Below, piece by piece: positions 1 through 64,000 of a DNA stretch of 64,000 bases (positions are counted from its first letter, which is position 1; each line of letters opens with the position of its first letter). The translations under genes and the position numbers were made by a program. The notes beneath the pieces were generated by a model. That model was not told the origin of the DNA, made no database searches, and saw only the letters and a list, made by a program, of their open reading frames with translations. The stretch covers positions 124,992,001 to 125,056,000 of the forward strand of contig OX597816.1 in assembly GCA_951406725.2 (NCBI GenBank), in the 5' to 3' direction. This DNA is from Octopus vulgaris. Taxonomy: Eukaryota.

Positions 1-1966
1 ACTATTGCAATTGAAGTTGCAGGGAAGCAGTCACAAGCAACATGTGGAAATTCCGAAGAGAATGCATCGCAAATGTTTCACAATGCACGCAGAAGTCAAG
101 TATTGCTTAATGATAACTAAGAATAAGTTGGGAATGTATGTGCTGTAAACATTTATTATGATTTTATTAACTTTGTGATTTTCTCCAGCTATACAAATCC
201 GGCGTAAATACAAGGAATCTTAGATGCTTCTGGGAATCAATGTCACTCTTTATTCCATGGTGTCAACTAGCTATTCAAAGGGATTCTGCTTTCATATAAA
301 GCTTCTTCTTTGCTCAGTAGTTCTGAAATTGATTTAAATCTCGGCATTCTTATATACTTATGCATTAGTTCGGAATGATGCGACAGTTCATCACAGGAGC
401 TTTGTCTCGTTATTTTGACACTGATAATGACGGCATTAGATGAATCACTTCAAAGTCGTTTTCAAAAGTATAAATACATTATAATCCAATTTTGTTCCTA
501 ATGTTATGTAGGTTGATTTTTGTTACTAGTTTAAACATTTGATTTTAAGATATTTTAGTTAAAATACTTATTGATACTTTTAATCTTTTATGCTGGCTTG
601 TTGATAAATCTATGATTTTACAATAAATAAAACCTCTTAATCCTTGATCAAAAGATTTTATTCTTGGTCGGTTGCAAATCATAACTTGAATAGCTTTTTA
701 TAAAGATAACCTTATATGACGTAAGTAGAAATATGAGTTATCTATTTTTCTCATTGTAGCTTTAAGTATTTTCTACTTGAATAAATATCTGGTCTCTGAC
801 TTCATTTGTGCGAGAGACAAAAGGTGAAGCCTATTAAACTAAATTTAAATTACATTTCTCTTTTCGTTTTTTAGTTAAGACAGGGTATATGACATTGTGC
901 TTAGATATATTAATAAAATTAATGCATATGAACTATAACTATAATCAAATTTTCTTATTATTCTGCTGAGTTTCTTGTCAAAATTATTCTTCATATTCTA
1001 ATCTAATATCGCATAATTCATGCAACCTAATATTTCAATTTTTATAACTACAGCAAAATATGTCTTTCATAATTCACAGTTAATTTTTATCAACGACTAC
1101 TACTTATAATCATCGACTCGTTTTTATTGGTGCAACATTAAACAATTAAAGTAACTATCGAATTCTTAGCTTCGTTGCTTCTGAGGCTATTACAAAAATT
1201 TGGTGATATAGAGACACGAAAGAGGACAAACCATCATCACTTCACTTCTTTAATCTAATTGATCTGCTGTTCCAATTATAGAACAACAGATAATAACATT
1301 CAATATCATAGCTAGAAAGAAAAGGAAAACAGGAATTTTTACTTGAATATAATCAGCATCTGAAATTGTCATCTATAATTTACTTTATTAGAAATAACTA
1401 ATGACGAGATAAATTGATGAATCTATCAGCTGATAAATAATTCAGAAGCCCAAACAACATTGGTTAATAATGGTTATTTGCTGATTTGCATATCAGTTCT
1501 CCTAATTGCAACGATACTGTCACTTCTGGGTTTTGTTTCAGACGTAGTTATTTATAGGAATCGATAGAAATTGGATAAATACTGATTGTCTTTGTCATAG
1601 TCTGTTCAATAATATCAGCTTGTTTTATCTATTAAATCTCCTTCTCTTCAGCTATATATCAAATCTATTCTATATTTCTTTTTCTATTAAACTTTCACCA
1701 TTTCCACACACTACTAATCACCATGTTCCGTTGTATATATATGCATATATGTGTGTGTGTGTGTATGCATATCCAAAGGTAGAGCTAGAGTTATAGAAAG
1801 ATAGAAGAGAAATAGATATAGCGATGTTCCAAGCATCTTCAGAAATATAGTGTATGGCAATGCTACATAAAGTTTAGAGGGAAAAAAATTGATGTGCATG
1901 TTCTCTAAAAAAACATAAACAGTTATTGTAATTATTGCATGTATATTAGAATTTTAAAATAGTATA

Positions 1967-2125
1967 GGTGCAGGCATAGCTGTTTAATTATGAAGCTTGC
2001 TTATCAACTATGTTGCCTTAAGTTTAGTCCCACTGTGTAGCATCTTGGCCAATGTCTTCTACTATAGATCTGGGACAAACCAAAGCGTTGTGTGTTCGAT
2101 AGAGGCAAACTGACAGAGAATCCCA
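1967..2125 (+). mobile_element. tRNA-derived SINE (family A), degenerate 5' head
   Basis: Degenerate A-box/B-box head (caggcatagctgttt...agtttagtcccac) followed by catcttggccaatgtcttctactatag...caaagcgttgtg, matching the reverse complement of the copy at 6376-6797. Confidence 0.7.
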
Positions 2126-2140
2126 TTGTATATATATATT

Positions 2141-2712
2141 CTTTTCCTTGTTTCAGTTATTTCACTGCGGCCATGCTGGAGTACCACCTTTAGTCGAACA
2201 AATCGACCCCGGAACTTATTCTTTGTAAACCTAGTACTTATTCTATTCGTCTCTTTTACCCAGCCACTTGTTTACGGGGGTGTAAACGCACCAACATCGG
2301 TTGTCAAAGCAATGGTGTGGGAGTAACACAGACACACCCAACATATACACACACATATATGTACAAGCTTGTTTATGTTTTCAATTTGCGGAGAAATAAC
2401 TAAAATTTGCTCTGTTTATAATTATACTACATGTTACGTATATATCATACCATACTTTGATACTGTGTGGACTAAGATCCCTGTTGACAGGCCGCTGGTA
2501 GAGAGTTAAACAATTTTAGCATGCAAATTAGGGACTCCTTCATAGAGTAATTGCCGCATTTGTTGAGTATATAAACAGTCGGGCTACTTGTTTCTCTGTA
2601 TGAGAAACCCACTAAGGTTTGAAAATCGAATAAGATTGTTCATCATTGTTTCTTTTGTCTGCGGAGAAATAGCTAAAATTTGCCCTGTTTATAATTATAC
2701 CATATGTTACCG

Positions 2713-2752
<40 letters not shown>

Positions 2753-2935
2753 GATACGACAGACTTCTTTCAGTTTCCGTCTACCAAATTCACTCACAAT
2801 ACATTAGTAGGCTATAGAAGAAAGCAATTGTCAAAGGTACCACGCAGTGGGACTGAACCCGGATCTATGTGGTTGGGAAGGAAGCTTCTTACCACGCAGC
2901 CGCGTCTGCCCCTATTTACATAACCACGCCTGCGC
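2141..2935 (-). mobile_element. SINE family A, interrupted in its internal microsatellite by a ~350-bp insert
   Basis: 2141-2345 matches 6400-6600 and 2750-2935 matches 6635-6797. Pol III boxes read on the minus strand. Confidence 0.8.
2365..2715 (+). mobile_element. Direct-repeat-flanked unit with hammerhead-like motif (Penelope pLTR or retrozyme-like)
   Basis: ~51-bp direct repeats at 2387-2437 and 2660-2710 (period 273). Internal ctgtatga-g-aaacc-cactaa-ggttt-gaaa motif at 2596-2624. Confidence 0.5.
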
Positions 2936-2983
2936 CTATCCACACAGCCACACCAACACCTATATGTGTGAATATATATATAT

Positions 2984-3100
2984 AGGTGTGGCTGAGGGAT
3001 AAGAATATGGTTCCGGTATCGATCCCACTCCCTGGCATCTTGGGTGTCATCTTCTATAGTACGGGCTGGCTAAAGCCTTGTGAGAGAATTTGAACAGAAA
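2984..3100 (+). mobile_element. SINE family A, truncated head
   Basis: ggtgtggctgagggataag...ggtatcgatcccac...ggcatcttggg...aaagccttgtgag is homologous to the other family A heads. Confidence 0.65.
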
Positions 3101-3129
3101 CAGAAACAGAAATATCACATACAACAAGG

Positions 3130-4070
3130 ATCAGCATATGTTTCCTCGGAATACAAATAATTTCCAATGTGCCAAAATTGTTTTATTCTGCTTTGACTAA
3201 ACATTTTGCAAAAGACAGTAAATACTATAGAATTTTTAACCAAGATTGGTTAAGACTAGCTTTTTCTATTAGCAAATATATAGTACAAATTACAGCAGCA
3301 CACAACGATAGTAAATTTAGCTGTTTTTATATGAACAATAGCAATAATAATAATAACAACCAGAATTATAATTATAGATCAATAAATAGCAACAATATCA
3401 ACATAAGTGAACAAACTATAAGTAACACAAGTACGTATCAGGATAGCAGCTAAGGTTTTACAACCAATAAAATAGAAGAGACCCGAGTGAACTCTCCCGT
3501 TAGCCTGGAAGTAGATGTGAATTCTGAACAGCGCAGTACTCAGAATGTTGTCTATGTGCAAAAGACTAACAGCTTAGAAGATAGACAGGAGAATATAGAA
3601 ATCACATCCGGAGAAGTTGAAGCGGACACTAGTAATAGAAGCAGTAGAACTGTTAAATGTGATTATGCAAGGAAGAGTATTTGTCCCCTTAACTCTAACT
3701 TTAGGTCTAAAAATTTCGTATACAGATGTAAGGTTACCTCAGAGAATAGGGAGTCTTTCTATATAGCAACTGGCTCATGTTATATTAAGCATAGAAATTT
3801 TAATAATTTAAGTTCTTTTAGATATAAGAACAAAATAAATACTACTAGCATTATTTAGCTAATTTGGGCACCAAAATATAGTGACAAGGTATTATAGATT
3901 GCTTCTGAAATATTTAGTGACGCAGAACCTTAATCGACATGACCTTTGTGTGGAAGAAATGCACCAAATTTTCACTTCTAAATTTGCTCTAATAAACAAT
4001 AGACAGTAACGGGCTACAAGATGTCTACACTGAACCAACTATACGTTTAAACGATTTAAATAAACAAAAC
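3130..4070 (+). mobile_element. Penelope-like element fragment (end of RT region plus GIY-YIG endonuclease), decayed
   Basis: ORF 3169-3453 LTKHFAKDSKYYRIFNQDWLRLAFS and ORF 3487-3858 ICPLNSNFRSKNFVYRCKVT...FYIA...NNLSSFR resemble the PLE motifs KHFP..H.L.KIFNRN..K.SYS and CPL.G.C....VYKC.V...YIG...H.SSFR. Confidence 0.75.
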
Positions 4071-5139
4071 TTACCATCTATAGTAATTATACTAGTTAAA
4101 ATAATGTTTCTCATAATTAATGACATTTATGCAAATAATACTTATAAATATAATTATAATAATTATTACAAAAATATTAATTGAGGGTATAAACACAAAA
4201 TAAGTGAAATACCTCTGAATTAAATAATATACTCCATACAGTAAAGTGTAAACAACATTGCAACAATTAACTGTAATATGAATAAACATTTTAAAACAAC
4301 GATTCAACTGTAATACCGGTAGAGCTGAATATAAAACCAGAATTCAATTCGATTTAAAAAGTAACGCTATCACCTTCAAATGAAAAAGCAACGCAAGAAG
4401 CTTGCATGAATTAGTCCACTATGAAATTTTTTGTGTATGTATGTCTTTGCGTTTGTGATGTGTATTGAGGTAAATTCTTTCGACTGACAGCATCCCATTG
4501 AGTAAAACGAGTAAAATGTAAAAGGTATCGCTGTGTCAAGAAACTTGTTCTATTAATAGAGACATACTGAGAACATAGACAGTGGGAAAAAATACAGCAA
4601 GAATGTATTGTAAAGCTAGTCACAGAGGATGTTCTATATGTGTAATAGGAATAGAGTGATATAAATAAACATAAGTAAACGAAAATAATTATATCACGTA
4701 AGAAAAAAATCTATTGAACACTCAGCGAATTCCTTCTATGTGATGAATTTTTTCAATTTTATTTTCGGAAATAGATATACCAATAGATCTGTACACAGTT
4801 TAATGTTTAGTTACATAATTAACCTACAAATGAATATGGAGTATTTTAAATCTATGAAGTTACAAATGTTTCCACAGAAAATTGACAGTTCGTGACTTAC
4901 GGCTCTTTTCTCGAGTTTTATTGAATTTTCTCTTATTTATTTCCCTTTGGCCAACATTCACTATATGTCCTGGAATACAATCAATTTCCTATTTATATTT
5001 TGACATATTTTAAAACGATTCAACTGTAATATTTTGATATAGGTTGATTGTATATTAGTTTAAACATACACTTTTTATGTATAAATTATAAGATACATAC
5101 TACTCACACACATGCTTACACAAACACTATATATAGGGA

Positions 5140-5180
5140 TATCTATCTATCTACCTATCTATCTATTTATCTATCTATAT

Positions 5181-5273
<93 letters not shown>

Positions 5274-5351
5274 TATATAGATAGATAGATAGAAGATAGA
5301 TAGACAGACAGACAGATATATCTATATATATATACATATAGTTATATACTC

Positions 5352-5434
<83 letters not shown>

Positions 5435-5435
5435 C
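5140..5435. repeat. Compound microsatellite (TATC)n/(TA)n/(GA)n/(GATA)n/(TG)n
   Basis: Directly visible. Confidence 0.95.
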
Positions 5436-6375
5436 ATACACGCACTTATGCCATTAGTTATTTCTAATAAAGTAAATTATAGATGCCAATTTTAGATGCT
5501 GATTATATTCAAGTAAATATTCCTGTTTTCCATTTCTTTCTCGCTATCATATTGAATGTTATTATCTGTTGTTCTATAATTGGAACAGAAGATCAATTAG
5601 ATTAGAGTAGTGAAGTGATGATGGTTTGTCCTCTTTCCTGTCCCTATATCACCAAATCTGTGCGTATGACACATTATTTTATATTGATTCTCTCCTTCGA
5701 AAGACATTCTAAAAGAAGCAAAATCCAGCATAGGCAAATGAGGTATCTTTCGACAAACAAGGGAATCATCAAGGCAATACTATCATATATTCCGTAATTG
5801 AACTGTAAAAATCGAACCTCGAAATACGGATGCTAATCTTCCAAGAATGTATGCCTATATATTTATATACATGCGTATATATTTATATACTCACACATAT
5901 AAATGCCAATATATATTGCCGTATACATATACCTAAATTCTGTTCCTCTCGCACCAACTTTTTATGTCTATCATTATATGAATAGCTATATCTATACCGT
6001 ATAAGTCAGCATCTTATACTCATGTTTAATTACTTCTAACCAAGTATGATTAAACATAATAATGACAGTTCACGTTGTATAGAAGCCTATGTTTTCACAT
6101 TCATCTCACTTTACTCGTGTAAAATAGTTGTTCACTAAATTTCTAAACAATATGATACTTCTAATGAAAGATATATTTTTGTATTTTTTCTTATGTTTGA
6201 AATGATCGTTTGCTTTTTTTCCCTACAGAAACGCTAATGCTCTGATTTATTGACATGATGCTGAAATACTTTACATGAAATAATTTGTTTCCTTTGTCTA
6301 CATGTCCATAAACCAAATAAAGAAGAGATATCGCTACTTCTAATCGAGAACAGCCTACTTCAAATAATTTCTCAT

Positions 6376-6797
6376 TTACTCTTTTTTTCTTTTTTTACTC
6401 TTTTACTTGTTTCAGTCATTTGACTGCGACCATGCTGGAGCACCGCCTTTCGTCGGGCAAATCGCCCCAGGACTTATTCTTTGTAAGCCTAGTACTTATT
6501 CTATCGGTCTCTTTGCCGAACCGCTAAGTTACAGGGACGTAAACACACCAGCGTAGGTTGTCAAGCGATGTTGGGGGGGGGGGACAAACACACACAAGCA
6601 AATACACACATACATATAAATGTATGTATATATACGATGGCTTCTTTCAGTTTCTTTCTACCAAATCCACTCACAAGGCTTTGGTCGGCCCGAGGCTGTA
6701 GTAGAAGACACTTACCCAAGATGCCACGCACTGGGACTGAACCCGGAACCATGTGGTTAGTAAGCAAACTACTTACCACACAGCCACTCATGCGCTT
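6376..6797 (-). mobile_element. SINE family A, near full-length
   Basis: Minus strand begins with A box TGGCTGTGTGG and B box GGTTCAGTCCC, has an internal microsatellite and ends in a (GAGTAAAA)-like tail. Four further copies occur in the window. Confidence 0.85.
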
Positions 6798-7780
6798 ATT
6801 TAAGTAATATGTATTTCTAACAGTTCCCCAATCACCTCATATTTTCTCAGTGCATTATTGAAATTTTCTTCAGCCGAACGAAAATCCTATATACTGTTCA
6901 CCATACTTTGAAATTATTTAATTTACCTTATTTGATATTAGCCACAAAAAAAAGAGGACTATGTTAAGTTTTTAACTTGCATTTTACATCAACCTGCGTT
7001 CATATGACAAAATATAATTATGTTTATTAAAGGTGTGAATTGTAGATTAACTCATTGTTATTGTTTTTATCTGACTTTGCATAGAAATTCGTATATTGAT
7101 TAAACTCGAATGGGTCGTGAGTCTCTTTCAGCTTTAACACTTTTAAAAGAGTGATTATTCTTTTATTCGATTCCAGTTCTTGTGAATGTTATCACTTCTA
7201 GATTTTTACGGTTATAATAGGGATTTTTGATCTGGAAAGTTAATTTCTGAATTGTGAGGTTAAATAGATTAATTTTCTGAATGAATGTGATACGGATTGA
7301 GAATGCAGCGTTGCTTAGTTAATTAATCGGTGGACACTAATGAGTTTTTGAAGTTCGTTACAACAGTGGTTTAAAATGTTTAAGTGATGTGAGAAGCAAA
7401 ATTCAAATTAGCAAATGCTTTCTGATATTATATGCTAGCTTTGTTTGTCATATGAATTGTTTAAGAACTATTCTATGGTGGTACCCGTAAAAAATAATGC
7501 ATTTGTTTCAGTTAGGAATAAATTAGGCAAACAAAACATCTTTAAAAGAGAAACATAGAAATAATGGAATCAACATATATTTAGAGATGTAGATAGAGGT
7601 ATGCTAATAGTAATAGTAAACGTAATTAGTGAATTACTCCTAGTATACGACTAATAGTTATAGTAAACGTAATTAATTGACAAAGAGAGGGAAAACAAAT
7701 CATTCTATGTATGGGATAATAATAGTGAGAACTAAGTAATTTTATAATTAAATTAAACTTTCATTGAGAAATTATTTACT

Positions 7781-7993
7781 ACGGGTTGCTGAAAAGTTCC
7801 TGGTTTTGAGTAAAAAAAAAGACAAGAGGTTCAGTTAATTATGATTTTGTTCAACATATTCCATTCTCAGATTCACACACGTATTGAAGCGGTCCTTTAG
7901 TTTTTCTAAGCCCTATAAAATAACTCGGAAATTTGGGCCCCCAACCAGGCCTTTCATGACACCCTTAAAGCCAGGAACATTTCAGCACGCACC
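7781..7993. mobile_element. Mariner-derived MITE
   Basis: Inverted termini gttgctgaaaagttcctggttttgag / cttaaagccaggaacatttcagcac. The interior carries a mariner C-terminal remnant (minus strand [14 protein letters not shown]). Confidence 0.7.
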
Positions 7994-8103
7994 ACAGAAG
8001 TACACGTTGCTATTAGTTTCTTTGTTGCTGTCTTACACTTTCACTCATTCATACCTGTTTATCTTTCGTGTGTATAATTATATACATACATATATATACA
8101 TGC

Positions 8104-8169
<66 letters not shown>

Positions 8170-8460
8170 GTACACACACACACATATATATATATATTGA
8201 TATTAGATTTAGAGAAAATGCTCAAAGGATAAGCTTGACTCAAATATTGACTTCTAAAAACAATACTGGAAAGAACTTTGCTTATTTTACTTAATCCCCA
8301 CATTAAGTAGAATGTCTAGTGTCTATGTGTATAAATACATATATTCAAGTACTTACAAACATACAAATATACACACACACACACACACACATATATATAA
8401 GGGTAGAAAATTTAGAAAATTTTCTATACCGGTGGCTACTATGCATAATAAACATATTTC

Positions 8461-8837
8461 CATATATAATAGTGTATAAACAATTTAAAGTATTTATACA
8501 CGAAAGAAGTGGCCTTACATGCTAGAAAGGGCAGTCAAAGCCCAAACCACGAATAAAAGCAATTTCAAAGTGAATGAAAAAAAAAAAATATTTTTCTAAT
8601 TACCCACAGATTCGAGTTTCTGTATTAATGAGCCAATAAATTAAATTGTCATCTGTACTTCATCAGTGAGGTCGCTAGGGTAACTAGAAAAATATATTTT
8701 TTTATTTTCATTCCCTTTGAAATTACTTTTATTCGTAGTTTGGGCTGTGATTGTCTTTTCTAGCATGTAAGGTGTCCTGTCAAAGGTCACCTATTTCGTG
8801 TTTCAATACTTAAATTGTTTGTACTCTATGATATATA
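8461..8837. repeat. Inverted repeat (~145-160 bp arms) enclosing a hammerhead-like core
   Basis: 8461-8605 is the approximate reverse complement of 8678-8837. The loop has CTGATGA...GAAAC on the minus strand. Confidence 0.8.
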
Positions 8838-9650
8838 TATTTATATATTTATATATAGTTCGTTTGTTGAGTGTATAAGGCTCGGAGTTCCTTTGCGTTC
8901 TCTCCTGCCATGTGTAAGCCTCCGCGGAGAGTAATCAGTTGATATATTAGCGTATTTGCTTAAGAATTTCTCTAGTCTATCGTCACTTTTGACGTGCCTC
9001 TAAGCGACAGATTTTCAGGTGATAGAAGAAATTTGGAAATATATGCATCTGTGAGTTTGTGTGTACGTATGTATTTGTGTGTTTCTGTGTATGTGTGTGT
9101 GTGTGAATGTGTGTGCGTAGGTGTGTGTGTGTGTGTTTGTTTTTCTGTGTAACGTATATTATCGAACACAGCCTCTCATACGTTGCTATAATTATCATTT
9201 CCTTAAAATAAATATTTATTATATTGAAAAGAAAACACAGACAACAGAGAATAGTGTGTATGCTTTGTGCATCTTATATTTCTGATTTGAAGTCGTGTCT
9301 ATATGGTCAAATTAATAATCTGTAGTATGAAACAATCATATCGTTGACTCTGGTAAAATCAGTCAAGTTGCGTCTTGTCAAGTAAGATCATTATTGGCAT
9401 TAAAATGTGTGTTTCTAATATTGACACAACCAATAATAGTGATTATTACCACAGTGGAGAGAATTTTATGGTAGAATAGTAAAATATGAAATATAAAGCC
9501 AAAAAATAGATAAAACATACAAAGAATATACATATATATATATGTCATGTACACTACTACTGCGTTACTACTACTACTACTACTACTAGTGGTAGTAATA
9601 GAGATGTTAATAGGCAAACACTAATATATGCGATATCAAACCAAATAATA

Positions 9651-10482
9651 TTGTGTCGAGTTAAAAGTTTTGCAATATTTTGGTAACTTCTGTGCTCTAT
9701 TCGTCAAGTTACAGCAAAGCAACATAACATTCAAAGTAGCGGCCAACATGTTGCAACATCTGAAGCCTCCTTTCTGCAGTTCGTCGCTCCCGCGTTGATA
9801 TTTGTTCTTGTCCTGAAACTTCCACCTCTTTCTGGTTGATGAAGCGTCGCGAGCGCTGGAAGTGTGCCATAGATCAGAACAATTCGATGGAGTTAGATAG
9901 GGATTATATAAAGAGCATGGCATCAGTTCGACTCCCTCACGTTCCTAGAGTTTATCCCGGGTCATAGTGTTGTCTTGCTACAGAAGTCTCTGTTAACCAG
10001 TATCGGGTATTTTTGCCGCACAATGTCATACAACTTTACCTGCTATTCGGAGTACAGGTTGGCATGGATGCTCCACCGTCCAGAACGTGTTTATACTACA
10101 TTATCGCTCCATATTTCCACCACATCCTGCACAGCATTGTATTCGAAACGCCTTGTTTTGGTGACTGGTTCCAGACACTCGCTCTTAATTAGCCACTGAT
10201 TACTGCGCGTTAGAATTGCGGTAAAATAGTTCCCCCATCTTATTTCTTGTTCTGATCCAAGGATCACTTCCTGCGTTCGCGATGCTTCATTAATCTAGAA
10301 GAGGTAGAAGCTTCAGTGAAGGAGTTCTTCACCTTGAATGACAAGAACTGGTATCAGCATGGGCTCAAAGAATTGGCAGAAAGGCGGCTTCATACTGTAC
10401 GACACGATGCCCTCCACTTTGGATGCTATGCTACTTTTGTTGTAAGTTAACCAAATAAAACAAAACTTTTGACTCCATACAA
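9651..10482. mobile_element. Mariner derivative built from two inverted 3' ends
   Basis: TIRs ttgtgtcgagttaaaagttttg / caaaacttttgactccatacaa, with TA on the left. Transposase C-terminal remnants on both strands (plus: EEVEASVKEFFTLNDKNWYQHGLKELAER; minus: QDN...EGVELMP...DKNKYQRG). Confidence 0.7.
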
Positions 10483-10789
10483 TGCAATAGAAACCACAAA
10501 ACCCCACATCATATATCTTTTATTCAATCACCAGCCATCAGTAAACAACATTACACTCCACAAAGCACACGTAAACCACATGGAACATAACGCAGCAAAT
10601 TTAGCACTTATTATGCAAGATCAACCGATAAATCCTTTTAGTAAACATCAACAGCAAAATTTAAATGAAACTGCAAATCAGATAGGGTGTACAAACCGAA
10701 TTTCATTCTCCACAGTACACAATACTGTACACACTTCAGGAACACAGAGGTGAAGTGGTTGTGCAGTAGTTATTCGCATAAATCTGCTG

Positions 10790-10945
10790 AAGAAGATGGT
10801 GAGGTGGATGAAGCCTACGAAGACGATGATAATGATGGCGATGGCGATAATGTTGAAGATGACGATAACGGTGATGAGTATGACGACGACGACGACAATG
10901 ATGATGATATTTATGAAGATAATCATGATGACGATCATGACAGTA
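10790..10945. repeat. Decayed (GAT/GAC)n trinucleotide repeat
   Basis: Directly visible; it accounts for the Asp-rich and Met-rich ORFs here. Confidence 0.85.
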
Positions 10946-11049
10946 ACTTCGTCCGATCTTCTACAACCCACTTCGAGCGTGATGGGCTTCAAAATTCCCG
11001 CGTCTGAAGTAATGACTTCGTAGCTAATGTAAACAGGAGAAAGAAAAGT

Positions 11050-12760
11050 ATGCATCATTAACAGACCAAGTGTTCGATACCAAAAGTTTCTGAGAGATAC
11101 CTCTTTTGTTTAATTAGAGAACAGATGCCGCTATACGTTTTCGGAGATCCACCCTCTCTCAACAGGATAAAAGTAACTGCTTTTATGACAGTCGCCATGT
11201 AGTGACGGCTTTCTTTGTCGAACGGTTTTGGACGACTTTGAACTTTCGCCAAAACAAATCGCAAGTAAGAGATCTCAGAGCAGACCAGCTTCATGTTTAG
11301 CGTAGAAAATGTGTTTAGAGAGCCATTCTCACTAATAGCACATTGTGATGCCCCATTTATGAATATTTTCCAACTGAATAATTGATTCCTTTTGTGTACT
11401 ATATAGCTCTCTTTAGTATATCTAACCACTGCTGGTATAAATTTTCTCTTTAGCCTCACTACCACCTGTTACTGATGATGTTGTTTCTGAAATCTTTTCT
11501 CACCGGAAAGTGTACGTTTAGCTTCCAGTAACCGTGTTATTGACAGTAGAACTGACGAGCTTAATGTTCATGTAATTGTTTATACTGCCTCTATAATGTT
11601 CTATACGCAAAAGTGACGGAGACGGCTGGCAATACTTTTATACTCCACCTATCGGCTACTCTCATACAGTCTATGCGTGCATCCATGATATTATTTCAGT
11701 TGGTCCTCGCATTAAGCAAAGAGATGTTCCTAAGAAGTTCTGTTGACGTCTGAATTAATGTAATTTCTCCGACGTAATTAAGGCATGATGGTCGCAACTT
11801 AATTTAAGCATCTCGCTGTCTCGCTCAATGTCATTTACGTCCAGAACCTTTTATTTTAGCAATTGATTCAAACAGCGTATTTTCCTTTAGTCCTTAGATT
11901 TTCAAAAGCAGTAAATTACATCACTCGATCCATTTCGACTGAACCCTCATAATTATCCACAAGAAGGTGAGAAATGACGTCTCGGATAGTATGAACTCTC
12001 TAACGACTATCTCAGTAACTTGAGATTATTGACCAATATTGCTTCTTCCATGTTGACCCTAAGTCACTTACATTTATGCCACCTACGTGTAGTAAAAAAT
12101 ATATCCATTAGGAGAAAAATGACACGCAAGCAAAATTTGGGAGGAGAAAATCACTTAATCCCGTTTTGCTATACGAAATATTTCCAAACACTTCTCACTG
12201 AAACTTCTTTGGAATACTCTCACATTATTTCGAATACCCGGGGAATAGATACGGCTGTGATGTAGTTCTCATCAAAAGTTTGCCATATCAGATTTTTGAT
12301 ATGATTACCTCATCAGAATCGTCATTATGGGAGTGTAAGTACTTCATCGATTCTTCTATCTGCTTTCTGAGGAATGTGGAGCTATTGTTGTTTCTGCTCT
12401 TCTGACTGCTTTTTTCTTTGCCGGGGGATGTCTTTAGTTGTTGCCGTGATTGATGCTTTAATTCTTGTTATTACCGATATTGATTTGCATCCAGTAACTA
12501 TTATCGCGAGTTCCTTACTTTTTGATACTTTTGGTTGTATTGCTATTGACATTACCTTTAAGTTTACAGCTGCTGCTGTCCTTGTAACTGTTATTATCTA
12601 GTTGTTCGTTAACCAGGTATCTGGACTGTTTGTCAACACCTATTTGTTTATTGGCGCTGGTTAGGGATCAAACCAAGATTCTTTTGTCAAACTTCGCCTC
12701 CTTTTGACAGCCAATATGCGTGCCAATTGGCTGCATATTTTCTGGAAACATCCCACTAAT
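11050..12760 (-). pseudogene. Heavily decayed piggyBac-like transposase
   Basis: Colinear minus-strand fragments across frameshifts resemble PGBD motifs: EMLK..IMP, YHGCTHRLY, IPAVVRYTK, KW...LVRMAL.NTF and a Cys-rich tail GICS...ETFWY. No TTAA or TIR identified. Confidence 0.4.
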
Positions 12761-13078
12761 AATTCACACTCTACAAAAATACCACCATACATATTTTACA
12801 CAATCGACACCCAATATCACGAAATTTTATTACGCCTTATGCAACACACAAGAAACGTCATCATTATGCAACAACACAGAAACTCACTGAGAAATAAGAA
12901 AATTAACAAACTATTAAAATAAAGCTATAAAACACAAAATAAAATCTATTCTTTATAGATACAAGAGCGCACATCTGCGCGTATTGGTTATTGAATTTTG
13001 ATTTGGTTTTGATATTTTACTCTACGCTACATAATATGTATGCAGTTCATAACAGAACCACTACCAGAGCATCTAATA

Positions 13079-14261
13079 TTAGGTCATCCCACAAGTTCTG
13101 TCCGATTCTACCTTTTTTAAAATCGAATGAAATTTAATAGTGTTTTAGAATGTCTAATGGAATTTAAAATTATTTGTATGCATTTGTGTACGTTTAAAGT
13201 AATTAAATATTATTTTACAGAATAATAGAATTAAAATGTCTGTGATTCAAACCCTTTCTAACATGGAAGTATCCAAAGAGCATTTGAGGCACATAATGCT
13301 TTATGAGTACAAAAAAGGAAATTCTGCAGCCGAAGCGATTCGAAACATACACTACGTTTATGAGAAAGAATGCTTGAATGAAAGAACTTGCAGAAGATGA
13401 TTTACAAAATTCAGAAGTGGAGATTTCAACCTTGAAGATGATGATAAGCTCCTTGAGGCATTACTTGAAGAAAATCCTGCATTATCAGTTGAAGAATTGA
13501 CAATAAAGCTTAGTTCAAACCATACAACTGTTCATCGTCATCTTCAACAACATCGAAAGGTTCCTAAACTTGGAAAATAGGTGCCTCATGAATTGTCCGA
13601 AAGCAACCGCAAATCCTGAGTTAAGATATGCGCTTCTCTCCATTCTCGCGAACTCATTTCACCCTTTTTGGACAGACTTGTGACTGGTGACGAAAACTGG
13701 ATCTTCTATCGAAATGTAGTGGGAAAAAGGTTCTTCTCTCTATCTGGTGGGATTGTAAAGGAGTAATTCATTTTGAATTGTTACCACCTAATGCAACAAT
13801 AAATGCTTAAGTCTACTGTCAGCAATTAGAGCGTTTAAACCAAGCTTCGAAGAAAAAAACCCGCTTTAGTGAATCGAAAAGGAATGATGTTTCATCAAAA
13901 CAATGCGCTACCCACACGGCAAAGATCACATCACAGAAGATCGAAGAGCTTGGTTGGGAAAATCCCACATCCACCTTATTCTCCCGACCTTGCCCTTTAG
14001 ACTACCATTTGTTCGTAGTTTACAGAATCATTTGTGGGACATAACTTTCGTAAGCCAGGAGGAGATCGAAACTGACATTTTAGAGTTCTTCACTTTGAAA
14101 GCAAAAGAGTTTTACATTGAAAGGATTAAAAAGCTTGTAAATAGATGTAAGTCATAGATAATCAGGGAAAGTAAATTGATAATTAAATTTCAATTAAATA
14201 TAACATTTGATCACTTGTTTTCTTTATTCACAATTCGGAGAGAACTTATGGGATGACCTGA
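13079..14261 (+). mobile_element. Mariner (DD34D) transposon, complete ends
   Basis: 27-bp TIRs ttaggtcatcccacaagttctgtccga / tcggagagaacttatgggatgacctga, with TA TSDs at 13077-13078 and 14262-14263. Confidence 0.95.
13263..14186 (+). pseudogene. Mariner transposase pseudogene
   Basis: MEVSKEHLRHIMLYEYKKGNSAAEA..., GK*VPHEL (WVPHEL), VTGDENWI, PPYSPDLA..DYHLF, with stops, frameshifts and internal deletions. Confidence 0.92.
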
Positions 14262-14329
14262 TATTTTATGGGGTATTTTTATTTTTTAATCAAATTCTAG
14301 TTATTATTATATCCAGATATTTATGTTGC

Positions 14330-14528
14330 GAACGGACAGAATCGTTAGAAGACAAGATAAAATGTTTAGTGTCATTTCGTCCGCCTTTATGTTCTGGGCT
14401 CAAACTCTCCCGAAGTCGATTTTACCTTTCGAGATCAATAAGAAGTTCTAGTTGAGCACTGGGGTTGATCTAATTAAAAGGCCTCCTTCCTTAAACGATC
14501 AAGCCTTGTGCCTATAGTAGAAAGGACT
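14330..14528 (+). mobile_element. SINE family B (Nin/Deu-like core), degenerate
   Basis: cagaatcgttag...catttcgtcc...gttctgggctcaaa...gtcgattttaccttt...gccttgtgcct matches the reverse complement of the copies at 24553, 36832 and 44060. Confidence 0.7.
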
Positions 14529-14715
14529 AATTTCAGATATTTACATTAAGGTATTTTGCATCACGTTTAGAGATACACGGTCGTTTGGAGAGAAAATGCA
14601 TAATCAAATGGTCTATTTATCTCGGTGTTCCCGGGAGCTATAACCTGTCAAGAAGGTTCTCTCTCTCTCACCCTATCTCTCCTACTCTCACTCCTCTCTT
14701 TCTCTCTGTATATAT

Positions 14716-14750
<35 letters not shown>

Positions 14751-15161
14751 AGAAATGGAAACAAAGTAATAAGTTGAATAATTAAATAATTTAATCATTA
14801 GATGATAAATTCAATTCAAGTTTATCCTTCTTAAGCAACCAAATGACAAATCAAGTTACAACTCTTTCTACATCATTAAAAAATAGGTTGTTTTCTATGA
14901 TTAACAAATTAACGTTTTAAAATATAATGAGGTTTCAGCAGATGGACATATCTTCTTAAATATTTTACTGAAATAACAATTGAATATTATCATAATAGTA
15001 AATGTTTTTAAAACACGCTTTTTTAAGAGCGAGCAAAATCACAAATAAACTAACAGGAATTTCATAATTTTTTAAATTCAGATCTATTAGTATCTAGTTC
15101 TATAACCGATATTGTTACATAATACACACATTCATACACAAGTATTTATATATATGCACAA

Positions 15162-15206
<45 letters not shown>

Positions 15207-15666
15207 CATACATACATACATACATACACACATATATATATGTGTGTGTGTGCGTGTGTGTATACAGACGTTTATGTATTTATTTCCATATATACTTACA
15301 CCGTGCACACACACACAATTCCATATATACATCTATAAATATATCTGGTAACAACTTAATTTATATATTAATCAAAATCTAAAAAGAAGAAATTTTTTCG
15401 ATATCATTATAAGGTACGATACAGAGGAGATAACTATTTTTCTATTTATCGGAACAAAAACGAAAAACCAAACGCACTCAACGCGAAAAACGAGCTAAAA
15501 ACACAATACAACTAAAATAGATAAATACAAACGAAATCTCCTAAATACGAAACGTGAGGTACAAACACTAAATCAAATAAGTTGAATGCGCTATATCTTC
15601 ATGTATATTATAGTGTACATTCACTTATGTTCATAAACATATATATACCTATACTCATACATATAT

Positions 15667-15707
<41 letters not shown>

Positions 15708-15929
15708 CATGCATACATATATGTATATTCATATATATACATGGGTTAACGTACATACATATATATTTTATATATATGTCAATGTGTATATATTTATACA
15801 TTCTCACATACATACATGTAAAATCATATATATATTTGAATGGATTGACATATTCTAAATTATCATCAGTCGATTTTCTGCCAGTATTTTATAATACTGC
15901 TATAATTTACACTGTACACAAACGAACTG

Positions 15930-16023
15930 TCTTCTTCTTCTTCTTCTTCTTCTTCTTCTTCTTCTTCTTCTTCTTCTTCTTCTTCTTCTTCTTCTTCTTC
16001 TTCTTCTTCTTCTTCTTCTTCTT

Positions 16024-16090
<67 letters not shown>

Positions 16091-16125
16091 TGCTTCTTTT
16101 TCTTCTTCTTATTATTATTATTATC
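15930..16125. repeat. (CTT)~41 followed by (ATT)n
   Basis: Directly visible. Confidence 0.97.
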
Positions 16126-16557
16126 AATATTGTTTTCATTACCATCTTTCAATCCTGTTTCTATTTCTTGCCGAGTGTCTTTTTGACACATAGGGCAGAG
16201 AAATGCACTGTATGCATTGGTAGGCCATTAAAATAAACACGACATATTGGTCATTTACAATGTCATGTGATAGAGAAAAGGACGAAAACAGAAAGAAAAG
16301 GGAAAAATACAAAAGTAATCAAAGAAAATAAGTAAGAAAAATGGAAGGAAAATTCACAGCGACAATGCTCCTTTCAATACGTGTGACGTACCTGTTAAGA
16401 CAAACTTTTACATTTCCTGCATGGATGGTAAAACAGGGATCATTCTTAAATAATTTTCAGTTCATTTTTTATCATTCTACGCGCTCCTACAATCACTGGT
16501 ATTGTAACCGTCTTGAGATGCCGCATCTTTTCGATTTCATTTAGCAAATATATTTTT

Positions 16558-16810
16558 TGAGCTTATCAAATTCTTTTGCCAAGATATCATGTTCACAGTG
16601 TATGCTCATGTCAATCACTAAACAGACTTTATTGTTTTGGTCTTTCATAACACTATCTGGTTTATTTGCTTTCATGGTCCGAACAGTACATAATGGGAAG
16701 TTCCAAATAATAGAATAATAGTAACATTTTCTCCCTCAGTTACAGCCCCAGGGTGGTGCTTGTACCATTTGTCAGCAGTTTTGATTTTATAATGCCGACA
16801 CATTATCTTT
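16558..16810 (-). mobile_element. R4/Dong-type LINE fragment (restriction-like endonuclease)
   Basis: Minus strand reads KWYKHHPGAVTEGENVTI..WNFP...KANKPDSVMKD..KVCLVIDMSI. Confidence 0.75.
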
Positions 16811-16819
16811 TGTGAAAGT

Positions 16820-17635
16820 TACCAGCATGTTGCGGAAACATATCCTCGTTTCAAACGAATATTTCCTCAGCCGCCTATCGTAGCATTTAGACGGAATAAA
16901 AATATAACAGAAGTATTGACCTCTGTTTCTGACTCCATAAAAACTAACACTGGAGTATTTGCACGCCGTACCACGCCGTACGCAAAGGCAGTAAGACCTG
17001 TTCCTTGTGTAACAACATATGTCAAGTGAATTCCATCAGGAATCAGGACAGACATATTAGGATTTATAAAGAAGGTGAGACATGAAGAGATTCCCATTTG
17101 GGGGCACAGATATGACGTCGGGCAAAATAACAGTAGTTCGACAAAACTTGCCGAACATTTTGCTTCAAACGACTGCAATTTTGAAAAACTTGAAAGTGCA
17201 TATTCTGAATCTGCTTCACTCTCAATACTTAAAATGCATGAGGAAAAATATGTTTACGGGTTATTAACACGACACCTTGGAGGAATGAAAAAATGACAGG
17301 AGAATATCATCAAGCTTACACAAAACTGTTTGGTTAAATATTTTTCTTTCCTTTTCTTTTTTACCACATTTTCCCCTTTCTTTCTGTTCGCCAGTTATAA
17401 AATTAAAACTTAACGACTGATGGTGTAATTTCATCAACGAGTGGACTCTAGTTGCTCTCGTTCGTACTTTAGATTTGGATTTCTGTAATTTTGAAATCTT
17501 ATTACATTGTATTTTGAAGTCGACAAAGACAGGCTTGCTGTCCAAATATTGTTGAACCAATAAAATATCTATTGCAATCGCATTGCGCTCTTCGTCTTGT
17601 CTGTTTACCTTTGGGAAGAGTTACATCAATCCGTT
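16820..17635 (+). mobile_element. Penelope-like element 3' fragment with GIY-YIG remnant and 3' repeat region
   Basis: RIFPQPPIVAFRRNKNITEVL, CSLC, GET, GHRYD...LAEHF, LLTRHLGGM. Degenerate hammerhead at ~17515-17556. Confidence 0.75.
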
Positions 17636-17665
17636 TAAAATATTATTATTATTATTATTATTATT

Positions 17666-18067
17666 CTATGTTTGACTTTTGCTTTATATTTGTACAAGTT
17701 GGCTCCAAGTCTCACCCAGTGACCTCAAGAGACAACAGGTTGGAAGTTCATGTTGTTGTTATGCCCTTTTGCTATCATTCCCAGGGCACCTATGACAACA
17801 GGTATTGTTTTAGTCTTCAGGTTCCACATTTTTCTGATTTCTATTTCAAGATCTTTATATTTGCTCAGTTTTTGGTAGGTCTTGACAGATACGTTTATAT
17901 CGATTGGGACAGTCATATCAATGAGGAGGCATGTTCTTTGTTTGAAGTCTTTCAATATGATGTCTGGCCTATTTGCATCTATCTTTCTGTCAGTTTGAAT
18001 GGTGAAGTTCCAGAGGAGTGAGATGTGGTCATTTTCAAGCACTGGGGGTGGTTTGTGTTCCCACCAG

Positions 18068-18070
<3 letters not shown>
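17666..18070 (-). mobile_element. 5'-truncated R4/Dong-type LINE 3' end embedded in (TAA)n
   Basis: WWEHKPPPVLEN..LLWNFTIQTDRKIDANRPDIILKD..CLLIDMTVP..KLSKYKDLEIEI..IPVVIGALG (REL domain). (TAA)n tracts on both sides (17641-17665, 18071-18106). Confidence 0.9.
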
Positions 18071-18156
<86 letters not shown>

Positions 18157-18447
18157 TAACCGCCACAAGTATTTTAACAGCACAACAGTTTTATGTGTTT
18201 TGGGGCTAGTTTCAAGTGCAGTTGCAAAATTTTTTCTTGTATCGTTTTCCTTCGATCGACGGTAAAACGTTCACGAAATTGTGAAGCACACACAAGATTT
18301 TAAAACTATTTGTATACCCACCATCGATTGAAGTGGCAGTAAAATAACGTATCCTGAAGCTCTAAGTAACATGTAACGCATCCCAACACGCACAGACGCC
18401 AAACTAAAAGTCTGATATTTAGTAAATACAAGTAAATAAGCTACCAC

Positions 18448-18756
18448 TCTTTCGGTTACGACGACGAGTGTTCCAGTTGATCTGATCAATGGAACAGTCT
18501 GCTTATGAAATTAACTTAGTGCAAGTGGCTGGGCACTCCACAAGCATATGTACCTTTAACGCAGTTCTCAAGGAGATTCAGCGTGACTTAGTAATTTACA
18601 AGATTAGCCCTTTGAATTGAAGGTAAACCCAATTTTGAAATAGAGCAACGTGAAATAAAGGATGTTTCTCAAGGACACAATGTACCGTCTGGAATCGAAC
18701 ACACGACGATACGATCATGAGCAAAATACTGTAACCACTAAGCTATGTTCCTTCAC
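18448..18756 (-). mobile_element. tRNA-derived SINE family C (CORE/Meta-like central motif)
   Basis: Minus strand: A box TAGCTTAGTGG, B box GTTCGATTCC, then GTGTCCTTGAGAAACA. Confidence 0.7.
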
Positions 18757-18799
18757 GTAAGGACATATATTTGAAGGTTGGCTCACAGTTTTAGATGTG

Positions 18800-19750
18800 T
18801 AGCCAGCAAACCGAACCGCTTGATACAGGTCAGGGACAGAAAAAAGAGAATAACCTAGGAAAGTATTGTTACAAGAAACACTGCCAGAAGCATTTCCTAT
18901 CTTTCATTACCTCCAGAAAAATGAAAAGTGGATTTGACTTTCACCCTCACGGACGATACAGTATACTGTTTGCTTGCTGCATCCACGCACATAAGCAATA
19001 TTGCAATATGCAAGAAGAGAGAATACAAGGGTCACAGACCAGTATATTGGTAGTTACGCTGAGATAGGCTCGTTGTCCTTTTGAAGTAAAATATAGACAA
19101 CTAGTAAGTGGAGAGGTGGGACTTACATTAACATGCAAGTGTTGATGATCAGCTGACATTGCAAGCATTGAATTGTACACCACAGGTTAGTACCTAAATA
19201 ACAAAGACGCTATTAGATTGGTAGCGCAGAGCAGATAGCCAATATTCTCTACATGTGTAAGATATGAGGACATTTTGCTCTGAAACATTGGAGATGAAGT
19301 TGGAGTAAAACTTTAGTGAAAGTAACACCCCTGATACAGTAGTTCCGAAAATACCAAATCAAACAGAATTTCGTTTTCAAAGATAGGTGCTGATGACCAG
19401 GACGATTTAGAGCCCGAATCATTTGCTCTAAACGATAATTCCGCTCTGATGGGTAACAAATACAACCTAAATTGAACGGCATACTGTCGTAGACAGTTTA
19501 AATGTGTTAAACAAAACTATAATGGAGAGGTGGATGGATGCAGGGAGCTAGACCGAAGACATGCATGGTAAACCAAGAGGAGGAAATTATTTACTAAGAA
19601 GCCATAACATTCACAACTTTTAGAAGGGAGAATGAAGATCTTGTATATCATCAAAATCACCTTAAGAAGTATTTGGTAAGATTAAGGAGTCCAACAATAA
19701 TACTTGTAAACTTCTCTGTTCGCATGTATTTCTAGTCCCCTAGATTAGAG
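18800..19750 (+). mobile_element. Possible ancient Gypsy pol remnant
   Basis: Scattered fragments FEVKYRQ, PDTVV, RSDG*, VDSL in the order expected for RNase H to integrase. Very degraded. Confidence 0.3.
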
Positions 19751-21239
19751 GAAACGTCAGCTAAATATGGTGAACTTTACCCTCCCATGTATGGGTAAAA
19801 TAACCTTTTTATTCGAATCATTGTTCATTTATGTGTGTATTGTTATCTATATTTACTGATACTTTTAATCTTATGGTATATATTGTTATGTTTAATAAAT
19901 GGGCTCTGGTGACAAATGAATTGAATAGGTTATTATGATTATGAAGCTAAGGGAAAAAACTCTTGTCGAACCCAATCGATATTCCTGTAACCTAAAGATA
20001 TGGCATAAAATAAGCTATTTGCACCAATTCACTCATAGTCCACAATTGTTCTCTCTCACTTGGGAACCTTTTTCTCTCTTCTAGAAATAGATGTCAACCA
20101 AACTTCTTGCATTATTCAGTAACGCACTCTCTCTCCTCGATGTTGCCTTAAGTGTTCACAAAATGCAAAATATCCTGCACTTAGGTTTGGATACAATTCT
20201 GTTTCTTCCTGGTAATGTCTTTACCCTCTGATTTTTTCATTTATTCATAGATTTTATTGAAATATATTCATATGTCTATAGTTTTAACTAAACGTTAATA
20301 AGTAAACAGCCTGAAGCTATACTCGCCAATTTTCTCTGTAATTTAGGAATAGAACTCAGTTTGCCAGTATTTTATTTCTTTTAATCTCATCAAATTTCTC
20401 AGGTGATATTGTTGAAAATAAAAGTTTCAAAATAAATTTTCCTCTAAGCAATTCATCTGCTCAAACCGAATACGCAAAATATTAGGTTCTCTGTTTCTAC
20501 ATTTTATGTAATGTTTGAAACATTTTAAAACAACAAGCCGATATTTTTTTCATTCAGGTTTGTACATTATTGAAATGCTGTACTGGAAGTAATAATGTAA
20601 AGTAAGTCTTAAGGTTAAAAATATTTCTGTCAATATCAGTTTTCAAATTATATATATATATATGTGTGTGTGTACATATATATATATATATATATAGTTA
20701 ATGCAATAATTCCGGATCGTTAAAGTGATTAATATTACAGTATACATTACACTATTCAAATTTAATCATATTACGATATGTATGAAAGTAATTTAATGTA
20801 ATTGTGTATAGCATATAGAAAACAGTTATCAATAAAGATATGGTAAAATAGAAAATATAAGGTCTTAACAAAATTGATATTGGAGTAATCTATGGCAATG
20901 TTGAATGATTTACATATAACTCATTGTGCGAGAGAGAATGGAAATGGAATTGAGCGTCCAATATACAAGCACGACTTAAACTGAATCTCGCTATAGAGGT
21001 AGGACAACACGATATATTGTCAATAAGTTAACTAATTTAGGAATTATGCGAATTTCCTCTTGGTGTTGTTGGAACACTTGTCCGACTGACCGACTTAAGT
21101 GATGCACACGCATTTCCCTATCACGTGCCGAAACAATGTGTGACCTAATTTGAGTTCTTTACGATACCATTGCATGCCATAACATTGTTATGTATTATGA
21201 TACCACTGTATATTACGTTATACATCCTTTTCGTTTATA

Positions 21240-21685
21240 GGAAATCAAAGGAATTTCACCATAGTTGAATTGTTGCTTTTTCGAAGACCAACGACACGGA
21301 AAATATAATAGCACGGATTTGGCAGTTGCAATGAGCAGCTTCATTTCGAGTTCCAGACCTTCTTTAGTTGGTGGCAAGGTGTCCATGCTTGTGCCTTCGT
21401 GATCATCCCGAAAGTTAGCGAGAATGTCAGGCAAAGACGGTTACAATTATCTGGTCCCAACGTGCGCCACCCTGATCTGAAAGGATCCAAATTAGTCTTG
21501 TAAAACCAACTTCATGGTGATGTAAGAAGAGGTAAATGTCCTCACACATCGACAACGTAATTCTAGAAGCCTACCTTGAATGCATCCAGGACCTCATGGC
21601 AGTGATGATGTACCGAGAAGAGTGGTTGTTGATTTTGTTGCTGCGGCCCGGGTTAGAACATATCCATAATAACAACAAATAATGC
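21240..21685 (+). mobile_element. RTE-like LINE 3' end remnant
   Basis: SKLVL*NQLHGDVRRGKCP..IDN...QDLMAVMMYREEW resembles the RTE C-terminus; AAT/AAC-rich tail follows. Confidence 0.5.
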
Positions 21686-21989
21686 TTAAGTTATAAATAT
21701 TACAGTATTAGTATCATCTTGATATGACACACATTTAGATAATGAAAAGAAAATAGCAAGCGATAAGCATCTTCAGACTAAATGGAAGAAAACAATATAT
21801 TTATTTTGCACCATGGTCTGACATTTACTTCCGGAAACAACGAACACACACCAACGTATTTGCTTGATTTGAACAACATTTTGACGCTTGACAATCATAA
21901 CATTGTGAAATGAGAAATGTTGCTACAAAGCAAGTTTTGTGCACGAATTAACCTGCACGGTCTCTGAAAGTCAATTGGAAGCATCGGAA

Positions 21990-22330
21990 GATTATGTACG
22001 AAAATTCGGAATTCCTGTTCTGCTTCAAAGAAAGGACGTAAAAACTTTCGCACACGACTTGAATCACAAATAATAAGAAAGCATATAACATTGGTGAAGA
22101 CTTTCTAGCAGCAGCGTTTGGAATGAATGAATGAAGTTTTTATCGGGTCATAAACCAGTTGACAAATTAAGAAAGATCTCAATGTTAAATCAAACCGCGG
22201 TAAGATGACTTTTGATAATTAACAATGACCAACTCAAGAAGAAGTTCAAAATTTGCTATTCAACTGAATGTATCGACTGATATTGCAATCAGGGCACATC
22301 TACTGCCATGTCAGATATAGTTGCAATAAA
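21990..22330 (+). pseudogene. hAT (Charlie-like) transposase remnant
   Basis: KKAYNIGEDFLAAA...VDKLRKISMLNQTAVR...KFAIQLNVSTDIAIRAHLL resembles KKPHTIGE...IPLSNNTV.RRI...FALQLDESTD..AQLL. Confidence 0.6.
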
Positions 22331-23316
22331 TGTGTTCATAGCGAGAACAAGAATAGACCTTAACACAATTTTTCTTAGTCTTATGGTAGATGTATTTATT
22401 ACTATCAGATATAGTTATGAAATCGGTTCTACCATTTTCTCTTCTACTTCTTTGCACAAAGCATTTTTAGGACTGACAAGAGTTAAAATAAAATATCTCT
22501 CAAATCTGAAACAGTCGCATGTGCCTTGAAACCACTTCAAACGTACACTGAGAGACAATTTAAGTTGTGAGAAAATATGCGATCACTTTAATTTCATTGA
22601 AATATTTTTGATTTATATTTTGTTGTTTATAATTTTAAAATATTTGCAATCTTTAGATGCTGCCCAAAATCATTTCTATACTATATCAGTCCCAGTTATC
22701 TTTACAGCAAAAACTGTAGGTGGTTTTGAAAGGGATATATTTGACTCGGAAGGGCAACAAATAGAAAGGGTTTGTGAAATCATGATATACAAGACATGTT
22801 TTCAAGGAATGAAGTGATTGAGAGATGCTGTAATAGAGAAAGAGGTGTAAACTGTTTCTTCGTTTTCTCACTGAACCTTATTTTCAACGCTCTAGGTATT
22901 AAAATCTACTTTCATGAAGACTATTTGCGCTTTCCTTCCCTCTCTCTCTACACCCTCTCTTTCTCTCTGTCTTTCTCTGTCTCTCTGTTGCTGCCGTCTC
23001 TCTCTTTATCTCTCTCTCTCAAATTAAATTTGCATGTGTGCATCTCTTCCTCTCTCTCAGGCTTATCTTCTCTCTTATTTTCGATCAGATTTTCTCTTTT
23101 TAATCTATGAACTGATCCCATTTTCTGCAGAGTGGAACAAGTGAATATATTACAAAGTGGTCGGATTTTATGACTGGAAATCGAAAATTTAAAGCATTGA
23201 TTACATTGTTAGCACATATATCAATATATATGTGATATATCCCACGTCGTGACTTCGTGGGATGAGGCTATTTGTTTTGTAATTGCGTAATAAAATGCAG
23301 ATAATCCCACAGACAC

Positions 23317-23378
<62 letters not shown>

Positions 23379-24262
23379 CATATATATTATATATATTATA
23401 TATATAAAACAGAGTTTGTATGTGTGTGTGTGTGTGTGTACGTATGTTCTTTATGCATTCCAAAAACCGAGTTGCCGATTTTGACGTTAGACCGATGACT
23501 GACAAGTACATGTGCGTGTCGGCGTATGTGTATGTCAGTATACATACATTTTTGTGACGACCGACACACACAGGGACAGAGATGGGTTTCAGCTGTACGT
23601 CAATGTGTGTGTTTGCCTTAGCTTACGTATGTAACTTTCTTCCGCCCAATAGTGAAACACGCAAAAGTTTATTTGCGTCTGGACTTTAAACAAACAACAG
23701 CATTCACTTTGAAGTACTACCAGCATGAAGATTTGACTGATTGAATACCACTCACAATATTCGCAAATATATCTGAAGAAAAAATTATTCTGGTTATTAT
23801 AACAAATTCGGTAGCTTGGCGAATTAGAAAGCCTCAACGGCTCTTTTGATATAATTACATAAATGTTATTCCACTTCTTCTAACCAGTTTCAGTCCTTGT
23901 ATTCTTCATTACTGTGAGTATCAACGTCGCACAATCTTTTTACTGCGTTAGTCAGTATTTATTCTACAGCCTATAAAGTTACACTGTTAAAAAATATGTA
24001 GTAATGTCAAATTAATTTATATCTTGCTACATACATCCTTCAGCAAATATTTTAAATTAACGTTACAACAGCATCCTCCTTTCTATACACTTGATTCAAC
24101 GCTCGTTTCAAAATTGTAAAATAAATTCTTTTTTGTATGAAAATTTGAATAATGCCATCTTAATTTTCTTGGACTTTCACTTTCTTCACCGTGATATTCA
24201 ATCGTGAATTTTATAACATTTAGTACATGTTCCAAATAAATGTTGACATTCTGTACTTTGTT

Positions 24263-24440
24263 ACATTGTTGACGCATAGTAACTTTTGCTAAATTGGGGA
24301 CTTTCCATCTTTTGTAGCATAACTATGTTACAGAAAGTATGTTTTGCACCTACATTGACTGCAATTAGTAACTTTTGTTAAATTGATGACTTTCCATTTT
24401 TTATAGCATAACTATGCTACAGAAAATATGTTTAACATAA
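24263..24440. repeat. 89-bp tandem duplication (2 copies plus partial)
   Basis: tagtaacttttg..aaattg..gactttccat..tagcataactatg..acagaaa.tatgttt starts at 24277 and 24366. Confidence 0.85.
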
Positions 24441-24552
24441 CTTTTGATAAAAAAGGGTTCCTTATGCACATTAAGATACGGTAATTACGTAAATAAAATA
24501 GCGACAGCAAAAATCAATAGCAATAATAATAATAATAACAATAATAATACTG

Positions 24553-24769
24553 GTTTTTCAAATTTTGGCACAAGGCCAGCAATTTCGGAGAGGGGGCACT
24601 AAGTCGATTACATCGACCTCAGTACTCAACTGATATTTACTTTTTCGTCTCCGAAAGGATGAAAGCCAAAGTCAACCTGAGAGAAATTTGGCTTCAGTAA
24701 AGCAAAGAAGGACGAAATGCAGCTAGGCATTTTGATCGGCGCGCTACCGATTCTGCCAGCTCTCTTCCT

Positions 24770-24770
<1 letters not shown>
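24553..24770 (-). mobile_element. SINE family B between (AAT)n and (TAG)n tracts
   Basis: Minus-strand head gagctggcagaatcggtagc and core ctttcatcctttcgg; homologous to 36832 and 44060. Confidence 0.8.
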
Positions 24771-24807
<37 letters not shown>

Positions 24808-24809
24808 AA

Positions 24810-25350
24810 GCGGGACAAATGACGTATTATATTTAGATTACCATGTTCTCCGTAAAATTAAAGGCAGAAAGGAAAACTTAGTAACTAAATTGATTGATTG
24901 CCAAAAGGCATGATACTCTGCCGCCCTAAAATACATCAAGATATACGGTATGGTTGAGAGCGTTGTCCAGTTCTTACAAAATAGTATGCCAAAATGTAGC
25001 TCTGTGCTAACATCAGGTGCAGATCAGTTACGCGAAATAAGCAAAGGAAGGGTTAAAACCCAAGGTGATACATTCTCACCGCTGTTATTCATAGTTGCTC
25101 TTGACTCTTTTTCATTGGCATTGAAACAGGCTAAATCATGCTACGAAAACAAATTACCTCCTGTTTAAAGGATGACTTAAACTTAATATACCGAAAATGA
25201 GATAGCCTTAGATTCTCGGTCCACACTTGTTAATGATGAAATTAGTTTTAAGTTAGGATTAGATGAATGTACCGTGCTAGTAATAACGAGAGAAAAATAT
25301 CCAAATAAGAAGGGATTAAACTCCTTGATGAAATATCAGTCAGAGTAATG
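24810..25350 (+). mobile_element. R4/Dong-type LINE RT fragment
   Basis: LIDCQKA, QGDTFSPLLFIVAL, LLFKDDL, LGLDECTVL. Confidence 0.75.
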
Positions 25351-27125
25351 AACGAGCCGGGAGGAAAATTTTCACGCGTACGTAGGAAGGGTAACATCAT
25401 CTCCCAACCAAAGTATTTTGCTCACGTGGCATTAGCTTTTTGGAGGAAAAATAAAGTCGGATACTTTTTGAACGCACCTTGTATGGTCATTGTTTTCATA
25501 GGAGGTTGTATTGTTTCTTTTGAATATTATTTAAACAATATTTGTGAGGTGCCATTTAAATTGAAAAGAATCAAAAGATTTAGGGAAATATAGTAAATAC
25601 TTGACACTTGTTAATGTATGTTTCATGTGTGCATTCTTGTGATGAAAAATAGGAATATATTTGTTAAATATTTCAAAATATGGAGAAGTCGAATGTCGTA
25701 CGCTGTTATTTAATATATACTGTTACGCACTGGGAACAAATACAAAGTTTTCTGTTGTTAGCCTCGATTGTCTATTTAACGTTATTTGTTTACTTTGAAT
25801 ATAAATAGAAGATCAGTCGATTCCTATTATCGCGTTTGAAAATCGGTAATATGCGAAATTAACTTGCAATTTGTGAAATTTTCTGCTTTAAATAAATTTT
25901 ATATTAATATATTTCAGTGGATTGTTTTGCTTTTCTTCTTGAATGTTTACACCATTGTCAATTTCCTTCCAATAAATATGACTTCACTGAGCATGTTTAA
26001 CTTTGTTCTGCTTTTATATTCTTTTGTTTATCGTTGTTATTCTCTCTCTTCACCCATCTCTCTCTCTCTCTCTTCTCTATCTCTGTATCTATCTTTCTAT
26101 CTATCTATCTCACATAATCCCTTATTATTTGTAACTTAATCGATTTAAACTGTACGCCATAATTTCTTTAAGTAATCTATTATTGAACCATCAATTCAGC
26201 TCACTTTGTTGCACTTGGTCTTAAGTACATAATCTTTCAGCTCATTCGAGAATTTTCTATGGTACCCAGTGTCCTATAAGCTCTTATCCAGTAAATAAAC
26301 TGGCGGTGGCGGGGCAGATCATTTGCCATGTTGTTGTTTGTATCACAGCCTTTAAACTTTTCACTGAAGAGCGGAGTGTTCGATTATACCTAGCTGTTGC
26401 TGTCATCGTGATACGCTTATTATCGGATCTAAAGTGTCTATAGATTACGCTTAGTAGTGAATATTTAGATAAATATATAAATTGATTCAGATGTGGTTTC
26501 CACGGTATTATTATCTATATAAGTGCAAAAAGTTGAAAACGTGTGTACTTAGTTGTATTTTTCCAAATATATATCATCAAGTAATCCAAAGAGATACATT
26601 GAGAAACAAAAGCAGTTTGGAGTACATTAAAGGTGGATCACAAAAAGATATTTCCTGCCAATATGAAATGGAGCAATCTGATAGAAATCAGCTGGTCAAA
26701 TAGATGAAAGTCAGACTGAAACCTCGAAGAGCAAATTATTTCACGCGAGTCACTCATATGAGATTTTTCTAATGCCAAGTGCAAAGCCATCACTTCCGTT
26801 GAAGTTCTCTGGTGGAAGTACCTACTGGTGTGCGATGTAGTAAGGAGGGCCTCTTACAGATCTGGCTCTGCAGAGTACACTGTAGTGTGTTTCTACAGAC
26901 TGACAGATATTTATCCGGTAGGAACTTTTGAAGTGTTTGCTTCATTACGATAATAGTTACTTGTGGCGAGCCAAGCCTGGCATTAACAGTTGTGGTATTG
27001 TCTAAGTCAATTGTCTTTATCAAAAGGGGAGATCGGTAAGGTTTTCATACTGGTTCTACGTGAATACAAGGGGTGACAGCAGAGTGAAAACGTGTCTTTA
27101 GGGTAGTTGTTTTTAAGTGTATATG

Positions 27126-28354
27126 CACAAACATGCAGGAAGTAAATAGACACCTTTAATTTTCAAAATTTCTGATCTAAGCGTCTCAATATGTTTTCAA
27201 CGGTCTGGAATTTACAATGTACTTATTCTTTTTCATTACATGTACCATTATATTAAACAATTGCGAAGGGTAACCACGGCACGCACAAAAAATTCAGCAG
27301 AACTATCAGATTTTCAAAGAGGTCGTATTGTTGTGCAATTCCTCTTGCTACTGTTAATAGAATTATAGTGCAATTCAAAAGCCAAGGAAAGGAATCAACA
27401 GATTCTCGTCCTAGCCGTCCTTGGGCTCTCGGAAAGGAAGCTTCGCTGTTTGAAGAGAATTGTGATAAACAAACCCGGTTCAAAGGCTTCTGATATTGCA
27501 AAACAGCTAGAAGTTAGTCCAAGAACGTGTGTTACATATCTGCATAAACTTGGATATTATGGACGAGCAGCTAGAAGAAAACCACTCCTTCAACCAATTA
27601 ATATCATGAAAAGAAAGAAATGGGATAAGTAGATGTCAGAAAAATCCAGTTCATTTTGGGATGGAGTGATTTTCTAAGATGAATTTGAATCTTTTTCAGA
27701 AAGTGGGTATGTTTGGATCTGGAGGCCTCCCAATCAAGAATTTGATTTGAAACGACTCCAACCAACTGTAAAACATGGCGTCATCTCTATAATTATATGG
27801 GGAGCTGTCAACAGCAATGGTCGTTCTGAGCTCATTGAATGTGTTGCAACAATAAACTCTGAAAAATACATCGAAATACTTAAGCATGGTCTACTTTCGT
27901 TGTATTCACACGATAACATAACTAGAAATGAGTTTTTATTCATGGAAGATGGGGCTCCATGCCACACAGCGAAAAGGAATCAACAATGGCTGACTGAAAA
28001 TAGGATCAAAAGGCTTACGTGGCCGAACCAATCCCCTGATATGAACCCAACTGAAAATCTTTGGAGCATACTAGATAGAGCAATACAAAGACCTCGACAA
28101 AAACCTAAATCTAAAGATGAATTATTTCAATTGGTGCATGAAAAGTGGGCAGAAATTCCACAAGAGACAATCACAAAGCTCATCACTTCAATGCTAAAAA
28201 GAGTTTTTTCTGAATGAAAAACTGCAAAAAGAATGTCAACTAAATACTAAAGTATGTTGTCCAACCTATCAATTACTTTTCAGTTGTTGGCTTTGCGTAT
28301 TAAATAAAAGATTTTGAAAATTAAATGTACCTATTTACCTCCTGCATTTCTGTG
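27126..28354 (+). mobile_element. Tc1-family (DD34E) transposon with ~50-bp TIRs
   Basis: Left cacaaacatgcaggaagtaaatagacacctttaattttcaaaat matches right attttgaaaattaaatgtacctatttacctcctgcatttctgtg. TA at 28355-28356, TG (mutated TA) on the left. Confidence 0.9.
27260..28250 (+). pseudogene. Tc1 transposase pseudogene
   Basis: ARRKPLL, PTVKHGVISIIIWG, FMEDGAPCH, WPNQSPDMNPTENLW, terminal TKY*; stops and frameshifts upstream. Confidence 0.92.
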
Positions 28355-29399
28355 TAGTGCGGGTAAAACAGTTATGGATATGTTTTAGTGTGTAGCCTAC
28401 TCAGATTAGTTATGTACGTGTGGATTTGAAGAGCGCGACTGTGACGTTATGGGGTTTGTGACACTGATTAAATACTGTTTTGGTAAGTATACTATTATAC
28501 ATTTAGTGATTTTGTTGTGTAAATGTAACCATCAATGATGTGGACATATTACTAATGCTGATTGTACTCTTTAGACTGGTAAATAAGTTGGTTTGTGTAT
28601 CAGTACCGAGGGTATGAAATTGCGAGAATACAGAGGAGGTAGTGTAGATCACAGTGTAACTGGAGAGGATTTCCTGTTAGAATCCAAATGAGAATAATTA
28701 GACTAAAGTCAGTTCATTATATATACAGACACTATTTTCTAAATCATATTTATCAGGACAATAATGCTTGGTTATAAATAGAGTGATAGAAACTACTGTC
28801 TAGGGGAAAAGAAGTACATTTTCTCTGATAGTCTCGCGAGTGAAACAAACTCCATAAATATTGATGTATATGAGACTATTTTCCAATTTATTTTTGGCGT
28901 AGGAATATAGGGGAGAAACCCTATTTTAAGATTTACGACTTATCATTCACTCATTTTGTTGAGTCATAAAATTACTCCTACTGATGATGGGTTTGTATGG
29001 TTAGAGGACAAATATAAGATAGGAATATACGGAAGCCACCATACATTAAATATAAATTCAGACATTTACCCTATATCGAAGTGGTTAATCCATGTGAAAA
29101 GAATTACTTTCAGGGACTTTTGTGAGACACTGCATTGCACAGGGAGAGTGCAGTTGGCAGTAACATTCCAAGATGTGTGTTAAGATTAGCGAGATTCTGA
29201 TATGGAATCCTGAGTGCTTTTTGGGTATTATCTCTTCATTGTATAACAGCCGCTATTCATTCTCCCCAGACTACTGAAACACACATTTGCTTTTCTCAAG
29301 CCTCTGTCGTATTTTATTGTTTCAGACTCCGCATTTAACATTATGCCTCTTCTTTCCTATCCAGCTTTTTAACCCCCAAGAAAACTTGCCCACGAACGG

Positions 29400-29830
29400 T
29401 TTTCATACAGACAGCGACCTGCAGAGATTCATGTCGTATAAACAGATACGTGTAGTTTAAAAGGCTTTCAGGATCATCCCGCTTCTCACAGCTTATATAG
29501 AAAGATAGGATGTAAGACATGGATACAGACCTATTAGGAACTGCAAAATTCATCCTATTTACAATAGTAGAATATTACTTAAACCATAGCACTGCACCAC
29601 GACGACTACAACAATGCATTCTGGTCGAGAATCAACTGAGTAACAAGTATTCCAAGCACATTGTCCAAAATTGCATATTTGCAAGGAAGATCGACTCTTT
29701 CTGGATAAATAATTACGAAATTGCCACGTTTTAACATCTGCTTGTTTATTAAAAGATTTCTCAATCTTCCGAATGGCGATTTCTTTTGCAGGATATTGTG
29801 AAGGGAATGCAGCTGCATACATCATATCTA
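29400..29830 (-). pseudogene. Possible pogo/Tigger DDE transposase remnant
   Basis: RNYLS..DLPCKYAILDNVLG..DSRPECIVV..LKAF resembles the Tigger LP.K..LILDNAPGH...KAYY region. Confidence 0.35.
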
Positions 29831-32229
29831 AATGGGCATTTTCTTATATTTATTCATACAATTTTGACATAAATGTTGAGTTCAATAATCTGAAATAACT
29901 CCAATTATTTAAACAGATGTTCGTTATTATCATTTATATTAAAAACATAATTTTGTAACATTTAACAACAATGAACGCTTTGCATCTTTTGTTATGTCAT
30001 ACATGATGAGTTAAAATAGATATCCTTGTATGTACACTATCAAAAAATTAAAAAACAAAAATATCTTGGATTGGATATATCTTACGTCACTTTCATAACT
30101 AGAAATGCAAGCTAACTTTGTCAGGAACATATATACAATAGATATAAAATCAAATTTAAAATGCATATTGTCTTAATACGCAATTCACAAGCTAAAAGAT
30201 TCCTCTTTGGTTACATGTCTACTAGTTTATGCTTGTGTCTGTGTGCTTAAAACGGATACTATATCATTACTGTATCCTCATAATCGTATTCTATGAGATG
30301 CAGTCGGATTAAACAATTGTTATTGAATGTTTAAATAAAATATTGGCTCTCATCAAACAATTAATATTTCACTTCATTGCATTTAGAATGATCATGAAAA
30401 AAAATACATAATTAAAATGTAAATAAAAAGCGAATAAAATACACATGTATCTGTGAGTTTCAAACATATGTAATTTTTATAGCATAAAATATTTGTTAAA
30501 ATTACAATTTGCTTTTCAGATTTCAGAACTTCTCTTTTGAAAATTTTCATTTGATTCCTATGCCTCAGATATTTGGCAATAAACTTTTATTTTTATTCAA
30601 TAATATGGCAATAAAAATAAATTCTTCATGTGCTAAACTATTACGGATTTAATGAGGGATCTTCTATGCAAGCGTTCTGTAGTTTAAAAGAATCAGAGAA
30701 AGAACACTCAAATCACAACCTACTACCTTGAAAATGAGGAATTCATATTCGAATCTTGATTGTGACCTTGCTTAAACATGGCTAAATGGGGTAGGATATA
30801 AGAGCAACAATTACTCATAGTTAGTCAGTGAATATTAGTAAACGAATAATGAAATTATTTTAGCTTTGAACTTCAAAATTTGCGTTTTCGAAATGGTCAG
30901 AAATATGAGCGAAGTGTATAAATTTCAAATATATTTTTCACAATGCATTCGACCTGCAGTCAACTACTCTTCTCAAACTGATATTTTGGCGCTCCAATAT
31001 AATTATTTTTTAACAACTTCTGTGATATATTTTGCGCATATTAATCTTATGAACAAGTTTTAGAAGCTAACCCAAATTTCATTATTCATGGATATAACGG
31101 CACAAAATTATGGAATATTTTCGTTTTGACTCTTCAGGATTACACAAATTTGCTCCATTCGTTCTTTATAGTTTGTCAGTTAAACATAACCCGTATAAAA
31201 ACCAATTATTTTACCTTTATTTAGAAGATAAGGAAGGATACAAAAGTTAATAAATAAAGGGATGAAAAAATCTAGGGACAAGTAACTGAATTTTATGCGT
31301 GCATTTGGGTGTGAATATTTGTGTGTGAGGGTCTATTAGGTGGAGATAAGGAGAGAAAGTTTTAAAAAATGGAGAAAGATTATTGAAGTGGGAGGTTTAG
31401 AAAAGAATAAAATAGAGGGAGAGAAAGAAAAGGGGAGTGTGAGAGAAACATATAGGAAAAGGAAAGGTGAATTTGAGAGAAGAGTAACTAATTATTTACG
31501 CAGAAAATTTTTCATAATGAAAATGAAAAATCATTACAATTTACGATTTATCATCAAAAGCTTTTAATATAATTACCCAAAATTTATTAAATAACAGTGA
31601 TATCTTGACTATAAATATCAGAGCCATAATATGAAAATGAAAATAAATTACTAAAACAATTTGGAAAATATACCACGCACATATATTTTTGTTTTCTAAT
31701 CGCTGCTATTATTTCGTGATGGAATGCGCTTCAGCAATTTGATAAGCTAAATCAATTTTGGAAAGAAAATTTCATTCGAAAATGTAAACTTTATCAGCCC
31801 CTATATTTACACTGCTTCAAAAGAATTTTTTTAGTACACAGGTGAATGTTTTATTTTTATTTTTGTAACTATTTTCATTTCTTTTAAATTTGGATATTAC
31901 TTTTGTCACTTAAGATATAATTTTAAAAAGTCATATTCGCTGCATTGCTTTATTAAAAAGAAACAAAACAATTTCTTTTTGACCATTTCATGATATTCTG
32001 CTACTGCAATACACATCAGAAGATAGAGTATATTAAAGAAAACTTAGCATGGAATATCAGATCGTACATTAACTAACAACCATACATGGGCGCCATTAGG
32101 TGTACCCTATATACTGGATTTTCTAACATATTTTTTAAGTAGCGATGTAAAAGTATTTTTCTCTGTCTGAGTTTATGCATATGCATTAGATCAATAATAC
32201 GATTATGAGTTGTGTTATAACATATACAT

Positions 32230-32230
<1 letters not shown>

Positions 32231-32313
<83 letters not shown>
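32231..32313. repeat. (AAT)n microsatellite
   Basis: Directly visible. Confidence 0.97.
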
Positions 32314-32316
<3 letters not shown>

Positions 32317-32742
32317 GCCCTGATGCAGTACCAGGCAGTGGTGGCTCTCGTGGCTTCTGATTTTAGCTGATTGGAAGTGTTATAATGTACATTGCTTTGT
32401 CTTGGTATAAAATATGGGCTACAGCAAATATTCGGCTCAATACCACAGATTTGCTTGTCAGTTGTTTGACCATAACCAGTTGAGCATGGCCCTTAGTGGC
32501 TGACGATATGTGCATCTCTGATCACGAGCAAAAGTACTGGGGGAACATCATAGCCATGTGTCGAGAGGGATTCTTTGGGGTTTGAATAATTCACCTCTGA
32601 AAACATGGGTGTTTCGTTCAACATCCTTAAACAACCCTTATTCAGGGACCTTTTAAGCAGGATGGGTTACTCGAGCAGAAGAAAATTCTAACTGGGCCCC
32701 ACATGCAAGGTCATGCGCTGTTTATTTCGATATGAGATCACG
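32314..32742 (-). mobile_element. Non-LTR retrotransposon 3' fragment ending in (TTA)n
   Basis: GC-richer block abutting the (AAT)n tract. Minus-strand CCS..IFYTKTKQ resembles the C-terminus of REL-clade LINEs. Family not assigned. Confidence 0.45.
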
Positions 32743-32779
32743 TAAGACTAACGTAAAGGATGCGTTTGATGACAACAGG

Positions 32780-32917
32780 CACATCCCAATGTGTTCAATA
32801 CCATCCAACCTGAAGACACTTTTGAATACCTTAGAAATACGCCGCAACCTTGGAGTATTGCAAAAGTCAGCTTACTTAGAACTGCATGCATACTGCTTGG
32901 AGTGCTATCTGTCTGAG
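32780..32917 (+). mobile_element. R4/Dong-type LINE C-terminal fragment
   Basis: SIPSNLKTLLNTLEI..LGVLQKSA.LRTACIL..VLS*. Confidence 0.6.
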
Positions 32918-32929
32918 TTCCTTATCGAA

Positions 32930-34574
32930 TGAAGAAACTGAGAAGGTTACATGAAAGGATAGCAGAGCAACTACGTAAGTGCTTGCAGGAAATCTCAGTA
33001 CCATTATTATGAGTCACGAATCTTGAAAAGGCTAAGATTGTATCCAACTTTCGATCCATAACTTGTCTTCCGCTAATGGGGAGACTCTTGATAGGTGCTT
33101 TAGCCTGTGAGTTGTATGGATGCTTAGAAATAAGTGGGCTGCTATCAATTCAGCGGAAAATTTGCCGAACTATAAGCTGTGGAACGAAATATTCGGCTGT
33201 TAATTGATGACCTAATCATCAGAAACTGGAACAGAAGGCACACAAATGTGAGCAAGGCATCGCTTGATTATCGTAATGCATATGATGTCGTATCACGCAC
33301 TCGGTTAATAGCACAGACTATGGAAATGTATGGATTAGCAGAAAACATGAAATGCCTTATATGGAGCAGTATGAAATGTTGGAGAACTGCATTGAAAGAA
33401 GGGAAACAGATGTTAGGGGAAATAAAAATTAAGCAAAGAGTCTTGTACGGGGACAGTATATCCCCACTGATCCTTGAGCTAGGAATGATACCCTTGAGTG
33501 AAATATTGCAGAGGACAAAGTTAAGGTATGATACTGGAATTGGTAAAAGAAAGCTTAATCATTTGCTATTCGTGCATCATTTAATGTTGTTCATAAAACA
33601 TAAGACAGAGCTGGAAAGTCTAGACCATTCTGTGCGGATTTTCTCAAATGATATCAAGATGGAGCTTGAACTTTCAGAATGCGCTCTGATGCTGTTGAGA
33701 CGAGGAAGGTTTCTAAAAACAGAAGGCCTATGTATGCCAAGGCATTAAATGATGAAGGCATTTGAATCTGAAACCGGATATGGACACCTGAGAATGCTTG
33801 AGGCAGATAGATTTAAGCATTATAATATGAAATAGACTGAGAGCACAATACTGGTAGCGCAAGAGCAAGCTTTGGCCATAAATTGGAAGACCGTCTTTAG
33901 GAATGAGGAAATGTCTCCATTGTACCTAATCTGTAGTATTTGATGAAACCATAACCCATATCGTGAATGAATGACTTGCAAAATAAGTTGGTTTCGACTC
34001 AATGAGAAAGTGACTATGCTACATTAGAAACTGATAAAATAGGGTCTAAAAGGAGGTAAGCCGTAGTATGAGCATAAACCGCAGAGTGTGCAGAATAGAA
34101 GACTCGCCAGATTTTATGGAATTTCCTAATCCAAACGTACCAAGTGCTCGAGCACAACAAACCAAATCTAGTAGCAGGAGGCAAGGTGAACTACATGTGC
34201 CCTATAACTGATGTTGCATGCTACTTCGACCCACAAATAGTTAAGAAGAAATGTGAAAAAATAGACATATAGAACCCTCTTAAATATGAGATTGCACGAC
34301 TGTGAAAAAATGAGGAAGAGGAAGATCGTGCCAATTTTTGTAGGAATGTATCAGGTTGCTTCAAGAGAACTATAAAATAAATGGAAATAAAGTACCCAAA
34401 ACTGTTACAAAAGGTTTGCCTCCTTGGTACAGCCAGAATCATCAAAAAAGTATTAGATAACAGAAAAGAACAGAACAGATTGAAGGATACCATGGACAGT
34501 ATGTAAAAAAAAACCTTTATGCATGTAAGATTCCAGGAGTTTCAACAAAACCTGAGTTAAAGAATAATAATAAT
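32930..34574 (+). mobile_element. R4/Dong-type LINE, 5'-truncated and internally deleted (RT plus REL)
   Basis: SNFRSITCLPL, LDYRNAYDVV, YGDSISPL, LNHLLFVHHL (HLLFMDDL), AQEQAL, WNFLIQT..HNKPNLV, LQKVCLLGTARIIKKVL, then a (TAA)n tail. Confidence 0.85.
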
Positions 34575-34699
34575 TCTCACATCGTATAGCAGTTAATGAG
34601 AAGTCTGCTTTTCTTGCAGACGAATTGACCTATTCAGGATATAAAATATACAAACAAACATTGTAGTCAAATAGGCGAAACGTTGGTGAAAATACTAGA

Positions 34700-35700
34700 C
34701 CTATATATAATAAAGAACAGAAAGTTATTGCAGTCGTTTTGTGATCTGACCTATTTTTATGGCCTATTGACTGTAGTATATTTGAAAACGTCAGTAGAAT
34801 TTCAAACCAACAAATAAGAGATTACGAGTTTTTTTCTTTTTTGTTATGGAAGAAGAAACTCAGTGGTCTGATTGAAACATTAAAGGAAGATTTGGTTCAA
34901 TCAACTTTTGCACATATATTTGGTACAATTAACGAGGTCATAGTCACTATAAATTCCACTCAACATACAATATCATGACAACGGTTTCAGTAGGAGTATT
35001 CCGTCCAATATTATGCTATCGGAAGCTGAAAGCAACTATTCTAATGGTGAATGAGAAATTGTAACGACTGTGTGGCCTTCGCAAAGAGCGCAATCATTTT
35101 TATTGGATATAATGTTTCTTTGGGGTTAAAGATAAGTTTACAGTATCTATATCTTAGAAGAGTACTGCCTGAAATACTATATACTAGGACATTACGATAG
35201 GCAATTCATTTAGCTACTTCTGTCTATGAGACTCTCTATATAAAAGGCAATAAATCTCTCACGTTCATATCATAACTAGAATAAAATTCAATTAACAAGT
35301 CAAGGGAAAGTTCGATAGTATATCATTTATTTGATGGATGGCTGAGGGAACATTTGTGCTTGAAAGAAAAAAATACATGATGAAACAAAGAATTATGTAG
35401 CTTTTGTCTAAGATTACTGATCGTATCAAAACGAATGGAGGGAACAAATACTCAGTTTGTGAGATCAATTATAAGACACTTAAGCAAATGCTTACTGTTG
35501 ATCAGAAAATTGCTTGTGATACGGCCCTTTTGTAAAAGTTGTACGTCACAACGTCCATTGCTAGTAATAAACTGCAACTAGAAGAATGATGGTCTGGATA
35601 TTGTAATAATATCGAAAATTATGTTCGAGATCGTCCTAAATGGAACTAGATTAAATCAATACTAAGAGTTACTGATTATACTAGGTCTATTGAAGAAAAG
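34700..35700 (+). mobile_element. Decayed Gypsy RNase H region
   Basis: LSEAESNYSNGE*EIVTTVWPSQRAQSF resembles LS.AE.NYS..E.E.LA.VWA. Confidence 0.45.
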
Positions 35701-36831
35701 CTATAGTCACGGATACTTATGAATGATCGTTATCCTAAAATGTGTGTATTATAAATGTTGATGTATTTTACAGTTGTTCAGAATTCAGCATGTGTGTGTG
35801 TGTGTGTGTGTGTGCTTGTAGAAAGCAGCTTGGGAGTTGCAGATTCATGATATGCAGTGACTGATGTCGCACTTCCACTTCTGTTCTTGAAGTTAGTAAA
35901 CTTAAGAAATACATGTACTCATCTTTCAAGGAATGGAACGTCCATTGTGCAATGCATACACTAATTCATAGAAACTGGTATTTGAAAATACCTAGAAAAT
36001 TTGTGTAAATGTCTGTAGGAATTCAGTGAATCCGTTTTTAATTCAAAAGTTTAAAAAAAACATTATTTAAGAGCCGAGCATTCTATATTCCTTTGAGGAA
36101 AAATTATCCCAACCCCTGTATGTCTTATATTCGACAATGGAGTAATTGATACTCTAATTGTTAAGGTATTTATTCCATTCCTGTATATCGAACTGGTGTT
36201 TGACGTAATGGGACATATTTCTAATTGCCTAAATGTATACATAGTTGCTTGATTAGTATTTGAAAGATTTTTCTGTAAACACAACGTAAGTTTCTGTTAA
36301 AGTATTATTTGTAAGATAAACCCAAAGTTATTTAACTTAATTTTTATAAGCAATTCTACATTCATATAATTGTAAATACTACCCATGTATTAATTCTACC
36401 AAATAACCACATTGTATAAACTACGTTTCTATTGCCCCTAATGGGTATGAAAATCTTTTTATCAATTTAAAGGGTACTCTAGATATGCGCAAAAACATAT
36501 CCATCAAGCTCTGCAATATTACAAGGACAGACTCATTAAAGTAGATTCAAAGATAAATGTTTTATACCCATCTGTAACAATATTAAAATAACCTGAAAAC
36601 TAAGACCGAGTTGAAGCAAATTATTTTATGGTTTATCGTTTCATAACGGTTAAATGCTTGTACGATGTTGGTAGGATATTTCTCTATTTTGTAGACTATA
36701 ATAACTTTAACAAAATTATATTTAAGATTAGCGACATTTAATCCAAAACCTTCTCTTCCTTTATAGCTACTACAAATAAAATAATCTTTTCAGTACGAAT
36801 ATACAAAAACGATTTTTTATATATCGGTCAC

Positions 36832-37038
36832 AGATTTGGGCATAAAGCCGACAATTTGGGGGTAGGAGAACATTTTTTACATTGACCCTAGTACTCAACT
36901 GGTAATTATTTTGTCGACAACGAAAGAAGGAAAGGCAAATTCGACCTCGTTAGAATTTGAACATAGAACGTAAAGGCGAACAAAATTCTGCAAAGCATTT
37001 TGCCCGGCATGCTAACGATTCTGCCAGCTCGCTTCCCT
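36832..37038 (-). mobile_element. SINE family B
   Basis: gaaaggcaaattcgacctc...aatttgaacatagaacgtaaag...gctaacgattctgccagctcgc on the plus strand; homologous to 44060-44291. Confidence 0.8.
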
Positions 37039-38464
37039 AACGCTTTATGAAATATAAACAACTCTAATATATGCTCCCTCCGAACGGCAAGTATACTTCT
37101 AAAACATAAGTTCTAAAACATAACTTCGGACTCTCTTCAAAATAAGTGTATAACAAAACCGATATAAGCCATACTGAAGTTATATTAAAATATCGAGGCA
37201 ACATGTATATATTCATCTATCATATATACAAACATAACAGGGGTTTTAAGATCAACTTAACCTTCCTAAAATCGCTTTTATAGGTATGTTTTATTGCCTA
37301 CACGTGTCTCTACATTAATAGCCCCCAGTTGTTGTGATCATATCTCATGGAAATATTTAACATAATTTTAGACACACGATTCTGAATAAAAAGTTGCAAT
37401 AGCTGAATTTGTTCAGGCATTTCCATCGATAATTATCGAGGTATTTCCAAAATGCCAGCTGTATAAAATACATTTCTTACATGCTCGATTTGCCGTACTC
37501 TAAAATAAAGGCACGTATTTGGAAAAAAATACTTAGCATTACAATTGTATTACACGTGGCCAATTTCCTAATTTCATATTTCTACTGAATGATATTGCAT
37601 ATGCGAAAATGTTTATCTCTGTGAATATATGAATCTATAATGATTTTTTGCGTATGACAATTGAATATATGTACGTGTAGCAGCAATCAAATCTCGATAG
37701 ATAATCAAATTTCAAACATTTTGTGGATATTTTTTTTTTTTTTTTGCTGAAAATTATCCATGCAACTTATCTAGTTGAGTAGTTTCAATAGTTAGCAGCA
37801 TGAAACTCAGAGTAGAGATACACACATAAGAATAAACATATACATACATACACACACACACACAAACATACACACACACATATATATGCATAAATGCATA
37901 TGTATATGTGTGTGTATACATACATACATATATGAGTGTGTGTCTGTGATGTTATACGCTATAACGTGCTATTATGGCTTATATTCCTCCGTACGTGACA
38001 ACTCTGTGAGCAGAAACTGCAAAAACACACATAATAATGTAACCGTTCGACACAGTGTTATATTACAAAGCGAGCGCATCATTCCTTATTATGTAGTATC
38101 ATGTAATATTATAGATTGCTACTTCAAAGCTTTATCTCAAAAGAGTAAAGAATAAATGGGTTAAATCTATTTTCTCTTATAATTGCATTATGCCCCAAAT
38201 AACTGATATTTAGTAGTATACTACCTCTTTGTGCTGTTTTTGCACATTACTTACTTTGATATCGTTAATATTCCTGATAAGCAACACCAAACATGAAATC
38301 TTTCTCATAGCAAAAGCAAACAATGTTAGCAAAGTGCAATTTCTCTTAATTCTGACATTTTACCTTATTAATTCGCTTGTAAAATTTGATATCCCAAACA
38401 TGTTCGAGAGCGAAGAATGTTCGATCTAGGTTGTGATTCTAATCTGAAGAATGAAGATCTATTC

Positions 38465-38508
<44 letters not shown>

Positions 38509-40344
38509 CACACGAAAAGCACGCACATATAATTTATATATATGTATATATATATGTGTATATATGTATGTACATATATACACACACGTATACATATATA
38601 TATATACACTCGTATATATGGATGTACGTACATATATGTGTGTATGCATGTCCAACAGACACACATACGCCCAAAATATATATATATGCAGATATACACA
38701 TCACACACATATGTACAGGTATAATCATTGTATCAAATAACACATCATTACAAATAGATTAGTGATAGAATTAAAGATACTATCAATCATCGAACGACAT
38801 TGGAGCAGTTATCATGTACTAAACCACAACAATATGAATGAATATGCAGAGGATACCAATAATCTCCAGCAATACACTGAGATTCTGCGGTATTACAATA
38901 GATATAGTTTTATTATTTATTTGAGGCTTTTGCAAAGTAAAGGCAAAGAGTTGAGAAGTATAAGGTTTGCAAGTGTTTCTGAGATAATTATTACATCGTG
39001 CAAAAACAAATGTTGTTGGATTGGCGAGTGATGTTACCGTTATTTATATAAGATTAAAATACCAATAACAATGGAGTGTACACTACACAAATCCTTAATA
39101 AATGACTGTACTATATCTTTTTTATTGAAGAATAGAAGTGTTACATCGTGTGAAAAAGAACCGTCATCAGATGAATATGTGTAAGAACTAAACATTTTGA
39201 ACATCTCAATAACAAGTCAGAAGAGCCATTTTAACATTTTATCAATCAGTACAATTGTGTCGACCAAATTAGCATCGATCCCACACAGGTAGGATACTTA
39301 ACATCTGGTTTAGGAGCATCCGTCGGTGTAGATATGTCTATTCGGGTGATAATTAGATATATCTCGTTAACATAACTGTTCTGCAAGGTATCTTCTCACT
39401 TCGTGTAAAGAAATGCAGCAAATTAAAGGACATATATTTATATAAAAGATCAATAATAATAAAAAATAACATGCAAAAAAGAAACGAATGCACAATACGG
39501 TAAAAAAAAGTTAAATATAACTGTTAACGGATATGGATGTACAAACGCTCTTACGTAAGTTGTATGGCACATGTGCACTCGCGCATGCAAAAATCCACGA
39601 AGATAAAAGCATATGCACTCGTAAATAGCGACTTTGTGTTTATAAGAATGGGGAGGTTAGAGCTAAATTTAATTCATCCATACCTTAAGGTGAATTATGA
39701 TTATTAATTAGGTTAACGGTTACTCAAATTCATTCTCACTTCAATATGGGAATATTGGTAATTAAGTTGCTTGATCAACTCTATTATCCGCTCTTAAATT
39801 AAACTTTCATTGGCCCGTAGAATCTTAACTAAATTTTCATGCTAAATAACCGTACATGGAGCATGTTAAAGATATGTTTGAGTGTAAATCAACTGTTTTT
39901 TGTATATTTTACGCCTGGAAGTTATATAAAATGTCGTTCACGTTCAACATTCCATTTCGTTGCACGGTACCAAGTAATTCATTGTTATAAATCCAGCTAC
40001 CTGAACACCAGGTAGTACCTCGCGTCCATTTCGTACACACGCGCACGCACATACAAGCATATACATGTGTGTGCGTGTGTCTGTGGGTGTATGTATACAC
40101 ATCACATATATATATGTATGTATATACGTATGTTCTTATATATATATATATATATATATAAACGATGAAACGATCGTAGTGTTTTACTCTTTATCTTTAA
40201 TTAAACTTTTAATACTTTTGATATATATTTAAAATAATATATATTAATTAATTTTATGTATTGGCTTATGTTTTTCATTGTTTGATTTGCCTAATAGTGG
40301 TTTTATATCTAATTTAATATAATATATATATATATATATGTGTG

Positions 40345-40406
<62 letters not shown>

Positions 40407-40461
40407 CATGCAAATGTATGCTTTTATGTGTATATACGTGTGTATATGTATATAAGTATGT

Positions 40462-40835
40462 CATTATTCATTTGTATTTCAAGATTTCTTGTCAATAGAG
40501 TACGAACCATCTTCTAACCTAGATGCAAGGGCCCGTCATTGAAATTTCAACATCAACAACAGGGTATTTTTGTAGGTATGTATATGTGCAGATTTGTATC
40601 TTTTGTTTTATGCATTCTTCTCCTGCATATACTCTCATGCATTTCCAGACATGCTCATATATACTTAAATGATAAATTTCTCGAAAGGTTTACTGATTTT
40701 GACAGTTCCAATGGTGGATTGGGTCTGTAGTCTTCGAATCGGCTTTCTCCCTTCTGGTTTTGAGAAGCTTAATTTCTCAAGATTGGTATTTAGACAGTGT
40801 GTTATATATCACAGTGCCCCAATTATTATAGGTAT
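40462..40835 (-). mobile_element. R4/Dong-type LINE 3' end (distal part, split by Gypsy insertion)
   Basis: Minus strand IPIIIG..YITHCLNTNLEKLSFSK..RRLQTQSTIGTVKISKPFEKFII* followed by a 3' UTR. Confidence 0.75.
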
Positions 40836-40840
40836 AAACC

Positions 40841-40958
40841 TGTTATGTCGCACGTTCGGATGATCTCTCTGAACTCAACTCCTCGACGTCTAGACTTCTC
40901 CCTCTATATCTACGTATTGTGCTAGCCTACTTCATCGTCTGGGGACGTCCACACAATA
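40841..40958 (-). repeat. 3' LTR (118 bp)
   Basis: Matches 45378-45414 plus 47307-47370. Adjacent polypurine tract AAAAATGGGAGG (minus strand, 40959-40970). Confidence 0.92.
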
Positions 40959-41352
40959 CCTCCCATTTTTGAGTTTTTAAACCCGAATTTATCAATGTTA
41001 TTCCCTCGGTAAGAAACTGGCATATCTTTTTCTCTTAGCGGTAATTTCCATCATTTCTGTAAGTTTTCTCTTCCTGTCCGACCTAGGAGTCGGTTCTGAC
41101 TTTCCTTGTGGTTCTGGGACCTCGAACGCTTTTGCTTGTGGTTCTGGAACCTCGAACTAATCATACCATAAATCCATTGGTTCTTCTCACCTCTCTTGGT
41201 TTATGGTTTATCTTTTTTTTAATTGGTTTAAATGCCTTCTGTGCTAATATTTTGGTCCTTTTATCGTGTACATCACGTTACCCAGACGTCCAGTTATACT
41301 TCCTTGTTCCCAGTCCTGTTTTCCGTTACTATATATTTTAAAATATACTTTG

Positions 41353-42193
41353 TCACCTGTGTTTAAAAAATATCGTTTTTCTTCCCGAATTTTCTATTTT
41401 CTGTTTCCTAGTCGGCAACCATTTGTCAAACATAAAATATTTTTTTCTAGAAAACGTCAAATCTGCGGGTGACCTACCCGACTCTTCATTTGGATTTGGT
41501 GTTATTTTATACACCTGCAAAAACTTTGTCATATTTGTATCTTCAAGGATTTCCCGTCTGGTCTTCCTTAAGGCTCTCTTGAATGTGTCGACGAATCTTT
41601 CCGCAAACCCATTTGATCTTGGATGGTATGGCGGAGTTAACACATGCTTCATCTGAACCGATTTACAGAATCTTTCGAAAACCTTCGCCGTCAATTGTGT
41701 AACATTATCCGTCACGATCGTATCTGGGACTCCATAACGAGCGAACAGTTCTTCCAAGAAGTCAATAGTCACACTTGTGGTTGGCCTTGAACATTTACAC
41801 ACTTCAGGCCATTTGGAATAGCTATCCACCACAATGATATAATGAGAGCCATTTATTGTTCCTGCGAAATCCACATGTAGTCTAGACCATGCCGAATCCG
41901 TTTGTTGGCCACGACTGAATCTGCACTGAGGACGCCTCTACTGCCATAGCGCATCCTCTACACTGTTTTACCAGTCTCTCAATGTGCTTGTCCATATGTG
42001 GCCAATAAACGTAACTTCTCATAAGGCTCTTCATCCGGACAATCTCCGGATGTCCTACATGAAAGTCCTTTAATACTCTGTTTTGCAGTGCTTCAGGTAT
42101 TACCACTTGTGCATATAATAATACCTCATCACATACTGAATAGTGCTTTGAACCTGCGTCCCGCTCATTTATATCTTTTTTGTTACTCAACAT
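41353..42193 (-). pseudogene. Gypsy integrase (zinc-binding and catalytic core)
   Basis: HVGHP..RMKSLMRSYVYWP..CRGC; DFAG..VDSYSKWPEV..VTDN..HPRSNGFAERFV. Confidence 0.93.
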
Positions 42194-42203
42194 TTTAAAA
42201 ATC

Positions 42204-43600
42204 TTATTTATTATTTCCTGATTTCAATTTAATTTCTTCCAGTGTCACCCGCAAATCACGTACTACATTGCACAAAATGTTCTTCAGTTCCATTTCTAGT
42301 TTGAACGATGCAATCACCGTGTCTTCAAAAGGTTCCACATATTTTGGAATTAGCCTAGACAAACTTTCTGCGTGTCCCATTTTCATTGATGGCAAAACTC
42401 CATCTGGAAATCGTATTTCAACAGAGTAGTCCCCAGCGCTGTAAACGGTTTGCTGAGTGCGTGGGGATACCCCTTTTTCGAGCCAAAAATAGACAATAAC
42501 TGTCGGTGATCCGTATGCAGTATAAACTTCCTCCCATATAAGAATTTATGGAATTATTTTACTGCGAAGATTAATGATTAACGCCTCTTTTTCAGTCTGG
42601 CTGTAATTTCTTTCAGCTGGGTACAGAACTCTCGATGCATGTGCAATAGCTTTGATTTTACCATCAGTAAATGTATACAATATCACAGCTCATATACTAT
42701 ATTCACTAGCATCCGATGCCACAATTATTTTCAGATTTGGTTCGAAATGAGTTAATGATTACTCTGATGTTAACCGCTTTTTTTAATTCCTCGATTGATT
42801 TCTGACATTCGTTTGTCCAGCTCCATTTCGAGTCCTTCTTTAGCAACTTATTCAACGGAGCTCTTATCTCATACATTTTAGGCATGTACAACTGGTAATA
42901 ACTTACCAAACCTAAAAATGCTTGTAATGTTGTTTTGTAAGTGGGAGCAAGCATTTTTTTTATCGCGTCGATCCTAGAAGGGTCCGGTTTTCGTCCGTTT
43001 TCATCGATCACCTGTCCTAAGTACTTTATTTTTGTCAAGAAAAATTCACATTTATCCTCCCTTACTTTAAACCCGTAATCCCATATTCGTTTGAAAACCT
43101 CTTCCATATGTTCAATATGTTGGTCCCTTGATTCACTTTTGATCAATATGTCATCCAAGTATATAACAGCGAACTCACAATCTGCTAGCATAATATCCAT
43201 CACTTGCTGAAATATTGCTGGTGTGACCTTTACCCCAAATGGCAGTCTTTTGAAAGGGTACATACCTTTATGAGTATTGATTGTTAATACTTTAGCACAT
43301 TCTTCATCTACCAGTAATTGGAGGTAGGCCTCTGACAAATCCAGCTTGGAAAAAATGTTCCCACCATTGCACTTAGCAAATATTTCTTCTAGGTTTGGAA
43401 GCTGATGATTGTAATTTTTTTAAACAATCATTAAGACCAGTTGAGAAGTCCGCACATACTCTTACCTCGTTGTTCTTTTTTATATATACCGTAGGAGCCG
43501 CCCACTCAGAGTAGTCTACTTTTTCAATTACTTCCATGTCTTCCAATCTTTTTAATTCCTTCTCAACTTGATTTCACGCCGCAAAAGGTTCATTCCTTTA
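42204..43600 (-). pseudogene. Gypsy reverse transcriptase and RNase H
   Basis: RVCADFSTGLND, RLPFGVK, YLDDILI, YLGQVI, FLGL, DAS, AERNYSQTEKEA, TDHRQL, NRLQRWG, across frameshifts. Confidence 0.93.
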
Positions 43601-44340
43601 CGGTTTGAACATCGGCACCGCATTTTCTTTCAACTCAAACTTTACTTTAATTTTTTTACACGTACCGAGCTCTTTCGAAAAAATATCTTGGTACATCTTT
43701 TTAAATTTTAATTTCATTTTTTCCGATGCTTTCTCTGACACGGACTGTGACGCATTCACCTTGTTATATAATGTATTCAGTGATAGATCCCACAGGCCGA
43801 ACCCTTCCATTAAATCTGTCCCGAACAGATTCATTGTATTCTTAGATACATTAGTTTACATTTCCGCGTCCTGTTTTTAATTTTTTTTTCTGGTGAAATT
43901 TCGCCCAAGAATTGAATTCATTCTCCTGAAACAGCGTGGGCTATCCTAGTCGTTTATTTATACAACGGCCTGCCTATCTTACTCCATGTTGCCGTATTTA
44001 TTATCGATACGTCTGAACCGGTATCTAATTGCATTTTCGTCTGAAACCCATTTATTTCTTTTTTCTTTACTACCCACAAGGGGCTACATACAGCGGGGAC
44101 AAACAAGGACAGACAAACGGATTAAGTCGATTATATCTACCCCAGTGCGTAATTGGTACTTATTTAATCAAACCCGAAAGGATGAAAGGCAAAGTCGACC
44201 TCGGCGGAATTTGAACTCAGAACGTAGCGGCCGACGAAATACTGATAAGCATTTCGCCCGACGTGCTAACGATTCTGCTGGCTCGTCGCCTTTTATTTCT
44301 ACCAACACAAATTTTCGGTTTTGTCTGGTATAATTTACTT
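43600..44340 (-). pseudogene. Gypsy aspartic protease interrupted by a SINE
   Basis: Removing the SINE and one TSD gives RKFVLVEINGFQTKMQLDTGSDVSIINTATWSKIGRP; NLFGTDLM downstream. Confidence 0.9.
44060..44291 (-). mobile_element. SINE family B inserted in the Gypsy protease
   Basis: 9-bp TSD TTTATTTCT at 44051-44059 and 44292-44300. Minus-strand B box GAGTTCAAATTCC and core GCCTTTCATCCTTTCGGG. Confidence 0.93.
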
Positions 44341-45236
44341 TTGTTGAGTAGACTTCCTTCTGTTTTAGCATTTTCTTTGACCAGCATTTCGTCTGTATAT
44401 GTCCAATTTTACCACACTTAAAACAGGTTTTATCTTTAAGAGAGTAATCTTTCTTCAAATGTCGATCATAGCACCGTTTTGAATTTAAATTTTTTTCCTT
44501 CTTTCTGTACTTTCTTTACACATTTGTACATTATTATTCTTGTCTTCTATCTTTCTTGTATCATCTCGAATGTTTATTATTTGTTGACATTCCTCAGCCA
44601 CATTCTACAAAGTAAGTTTCACATCTTAATTCAACTTTGATAATATTCTTTTTCTAATTTTCGCGTCTTCCGTTGCCACTAGCGCATTAACGAATATTAG
44701 GTACTTGAACATATCTGGCGTTAATTCTTTCAGTTTAAACCTTTTCCCAAGCCTTATTAAACATACCGGCATATGCTACAAAATCATTGGACTCGTTTTT
44801 CTTTAAATCTAAACATTCCCATCGAATGTTAAACTGCGAACTTTTCTCGCTAAAAATATTAGTCAAAATATTTATCGTTTCACCAAACCACAATTTCGCG
44901 GGCTTTCTCGGCAAAATAAAGTTACAAAATCGTTCGTGTTCCGAAGTAGCAAGCTTTCGCAAAAGGAGCCTTAACTTCCTTTCACTAGACCATCCCTTGC
45001 ATTCCTCTCGGAATATGTATTCGTATCGTCTGTAGTATGCAGCAAAAGTAGCTCCTTAATCCGAATTGTATTGAAATTCTTCGATTGAATTTGCAACACC
45101 ATCTGTTGAAAATTATTCTGTCGTATATCTCGACTGCAGTAACAATTCTGTTAACTTCTGTAGTTGCTGCTGTTGCTGCTGTAGTTGTTGCTGTTGATGA
45201 TCTTGATTTAGTTACTGCTTTCAGTAACTCTTCCAT
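44340..45236 (-). pseudogene. Gypsy gag with CCHC zinc knuckle
   Basis: ATG at 45236, Gln-rich N-terminus, TFAAYYRRYEYIF..LLLRKL..EHERFCNFILP, CFKCGKIGHIQTKC. Confidence 0.88.
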
Positions 45237-45253
45237 TTCGATACTATTCGAGA

Positions 45254-45383
45254 CCTCGTCGCCACTGTTATATCGCAATACTACACAGTGGCTGTGTGAG
45301 CTACGCAATCCTCGTCACCACTGTTATATCACAATACTACACAGTGGCTGTGTGAGCTACGCAATCCTCGTCGCCACTGTTAT
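45254..45383 (-). promoter_or_regulatory. Primer-binding site (tRNA-Ser(GCT)-like) in a 56-bp tandem repeat, three PBS copies
   Basis: Minus-strand TGGCGACGAGG at 45254-45264 and 45366-45376, and TGGTGACGAGG at 45310-45320. Each follows ATAACA plus one nucleotide. Confidence 0.88.
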
Positions 45384-45414
45384 GACGCACGTTCGGATGA
45401 CCTCTCTCAACTCA
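45378..45414 (-). repeat. 5' LTR, PBS-proximal part
   Basis: tgttatgacgcacgttcggatgacctctctcaactca matches 40841-40877. Confidence 0.9.
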
Positions 45415-47297
45415 GATTTTTTATTTTGGCACTCGGCCACGAACACAGAGGGTACACTACAAGGACACACACAACACCACAGTGGGGACAATAAACATAA
45501 AACGAATGAGTATGAATATCATATAATAATGAAAGATGAATGGTTGCATGGGCCCCACTCCTCATACAGTACCATTTGAACCTTTATACACTCAGTCTTG
45601 TCACTCTATCTGTTGATCTTTTTTTCCTCCCTTAATTATCGTTTTTTTCCTGAAACATTTTTTCCTTTTTTTTTTTCCTCTTTTTCCCCCCTTTTAACGC
45701 CTCATATACGGCTCCAGCTCCAACAGATCGATTACCGGTGGCAGCTCATTGAACTCCACCAACACGCCGACTGTGTCAATTCTGTTCCCGCACATGTCTC
45801 TAAGGTTCTTATAGGTTTCCCTATCGACCACAATGGCCTTCACACTCTCTGGATACACGTCATTGGGCAGCTTTGCCCTTATGATATGCTTGAACTTTAC
45901 GATTTTTTCTACACCTCCTTTGTTCTTAGAATATGTCACAAAATTCCATTAGTTCTTACCTCCTCTCGGTCTTCTCCTTTCTTCCTTTACTACCTTTCCT
46001 GCCAAAAGTTCCTCTATACTTTTCCCTGAGACTGGTACCTTCTCTTTCTCTGTCTCCACTGTAAACAGCTTCTCCATCTCATCCTCTTGTAGTTGAGTTC
46101 CTGTCTTCCGTCAATTCAACTGTCAGCTTCATACTTGCTTCCTCCTTCTCTAACTCATTGTCACACACCTTAATTATTTGTTCCCTTTCCTTTACCGTCT
46201 CACTTTTATAATCTTTCTTTCTCGTTACCTCTTTCTTTTCCATCTCTTCTTTCTTCTTTTTTTTTTTTGGTTAGTCGGCGGCGGGGTTACCCTACCGCTC
46301 CTTCTTTTTCTTTCCTCCAGCGTGAATTCTTCTTCAGCTGCTTTCTCATTATTCTTGACTGCCACTGCCTGTTCGACATTTTCTCCAATCTCTCTCTGTT
46401 CTTTCCGCGAGCATCTCACCTTCATGTGTCCCTTTTCGCCGCATTTGAAACACCCAGGCGGTCTTCCCTCCACCTTCATTCTTAGTGACGGTAACACTAT
46501 TGCCTCTGCTATTTTGTTCAAGTCTTCCACTGTTGCCTGTATTGTTAGCTCCAACCCATCCCCCAGTAATCCAACTTGTTAGTTCTGGTGGCCTTCAATA
46601 TCCTGGCCTCATCTTCCATGTTATATATAATGGCTGTCATTAACCATGCCTCCTCCAGCTCTGGGGCACCTGCCCCACCCGAACTCTCGCCACACGTTTG
46701 CCGCAATAAGATGGCAGAAGAAAACATTCTTCTGAGCGGATTGCTTTCGTAACGTGTCTTAACGCTTCCTCTTCCGATGTGAAACGCACGTCCACAGCGG
46801 CATACTTTCTGCCTCTTGCTCTGAAGATTATCACATTTTCGTGCTTTCCAGCACCTTCTCGATTTCCTCCACAGTTGCTGACTCAATTTTTCTAGTAGCG
46901 ACCTTCATTGTCTTGTATGTTACTGTCTTCTTCATGACGCTATTCATAAGTTCTTCAGGTGGCGTCAACATTATCTTCTCGCCTTCCTTTTTCAGCAGCT
47001 TCTCGCTAGCTTTCATCTTCCTGGGCTCGACCTTTATTTCAAAAGTCTCCAATGTTTCTTTCTCTGCTTGTCTTCCATTTGCGGCTGCATAGCTGTGGCC
47101 GCCCTCTGGCGCCTTCTCCATTTTCCCGAATGGGAAAAACCAACTTCAACAAAAATTAACGATATAATAACCGATATTAACAACAACAATAATCAACAAT
47201 AAATTCACGTTCTACTCACAAATATAACTCAGCTTCAATAGCTCAACTTCAACAGCTCAACTTCAAAAACAACACCTGTCAACTACAAAATCCGATA
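45415..47297 (-). mobile_element. ORF1-only non-LTR-type retroelement (HAL1/Tx1-like) inserted in the LTR
   Basis: 9-bp TSD CTCAACTCA (45406-45414, 47298-47306); ~175-bp 5' UTR; one frameshifted ORF; ~280-bp 3' UTR ending AATAAAAAATC; no RT or EN. Confidence 0.8.
45694..47121 (-). pseudogene. ORF1/gag-like nucleic-acid-binding protein (RRM-like segments plus CX2CX4HX4C)
   Basis: Consecutive ORFs in shifting frames: MEKAPEGGHSYAAA..., VDVRFTSEEEA, VRVGQVP, GRPPGCFKCGEKGHMKVRC, a K/E-rich linker, and a C-terminal segment ending LEPYMRR*. Confidence 0.75.
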
Positions 47298-47306
47298 CTC
47301 AACTCA

Positions 47307-47370
47307 ACTCCTCGGCGTCTAGACTTCTCCCTCTATATCTACTTCATAGTCTGGGGGAGTCCACACAACA
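47307..47370 (-). repeat. 5' LTR, distal part
   Basis: Matches 40878-40958 except for a 17-bp indel; followed by TSD AAACC. Confidence 0.9.
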
Positions 47371-47375
47371 AAACC

Positions 47376-47780
47376 TGAACGTACAATCTGGATAAAGTGA
47401 TTGCAAATTTTTCAATAGTTCAGCGTAGGTTTTCTCTTTTTCACTGATCTTCAGGTTTACGTTCACATCCAGTGGGCAGCTGATTTCTGCAGCCATAAAG
47501 TTTCTATTCTGTACCTCAAATCATTATATCAAGTCTGTTGTGCTTACATTTTATTGAGGTTTTTACTGGGGCATACCACCAGTAATACTTTTAGTTTGAG
47601 TGGTTATGGCTTCTACAATACTGTGCCTATGCTCCATTATATACAGATTCTTATTTAATTACACGTTTTCTCCTAATGCGTTTAGCCTCACAATATTAAA
47701 TCATTTAAGAAGCGACAACACATTCACTTGCCATGATACAAGTGGTAGCCAAATCTCTTTCGTATGCCAATTTCAGTTTC
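47376..47780 (-). mobile_element. R4/Dong-type LINE REL domain (proximal part, split by Gypsy insertion)
   Basis: YWWYA..EISCPLDVNVNLKISEKE..LQSLYPDCTF continues across the TSD into RFIPIIIG. Confidence 0.75.
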
Positions 47781-50700
47781 GATGCTGATCTATCTTTCTG
47801 CCTATCTATCATAAGTGAGTGAATGTGTGTGTGCGTGTGTGCGTGCGTGTGTGTGTGTGTGTTTGAGTGTACATAACTGCTTTTGTTTGTGTATGTGTTA
47901 ATAGTATAATAAAATAAATTAATATCCATTTGGATTAAATCTTTTAGTTCGTTAGAAATAATATGTCGGTTGATGAGTGAAAAATTCCTAATTTTCACTG
48001 ACATTTATTCTACTTGAACTCTTCTTTCTTGTTTATAGGACAGAATACAACAGAGAAAATTATACCTAGGGCCTTTATATCAGTGATTTACTGAACTGTA
48101 ATATAATTAGATAAATTTAGTATTGCATGTTTAATCGTTAATATGTGGAGTTGAAACAGAGTTGATCTCATTCTGAACTGTGTGAAATCATGGAGTAATT
48201 TCCTGCTGAATATCATAAATGCAATAGTTATTGAAGTCACTGTAAATGTATGAAATTATTTGACAACAGTTATTTGTGGAGACTGAATTGAACTACTATC
48301 TTTTGTAATTACCTCTTCACACAAATAATTAAATAATAATTTCACCCAATAATATCGTAATATCGACGTATATATGGCACTGTAAATTAATAAAAATAAT
48401 ACTGGGAGAAAGACTCTCTCCATCAGTACAAAATTTGTAATCATAATGCTGAAATTGAAATAATATTGATGCGATATAATTAGACGAGAGATAATAAAAG
48501 AAGATAAATTTCAATAAGAAGATAGTTATTGATCATTTAGTATGAGAGACATTGGGCAGCAATAACGAATATGATTAATCATATGGACGACAAAACAGAA
48601 GCGTTTAGTAACTTTCTATCCTATATAAACATACAACATCCGGAAGAACGTCACAAGACCTCTATTTTCCATATATCATAACTTTCATATTGCCTGCACA
48701 AGTATCAGTCTCAACGCCTGACTGATATTTCAAGAATATTAATAATCATTCATTATTTTAATAATGTATTCTGTTTCTTTATTCCTTTTGCTTATTTCAA
48801 TGGCTTAACTCTAAAATAACAAACAATTGGTTCATAACATTTTCGGAAACAACTTGAGAAATATTTGCCACGAAGTGACCTGCCTTTATTAATATGGATT
48901 CTTATTTGTTCATCCAGCTTGTTATAGTTTTAGAAATGTGTTCTCTTATTAGATCAATAAGGCTGAAGAACTGTACAGAAGCGAAATTCGCTCTGTATAT
49001 TACTCATGCGGAAAAATTACGAATTTAGACAATGCTTCTTTATGTTGATTAGATTGTGAGGACATCAATTTCTAAATGTCCCAGAACTGATTTTATTATC
49101 AGACTAATGTCGATTTTACCAATTGTTTATTCAGAATTTCAAATTATATTTCCGGGTATCAATGTAATATTTTGTCTTTTTATCTTATATTAAATACTCT
49201 ACATTTCTGCCTTAATTGTAAATGTTATCACTGAATAAATTTTTCTCTCTGAATGTATTTATCTCTTCTTGTCATCTCTCGTGTGCCTTTTATTTTTTAT
49301 TTTTGTTTTACCCTTATATCCCTTTCATTAATTTCCTCTCTTTGCCAATCTTCATCAATTTCAGTCTTTCATTTCGCATGAAACTCTCCATCATGTTCTG
49401 CTATATATCCCTTACTTTCCACTTAGATTATTGTATGTTTTTGCTAATATTTATTTTTTGTTATCATCCCCTCCCCTTACTCTCCTTTAGTGATTTTTAC
49501 TTTGTTTTTATTCTACTGCCTCTCACAGTGTTTTCATCTTTTTCTCGCATGCTTTATTTACCAAAATTACAAGGAATAATATCATTAGGCGACTCAAGTA
49601 AAAGAAATTAGATACTTTGTAGGAAATATTTATTATATTTCTGAAACTGCCTTGGTTGACTAGAGGTACGATCTATTTTAAGTTTGGTAGCTAATATACA
49701 CAAGACTGTCTTTTAGACGTACTCTTTTTCATAAACAAATACGTTTGCGATTTCATAATTAGATTTTCTGAATTACAGTTTATATTGTTATTATTAATAA
49801 CACCAAAACCAGAACCGTGATTTCCCTCGCTTAGCTAAAACAATCGAATATTCTAATTCTGGTTGTTTTTCATTGCTAAAGTACTCTACGCGGCAATGAC
49901 GACATTATGACAAAATGTAAAATAGAATTTCTCTGCAGTTTCATTATATTTTGCTACTGTTATCATGTGATGAAAACCTTATATAGTAACGACATACAAT
50001 TTACTTCGGAGTGAGAGTCAAGATGTTATATTTCATTATACTGAGCACAGAATTTTATATGTGTAAAGGAATTGGTAAGGGAATGTGCTGATGTCTGCAC
50101 AATTATTCAACCATTCTGTTTAATTGTTTTATGCATATATGACACAATACTTTTCAGAATTTATAACCTTTTTGTAGAAGTATGATATATATTTACCTGA
50201 GACGACAGATAATATCAAAGCATATCAACACCAAATATAATCCCGGATTAGTACCACTACCATTTCGGTGAGATTTGTTGGAATAAATTCAACTATTATC
50301 TCTTAAATAGATGACTGAACTTTGGTTTTAGAATTTAAGCTATTTAACAGTCATCAACAGTTCTTTCTTGAATATTTGAATGTAACCTTATACAATTTGC
50401 TATGCCAAAATGCCTAATACAAAATATGTAGTTTTCCTATTATATGCGCTCGAATGAAAGTATGAAATTAGTCTACTATGTAGTTAAAAATGCACTTACT
50501 TCTCTGAACAAAAGGAATTCAAAATTTCTTGTCTATAACTCAAAATATTTTAGATAAGCGAATAATATTTTGATATTTCTTCCACTTTAGTTGAAATATA
50601 AATTAATTTCCACAATGAACAGTTGAATAATCCTCATATCCCACGAGTAAGACAATTACTTTTGTAAGCAGTATTCTTTTATATAAATCGTAATTCATCA

Positions 50701-53700
50701 ATGAACATAGTATATTTTGTTGTCTTATTTTACTTTTCTACCGCATCAAGCTATCCACTGTAATACATATACATATACACGTGTGTGTGTGTGCGTTTGT
50801 GTGAATGTGTGTGTGCGTGCGTCCTTCTCTGTAAACGTATATGTGTGTCTTTTGAACCGACATTTGTCAATACGTACAAGACAAATTTTCTAAATTCTTA
50901 ATAATTACGTATTAAATAAAAGTAAGTACTATGCATAAACTAGGCTACTGATATGAAACATGAATGCCAGAAGTGTTTGACTTTGAATCGTTTTCATACG
51001 ATTTAATATTTTTTATCCTATCCTTGTTGCTCTTGTGGAAAGTATAATGAAGGTTGTACAATCAGAGAGCATTGGAATGTTTTTACTATTAAATGCACAA
51101 AACAGAGATTGGAAAAGCGGTTATGTTAAAATACTATTTTGGGTTTAAAATAAAATTTACATTAAATGAAACATCTCAATTTTCAGAGAACAGGTTTCTA
51201 GCTACAAATTACATCAGTAATCAGGTTTAGGATTTTGCTGGTAAATAGTACGTTTTATTAAATGGCATCTCTCATACACTACATTATAATTTTAAGAGAA
51301 TCTCAGTGAGCACTTCATTTTGTTAATATAAAATGTGCATATATATTTGAAGAATGATATTAAAAAGTACATCATAACATTATACGTAATTGACATTCTC
51401 TCAATGAATATTTTCTCTATAATTTTTTACACTAGTTATTTATTGCACCAAAGGTTCAATGTATTTCATTGGTGTATATTATGTATGTACGTACATACAT
51501 GTGTGTGTGTGTGTTTGTGTGTGCATGTGTGTGCGTGTGCGTTTGTGTCTGTGCCACAGTATACAGATTAACGATAACAGTGTCATATAGTTTCAAAAGC
51601 TTCTTATACGCCCACTATCCATTTGTATTATTCCTTTTATCCTTTTATGTTAAATATTCAAACATTTTTTAGAAGAATATTTGTATTATTTACGTAAACT
51701 CATAAAAGAATATACGTTATATTGACACATATGCAAATCTGTAGGCTTGATTGAATAAATATTCAATTGTGAATTTCAGATATCATAAAATTTAGAAGTA
51801 GAATGGGTATATCTACACTTATATGCACATAAGTATACATTCATTTGAAAATCCATCATAAACACGGGCATATATGATATTTATATTAATATAGCACCGG
51901 ACACAAATGATGCAATATATCTATCTGTTAGCAATTCTTGCTCCTTCTGCTAGAAGCTTTGTTGCATTCTGTCCTTATGTTTTTCTCGTTTTTCAGTTGT
52001 TCCAGTATTTGCCTTTTACCTTGAACATTACTTGAGTCTCTTCTTATGTCCCTTGTTTGTCGGCATCTCCTCTCATCTGAAGTCCGCAACAAGCATTCAG
52101 TTCAAATAAGATTCGGCTTCTCTCTGGTATTCACTTTCTAAAATTTTTTTGCTTACTTATATTTCTTTGCGTATTTAACTTGCTATTGTCTGTTGTGCAT
52201 TTGAAAACTTGTCTCTTCGCATCTTTATTCTTGTGTCGTCACTCCCTTTATTTTCTTTATTATACTCAATACTTCACTCGTCTATTTCTTCATATATTTT
52301 ATTAATATGTATCTTTTCATATATATGTCTTTCTACCTACATACATTTCTCACACATCTATATTTCATTACCCTCTCCCTTTGCATACCATTTATTTTGT
52401 GACTGTAATCTTAGTATTTTACTCTCTTTAATATCGTTTATCTCCCATCTATACTTATTTATCTAATCAATCCCTCTTCGTAATAACTATTTCTGGTACT
52501 TCCATCTCTTCCCCTCTCTCTTTCTCTTTCCCACTCTTTCTCTCTCTCTGTCTCTCTCTCTGTCTTTCTCTCTCTCGCTTTCTCTCCGTCATTAGTGATT
52601 TTTATTTTCTCAACACTTATTTTATCACGTTTACCTATCTAAATTACCCTTTCTATTGTAGGATACTATCTGTGTTCTTTCTATATTTCCTCACTTGCGC
52701 TCACTGTCTTTCCTCTCTACCTGTCCTCTCATGTTCTCACTGTCTTTTCTTTTATTCTTTCTCTCATCTTTCCATGTATTTCACTCTCTGTTCTTGCTTA
52801 CCCCCAATACTTGCCTCACCTACTAACTGAACTGTGATTACTTCTCTCTCACTCATTTACTCTTCCACAGTCAATCACCCTACAATATATTTATGTATCT
52901 AATTTGCCAACCACTACATAATATTTTCTGTCATTGTCTTCCATCAATCTCAGCACAGTTAATGCTTTTTCGTTTTACATTTCAATTACATAACAGAAAG
53001 GCAGAAAGAATCAAATAAGACACGGGAGACGTTAATTGGTATTATATATTATGGGTATAAATAAACGTATATACACGTATGAGAGGGAAAGAGAAAGGAT
53101 TGTGTGTTTGTCTGTGTGGTTTAATTGAAGCCAATACATTCATTTTTGACATGATCGTTTCAAATCCCCATGCAATATAATTACATGTAGGAGATTGTTC
53201 AGAATATTGTTCCAGTCAATTGCTCATTTTAAGTATCAATGCTGTGATAGTTTCTGGATACATATACAATATATCCATATGTATATATGTATGTATTTGT
53301 GCATAACATTATGTATAAACACAAAGATATATGCATATATATATATATATATAACAATAAACTTCCGTCCGATTTAATATGAAAAAATTGATGGAATATG
53401 AGTGAATAAACTCCACGTAAGTATTTTAAATCATTCGCGTTATAAATGCGATAAACGAGTATAATGTATTCTCAATTTTCACCATTGTCTAATCCTTATT
53501 AATGCTATAGCATATAAAATTGATGTTGTGTGGATGCCTATACTGTAATTCTGACGATTTGTTGAAATATATTGAATACCTTTCTCGTATGATGTTACAT
53601 AATTGTATTGCGTAATTACCAATCCATTCATAGAGGCGAATAGATTCATTCACAGTACACTAATAACATTTATTTTATAGATCCCAATTGGAAGAAATTA

Positions 53701-54925
53701 CAAATTATCTCCGTTATTATTGGATGTCAGAATTTTTATATGTTTAGGTGTTTAAAATGTTTGCTAATCCCTTTTCTTTAAAACAATTGGCCTGGCCCTT
53801 ATTAGACTCAGTGTTTGATGTCTTTGTTCACAGATGAATCTGTTGTTGTATATAAAATCTCTCCTGAAGGCATCGTAACACTTATATTACCACGTCTCTA
53901 ATATTTTAGAGGGCAAATTAGAAATGTTTTACTGAGTTCCCTATTTACTTAAATACGTCGACAGATACATAATATTAAATTCGATAATTAATAATTTTCA
54001 TAAGTACTAAAATTTCTATGAAAACAGTTCTCGTTATATTTTATGAAAATATTGCTCACATTAATTAAGATACTTATGCATCAAATGCTATTAGTTAAAT
54101 AACAAAAATATTAATGTATCACCCTTCACTCTCATTGAAGTATGTTTCTGCCAATTGGTAAATTTATGGCGCTTGTACTATGAAAATATTTTCTTTCCTG
54201 GCCCCACTTCACCTAAATATTGATAATAGCTATATGGGCTACATGCAACAAACGAGCTTCAGTTGTAGAAAATGATTTATCTCTCGTCTACTTCAAACAA
54301 TGCAAACCAAGCACTTCAAGCTATAGAAGAGTAATGCATGATAAATGAGTAATCGATCACACTTGTGTTAATATAATTTTCAGATCTTCACCGGTGATAA
54401 AGTCTAATCTCCATTTCTTGTATACACGCTATAGACACATTCCACTGTATCTAACTTTTCGGTGGTACCTTATCTTCACTCAGATTTACGCACTAAAATT
54501 GGTTGTATTCTCTCTGGTTGTATCTCAGTGAATCTGGCAGTAATAATTCAAAGGAATCCCTTCTTAAGTTCTTTCCTCTGTTTATTAACTAAAGCTCTTA
54601 TTTAATTCACCAATATTACAAAATACATGTTCTTCCTTTATATTATCCTTTTTATCGTCATTTACTGACCGAAGAAACTCCAGCCTATTATTAAGAACTG
54701 TGAAACTGGAAACATTATCTTATGGTCAAAACTCGGGACTTGTGAATAATGATGCACGTAAGATAATCATATATGTAAAAATAAGAACATACCACAAAGT
54801 CATTCACATATTCACAAACACCACTTCCCAGTTTATTAGTGTTAGTGTGCGTGCATATACATGTGTGTATGTGTGTGTGTGTGTGTATGCATACACAGAC
54901 ACACTACACCCATATATAAAGGAAC

Positions 54926-56117
54926 GGCGTATTTATAGCGTAAGCACATGCTAAACCCCCTCATAACTTTTTAAAAATTTTTACGGTTTTACAAAATATT
55001 CTCGATTCTGTCTGCTGCATAATGGAATTAATAGGATTATGAAAAAAAAAAAAATAATAATACCCCCCATACCCCCACAAATTTCAAAACATTCCACTGG
55101 TTTTATATATATTTTGTTTAATTTGTAGTTTTAAAATACCGACAGTCCTAAACTACCATTCGTTTCTCATTATAATTTCCAAATAATATTTTAAATACTT
55201 CAAAATCAAAATTGCGTACATATGTGTGCCGATGGTTTTCTGCGTGCTAGTTAAAAATTAAAACAGTAGTTAAAAATTAAAGACATAGATTTGAGGGGAT
55301 CTCTTATTATGATTGACTTTTATTCTATTATTCTAACATCTTCAGAAACGTATATATATACATGTATAAATGCATGCAGAAACATATATAAATATATACA
55401 CACACTCATACATTTTTACAGAATTTTATATACATTTTCGTATATATATATAAATATTTCGACATATCTACACAATTGTGTCCCAAAGATTTGCTTCTTC
55501 ATAACCTTGAGAAAATTAATATTTCTTTATGAAATTTTCTAAAAATATGTTTCAGATCGTGTAGATTCCGATTAAATTGGGATTCATTGTCCCTAAAGGA
55601 GATTTAGAAAATTCATACCATTAGGCTTTGTTGTATATATATCTGTGTGTGTATATATCTATATCTATCTAATGTATGAGTGTGTGTATATATTTATCTA
55701 TTTCTGTATGCATTTATACATGTAAATGTATAATTTTCAGAAGCTATTAGAATAATGGAATAAAAGTCAGTTATAGTAAGGGACCTCTCAAAAATCTATT
55801 TCTTTAATTTTTAACTGCTGTTCTTAGTACACATGAAAATATCGGCATACGTATTTACGTAATTTTAATTTTGAAGTATTTAAAAAATTATTTGGAAATT
55901 ATAAAGTGAAATGGATGGCAGATTTGGAGTGTCCGTATTTAAAAACCACGAATTAAAAAGAAATAGAAATACAGTGGGAAGTTTTGGAGTTGGTGGTGGG
56001 GTTTAAATTTTTTTTCATTATCGTATTAATTTCCAAAATTGAAAAAATATTGTAAAAGTCCGTAAAAATAAAAACGTTATGAAAGGTTTTAGTACGTGCT
56101 TACATCATAATCCCGCC
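54926..56117. mobile_element. Non-autonomous fold-back DNA transposon with ~450-490-bp TIRs and 8-bp TSD (Merlin- or MULE-like)
   Basis: 54926-~55413 is the approximate reverse complement of ~55672-56117. Termini GGCG...CGCC. TSD AAAGGAAC at 54918-54925 and 56118-56125. Confidence 0.88.
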
Positions 56118-57349
56118 AAAGGAACTAATAGAAAGAGAAGGTGAGAAAGTTAGAAAAACATAGTTTGTTATTTGAAGTCAATGCAGATAGAGCCAACTCT
56201 ATCAACATACAGGTGAAGGTTCGGGGTATTTAATCCTCGTAGTATCTAACACTATAACTTGGGCGTTGTGTTTTTCTTATAGAGTCAGGTGATTTATAAG
56301 CTTTTTGTCAGGCCTGCATTCTGAGAGAAGCTTCTTTATTACTTCTCACCGTTTCCTTAAACTCTAAGTCTACTCATCGACGCTTCCTATTTTCATCTAA
56401 TTAGATTATTTAAAAATTCTTCCTCAACCACCCGCGTCCTTCTTGAAAAGTTCGTTGCAGAAAGAAGCTGAGGCAATAAGTATTGTTAGAGAAAATACGT
56501 GTTACTTATTTTGATATTGAGCCCAACAATAGGCATGAGTAAAAAAAATTAATAACCGCCATGAAGATTAATAAAGCATATGGTTATTTATCTCCGTAGA
56601 ATAAACTAATATATTAAGGTTTGATAAACTGGAGTGTATTTCATATGTAACGGATATTCTGCCCTGGAACGAATTGGTATTGGATATCTATTTAATTAGA
56701 ACATATTTTATGTAACAGTAAAACAAATAAACAAACTGTAATGTTGTTCAGCACCAAGTCGATCCTTATCGAAGCACACACGATAAAAGAGTTTTCACTC
56801 ATAGCCACCGAGACTGTTATATGAGTATGTCCGACCGTAATTCTTTTCTGCCTTAGTTATCGAAATTAGCTGTACTTTTTGGCTTATAGGAAGCTTTGTT
56901 TGCAGAGGACTTTAGTGAGTGCTGAAGAGAAATGAAACAAGACGAAGTTAGTTGTTTATATCTTCACCATATATATGTTTATGTGTTTAAGCGTTATGAT
57001 CAATTTACGATAGTAAATACAATTTCTGATTCATTTTATGATTTGCAGGCTTACCAGTTGAGCTTAAATGGAACAGATAACATTGTATCATTGAAAACTG
57101 ACTATGTCATAACATAGTCTATATTCTCTCAGAACGCTGCCCTAGAGAATAGGATGTATACAAAATTATAGCAGCATCGAAAATGAATGGAGCATACACC
57201 TACTATAAAATTATGCAAAGAGTTTATTTTTAGTTGTATACAATTGGAATTTTAAGAAAACATACCTAGTATTAAAAACTCCAAGAATGATGATTCCATT
57301 ATTTTAAATTAAACATGTTATACGCAAATATTGCATGCCCATTTTTTAT

Positions 57350-58300
57350 CCTCATTGAATTTTAGTCCGCACATCAGTGAGTAATGAATGTTCAAATAAA
57401 TTGTAGGCGCCGTTGAAATAAGCAATATTATTCAAAGTACCAAAATAGTGATGATTTCTGCTTAGTAGCTGATGAAGAAATCAGGCATGCACACTTCCGT
57501 TTGTGCTTTATATTTTGTCATTAGTGTAAATTTGCTTGATGCCACTCTCTGTGCTACATATTTCAGTATATAGAATGTATGTTTTGTGTAATTAGGTGCC
57601 ATTTCTCTAATGTACATAATGGAAAGATGCCAAAATCATCTATGTACAATGGTGCGCAGTCTATCATTCGTCATCTTTATTTTCGTTTATATTTTGTGTT
57701 AACTCCAGGTACTTTTAGACAGAGACAATACATTTGTATTGGATGGGTTCCAGAATGAGTGTATGCAATGTACATCTGTATTTTACTCTTCCATCCGTGG
57801 CGACAATGTAGTGTGCTTCGATTTGTCCACATTGTAATATTCTTTGTTATAGTGTACGTTTATCTGCAAACAGTTTATATACAAATGCTATGTCCTTATT
57901 CTGGTGCACTTACATGAAAGAGTTTAAAGATTATGCTGTTATATTCTTTGGTATGATGTTGTTTAGAGCTTCTATGGACTGTTTCGTGTTTTTGTGCAAA
58001 AACGTTTGCGTTTTTTCTATCGAATATTATAAGATATTTATGTTATGACCATTTTACGTAGTGGTTGAGTTGTGCTATTGTTTGGGGAAGGTACAAAGAT
58101 TATTCAGTGGGAAGCATCAAGCAAGTGAAAAATTATACATGTATTAATACCCATCATCTGTTTCCCTTCACCCTGAGCTAGGCCTTGTAAAAGTTAAATT
58201 TATTAACGCCATTGTGACTACAGAAAATGTGTGTCCGAGCTACATCTGCAGTCTTCGACTATTTGAATCTAGAGTGATTTCTCAGTCCAAATTATACGCG
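57350..58300 (+). pseudogene. Decayed hAT (Tip100/ZMYM1-like) transposase
   Basis: QNSDDFCLVADEE..SVCA, NGA, ATSA in colinear order, resembling FSIIADET.D, YDGA and P.TSA..ERSFS. Confidence 0.4.
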
Positions 58301-58395
58301 CTATTATTTATAAGCTTTATATGTGCTTCGAGATCCACTTACAAAAACAAAATTATTTCAAGATTTTGCGAAAGTTTATAAATACTTATGGCGTC

Positions 58396-58473
<78 letters not shown>

Positions 58474-59640
58474 ATATCAGTATATACTTTCTTCAAGATA
58501 CGGTGAAAATTGAGAATACAAGTGCTTGTGGAACGTTAGGATTTTTTCCTGCATTTGCCAACGACAAGATGATATAAGAAAAGAAAATAATTTTCTTTTT
58601 TTAAATTCACTTCTTCTTGTTTGATCATACTTTTAATTTTTAAACTTCTAAACATTTTAAATATTCTGAGTGAATTGAATAACATATCGGAGATGAAATG
58701 TGAGAATTACTTCAGATTTTCAATAAGTCCTTCATTTAAAGCAAAATAATTAAATAAATGTATTATATAGCTTATAAATTATATTTTATTATATATTTTA
58801 TGTAAATTGAAGCTTAATATATAATTATGTGCATTTATTATACAAGTTATGTATATTTATTTAGGGATTTATACGTAACACGCTTGATGATAATCTTTAA
58901 TACTTATGAAATATCCATTGCTATCTTAGGTACATTTGTTGACATTTCAGACATAAAAATATTTCCAATAATAATCGAAATCGAAATCATAATATATTTG
59001 TTAATAATTTTAAATTTGTTGTTGCTGAATGTTGAATTAATGCTTAGAAAAATATAATGTTGATATATATATGTGTGTGTGTGTGTATGTGTGTGTGTGC
59101 GTGTGTGTGTGTGTGTGTGTTTTGCCTTCTTGTTACATTGTTGTTGGTTGGATCGTTGAGTGATTTCTACAGTCAAGGTTTACATCGCTTTGAGAGAACG
59201 AGGAGTTACAGAGATACAAAGCTAAACATATGAGGTGCAGTTTGAGGAAATAAGTAAGAGAACGCAATACACTGAGAATAAGAGAGAAATAAATAAAGAG
59301 AATATGTAGGAGAAGGGGGAGCAGAAAAAGAGGTATCTAACCAAGTTGTTGGGTGCAGCTGAAAAAAAGCGCTTTTCAATTAAGCTGTATTTCGGCAAAC
59401 ATATTTGCATTAATCACAAGGCATTCGGTAACTTAACATATTTTAACAAATTGTCCAAAATGAATATATCGCTACATTAATATTAATATGCTTTGCCACC
59501 ATGAGTAATAGCTACAAATAAGGTGCAAAAAGAATACTTCTGATGAAACTTCAATCAAATTACCCATGGAAGTACACTACACTTTCAAACCATCATATGA
59601 GGAGCAACATTGTGGCATGCAGGCTTGTGTACACATATAC

Positions 59641-59672
<32 letters not shown>

Positions 59673-59948
59673 GAAAATACTTTGTACGCGTATAGCGCTC
59701 TTGAGTAGTACTGGTAACATGTAACTCAGTACAACGTGTTGCATGGTCAGGTCGTCGGTGACTAAACTGTCAACCCCACTAAGCTCACTTGGTGAGGAGG
59801 TGCATTGTTGGATACACTGCAGGACGAAAACTAAGACCTGTCACAGGGCAGCAGAACTCATGTATAGTCAACGGTCATCCAGCATTACGTGTACATCAGT
59901 GTGTATGTCTGTGAGTATTTATATATATATATATATGTGTGTGTGTGA

Positions 59949-59993
<45 letters not shown>

Positions 59994-60019
59994 TTATTTT
60001 CATATTTTATATCAGCTGA

Positions 60020-60240
60020 TATTCAGCCGAAACGTTGTATTAACAACAATCAAGTTGAGGAGAAATATCCGTCAAATGTAAATAATGATAATAATAACAT
60101 CGAAAAAAACCTTAGGGATGAGAACCCAGGTTCGAAATTCCCCCAAGACACCTGACGAAGCCTAGAGGATATATCAGCCGAAACGTTGTGTTAACAACAA
60201 ACAAGATAAGGACAAATATCTGTCAAATGTAAGTAATGTA
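60020..60240 (+). mobile_element. Penelope pLTR or retrozyme-like unit with partial tandem duplication
   Basis: 65-bp direct repeats at 60023-60087 and 60174-60238 (period 151) overlapping a hammerhead motif. Confidence 0.65.
60147..60192 (+). ncRNA. Minimal type I hammerhead ribozyme motif (stem II partly decayed)
   Basis: GACAC-CTGACGA-A-gcctag...tcagcc-GAAAC-GTT-GTGTT. Stem I GACAC/GTGTT; palindromic AACGTT in place of stem III. Confidence 0.6.
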
Positions 60241-60359
60241 CGAAACATGTCATAACATTTATAGATACATCTATGTATGTATGTATGTATGTATGTATGT
60301 ATGTATGTATGTATGTATGTATGTATGTATGTATGTATGTGTGTATGTATGTATGTAGG

Positions 60360-60408
<49 letters not shown>

Positions 60409-60411
<3 letters not shown>

Positions 60412-60930
60412 TCAATAACCAGAAAAAGAGACGGTATGGGAGGCATTGATTATTAGGATCGACTAAAAAAACTCAATCTCTAATCTCTCCGACGCCGCAG
60501 GGAGCGCTGCATCATTTGTGTTATGTGGAAAATATTCCATCAATATTGCACAAATGATGTTGGCATCAATTTTAAAATCCATCCAAGACTTGGCCCCCGT
60601 GCTATCCACCTGCTACAAAAATTTAACTCGGTATACATGGGAACATTACGTCACAATTACTTCACCTCAACCGGTCCAGCTCTCTTTAATACCATGCCAA
60701 AATACGTCAACACGGAAACGGTTCCCATAAAATTCAAATGTTCACTGGACAAATTTCTTCAAAAATCCCGGACCAACCTCCTACATCCGGATATGTCTCC
60801 AACAATAATAACTCTGTGCTAGAGAGGGCTATGTTGCCCCATATACGACTAAAAGACTTCACCCGGCGGTGCTATTGAGTTAGACATGGCCTGGATCTAT
60901 ACTGGCCCAAACCTATCAAAATCATCAAAG
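60409..60930 (+). mobile_element. CR1-type LINE 3' end
   Basis: IDY*DRLKKLNL*SLRRRRER..MWKI..GPALFNTMP..FKCSLDKFL; short ATCAAA-type tail. Confidence 0.85.
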
Positions 60931-60969
60931 TTACATATGTGTGTGTAAGTGTGTATACATGTATGCTTA

Positions 60970-61004
<35 letters not shown>

Positions 61005-61147
61005 GAATATCCGAAAAGGATTCTTGAGCTGTTATCTTACTAAACTTGTCCCGGAACACAATCTCACTCGACTAAATGTGTAGCCTGTACAATCGTTGGC
61101 TGTATTCATGTGCATTTCTTCATATATTAAATCGATCAATAAGTGAT

Positions 61148-61180
<33 letters not shown>

Positions 61181-61879
61181 GTCTGTATATATTATTATGT
61201 ACATGTTTAAACATTGGTAAAATAACTTTATGAATTGGCAATTGATTAATTGGGCTTGTCAATGTTTGTGTTCGGAAACAGTTTTTATCCAATCTTGTTA
61301 TTTTAGATACACTGTGTTGTCCCCACATACATTTTCGAATTAAGCTTCTTTGTATTGACTTGCAGCCGGATTCATTTCTGTATTTGTGCCATATATACTG
61401 ACCCTTCGACAAGAATCTACATATTCAGTTACCTATGTGTGAGTTTGCGTGTGTGGGTGTATATATATATGTATATAAATATATGTATACATATGTGTGT
61501 ACGTGTGTGTGTGTGTGTGTATGTATGTTTGCAATACATATAAGTATGATAAGTAACTGTATGTAAAATAAATAAAAATATATTCGAAGTAGTTCTGTTG
61601 TTTATATCGAGGAAGCTATAAATATACATTGATTTTCTTTAATCCTGAATACATGACAAACAGGGTGAAAAATAGTAAATTCTGAAAAATAAACAAACTT
61701 CATTTTATCAATTTTTCTATTAATTTTGAAGGTAACTCATACACTGCTAGGTACCACAAATGAATATTGGTAAAACACGTCTCGGCCACAATTCTATATT
61801 CAGATATTCAGATGTCAGAATGCAATGTTTAAGGAACACCAAGTCATCTTTTGTACATGAGTTACTTAATATATATATG

Positions 61880-61918
<39 letters not shown>

Positions 61919-62078
61919 GGGGAGAGAGAGAGGGAGAGAAAGAGAGAGAGAGATAGACAGATAGATATAGATATTCATAAATATACATATATGTATGTAT
62001 GTATGTATGTATGTATATATGTATGTATGTGTATGTTCGTCCCTTCGTGTATTTCACGTTATTATATATGTAAAGGTT

Positions 62079-62116
<38 letters not shown>

Positions 62117-62875
62117 ATATTGATATTGATATATAAATGTAAGATCCAGGACTGAGCTGTAGGAAGCAAGTGTGTTTCAAGCAATTCGTAGAAGATATCA
62201 AAAAAGCAACTTTCAAGAACAATAGTGGTTTATTGGTGCGGAAGTTTATTAACTTTTTACAGTATCGAAGTACGATAAACCTGAAAATAATTATTTAAAT
62301 TTCACGGTTGACAGCCAAGATTGCCAGGTATATGAATAAAGATCCAAAAGTTGAGAAATGGAGTAGATAAAATCCGGTCCACATAGTACATCGGAAATAG
62401 TAAGTATCCAACCGAAGGGTATACTGTAGGCCAATCTCCAGGCCAAGAGTATCTTGATTATATTAAGTTTACTTTGTCATTAGCAGGCTTGTGTTAACAC
62501 ACGGAGAATTCGATCAGAATGTGTAGAAAGCACAGTTTGAGTGAAGTATATAATTGTGAAGAGAATTTATGAATATGAGAGAAGGGAACAAAAAGAATAT
62601 ATAAGGGAATGGGAGAGTTTATAAATAAAGAATTTAAGCGAGCTCGTTTCACATATGGTTTTTAATAGCGTCATTTTGGCTGGGTCAGAGAGAAAGGGAG
62701 AGAGAGGAATAGGGAGTGATATTTGAATAGGATATTGTGAGGAAAAGGGGATTTATATGATTATATATTTTTATATATCCATATCTATACATATGTATGT
62801 GTATGTGTGTACTTATATGTATGTGTGTGTGTGGGTGGGTGTGTACTTATAATACGAGGATATATATATATATAT

Positions 62876-63214
62876 CTTTTACTTGTTTCAGTCGTTCGAC
62901 TAGTCATGCTATGGCACCACATTGAAGATTTTTTCTTACGAATCGGCCCCGGTATATTTTTTTTATTCTGGTACTCGTTCTATCAGTCTTGTTGCCCGAA
63001 CCTCTATGTTAGGAGGGCGTAAACAAACCAACAACGGTTTTCAAGAGGTGAGGGACAAACACAGGCACAAAGACACACACACACATACACACGTGAAGGT
63101 TTTTTGTTAGCACAAGGCTGTAGTAGAAAGTGCTATACAAAGTGTCACGCAGTAGGACTAAAAACGGAACCATACGTTTGGGAAGTTTCTTACCACACTA
63201 CCATGGCTGCGCCT
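62876..63214 (-). mobile_element. SINE family A, degenerate
   Basis: ttttacttgtttcagtc...catgct...caaggctgtagtagaa...ttaccacac...gcgcct is homologous to 6376-6797. Confidence 0.75.
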
Positions 63215-63945
63215 ATAGTATATAATTGTCAACGCACGTCTGTTTATACAACTGACGGAATTGCATGTAAAATTCCTCATTATATCGGACCAGTTCCTTC
63301 TTTGTAGAGATTCCTCTAACTGTAGGGAGAAGAAAATGTGGGGATATCAATATATACTGGGGCAGGGCGTGTGTACCACTTGTTTGGATTGCGTATTTTA
63401 ATACCGGGAACCTTATATTAAATGAAATAATTGAATTGATATAGTATTTAGTTGGTGACAGAGAGAAGCCTATATATTTGTATAGGGTCTTTTACCGACA
63501 TGACAATTTAGGAAGACATTTATATTATTGTGCTCTAATTGACAGTATGAATGAATAGTTAAATCGTATGGAAGGCAACACGTGCTAACGCAGTAAAAGT
63601 GAATCAAATAAAAAAGCTAAAACATCAAAGTAATTATAAACCATTTCATTGCAAATATTAGGCTTTGTGATATTCTACTTAAATATAATGTGAGGGCTTT
63701 CAATTAACGTTAACGGTTTATATAAATAACTATACGCAAAAATGAAAACTGATATAGCTATAACTACCAATGTATCTATTTATCTGTCTGTCTGTATATA
63801 TATATATATATATATATACTTAGAATAACTTAGAATACATATATATATACATATATACATATACACACACACGTGCATGTCTATGTATAATATTATATAT
63901 ATATATATATGTATGTATACGTATTTACATATATATATATGTGTG

Positions 63946-64000
<55 letters not shown>

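Follow-up and report, generated by a model that had tools for sequence, protein, structure and literature searches.

An ORF1-only L1/Tx1-group retroelement in a Gypsy LTR of Octopus vulgaris, from a lineage often found behind TATA-like boxes

Results

A retroelement splits the 5' LTR of a Gypsy element

The window, that is the whole 64-kb stretch of Octopus vulgaris DNA analyzed here, carries a Gypsy retrotransposon on the minus strand that is bounded by a 5-bp target site duplication (TSD; AAACC at 40836-40840 and 47371-47375) and retains remnants of gag (zf-CCHC, DUF7083), reverse transcriptase (RT) and integrase in the Gypsy order. Its 5' LTR is interrupted by a second element. The features, given in window coordinates, are the following:

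40841..40958, minus strand: Gypsy 3' LTR, 118 bp, the reference for the empty site
41353..45055, minus strand: Gypsy gag-pol, decayed (DUF7083, zf-CCHC, RVT_1, rve)
45364..45376, minus strand: primer-binding-site-like motif behind the 5' LTR, recognized from its sequence, a putative match to tRNA-Ser
45378..47370, minus strand: Gypsy 5' LTR, interrupted by the element at the predicted transcription start
45406..45414, minus strand: TSD of the element, 3' copy, 9 bp
45415..47297, minus strand: ORF1-only non-LTR retroelement, decayed copy
45415..45465, minus strand: 3' tail of the element, with a TGT.CCC motif, a short hairpin (45427-45439) and AATAAA (45420-45425), no poly(A)
45694..47121, minus strand: ORF1, about 475 codons, disrupted in this copy
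45697..45948, minus strand: C-terminal domain, predicted ferredoxin-like alpha/beta fold, conserved in the ORF1-only clade
46408..46455, minus strand: CCHC zinc knuckle (PF00098)
46460..46930, minus strand: two predicted RRM domains, bounds approximate, from the model of the relative L177
47122..47297, minus strand: 5' UTR, 176 nt, with TTGAAGTTGAG-type repeats common to copies in unrelated targets
47298..47306, minus strand: TSD of the element, 5' copy, 9 bp
47331..47337, minus strand: TATAGAG, the TATA-like box of the Gypsy LTR, 31 nt (counted from its first T) upstream of the TSD start

An initial annotation had described a 1,883-bp insert at 45415-47297 flanked by an exact 9-bp TSD, and this was confirmed: the two copies of CTCAACTCA that enclose the insert, at 45406-45414 and 47298-47306, are the only ones in the window. 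According to the same annotation, removal of the insert restores colinearity with the 3' LTR. Both flanks bear this out, as the left flank (45377-45414) is identical to 40840-40877 at 35 of 38 positions and the right flank (47298-47342) to 40869-40913 at 43 of 45. The element ends in AATAAAAAATC as reported, and it lacks an endonuclease and an RT, ORF2 queries having matched nothing in the window. The ORF was said to be single and frameshifted; an ORF is indeed present from 47121 to 45694 on the minus strand, interrupted by several frameshifts and stops rather than by one. This copy is about 4.7% diverged from the family majority at conserved sites and bears no marks of RNA editing (9 A>G and 8 T>C changes). 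The primer-binding-site region of this Gypsy family (45254-45376 in the window) is duplicated in 56-bp units, and likewise at the loci L061, L062 and L090. Elsewhere in the window, nested inverted repeats at 55112-55962, with arms of 138 and 104 nt that are 81-83% complementary, possibly form a MITE-like element.

The element belongs to a multi-copy family

When its own genome was searched with the DNA of the element, the best 40 of 624 candidates were scored and gave 56 matches, with at least 12 further loci colinear over 1.7-1.85 kb at 76-85% identity. The element is therefore a multi-copy family and not a one-off. A second search used the last 226 nt of the element (best 40 of 544 candidates scored). 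In 40 loci taken at about 10 kb, ORF1 was never separated from the tail by an ORF2, and 5' truncation accompanied by a clear TSD was common (16 nt at L061, 15 nt at L062 and 18 nt at L064). Loci with the 3' end and without the full 5' part included 14 with TSD-like matches of 8-23 nt. TSDs and 5' truncations are the marks of target-primed reverse transcription, and the family has thus propagated as a unit in the manner of HAL1-type elements.

Database relatives of the window ORF were only two proteins, both of Octopus bimaculoides and 64-65% identical; one of them (P0003) has the same C-terminal domain as the ORF1-only ORF of O. vulgaris. A 1,877-nt contig from another organism aligns to 45539-47246 of the window with no ORF2-sized insert, so the ORF1-only unit occurs there too.

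A clade without ORF2 has kept its ORF1 under selection

An ORF2 was found between ORF1 and tail in none of 70 inspected loci, drawn from the best 150 matches to P0001 (40-100% identity) that were obtained with the window family's own ORF1 as query. A diverged ORF1 adjoining one copy was used as a second query, and the best 150 of 12,400 candidates were scored. Most of these matches were the ORF1 of 5.2-kb elements with a 1,130-aa ORF2 (APE, RT and zf-RVT), and distant ORF1 relatives (about 30-37% identity) mostly had an APE-RT-zf-RVT ORF2 downstream. The best solved relative of the autonomous ORF2 is human L1 ORF2p (E 4e-67). With APE, RT, a C-terminal zinc finger and L1 ORF2p as nearest relative, the autonomous partners fall in the L1/Tx1 group, and intact copies with a 1,132-aa ORF2 are present. 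Database matches examined for the placement within this group were mostly unnamed and included no named Tx1 reference. The window ORF1 is homologous to the ORF1 of these autonomous LINEs of the same genome; homology of this kind combined with the absence of an ORF2 is what characterizes the HAL1-type class. The autonomous elements lie in head-to-tail arrays of mixed subfamilies with ORF1-only units interleaved.

A tree of 63 of 115 ORF1 rows was built, near-identical rows being thinned and two long rows as well as unclassified rows left out. It contains a 37-row clade without ORF2 (support 100/98) that includes the window family, and a quick tree of all 115 rows agrees with it. Among the autonomous families, some recent deletions and at least one further lineage that lacks ORF2 were also seen. 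Recent independent ORF2 deletions were observed at L140 (1430-3366), at L103 (G000 C1:105.51 Mb), where ORF2 residues 7-31 are fused to residues 1067-1132, and at L237; at L140 the last 63 ORF2 residues alone are kept. The cases of L103 and L140 indicate that ORF1-only forms keep arising. Members of the superfamily often form back-to-back pairs of opposite orientation no more than about 1 kb apart (L142, L146/L029, L148/L030 and L231), as though a single promoter region were exploited in both directions.

The dN/dS comparison proposed in the initial annotation revealed purifying selection on ORF1, in ORFs chosen for being nearly intact. In 12 clade members, pN/pS was 0.14 for shared changes and 0.43 for private ones (Fisher p 4e-14). 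Pairwise dN/dS at dS > 0.5 was 0.14-0.15 in the ORF1-only clade and 0.09-0.11 for autonomous ORF1s. ORF1 has thus been under purifying selection after the loss of ORF2, another property of the HAL1-type class. The ORF2-less clade and this selection together indicate that the ORF1-only state is old and that the protein was needed.

These data bear on the idea that the family derives from a one-off ORF2 deletion, or from hitch-hiking, in which a single insertion was amplified along with its host LTR element or through segmental duplication. Some copies are indeed not independent, since L006, L008, L010-L012, L029 and L030 have common flanks, as do the copies of the C30/C31 cluster, and ORF2 has been deleted recently in autonomous families (L103, L140). 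However, TSDs, truncation points and targets differ between copies, the ORF2-less clade is deep and under purifying selection, relatives exist in O. bimaculoides, and the insertion statistics given below survive clustering by target. For the family as a whole this explanation is refuted by the independent TSDs, and we regard it as very improbable in any form. As a separate observation, more than 10 near-identical copies (L013-L027; C30 18.6-20.9 Mb and C31) represent one and the same insertion into the window's LTR family, cut at element position ~1638; they were probably multiplied by segmental duplication.

ORF1 encodes a predicted RNA-binding protein with a type I layout

The RRM-like segments of the initial annotation were recovered as two RRM domains in an AlphaFold model of the relative L177 (pLDDT 80.5), followed by the knuckle, a charged linker of low confidence and a folded C-terminal domain. 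The best Foldseek matches of this model are tandem-RRM proteins, e.g. IMP3 RRM12 (E 3e-5). The CX2CX4HX4C knuckle is present and scores above the Pfam cut-off (21.7 bits); zf-CCHC is the only Pfam match of ORF1. A search of protein representatives returned 2,246 unnamed matches. The type I layout, RRM plus CCHC, has been linked to Tx1-like elements (passages of PMC5203782), and the two modelled RRMs and the knuckle of the octopus protein conform to it.

Modelled alone, the C-terminal domain is a generic ferredoxin-like alpha/beta domain (pLDDT 82). Foldseek returned no match for it at E<=0.001 and the ESM Atlas no usable match, and the best VIA-align result (Z 6.0, rmsd 3.4, 78 aligned) was among generic ferredoxin-like folds. 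In alignment A1 (columns 560-754), the domain of the ORF1-only elements aligns poorly with that of autonomous ORF1s, and it may have been replaced or have diverged fast. Complex prediction for the N-terminal half and the C-terminal domain of ORF1 with a TBP core (98% identical to the genome's own exon), run on single sequences, gave a score of 0.00, which speaks neither for nor against binding.

ORF1-only and autonomous elements have a common 3' tail

A partner of the L1/Tx1 group with the same 3' end had been proposed, and autonomous candidates with a homologous tail were found. The window tail is homologous to theirs, and ORF1-only and autonomous tails alike consist of TGT..TGTCCC, a short hairpin and then AATAAA(GAA), with no poly(A). 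Copies end in AATAAAGAA plus 0-3 nt, directly at the TSD. A hairpin of at least three Watson-Crick pairs precedes AATAAA in 57 of 66 ORF1-only tails (mean of shuffled tails 29.8) and in 17 of 20 autonomous tails (mean 6.8); in distinct tails the counts exceed all 200 shuffles. The stem sequences themselves vary (GGC/GCC, CCC/GGG, ATCC/GGAT among others). A 3' end common with an autonomous partner is a further property of the HAL1-type class, seen here as a homologous motif and hairpin in partner families that are candidates. From the sequences, the common tail fits recognition by ORF2p in trans. The poly(A) tail is a feature of HAL1 elements, which are mammalian L1 derivatives, and on this point, as well as in lacking an ORF1 of type II (Transposase_22, with coiled coil, one RRM and CTD), the octopus element is not a HAL1 in the strict sense.

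Insertions often lie about 30 nt behind TATA-like boxes

The initial annotation suggested a preference for (CTCAA)n-like sites. This did not hold, as TTGAG or CTCAA was present within ~12 nt of the junction in just 3 of 23 window-family sites and near the junction in 3 of 56 non-redundant sites. The gctcaacttcaa repeats that had been cited in its favor do lie at 47227-47270, and they lose their value as a target-like sign since copies in unrelated targets carry them; they are thus internal to the element. What the initial annotation inferred otherwise, a non-autonomous ORF1-only HAL1-like family of the L1/Tx1 group in a mollusc, mobilized as a unit, agrees with the results above.

On reading the flanks, we found that a TATA-like box precedes the TSD by ~30 nt in unrelated targets, whether the insert is ORF1-only or autonomous. 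To count these boxes, 102 TSD calls were reduced to 68 by removal of duplicates, array-internal copies, short flanks and distant calls, and a further 60 3'-end loci gave 16 TSDs of which 15 were kept; about one third of the elements with a tail gave no TSD and fall outside the counts. Among the sites counted, L094 has a TSD that is probably misplaced and scores as a hit, and the TSDs of L149, L236, L255 and L260 are doubtful because of their low complexity; L283 was dropped. The motif was the TATA consensus TATAWAWR, and expected numbers were derived from the same flanks. In an offset window of -33 to -27, set after the first flank readings, full-length ORF1-only copies had the motif with at most one mismatch in 19 of 33 cases (2.7 expected) and target clusters had it in 9 of 18 (1.6 expected), against 1 of 33 on the opposite strand downstream, and the position of the motif peaked at -30 (12/54). 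With at most two mismatches at -32 to -29, a cut likewise chosen after seeing the data, it was found at 52 of 83 sites (16.5 expected), 31 of 56 non-redundant sites (10.3), 16 of 29 truncated copies (4.8) and 8 of 9 truncated autonomous copies (1.7). The enrichment was modest in full-length autonomous copies (9/21, 3.9 expected) and weak in truncated copies of the window's own subfamily (5/14, 2.5 expected, p 0.08; non-redundant 4/13, p 0.2). By established promoter geometry, the position 30 nt behind a TATA box is the predicted transcription start site.

The targets comprise at least five short LTR-like families and other repeats that are unrelated to each other. Most LTR calls were made by eye from TG..CA ends, PPT and PBS-like motifs and two from Gypsy-type ORFs; a Pfam search of 52 ORFs in the flanks recognized the host in few cases (L090 by a Gypsy-type gag, L088 by RT/RNase H, L159 and L222 by transposase domains). 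Two target sites have a CCAAT box in addition to the TATA box (L143 and L209). Of 263 distinct tails in the 118-bp LTR family of the window, nine lie just behind the TATA box, all in sense orientation, and two of these nine are probably duplicates of one event. The sequence at the nick is variable apart from weak T/G and AGT biases.

These sites might be explained by an ordinary HAL1-like family that relies on a partner endonuclease with a short preferred sequence, (CTCAA)n or AGT/TGT, which LTRs happen to carry. The junctions show some bias of this kind, since 33 of 56 sites have T at position 0 and 17 of 56 have AGT nearby (5.8 expected), and Tx1 families with sequence-defined targets are known, two of them in LTR retrotransposons (passages of PMC4494074). 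However, besides the rarity of TTGAG/CTCAA in the family sites, the TATA offset is constant although the sequences at the nick differ between the LTR-like families, at least five in number, and the other repeats; within one LTR family, the sites shift with the local sequence and yet hold a distance of 27-31 nt from the TATA box. We therefore consider an ordinary short-sequence preference improbable.

An alternative of slightly better standing, though still unlikely, is a preference for open nucleosome-free promoter DNA, A/T-rich and bent, in which the -30 peak would reflect structure or accessibility rather than a TBP ruler and the element would have its own internal promoter. In its favor, a clear TATA box is absent at 25 of the 56 non-redundant sites, the enrichment is weak in truncated copies of the window family, and array-internal copies are inserted at the 5' ends of other elements. 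It also draws on a failed prediction of promoter capture, namely that 5' leaders should match the target sequences of other loci: they did so in 1 of 29 copies (p<=0.05). The leaders thus do not detectably carry an earlier target sequence, and the element may have an internal promoter. In contrast, accessibility alone hardly accounts for so narrow a peak at -30, or for a sense orientation as strict as that of 9 of 9 LTR-family tails and of the low opposite-strand count given above. On these sequence data, our best reading is that targeting is positional, about 30 nt behind TATA-like boxes and in sense orientation, with a weak sequence bias at the nick.

Other sites were observed as well. An autonomous family of the same ORF1 superfamily (L149, L236) sits in (CT)n microsatellites and not behind TATA boxes; Kibi-type Tx1 elements sit in such microsatellites. 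In a repeat with a TATTTAAA box (L133, L138, L148, L215, L216, L222 and L225; a Mariner-type transposase fragment is nearby at L222), the insertion follows the box at a distance of ~40 nt or more at six sites, and short pieces that vary lie in between. At the position of the window junction (45405-47316), empty copies of the Gypsy LTR are hypervariable, with AACTC/ACTCT-rich pieces of many lengths; this could result from slippage, from footprints of lost insertions or from escape from targeting.

Discussion

We consider it likely that the element is a HAL1-like, ORF1-only derivative of the L1/Tx1 group, probably copied in trans, and that insertions of its lineage often fall ~30 nt behind TATA-like boxes in sense orientation and probably use the captured promoter. 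In such a cycle, the element would be transcribed from the promoter where it is inserted, here that of the Gypsy LTR. ORF1p would be made in cis and the ORF2p of an autonomous relative recruited via the common tail; if the tail is what ORF2p recognizes, the partner need not be a close ORF1 relative. The first nick would fall at the start site held by TBP/TFIID, so that position and not sequence would pick the site, and the new copy would be reverse-transcribed in sense under the target promoter. The AATAAA of the element would end the host transcript early. The start site would be left free for the next copy, and its repeated use would build arrays. More speculatively, and by analogy to the Dictyostelium element TRE5-A.2, ORF1 may have been retained in cis because its product coats the RNA and perhaps also steers it to TBP.

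A bolder proposal is that the TBP-bound promoter serves the lineage as a ruler for insertion exactly at transcription starts, that its ORF1-only offshoots are promoterless and tens of millions of years old, and that they seize and silence the promoters of Gypsy LTRs and other transposons with ORF1p as the targeting device. We put this forward tentatively, as an account that is rather doubtful in its full extent. If true, a metazoan non-LTR retrotransposon would target TATA promoters with near-nucleotide precision independently of the nick sequence, and transposons would prey on the promoters of other transposons. The persistence of ORF1-only LINEs under purifying selection, a standing question for HAL1-type elements, would be explained and made testable, and insertions would mark active germ-line promoters in the octopus. 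The intact autonomous copies are open to testing and might serve as a promoter-targeted insertion tool.

Such targeting is known for Pol III genes (Ty3, TRE5-A); our literature search found none for a LINE at TATA/Pol II starts, nor LINE insertion at TATA+30. It also found no ORF1-only L1/Tx1 elements in cephalopods, and Repbase, Dfam or the supplements of PMC13282606 may already contain the family. That study of O. vulgaris repeats reports 13 recently active L1-Tx1 families, and its main text does not contain the terms 'ORF1', 'target', 'nested' or 'promoter'. What the window locus contributes is a recurrent class of targets, the promoters of Gypsy LTRs, together with the depth of the clade that lacks ORF2.

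LINEs with ORF1 alone form a recognized class, the 'ORF1-present' non-autonomous elements, with HAL1, HeT-A and Ag-Sponge as representatives of the L1, Jockey and CR1 clades (passages of PMC5786205 and PMC5753468). As described there, these elements and the octopus family alike keep ORF1 alone, have a LINE 3' end and TSDs, and appear to be mobilized in trans. The octopus element differs in its type I ORF1 (RRM-RRM-CCHC), which is not of the mammalian Transposase_22 type, in the lack of poly(A), in its invertebrate host and in its positional targeting behind TATA boxes.

Preference for other transposons, including LTR elements, is common to the octopus lineage and to the target-specific Tx1 families treated in passages of PMC4494074: Tx1L in Tx1D, Tx1-Mar in Mariner-N4_AMi and Keno in U2, with Tx1-8_Crp and Tx1-4_AMi having targets in LTR retrotransposons. 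Whereas each of those families is bound to one target sequence, the octopus lineage enters many unrelated sequences at a common promoter position. The passages on these families mention no ORF1-only Tx1 partner; for SINEU, transcription from flanking DNA is proposed in the same paper. Ty3 and Tj1, which target Pol III genes, likewise integrate at or next to the transcription start site, as set by TBP-containing factors in the case of Ty3 (passages of PMC5911963). They are integrase-based LTR retrotransposons at Pol III genes, in contrast to a non-LTR element at predicted TATA starts.

The closest likeness is to TRE5-A of Dictyostelium. TRE5-A.1 and TRE5-A.2 combine, like the octopus elements, an APE-type non-LTR element with an ORF2-less partner that keeps ORF1, insert at a fixed distance from a transcription complex and form tandems at reused targets (passages of PMC5391098 and PMC5911963). 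In the octopus this distance is that from a predicted TBP site, with the TATA peak at -30 in about half of the sites. TRE5-A, which is equipped with a promoter of its own, enters sites 44-54 bp upstream of Pol III tRNA genes and does so in the opposite orientation (same sources). The octopus insertions are neither upstream of tRNA genes nor in opposite orientation: they lie in sense in LTRs and other repeats, at the predicted start ~30 nt behind TATA boxes that include those of Pol II LTR promoters. The ORF1p of TRE5-A binds TBP in vitro, and TRE5-A.2, which has no ORF2 and has kept ORF1, is mobilized in trans with its targeting retained (passages of PMC5391098). By analogy, TRE5-A.2 may serve as the closest working model for the octopus element.
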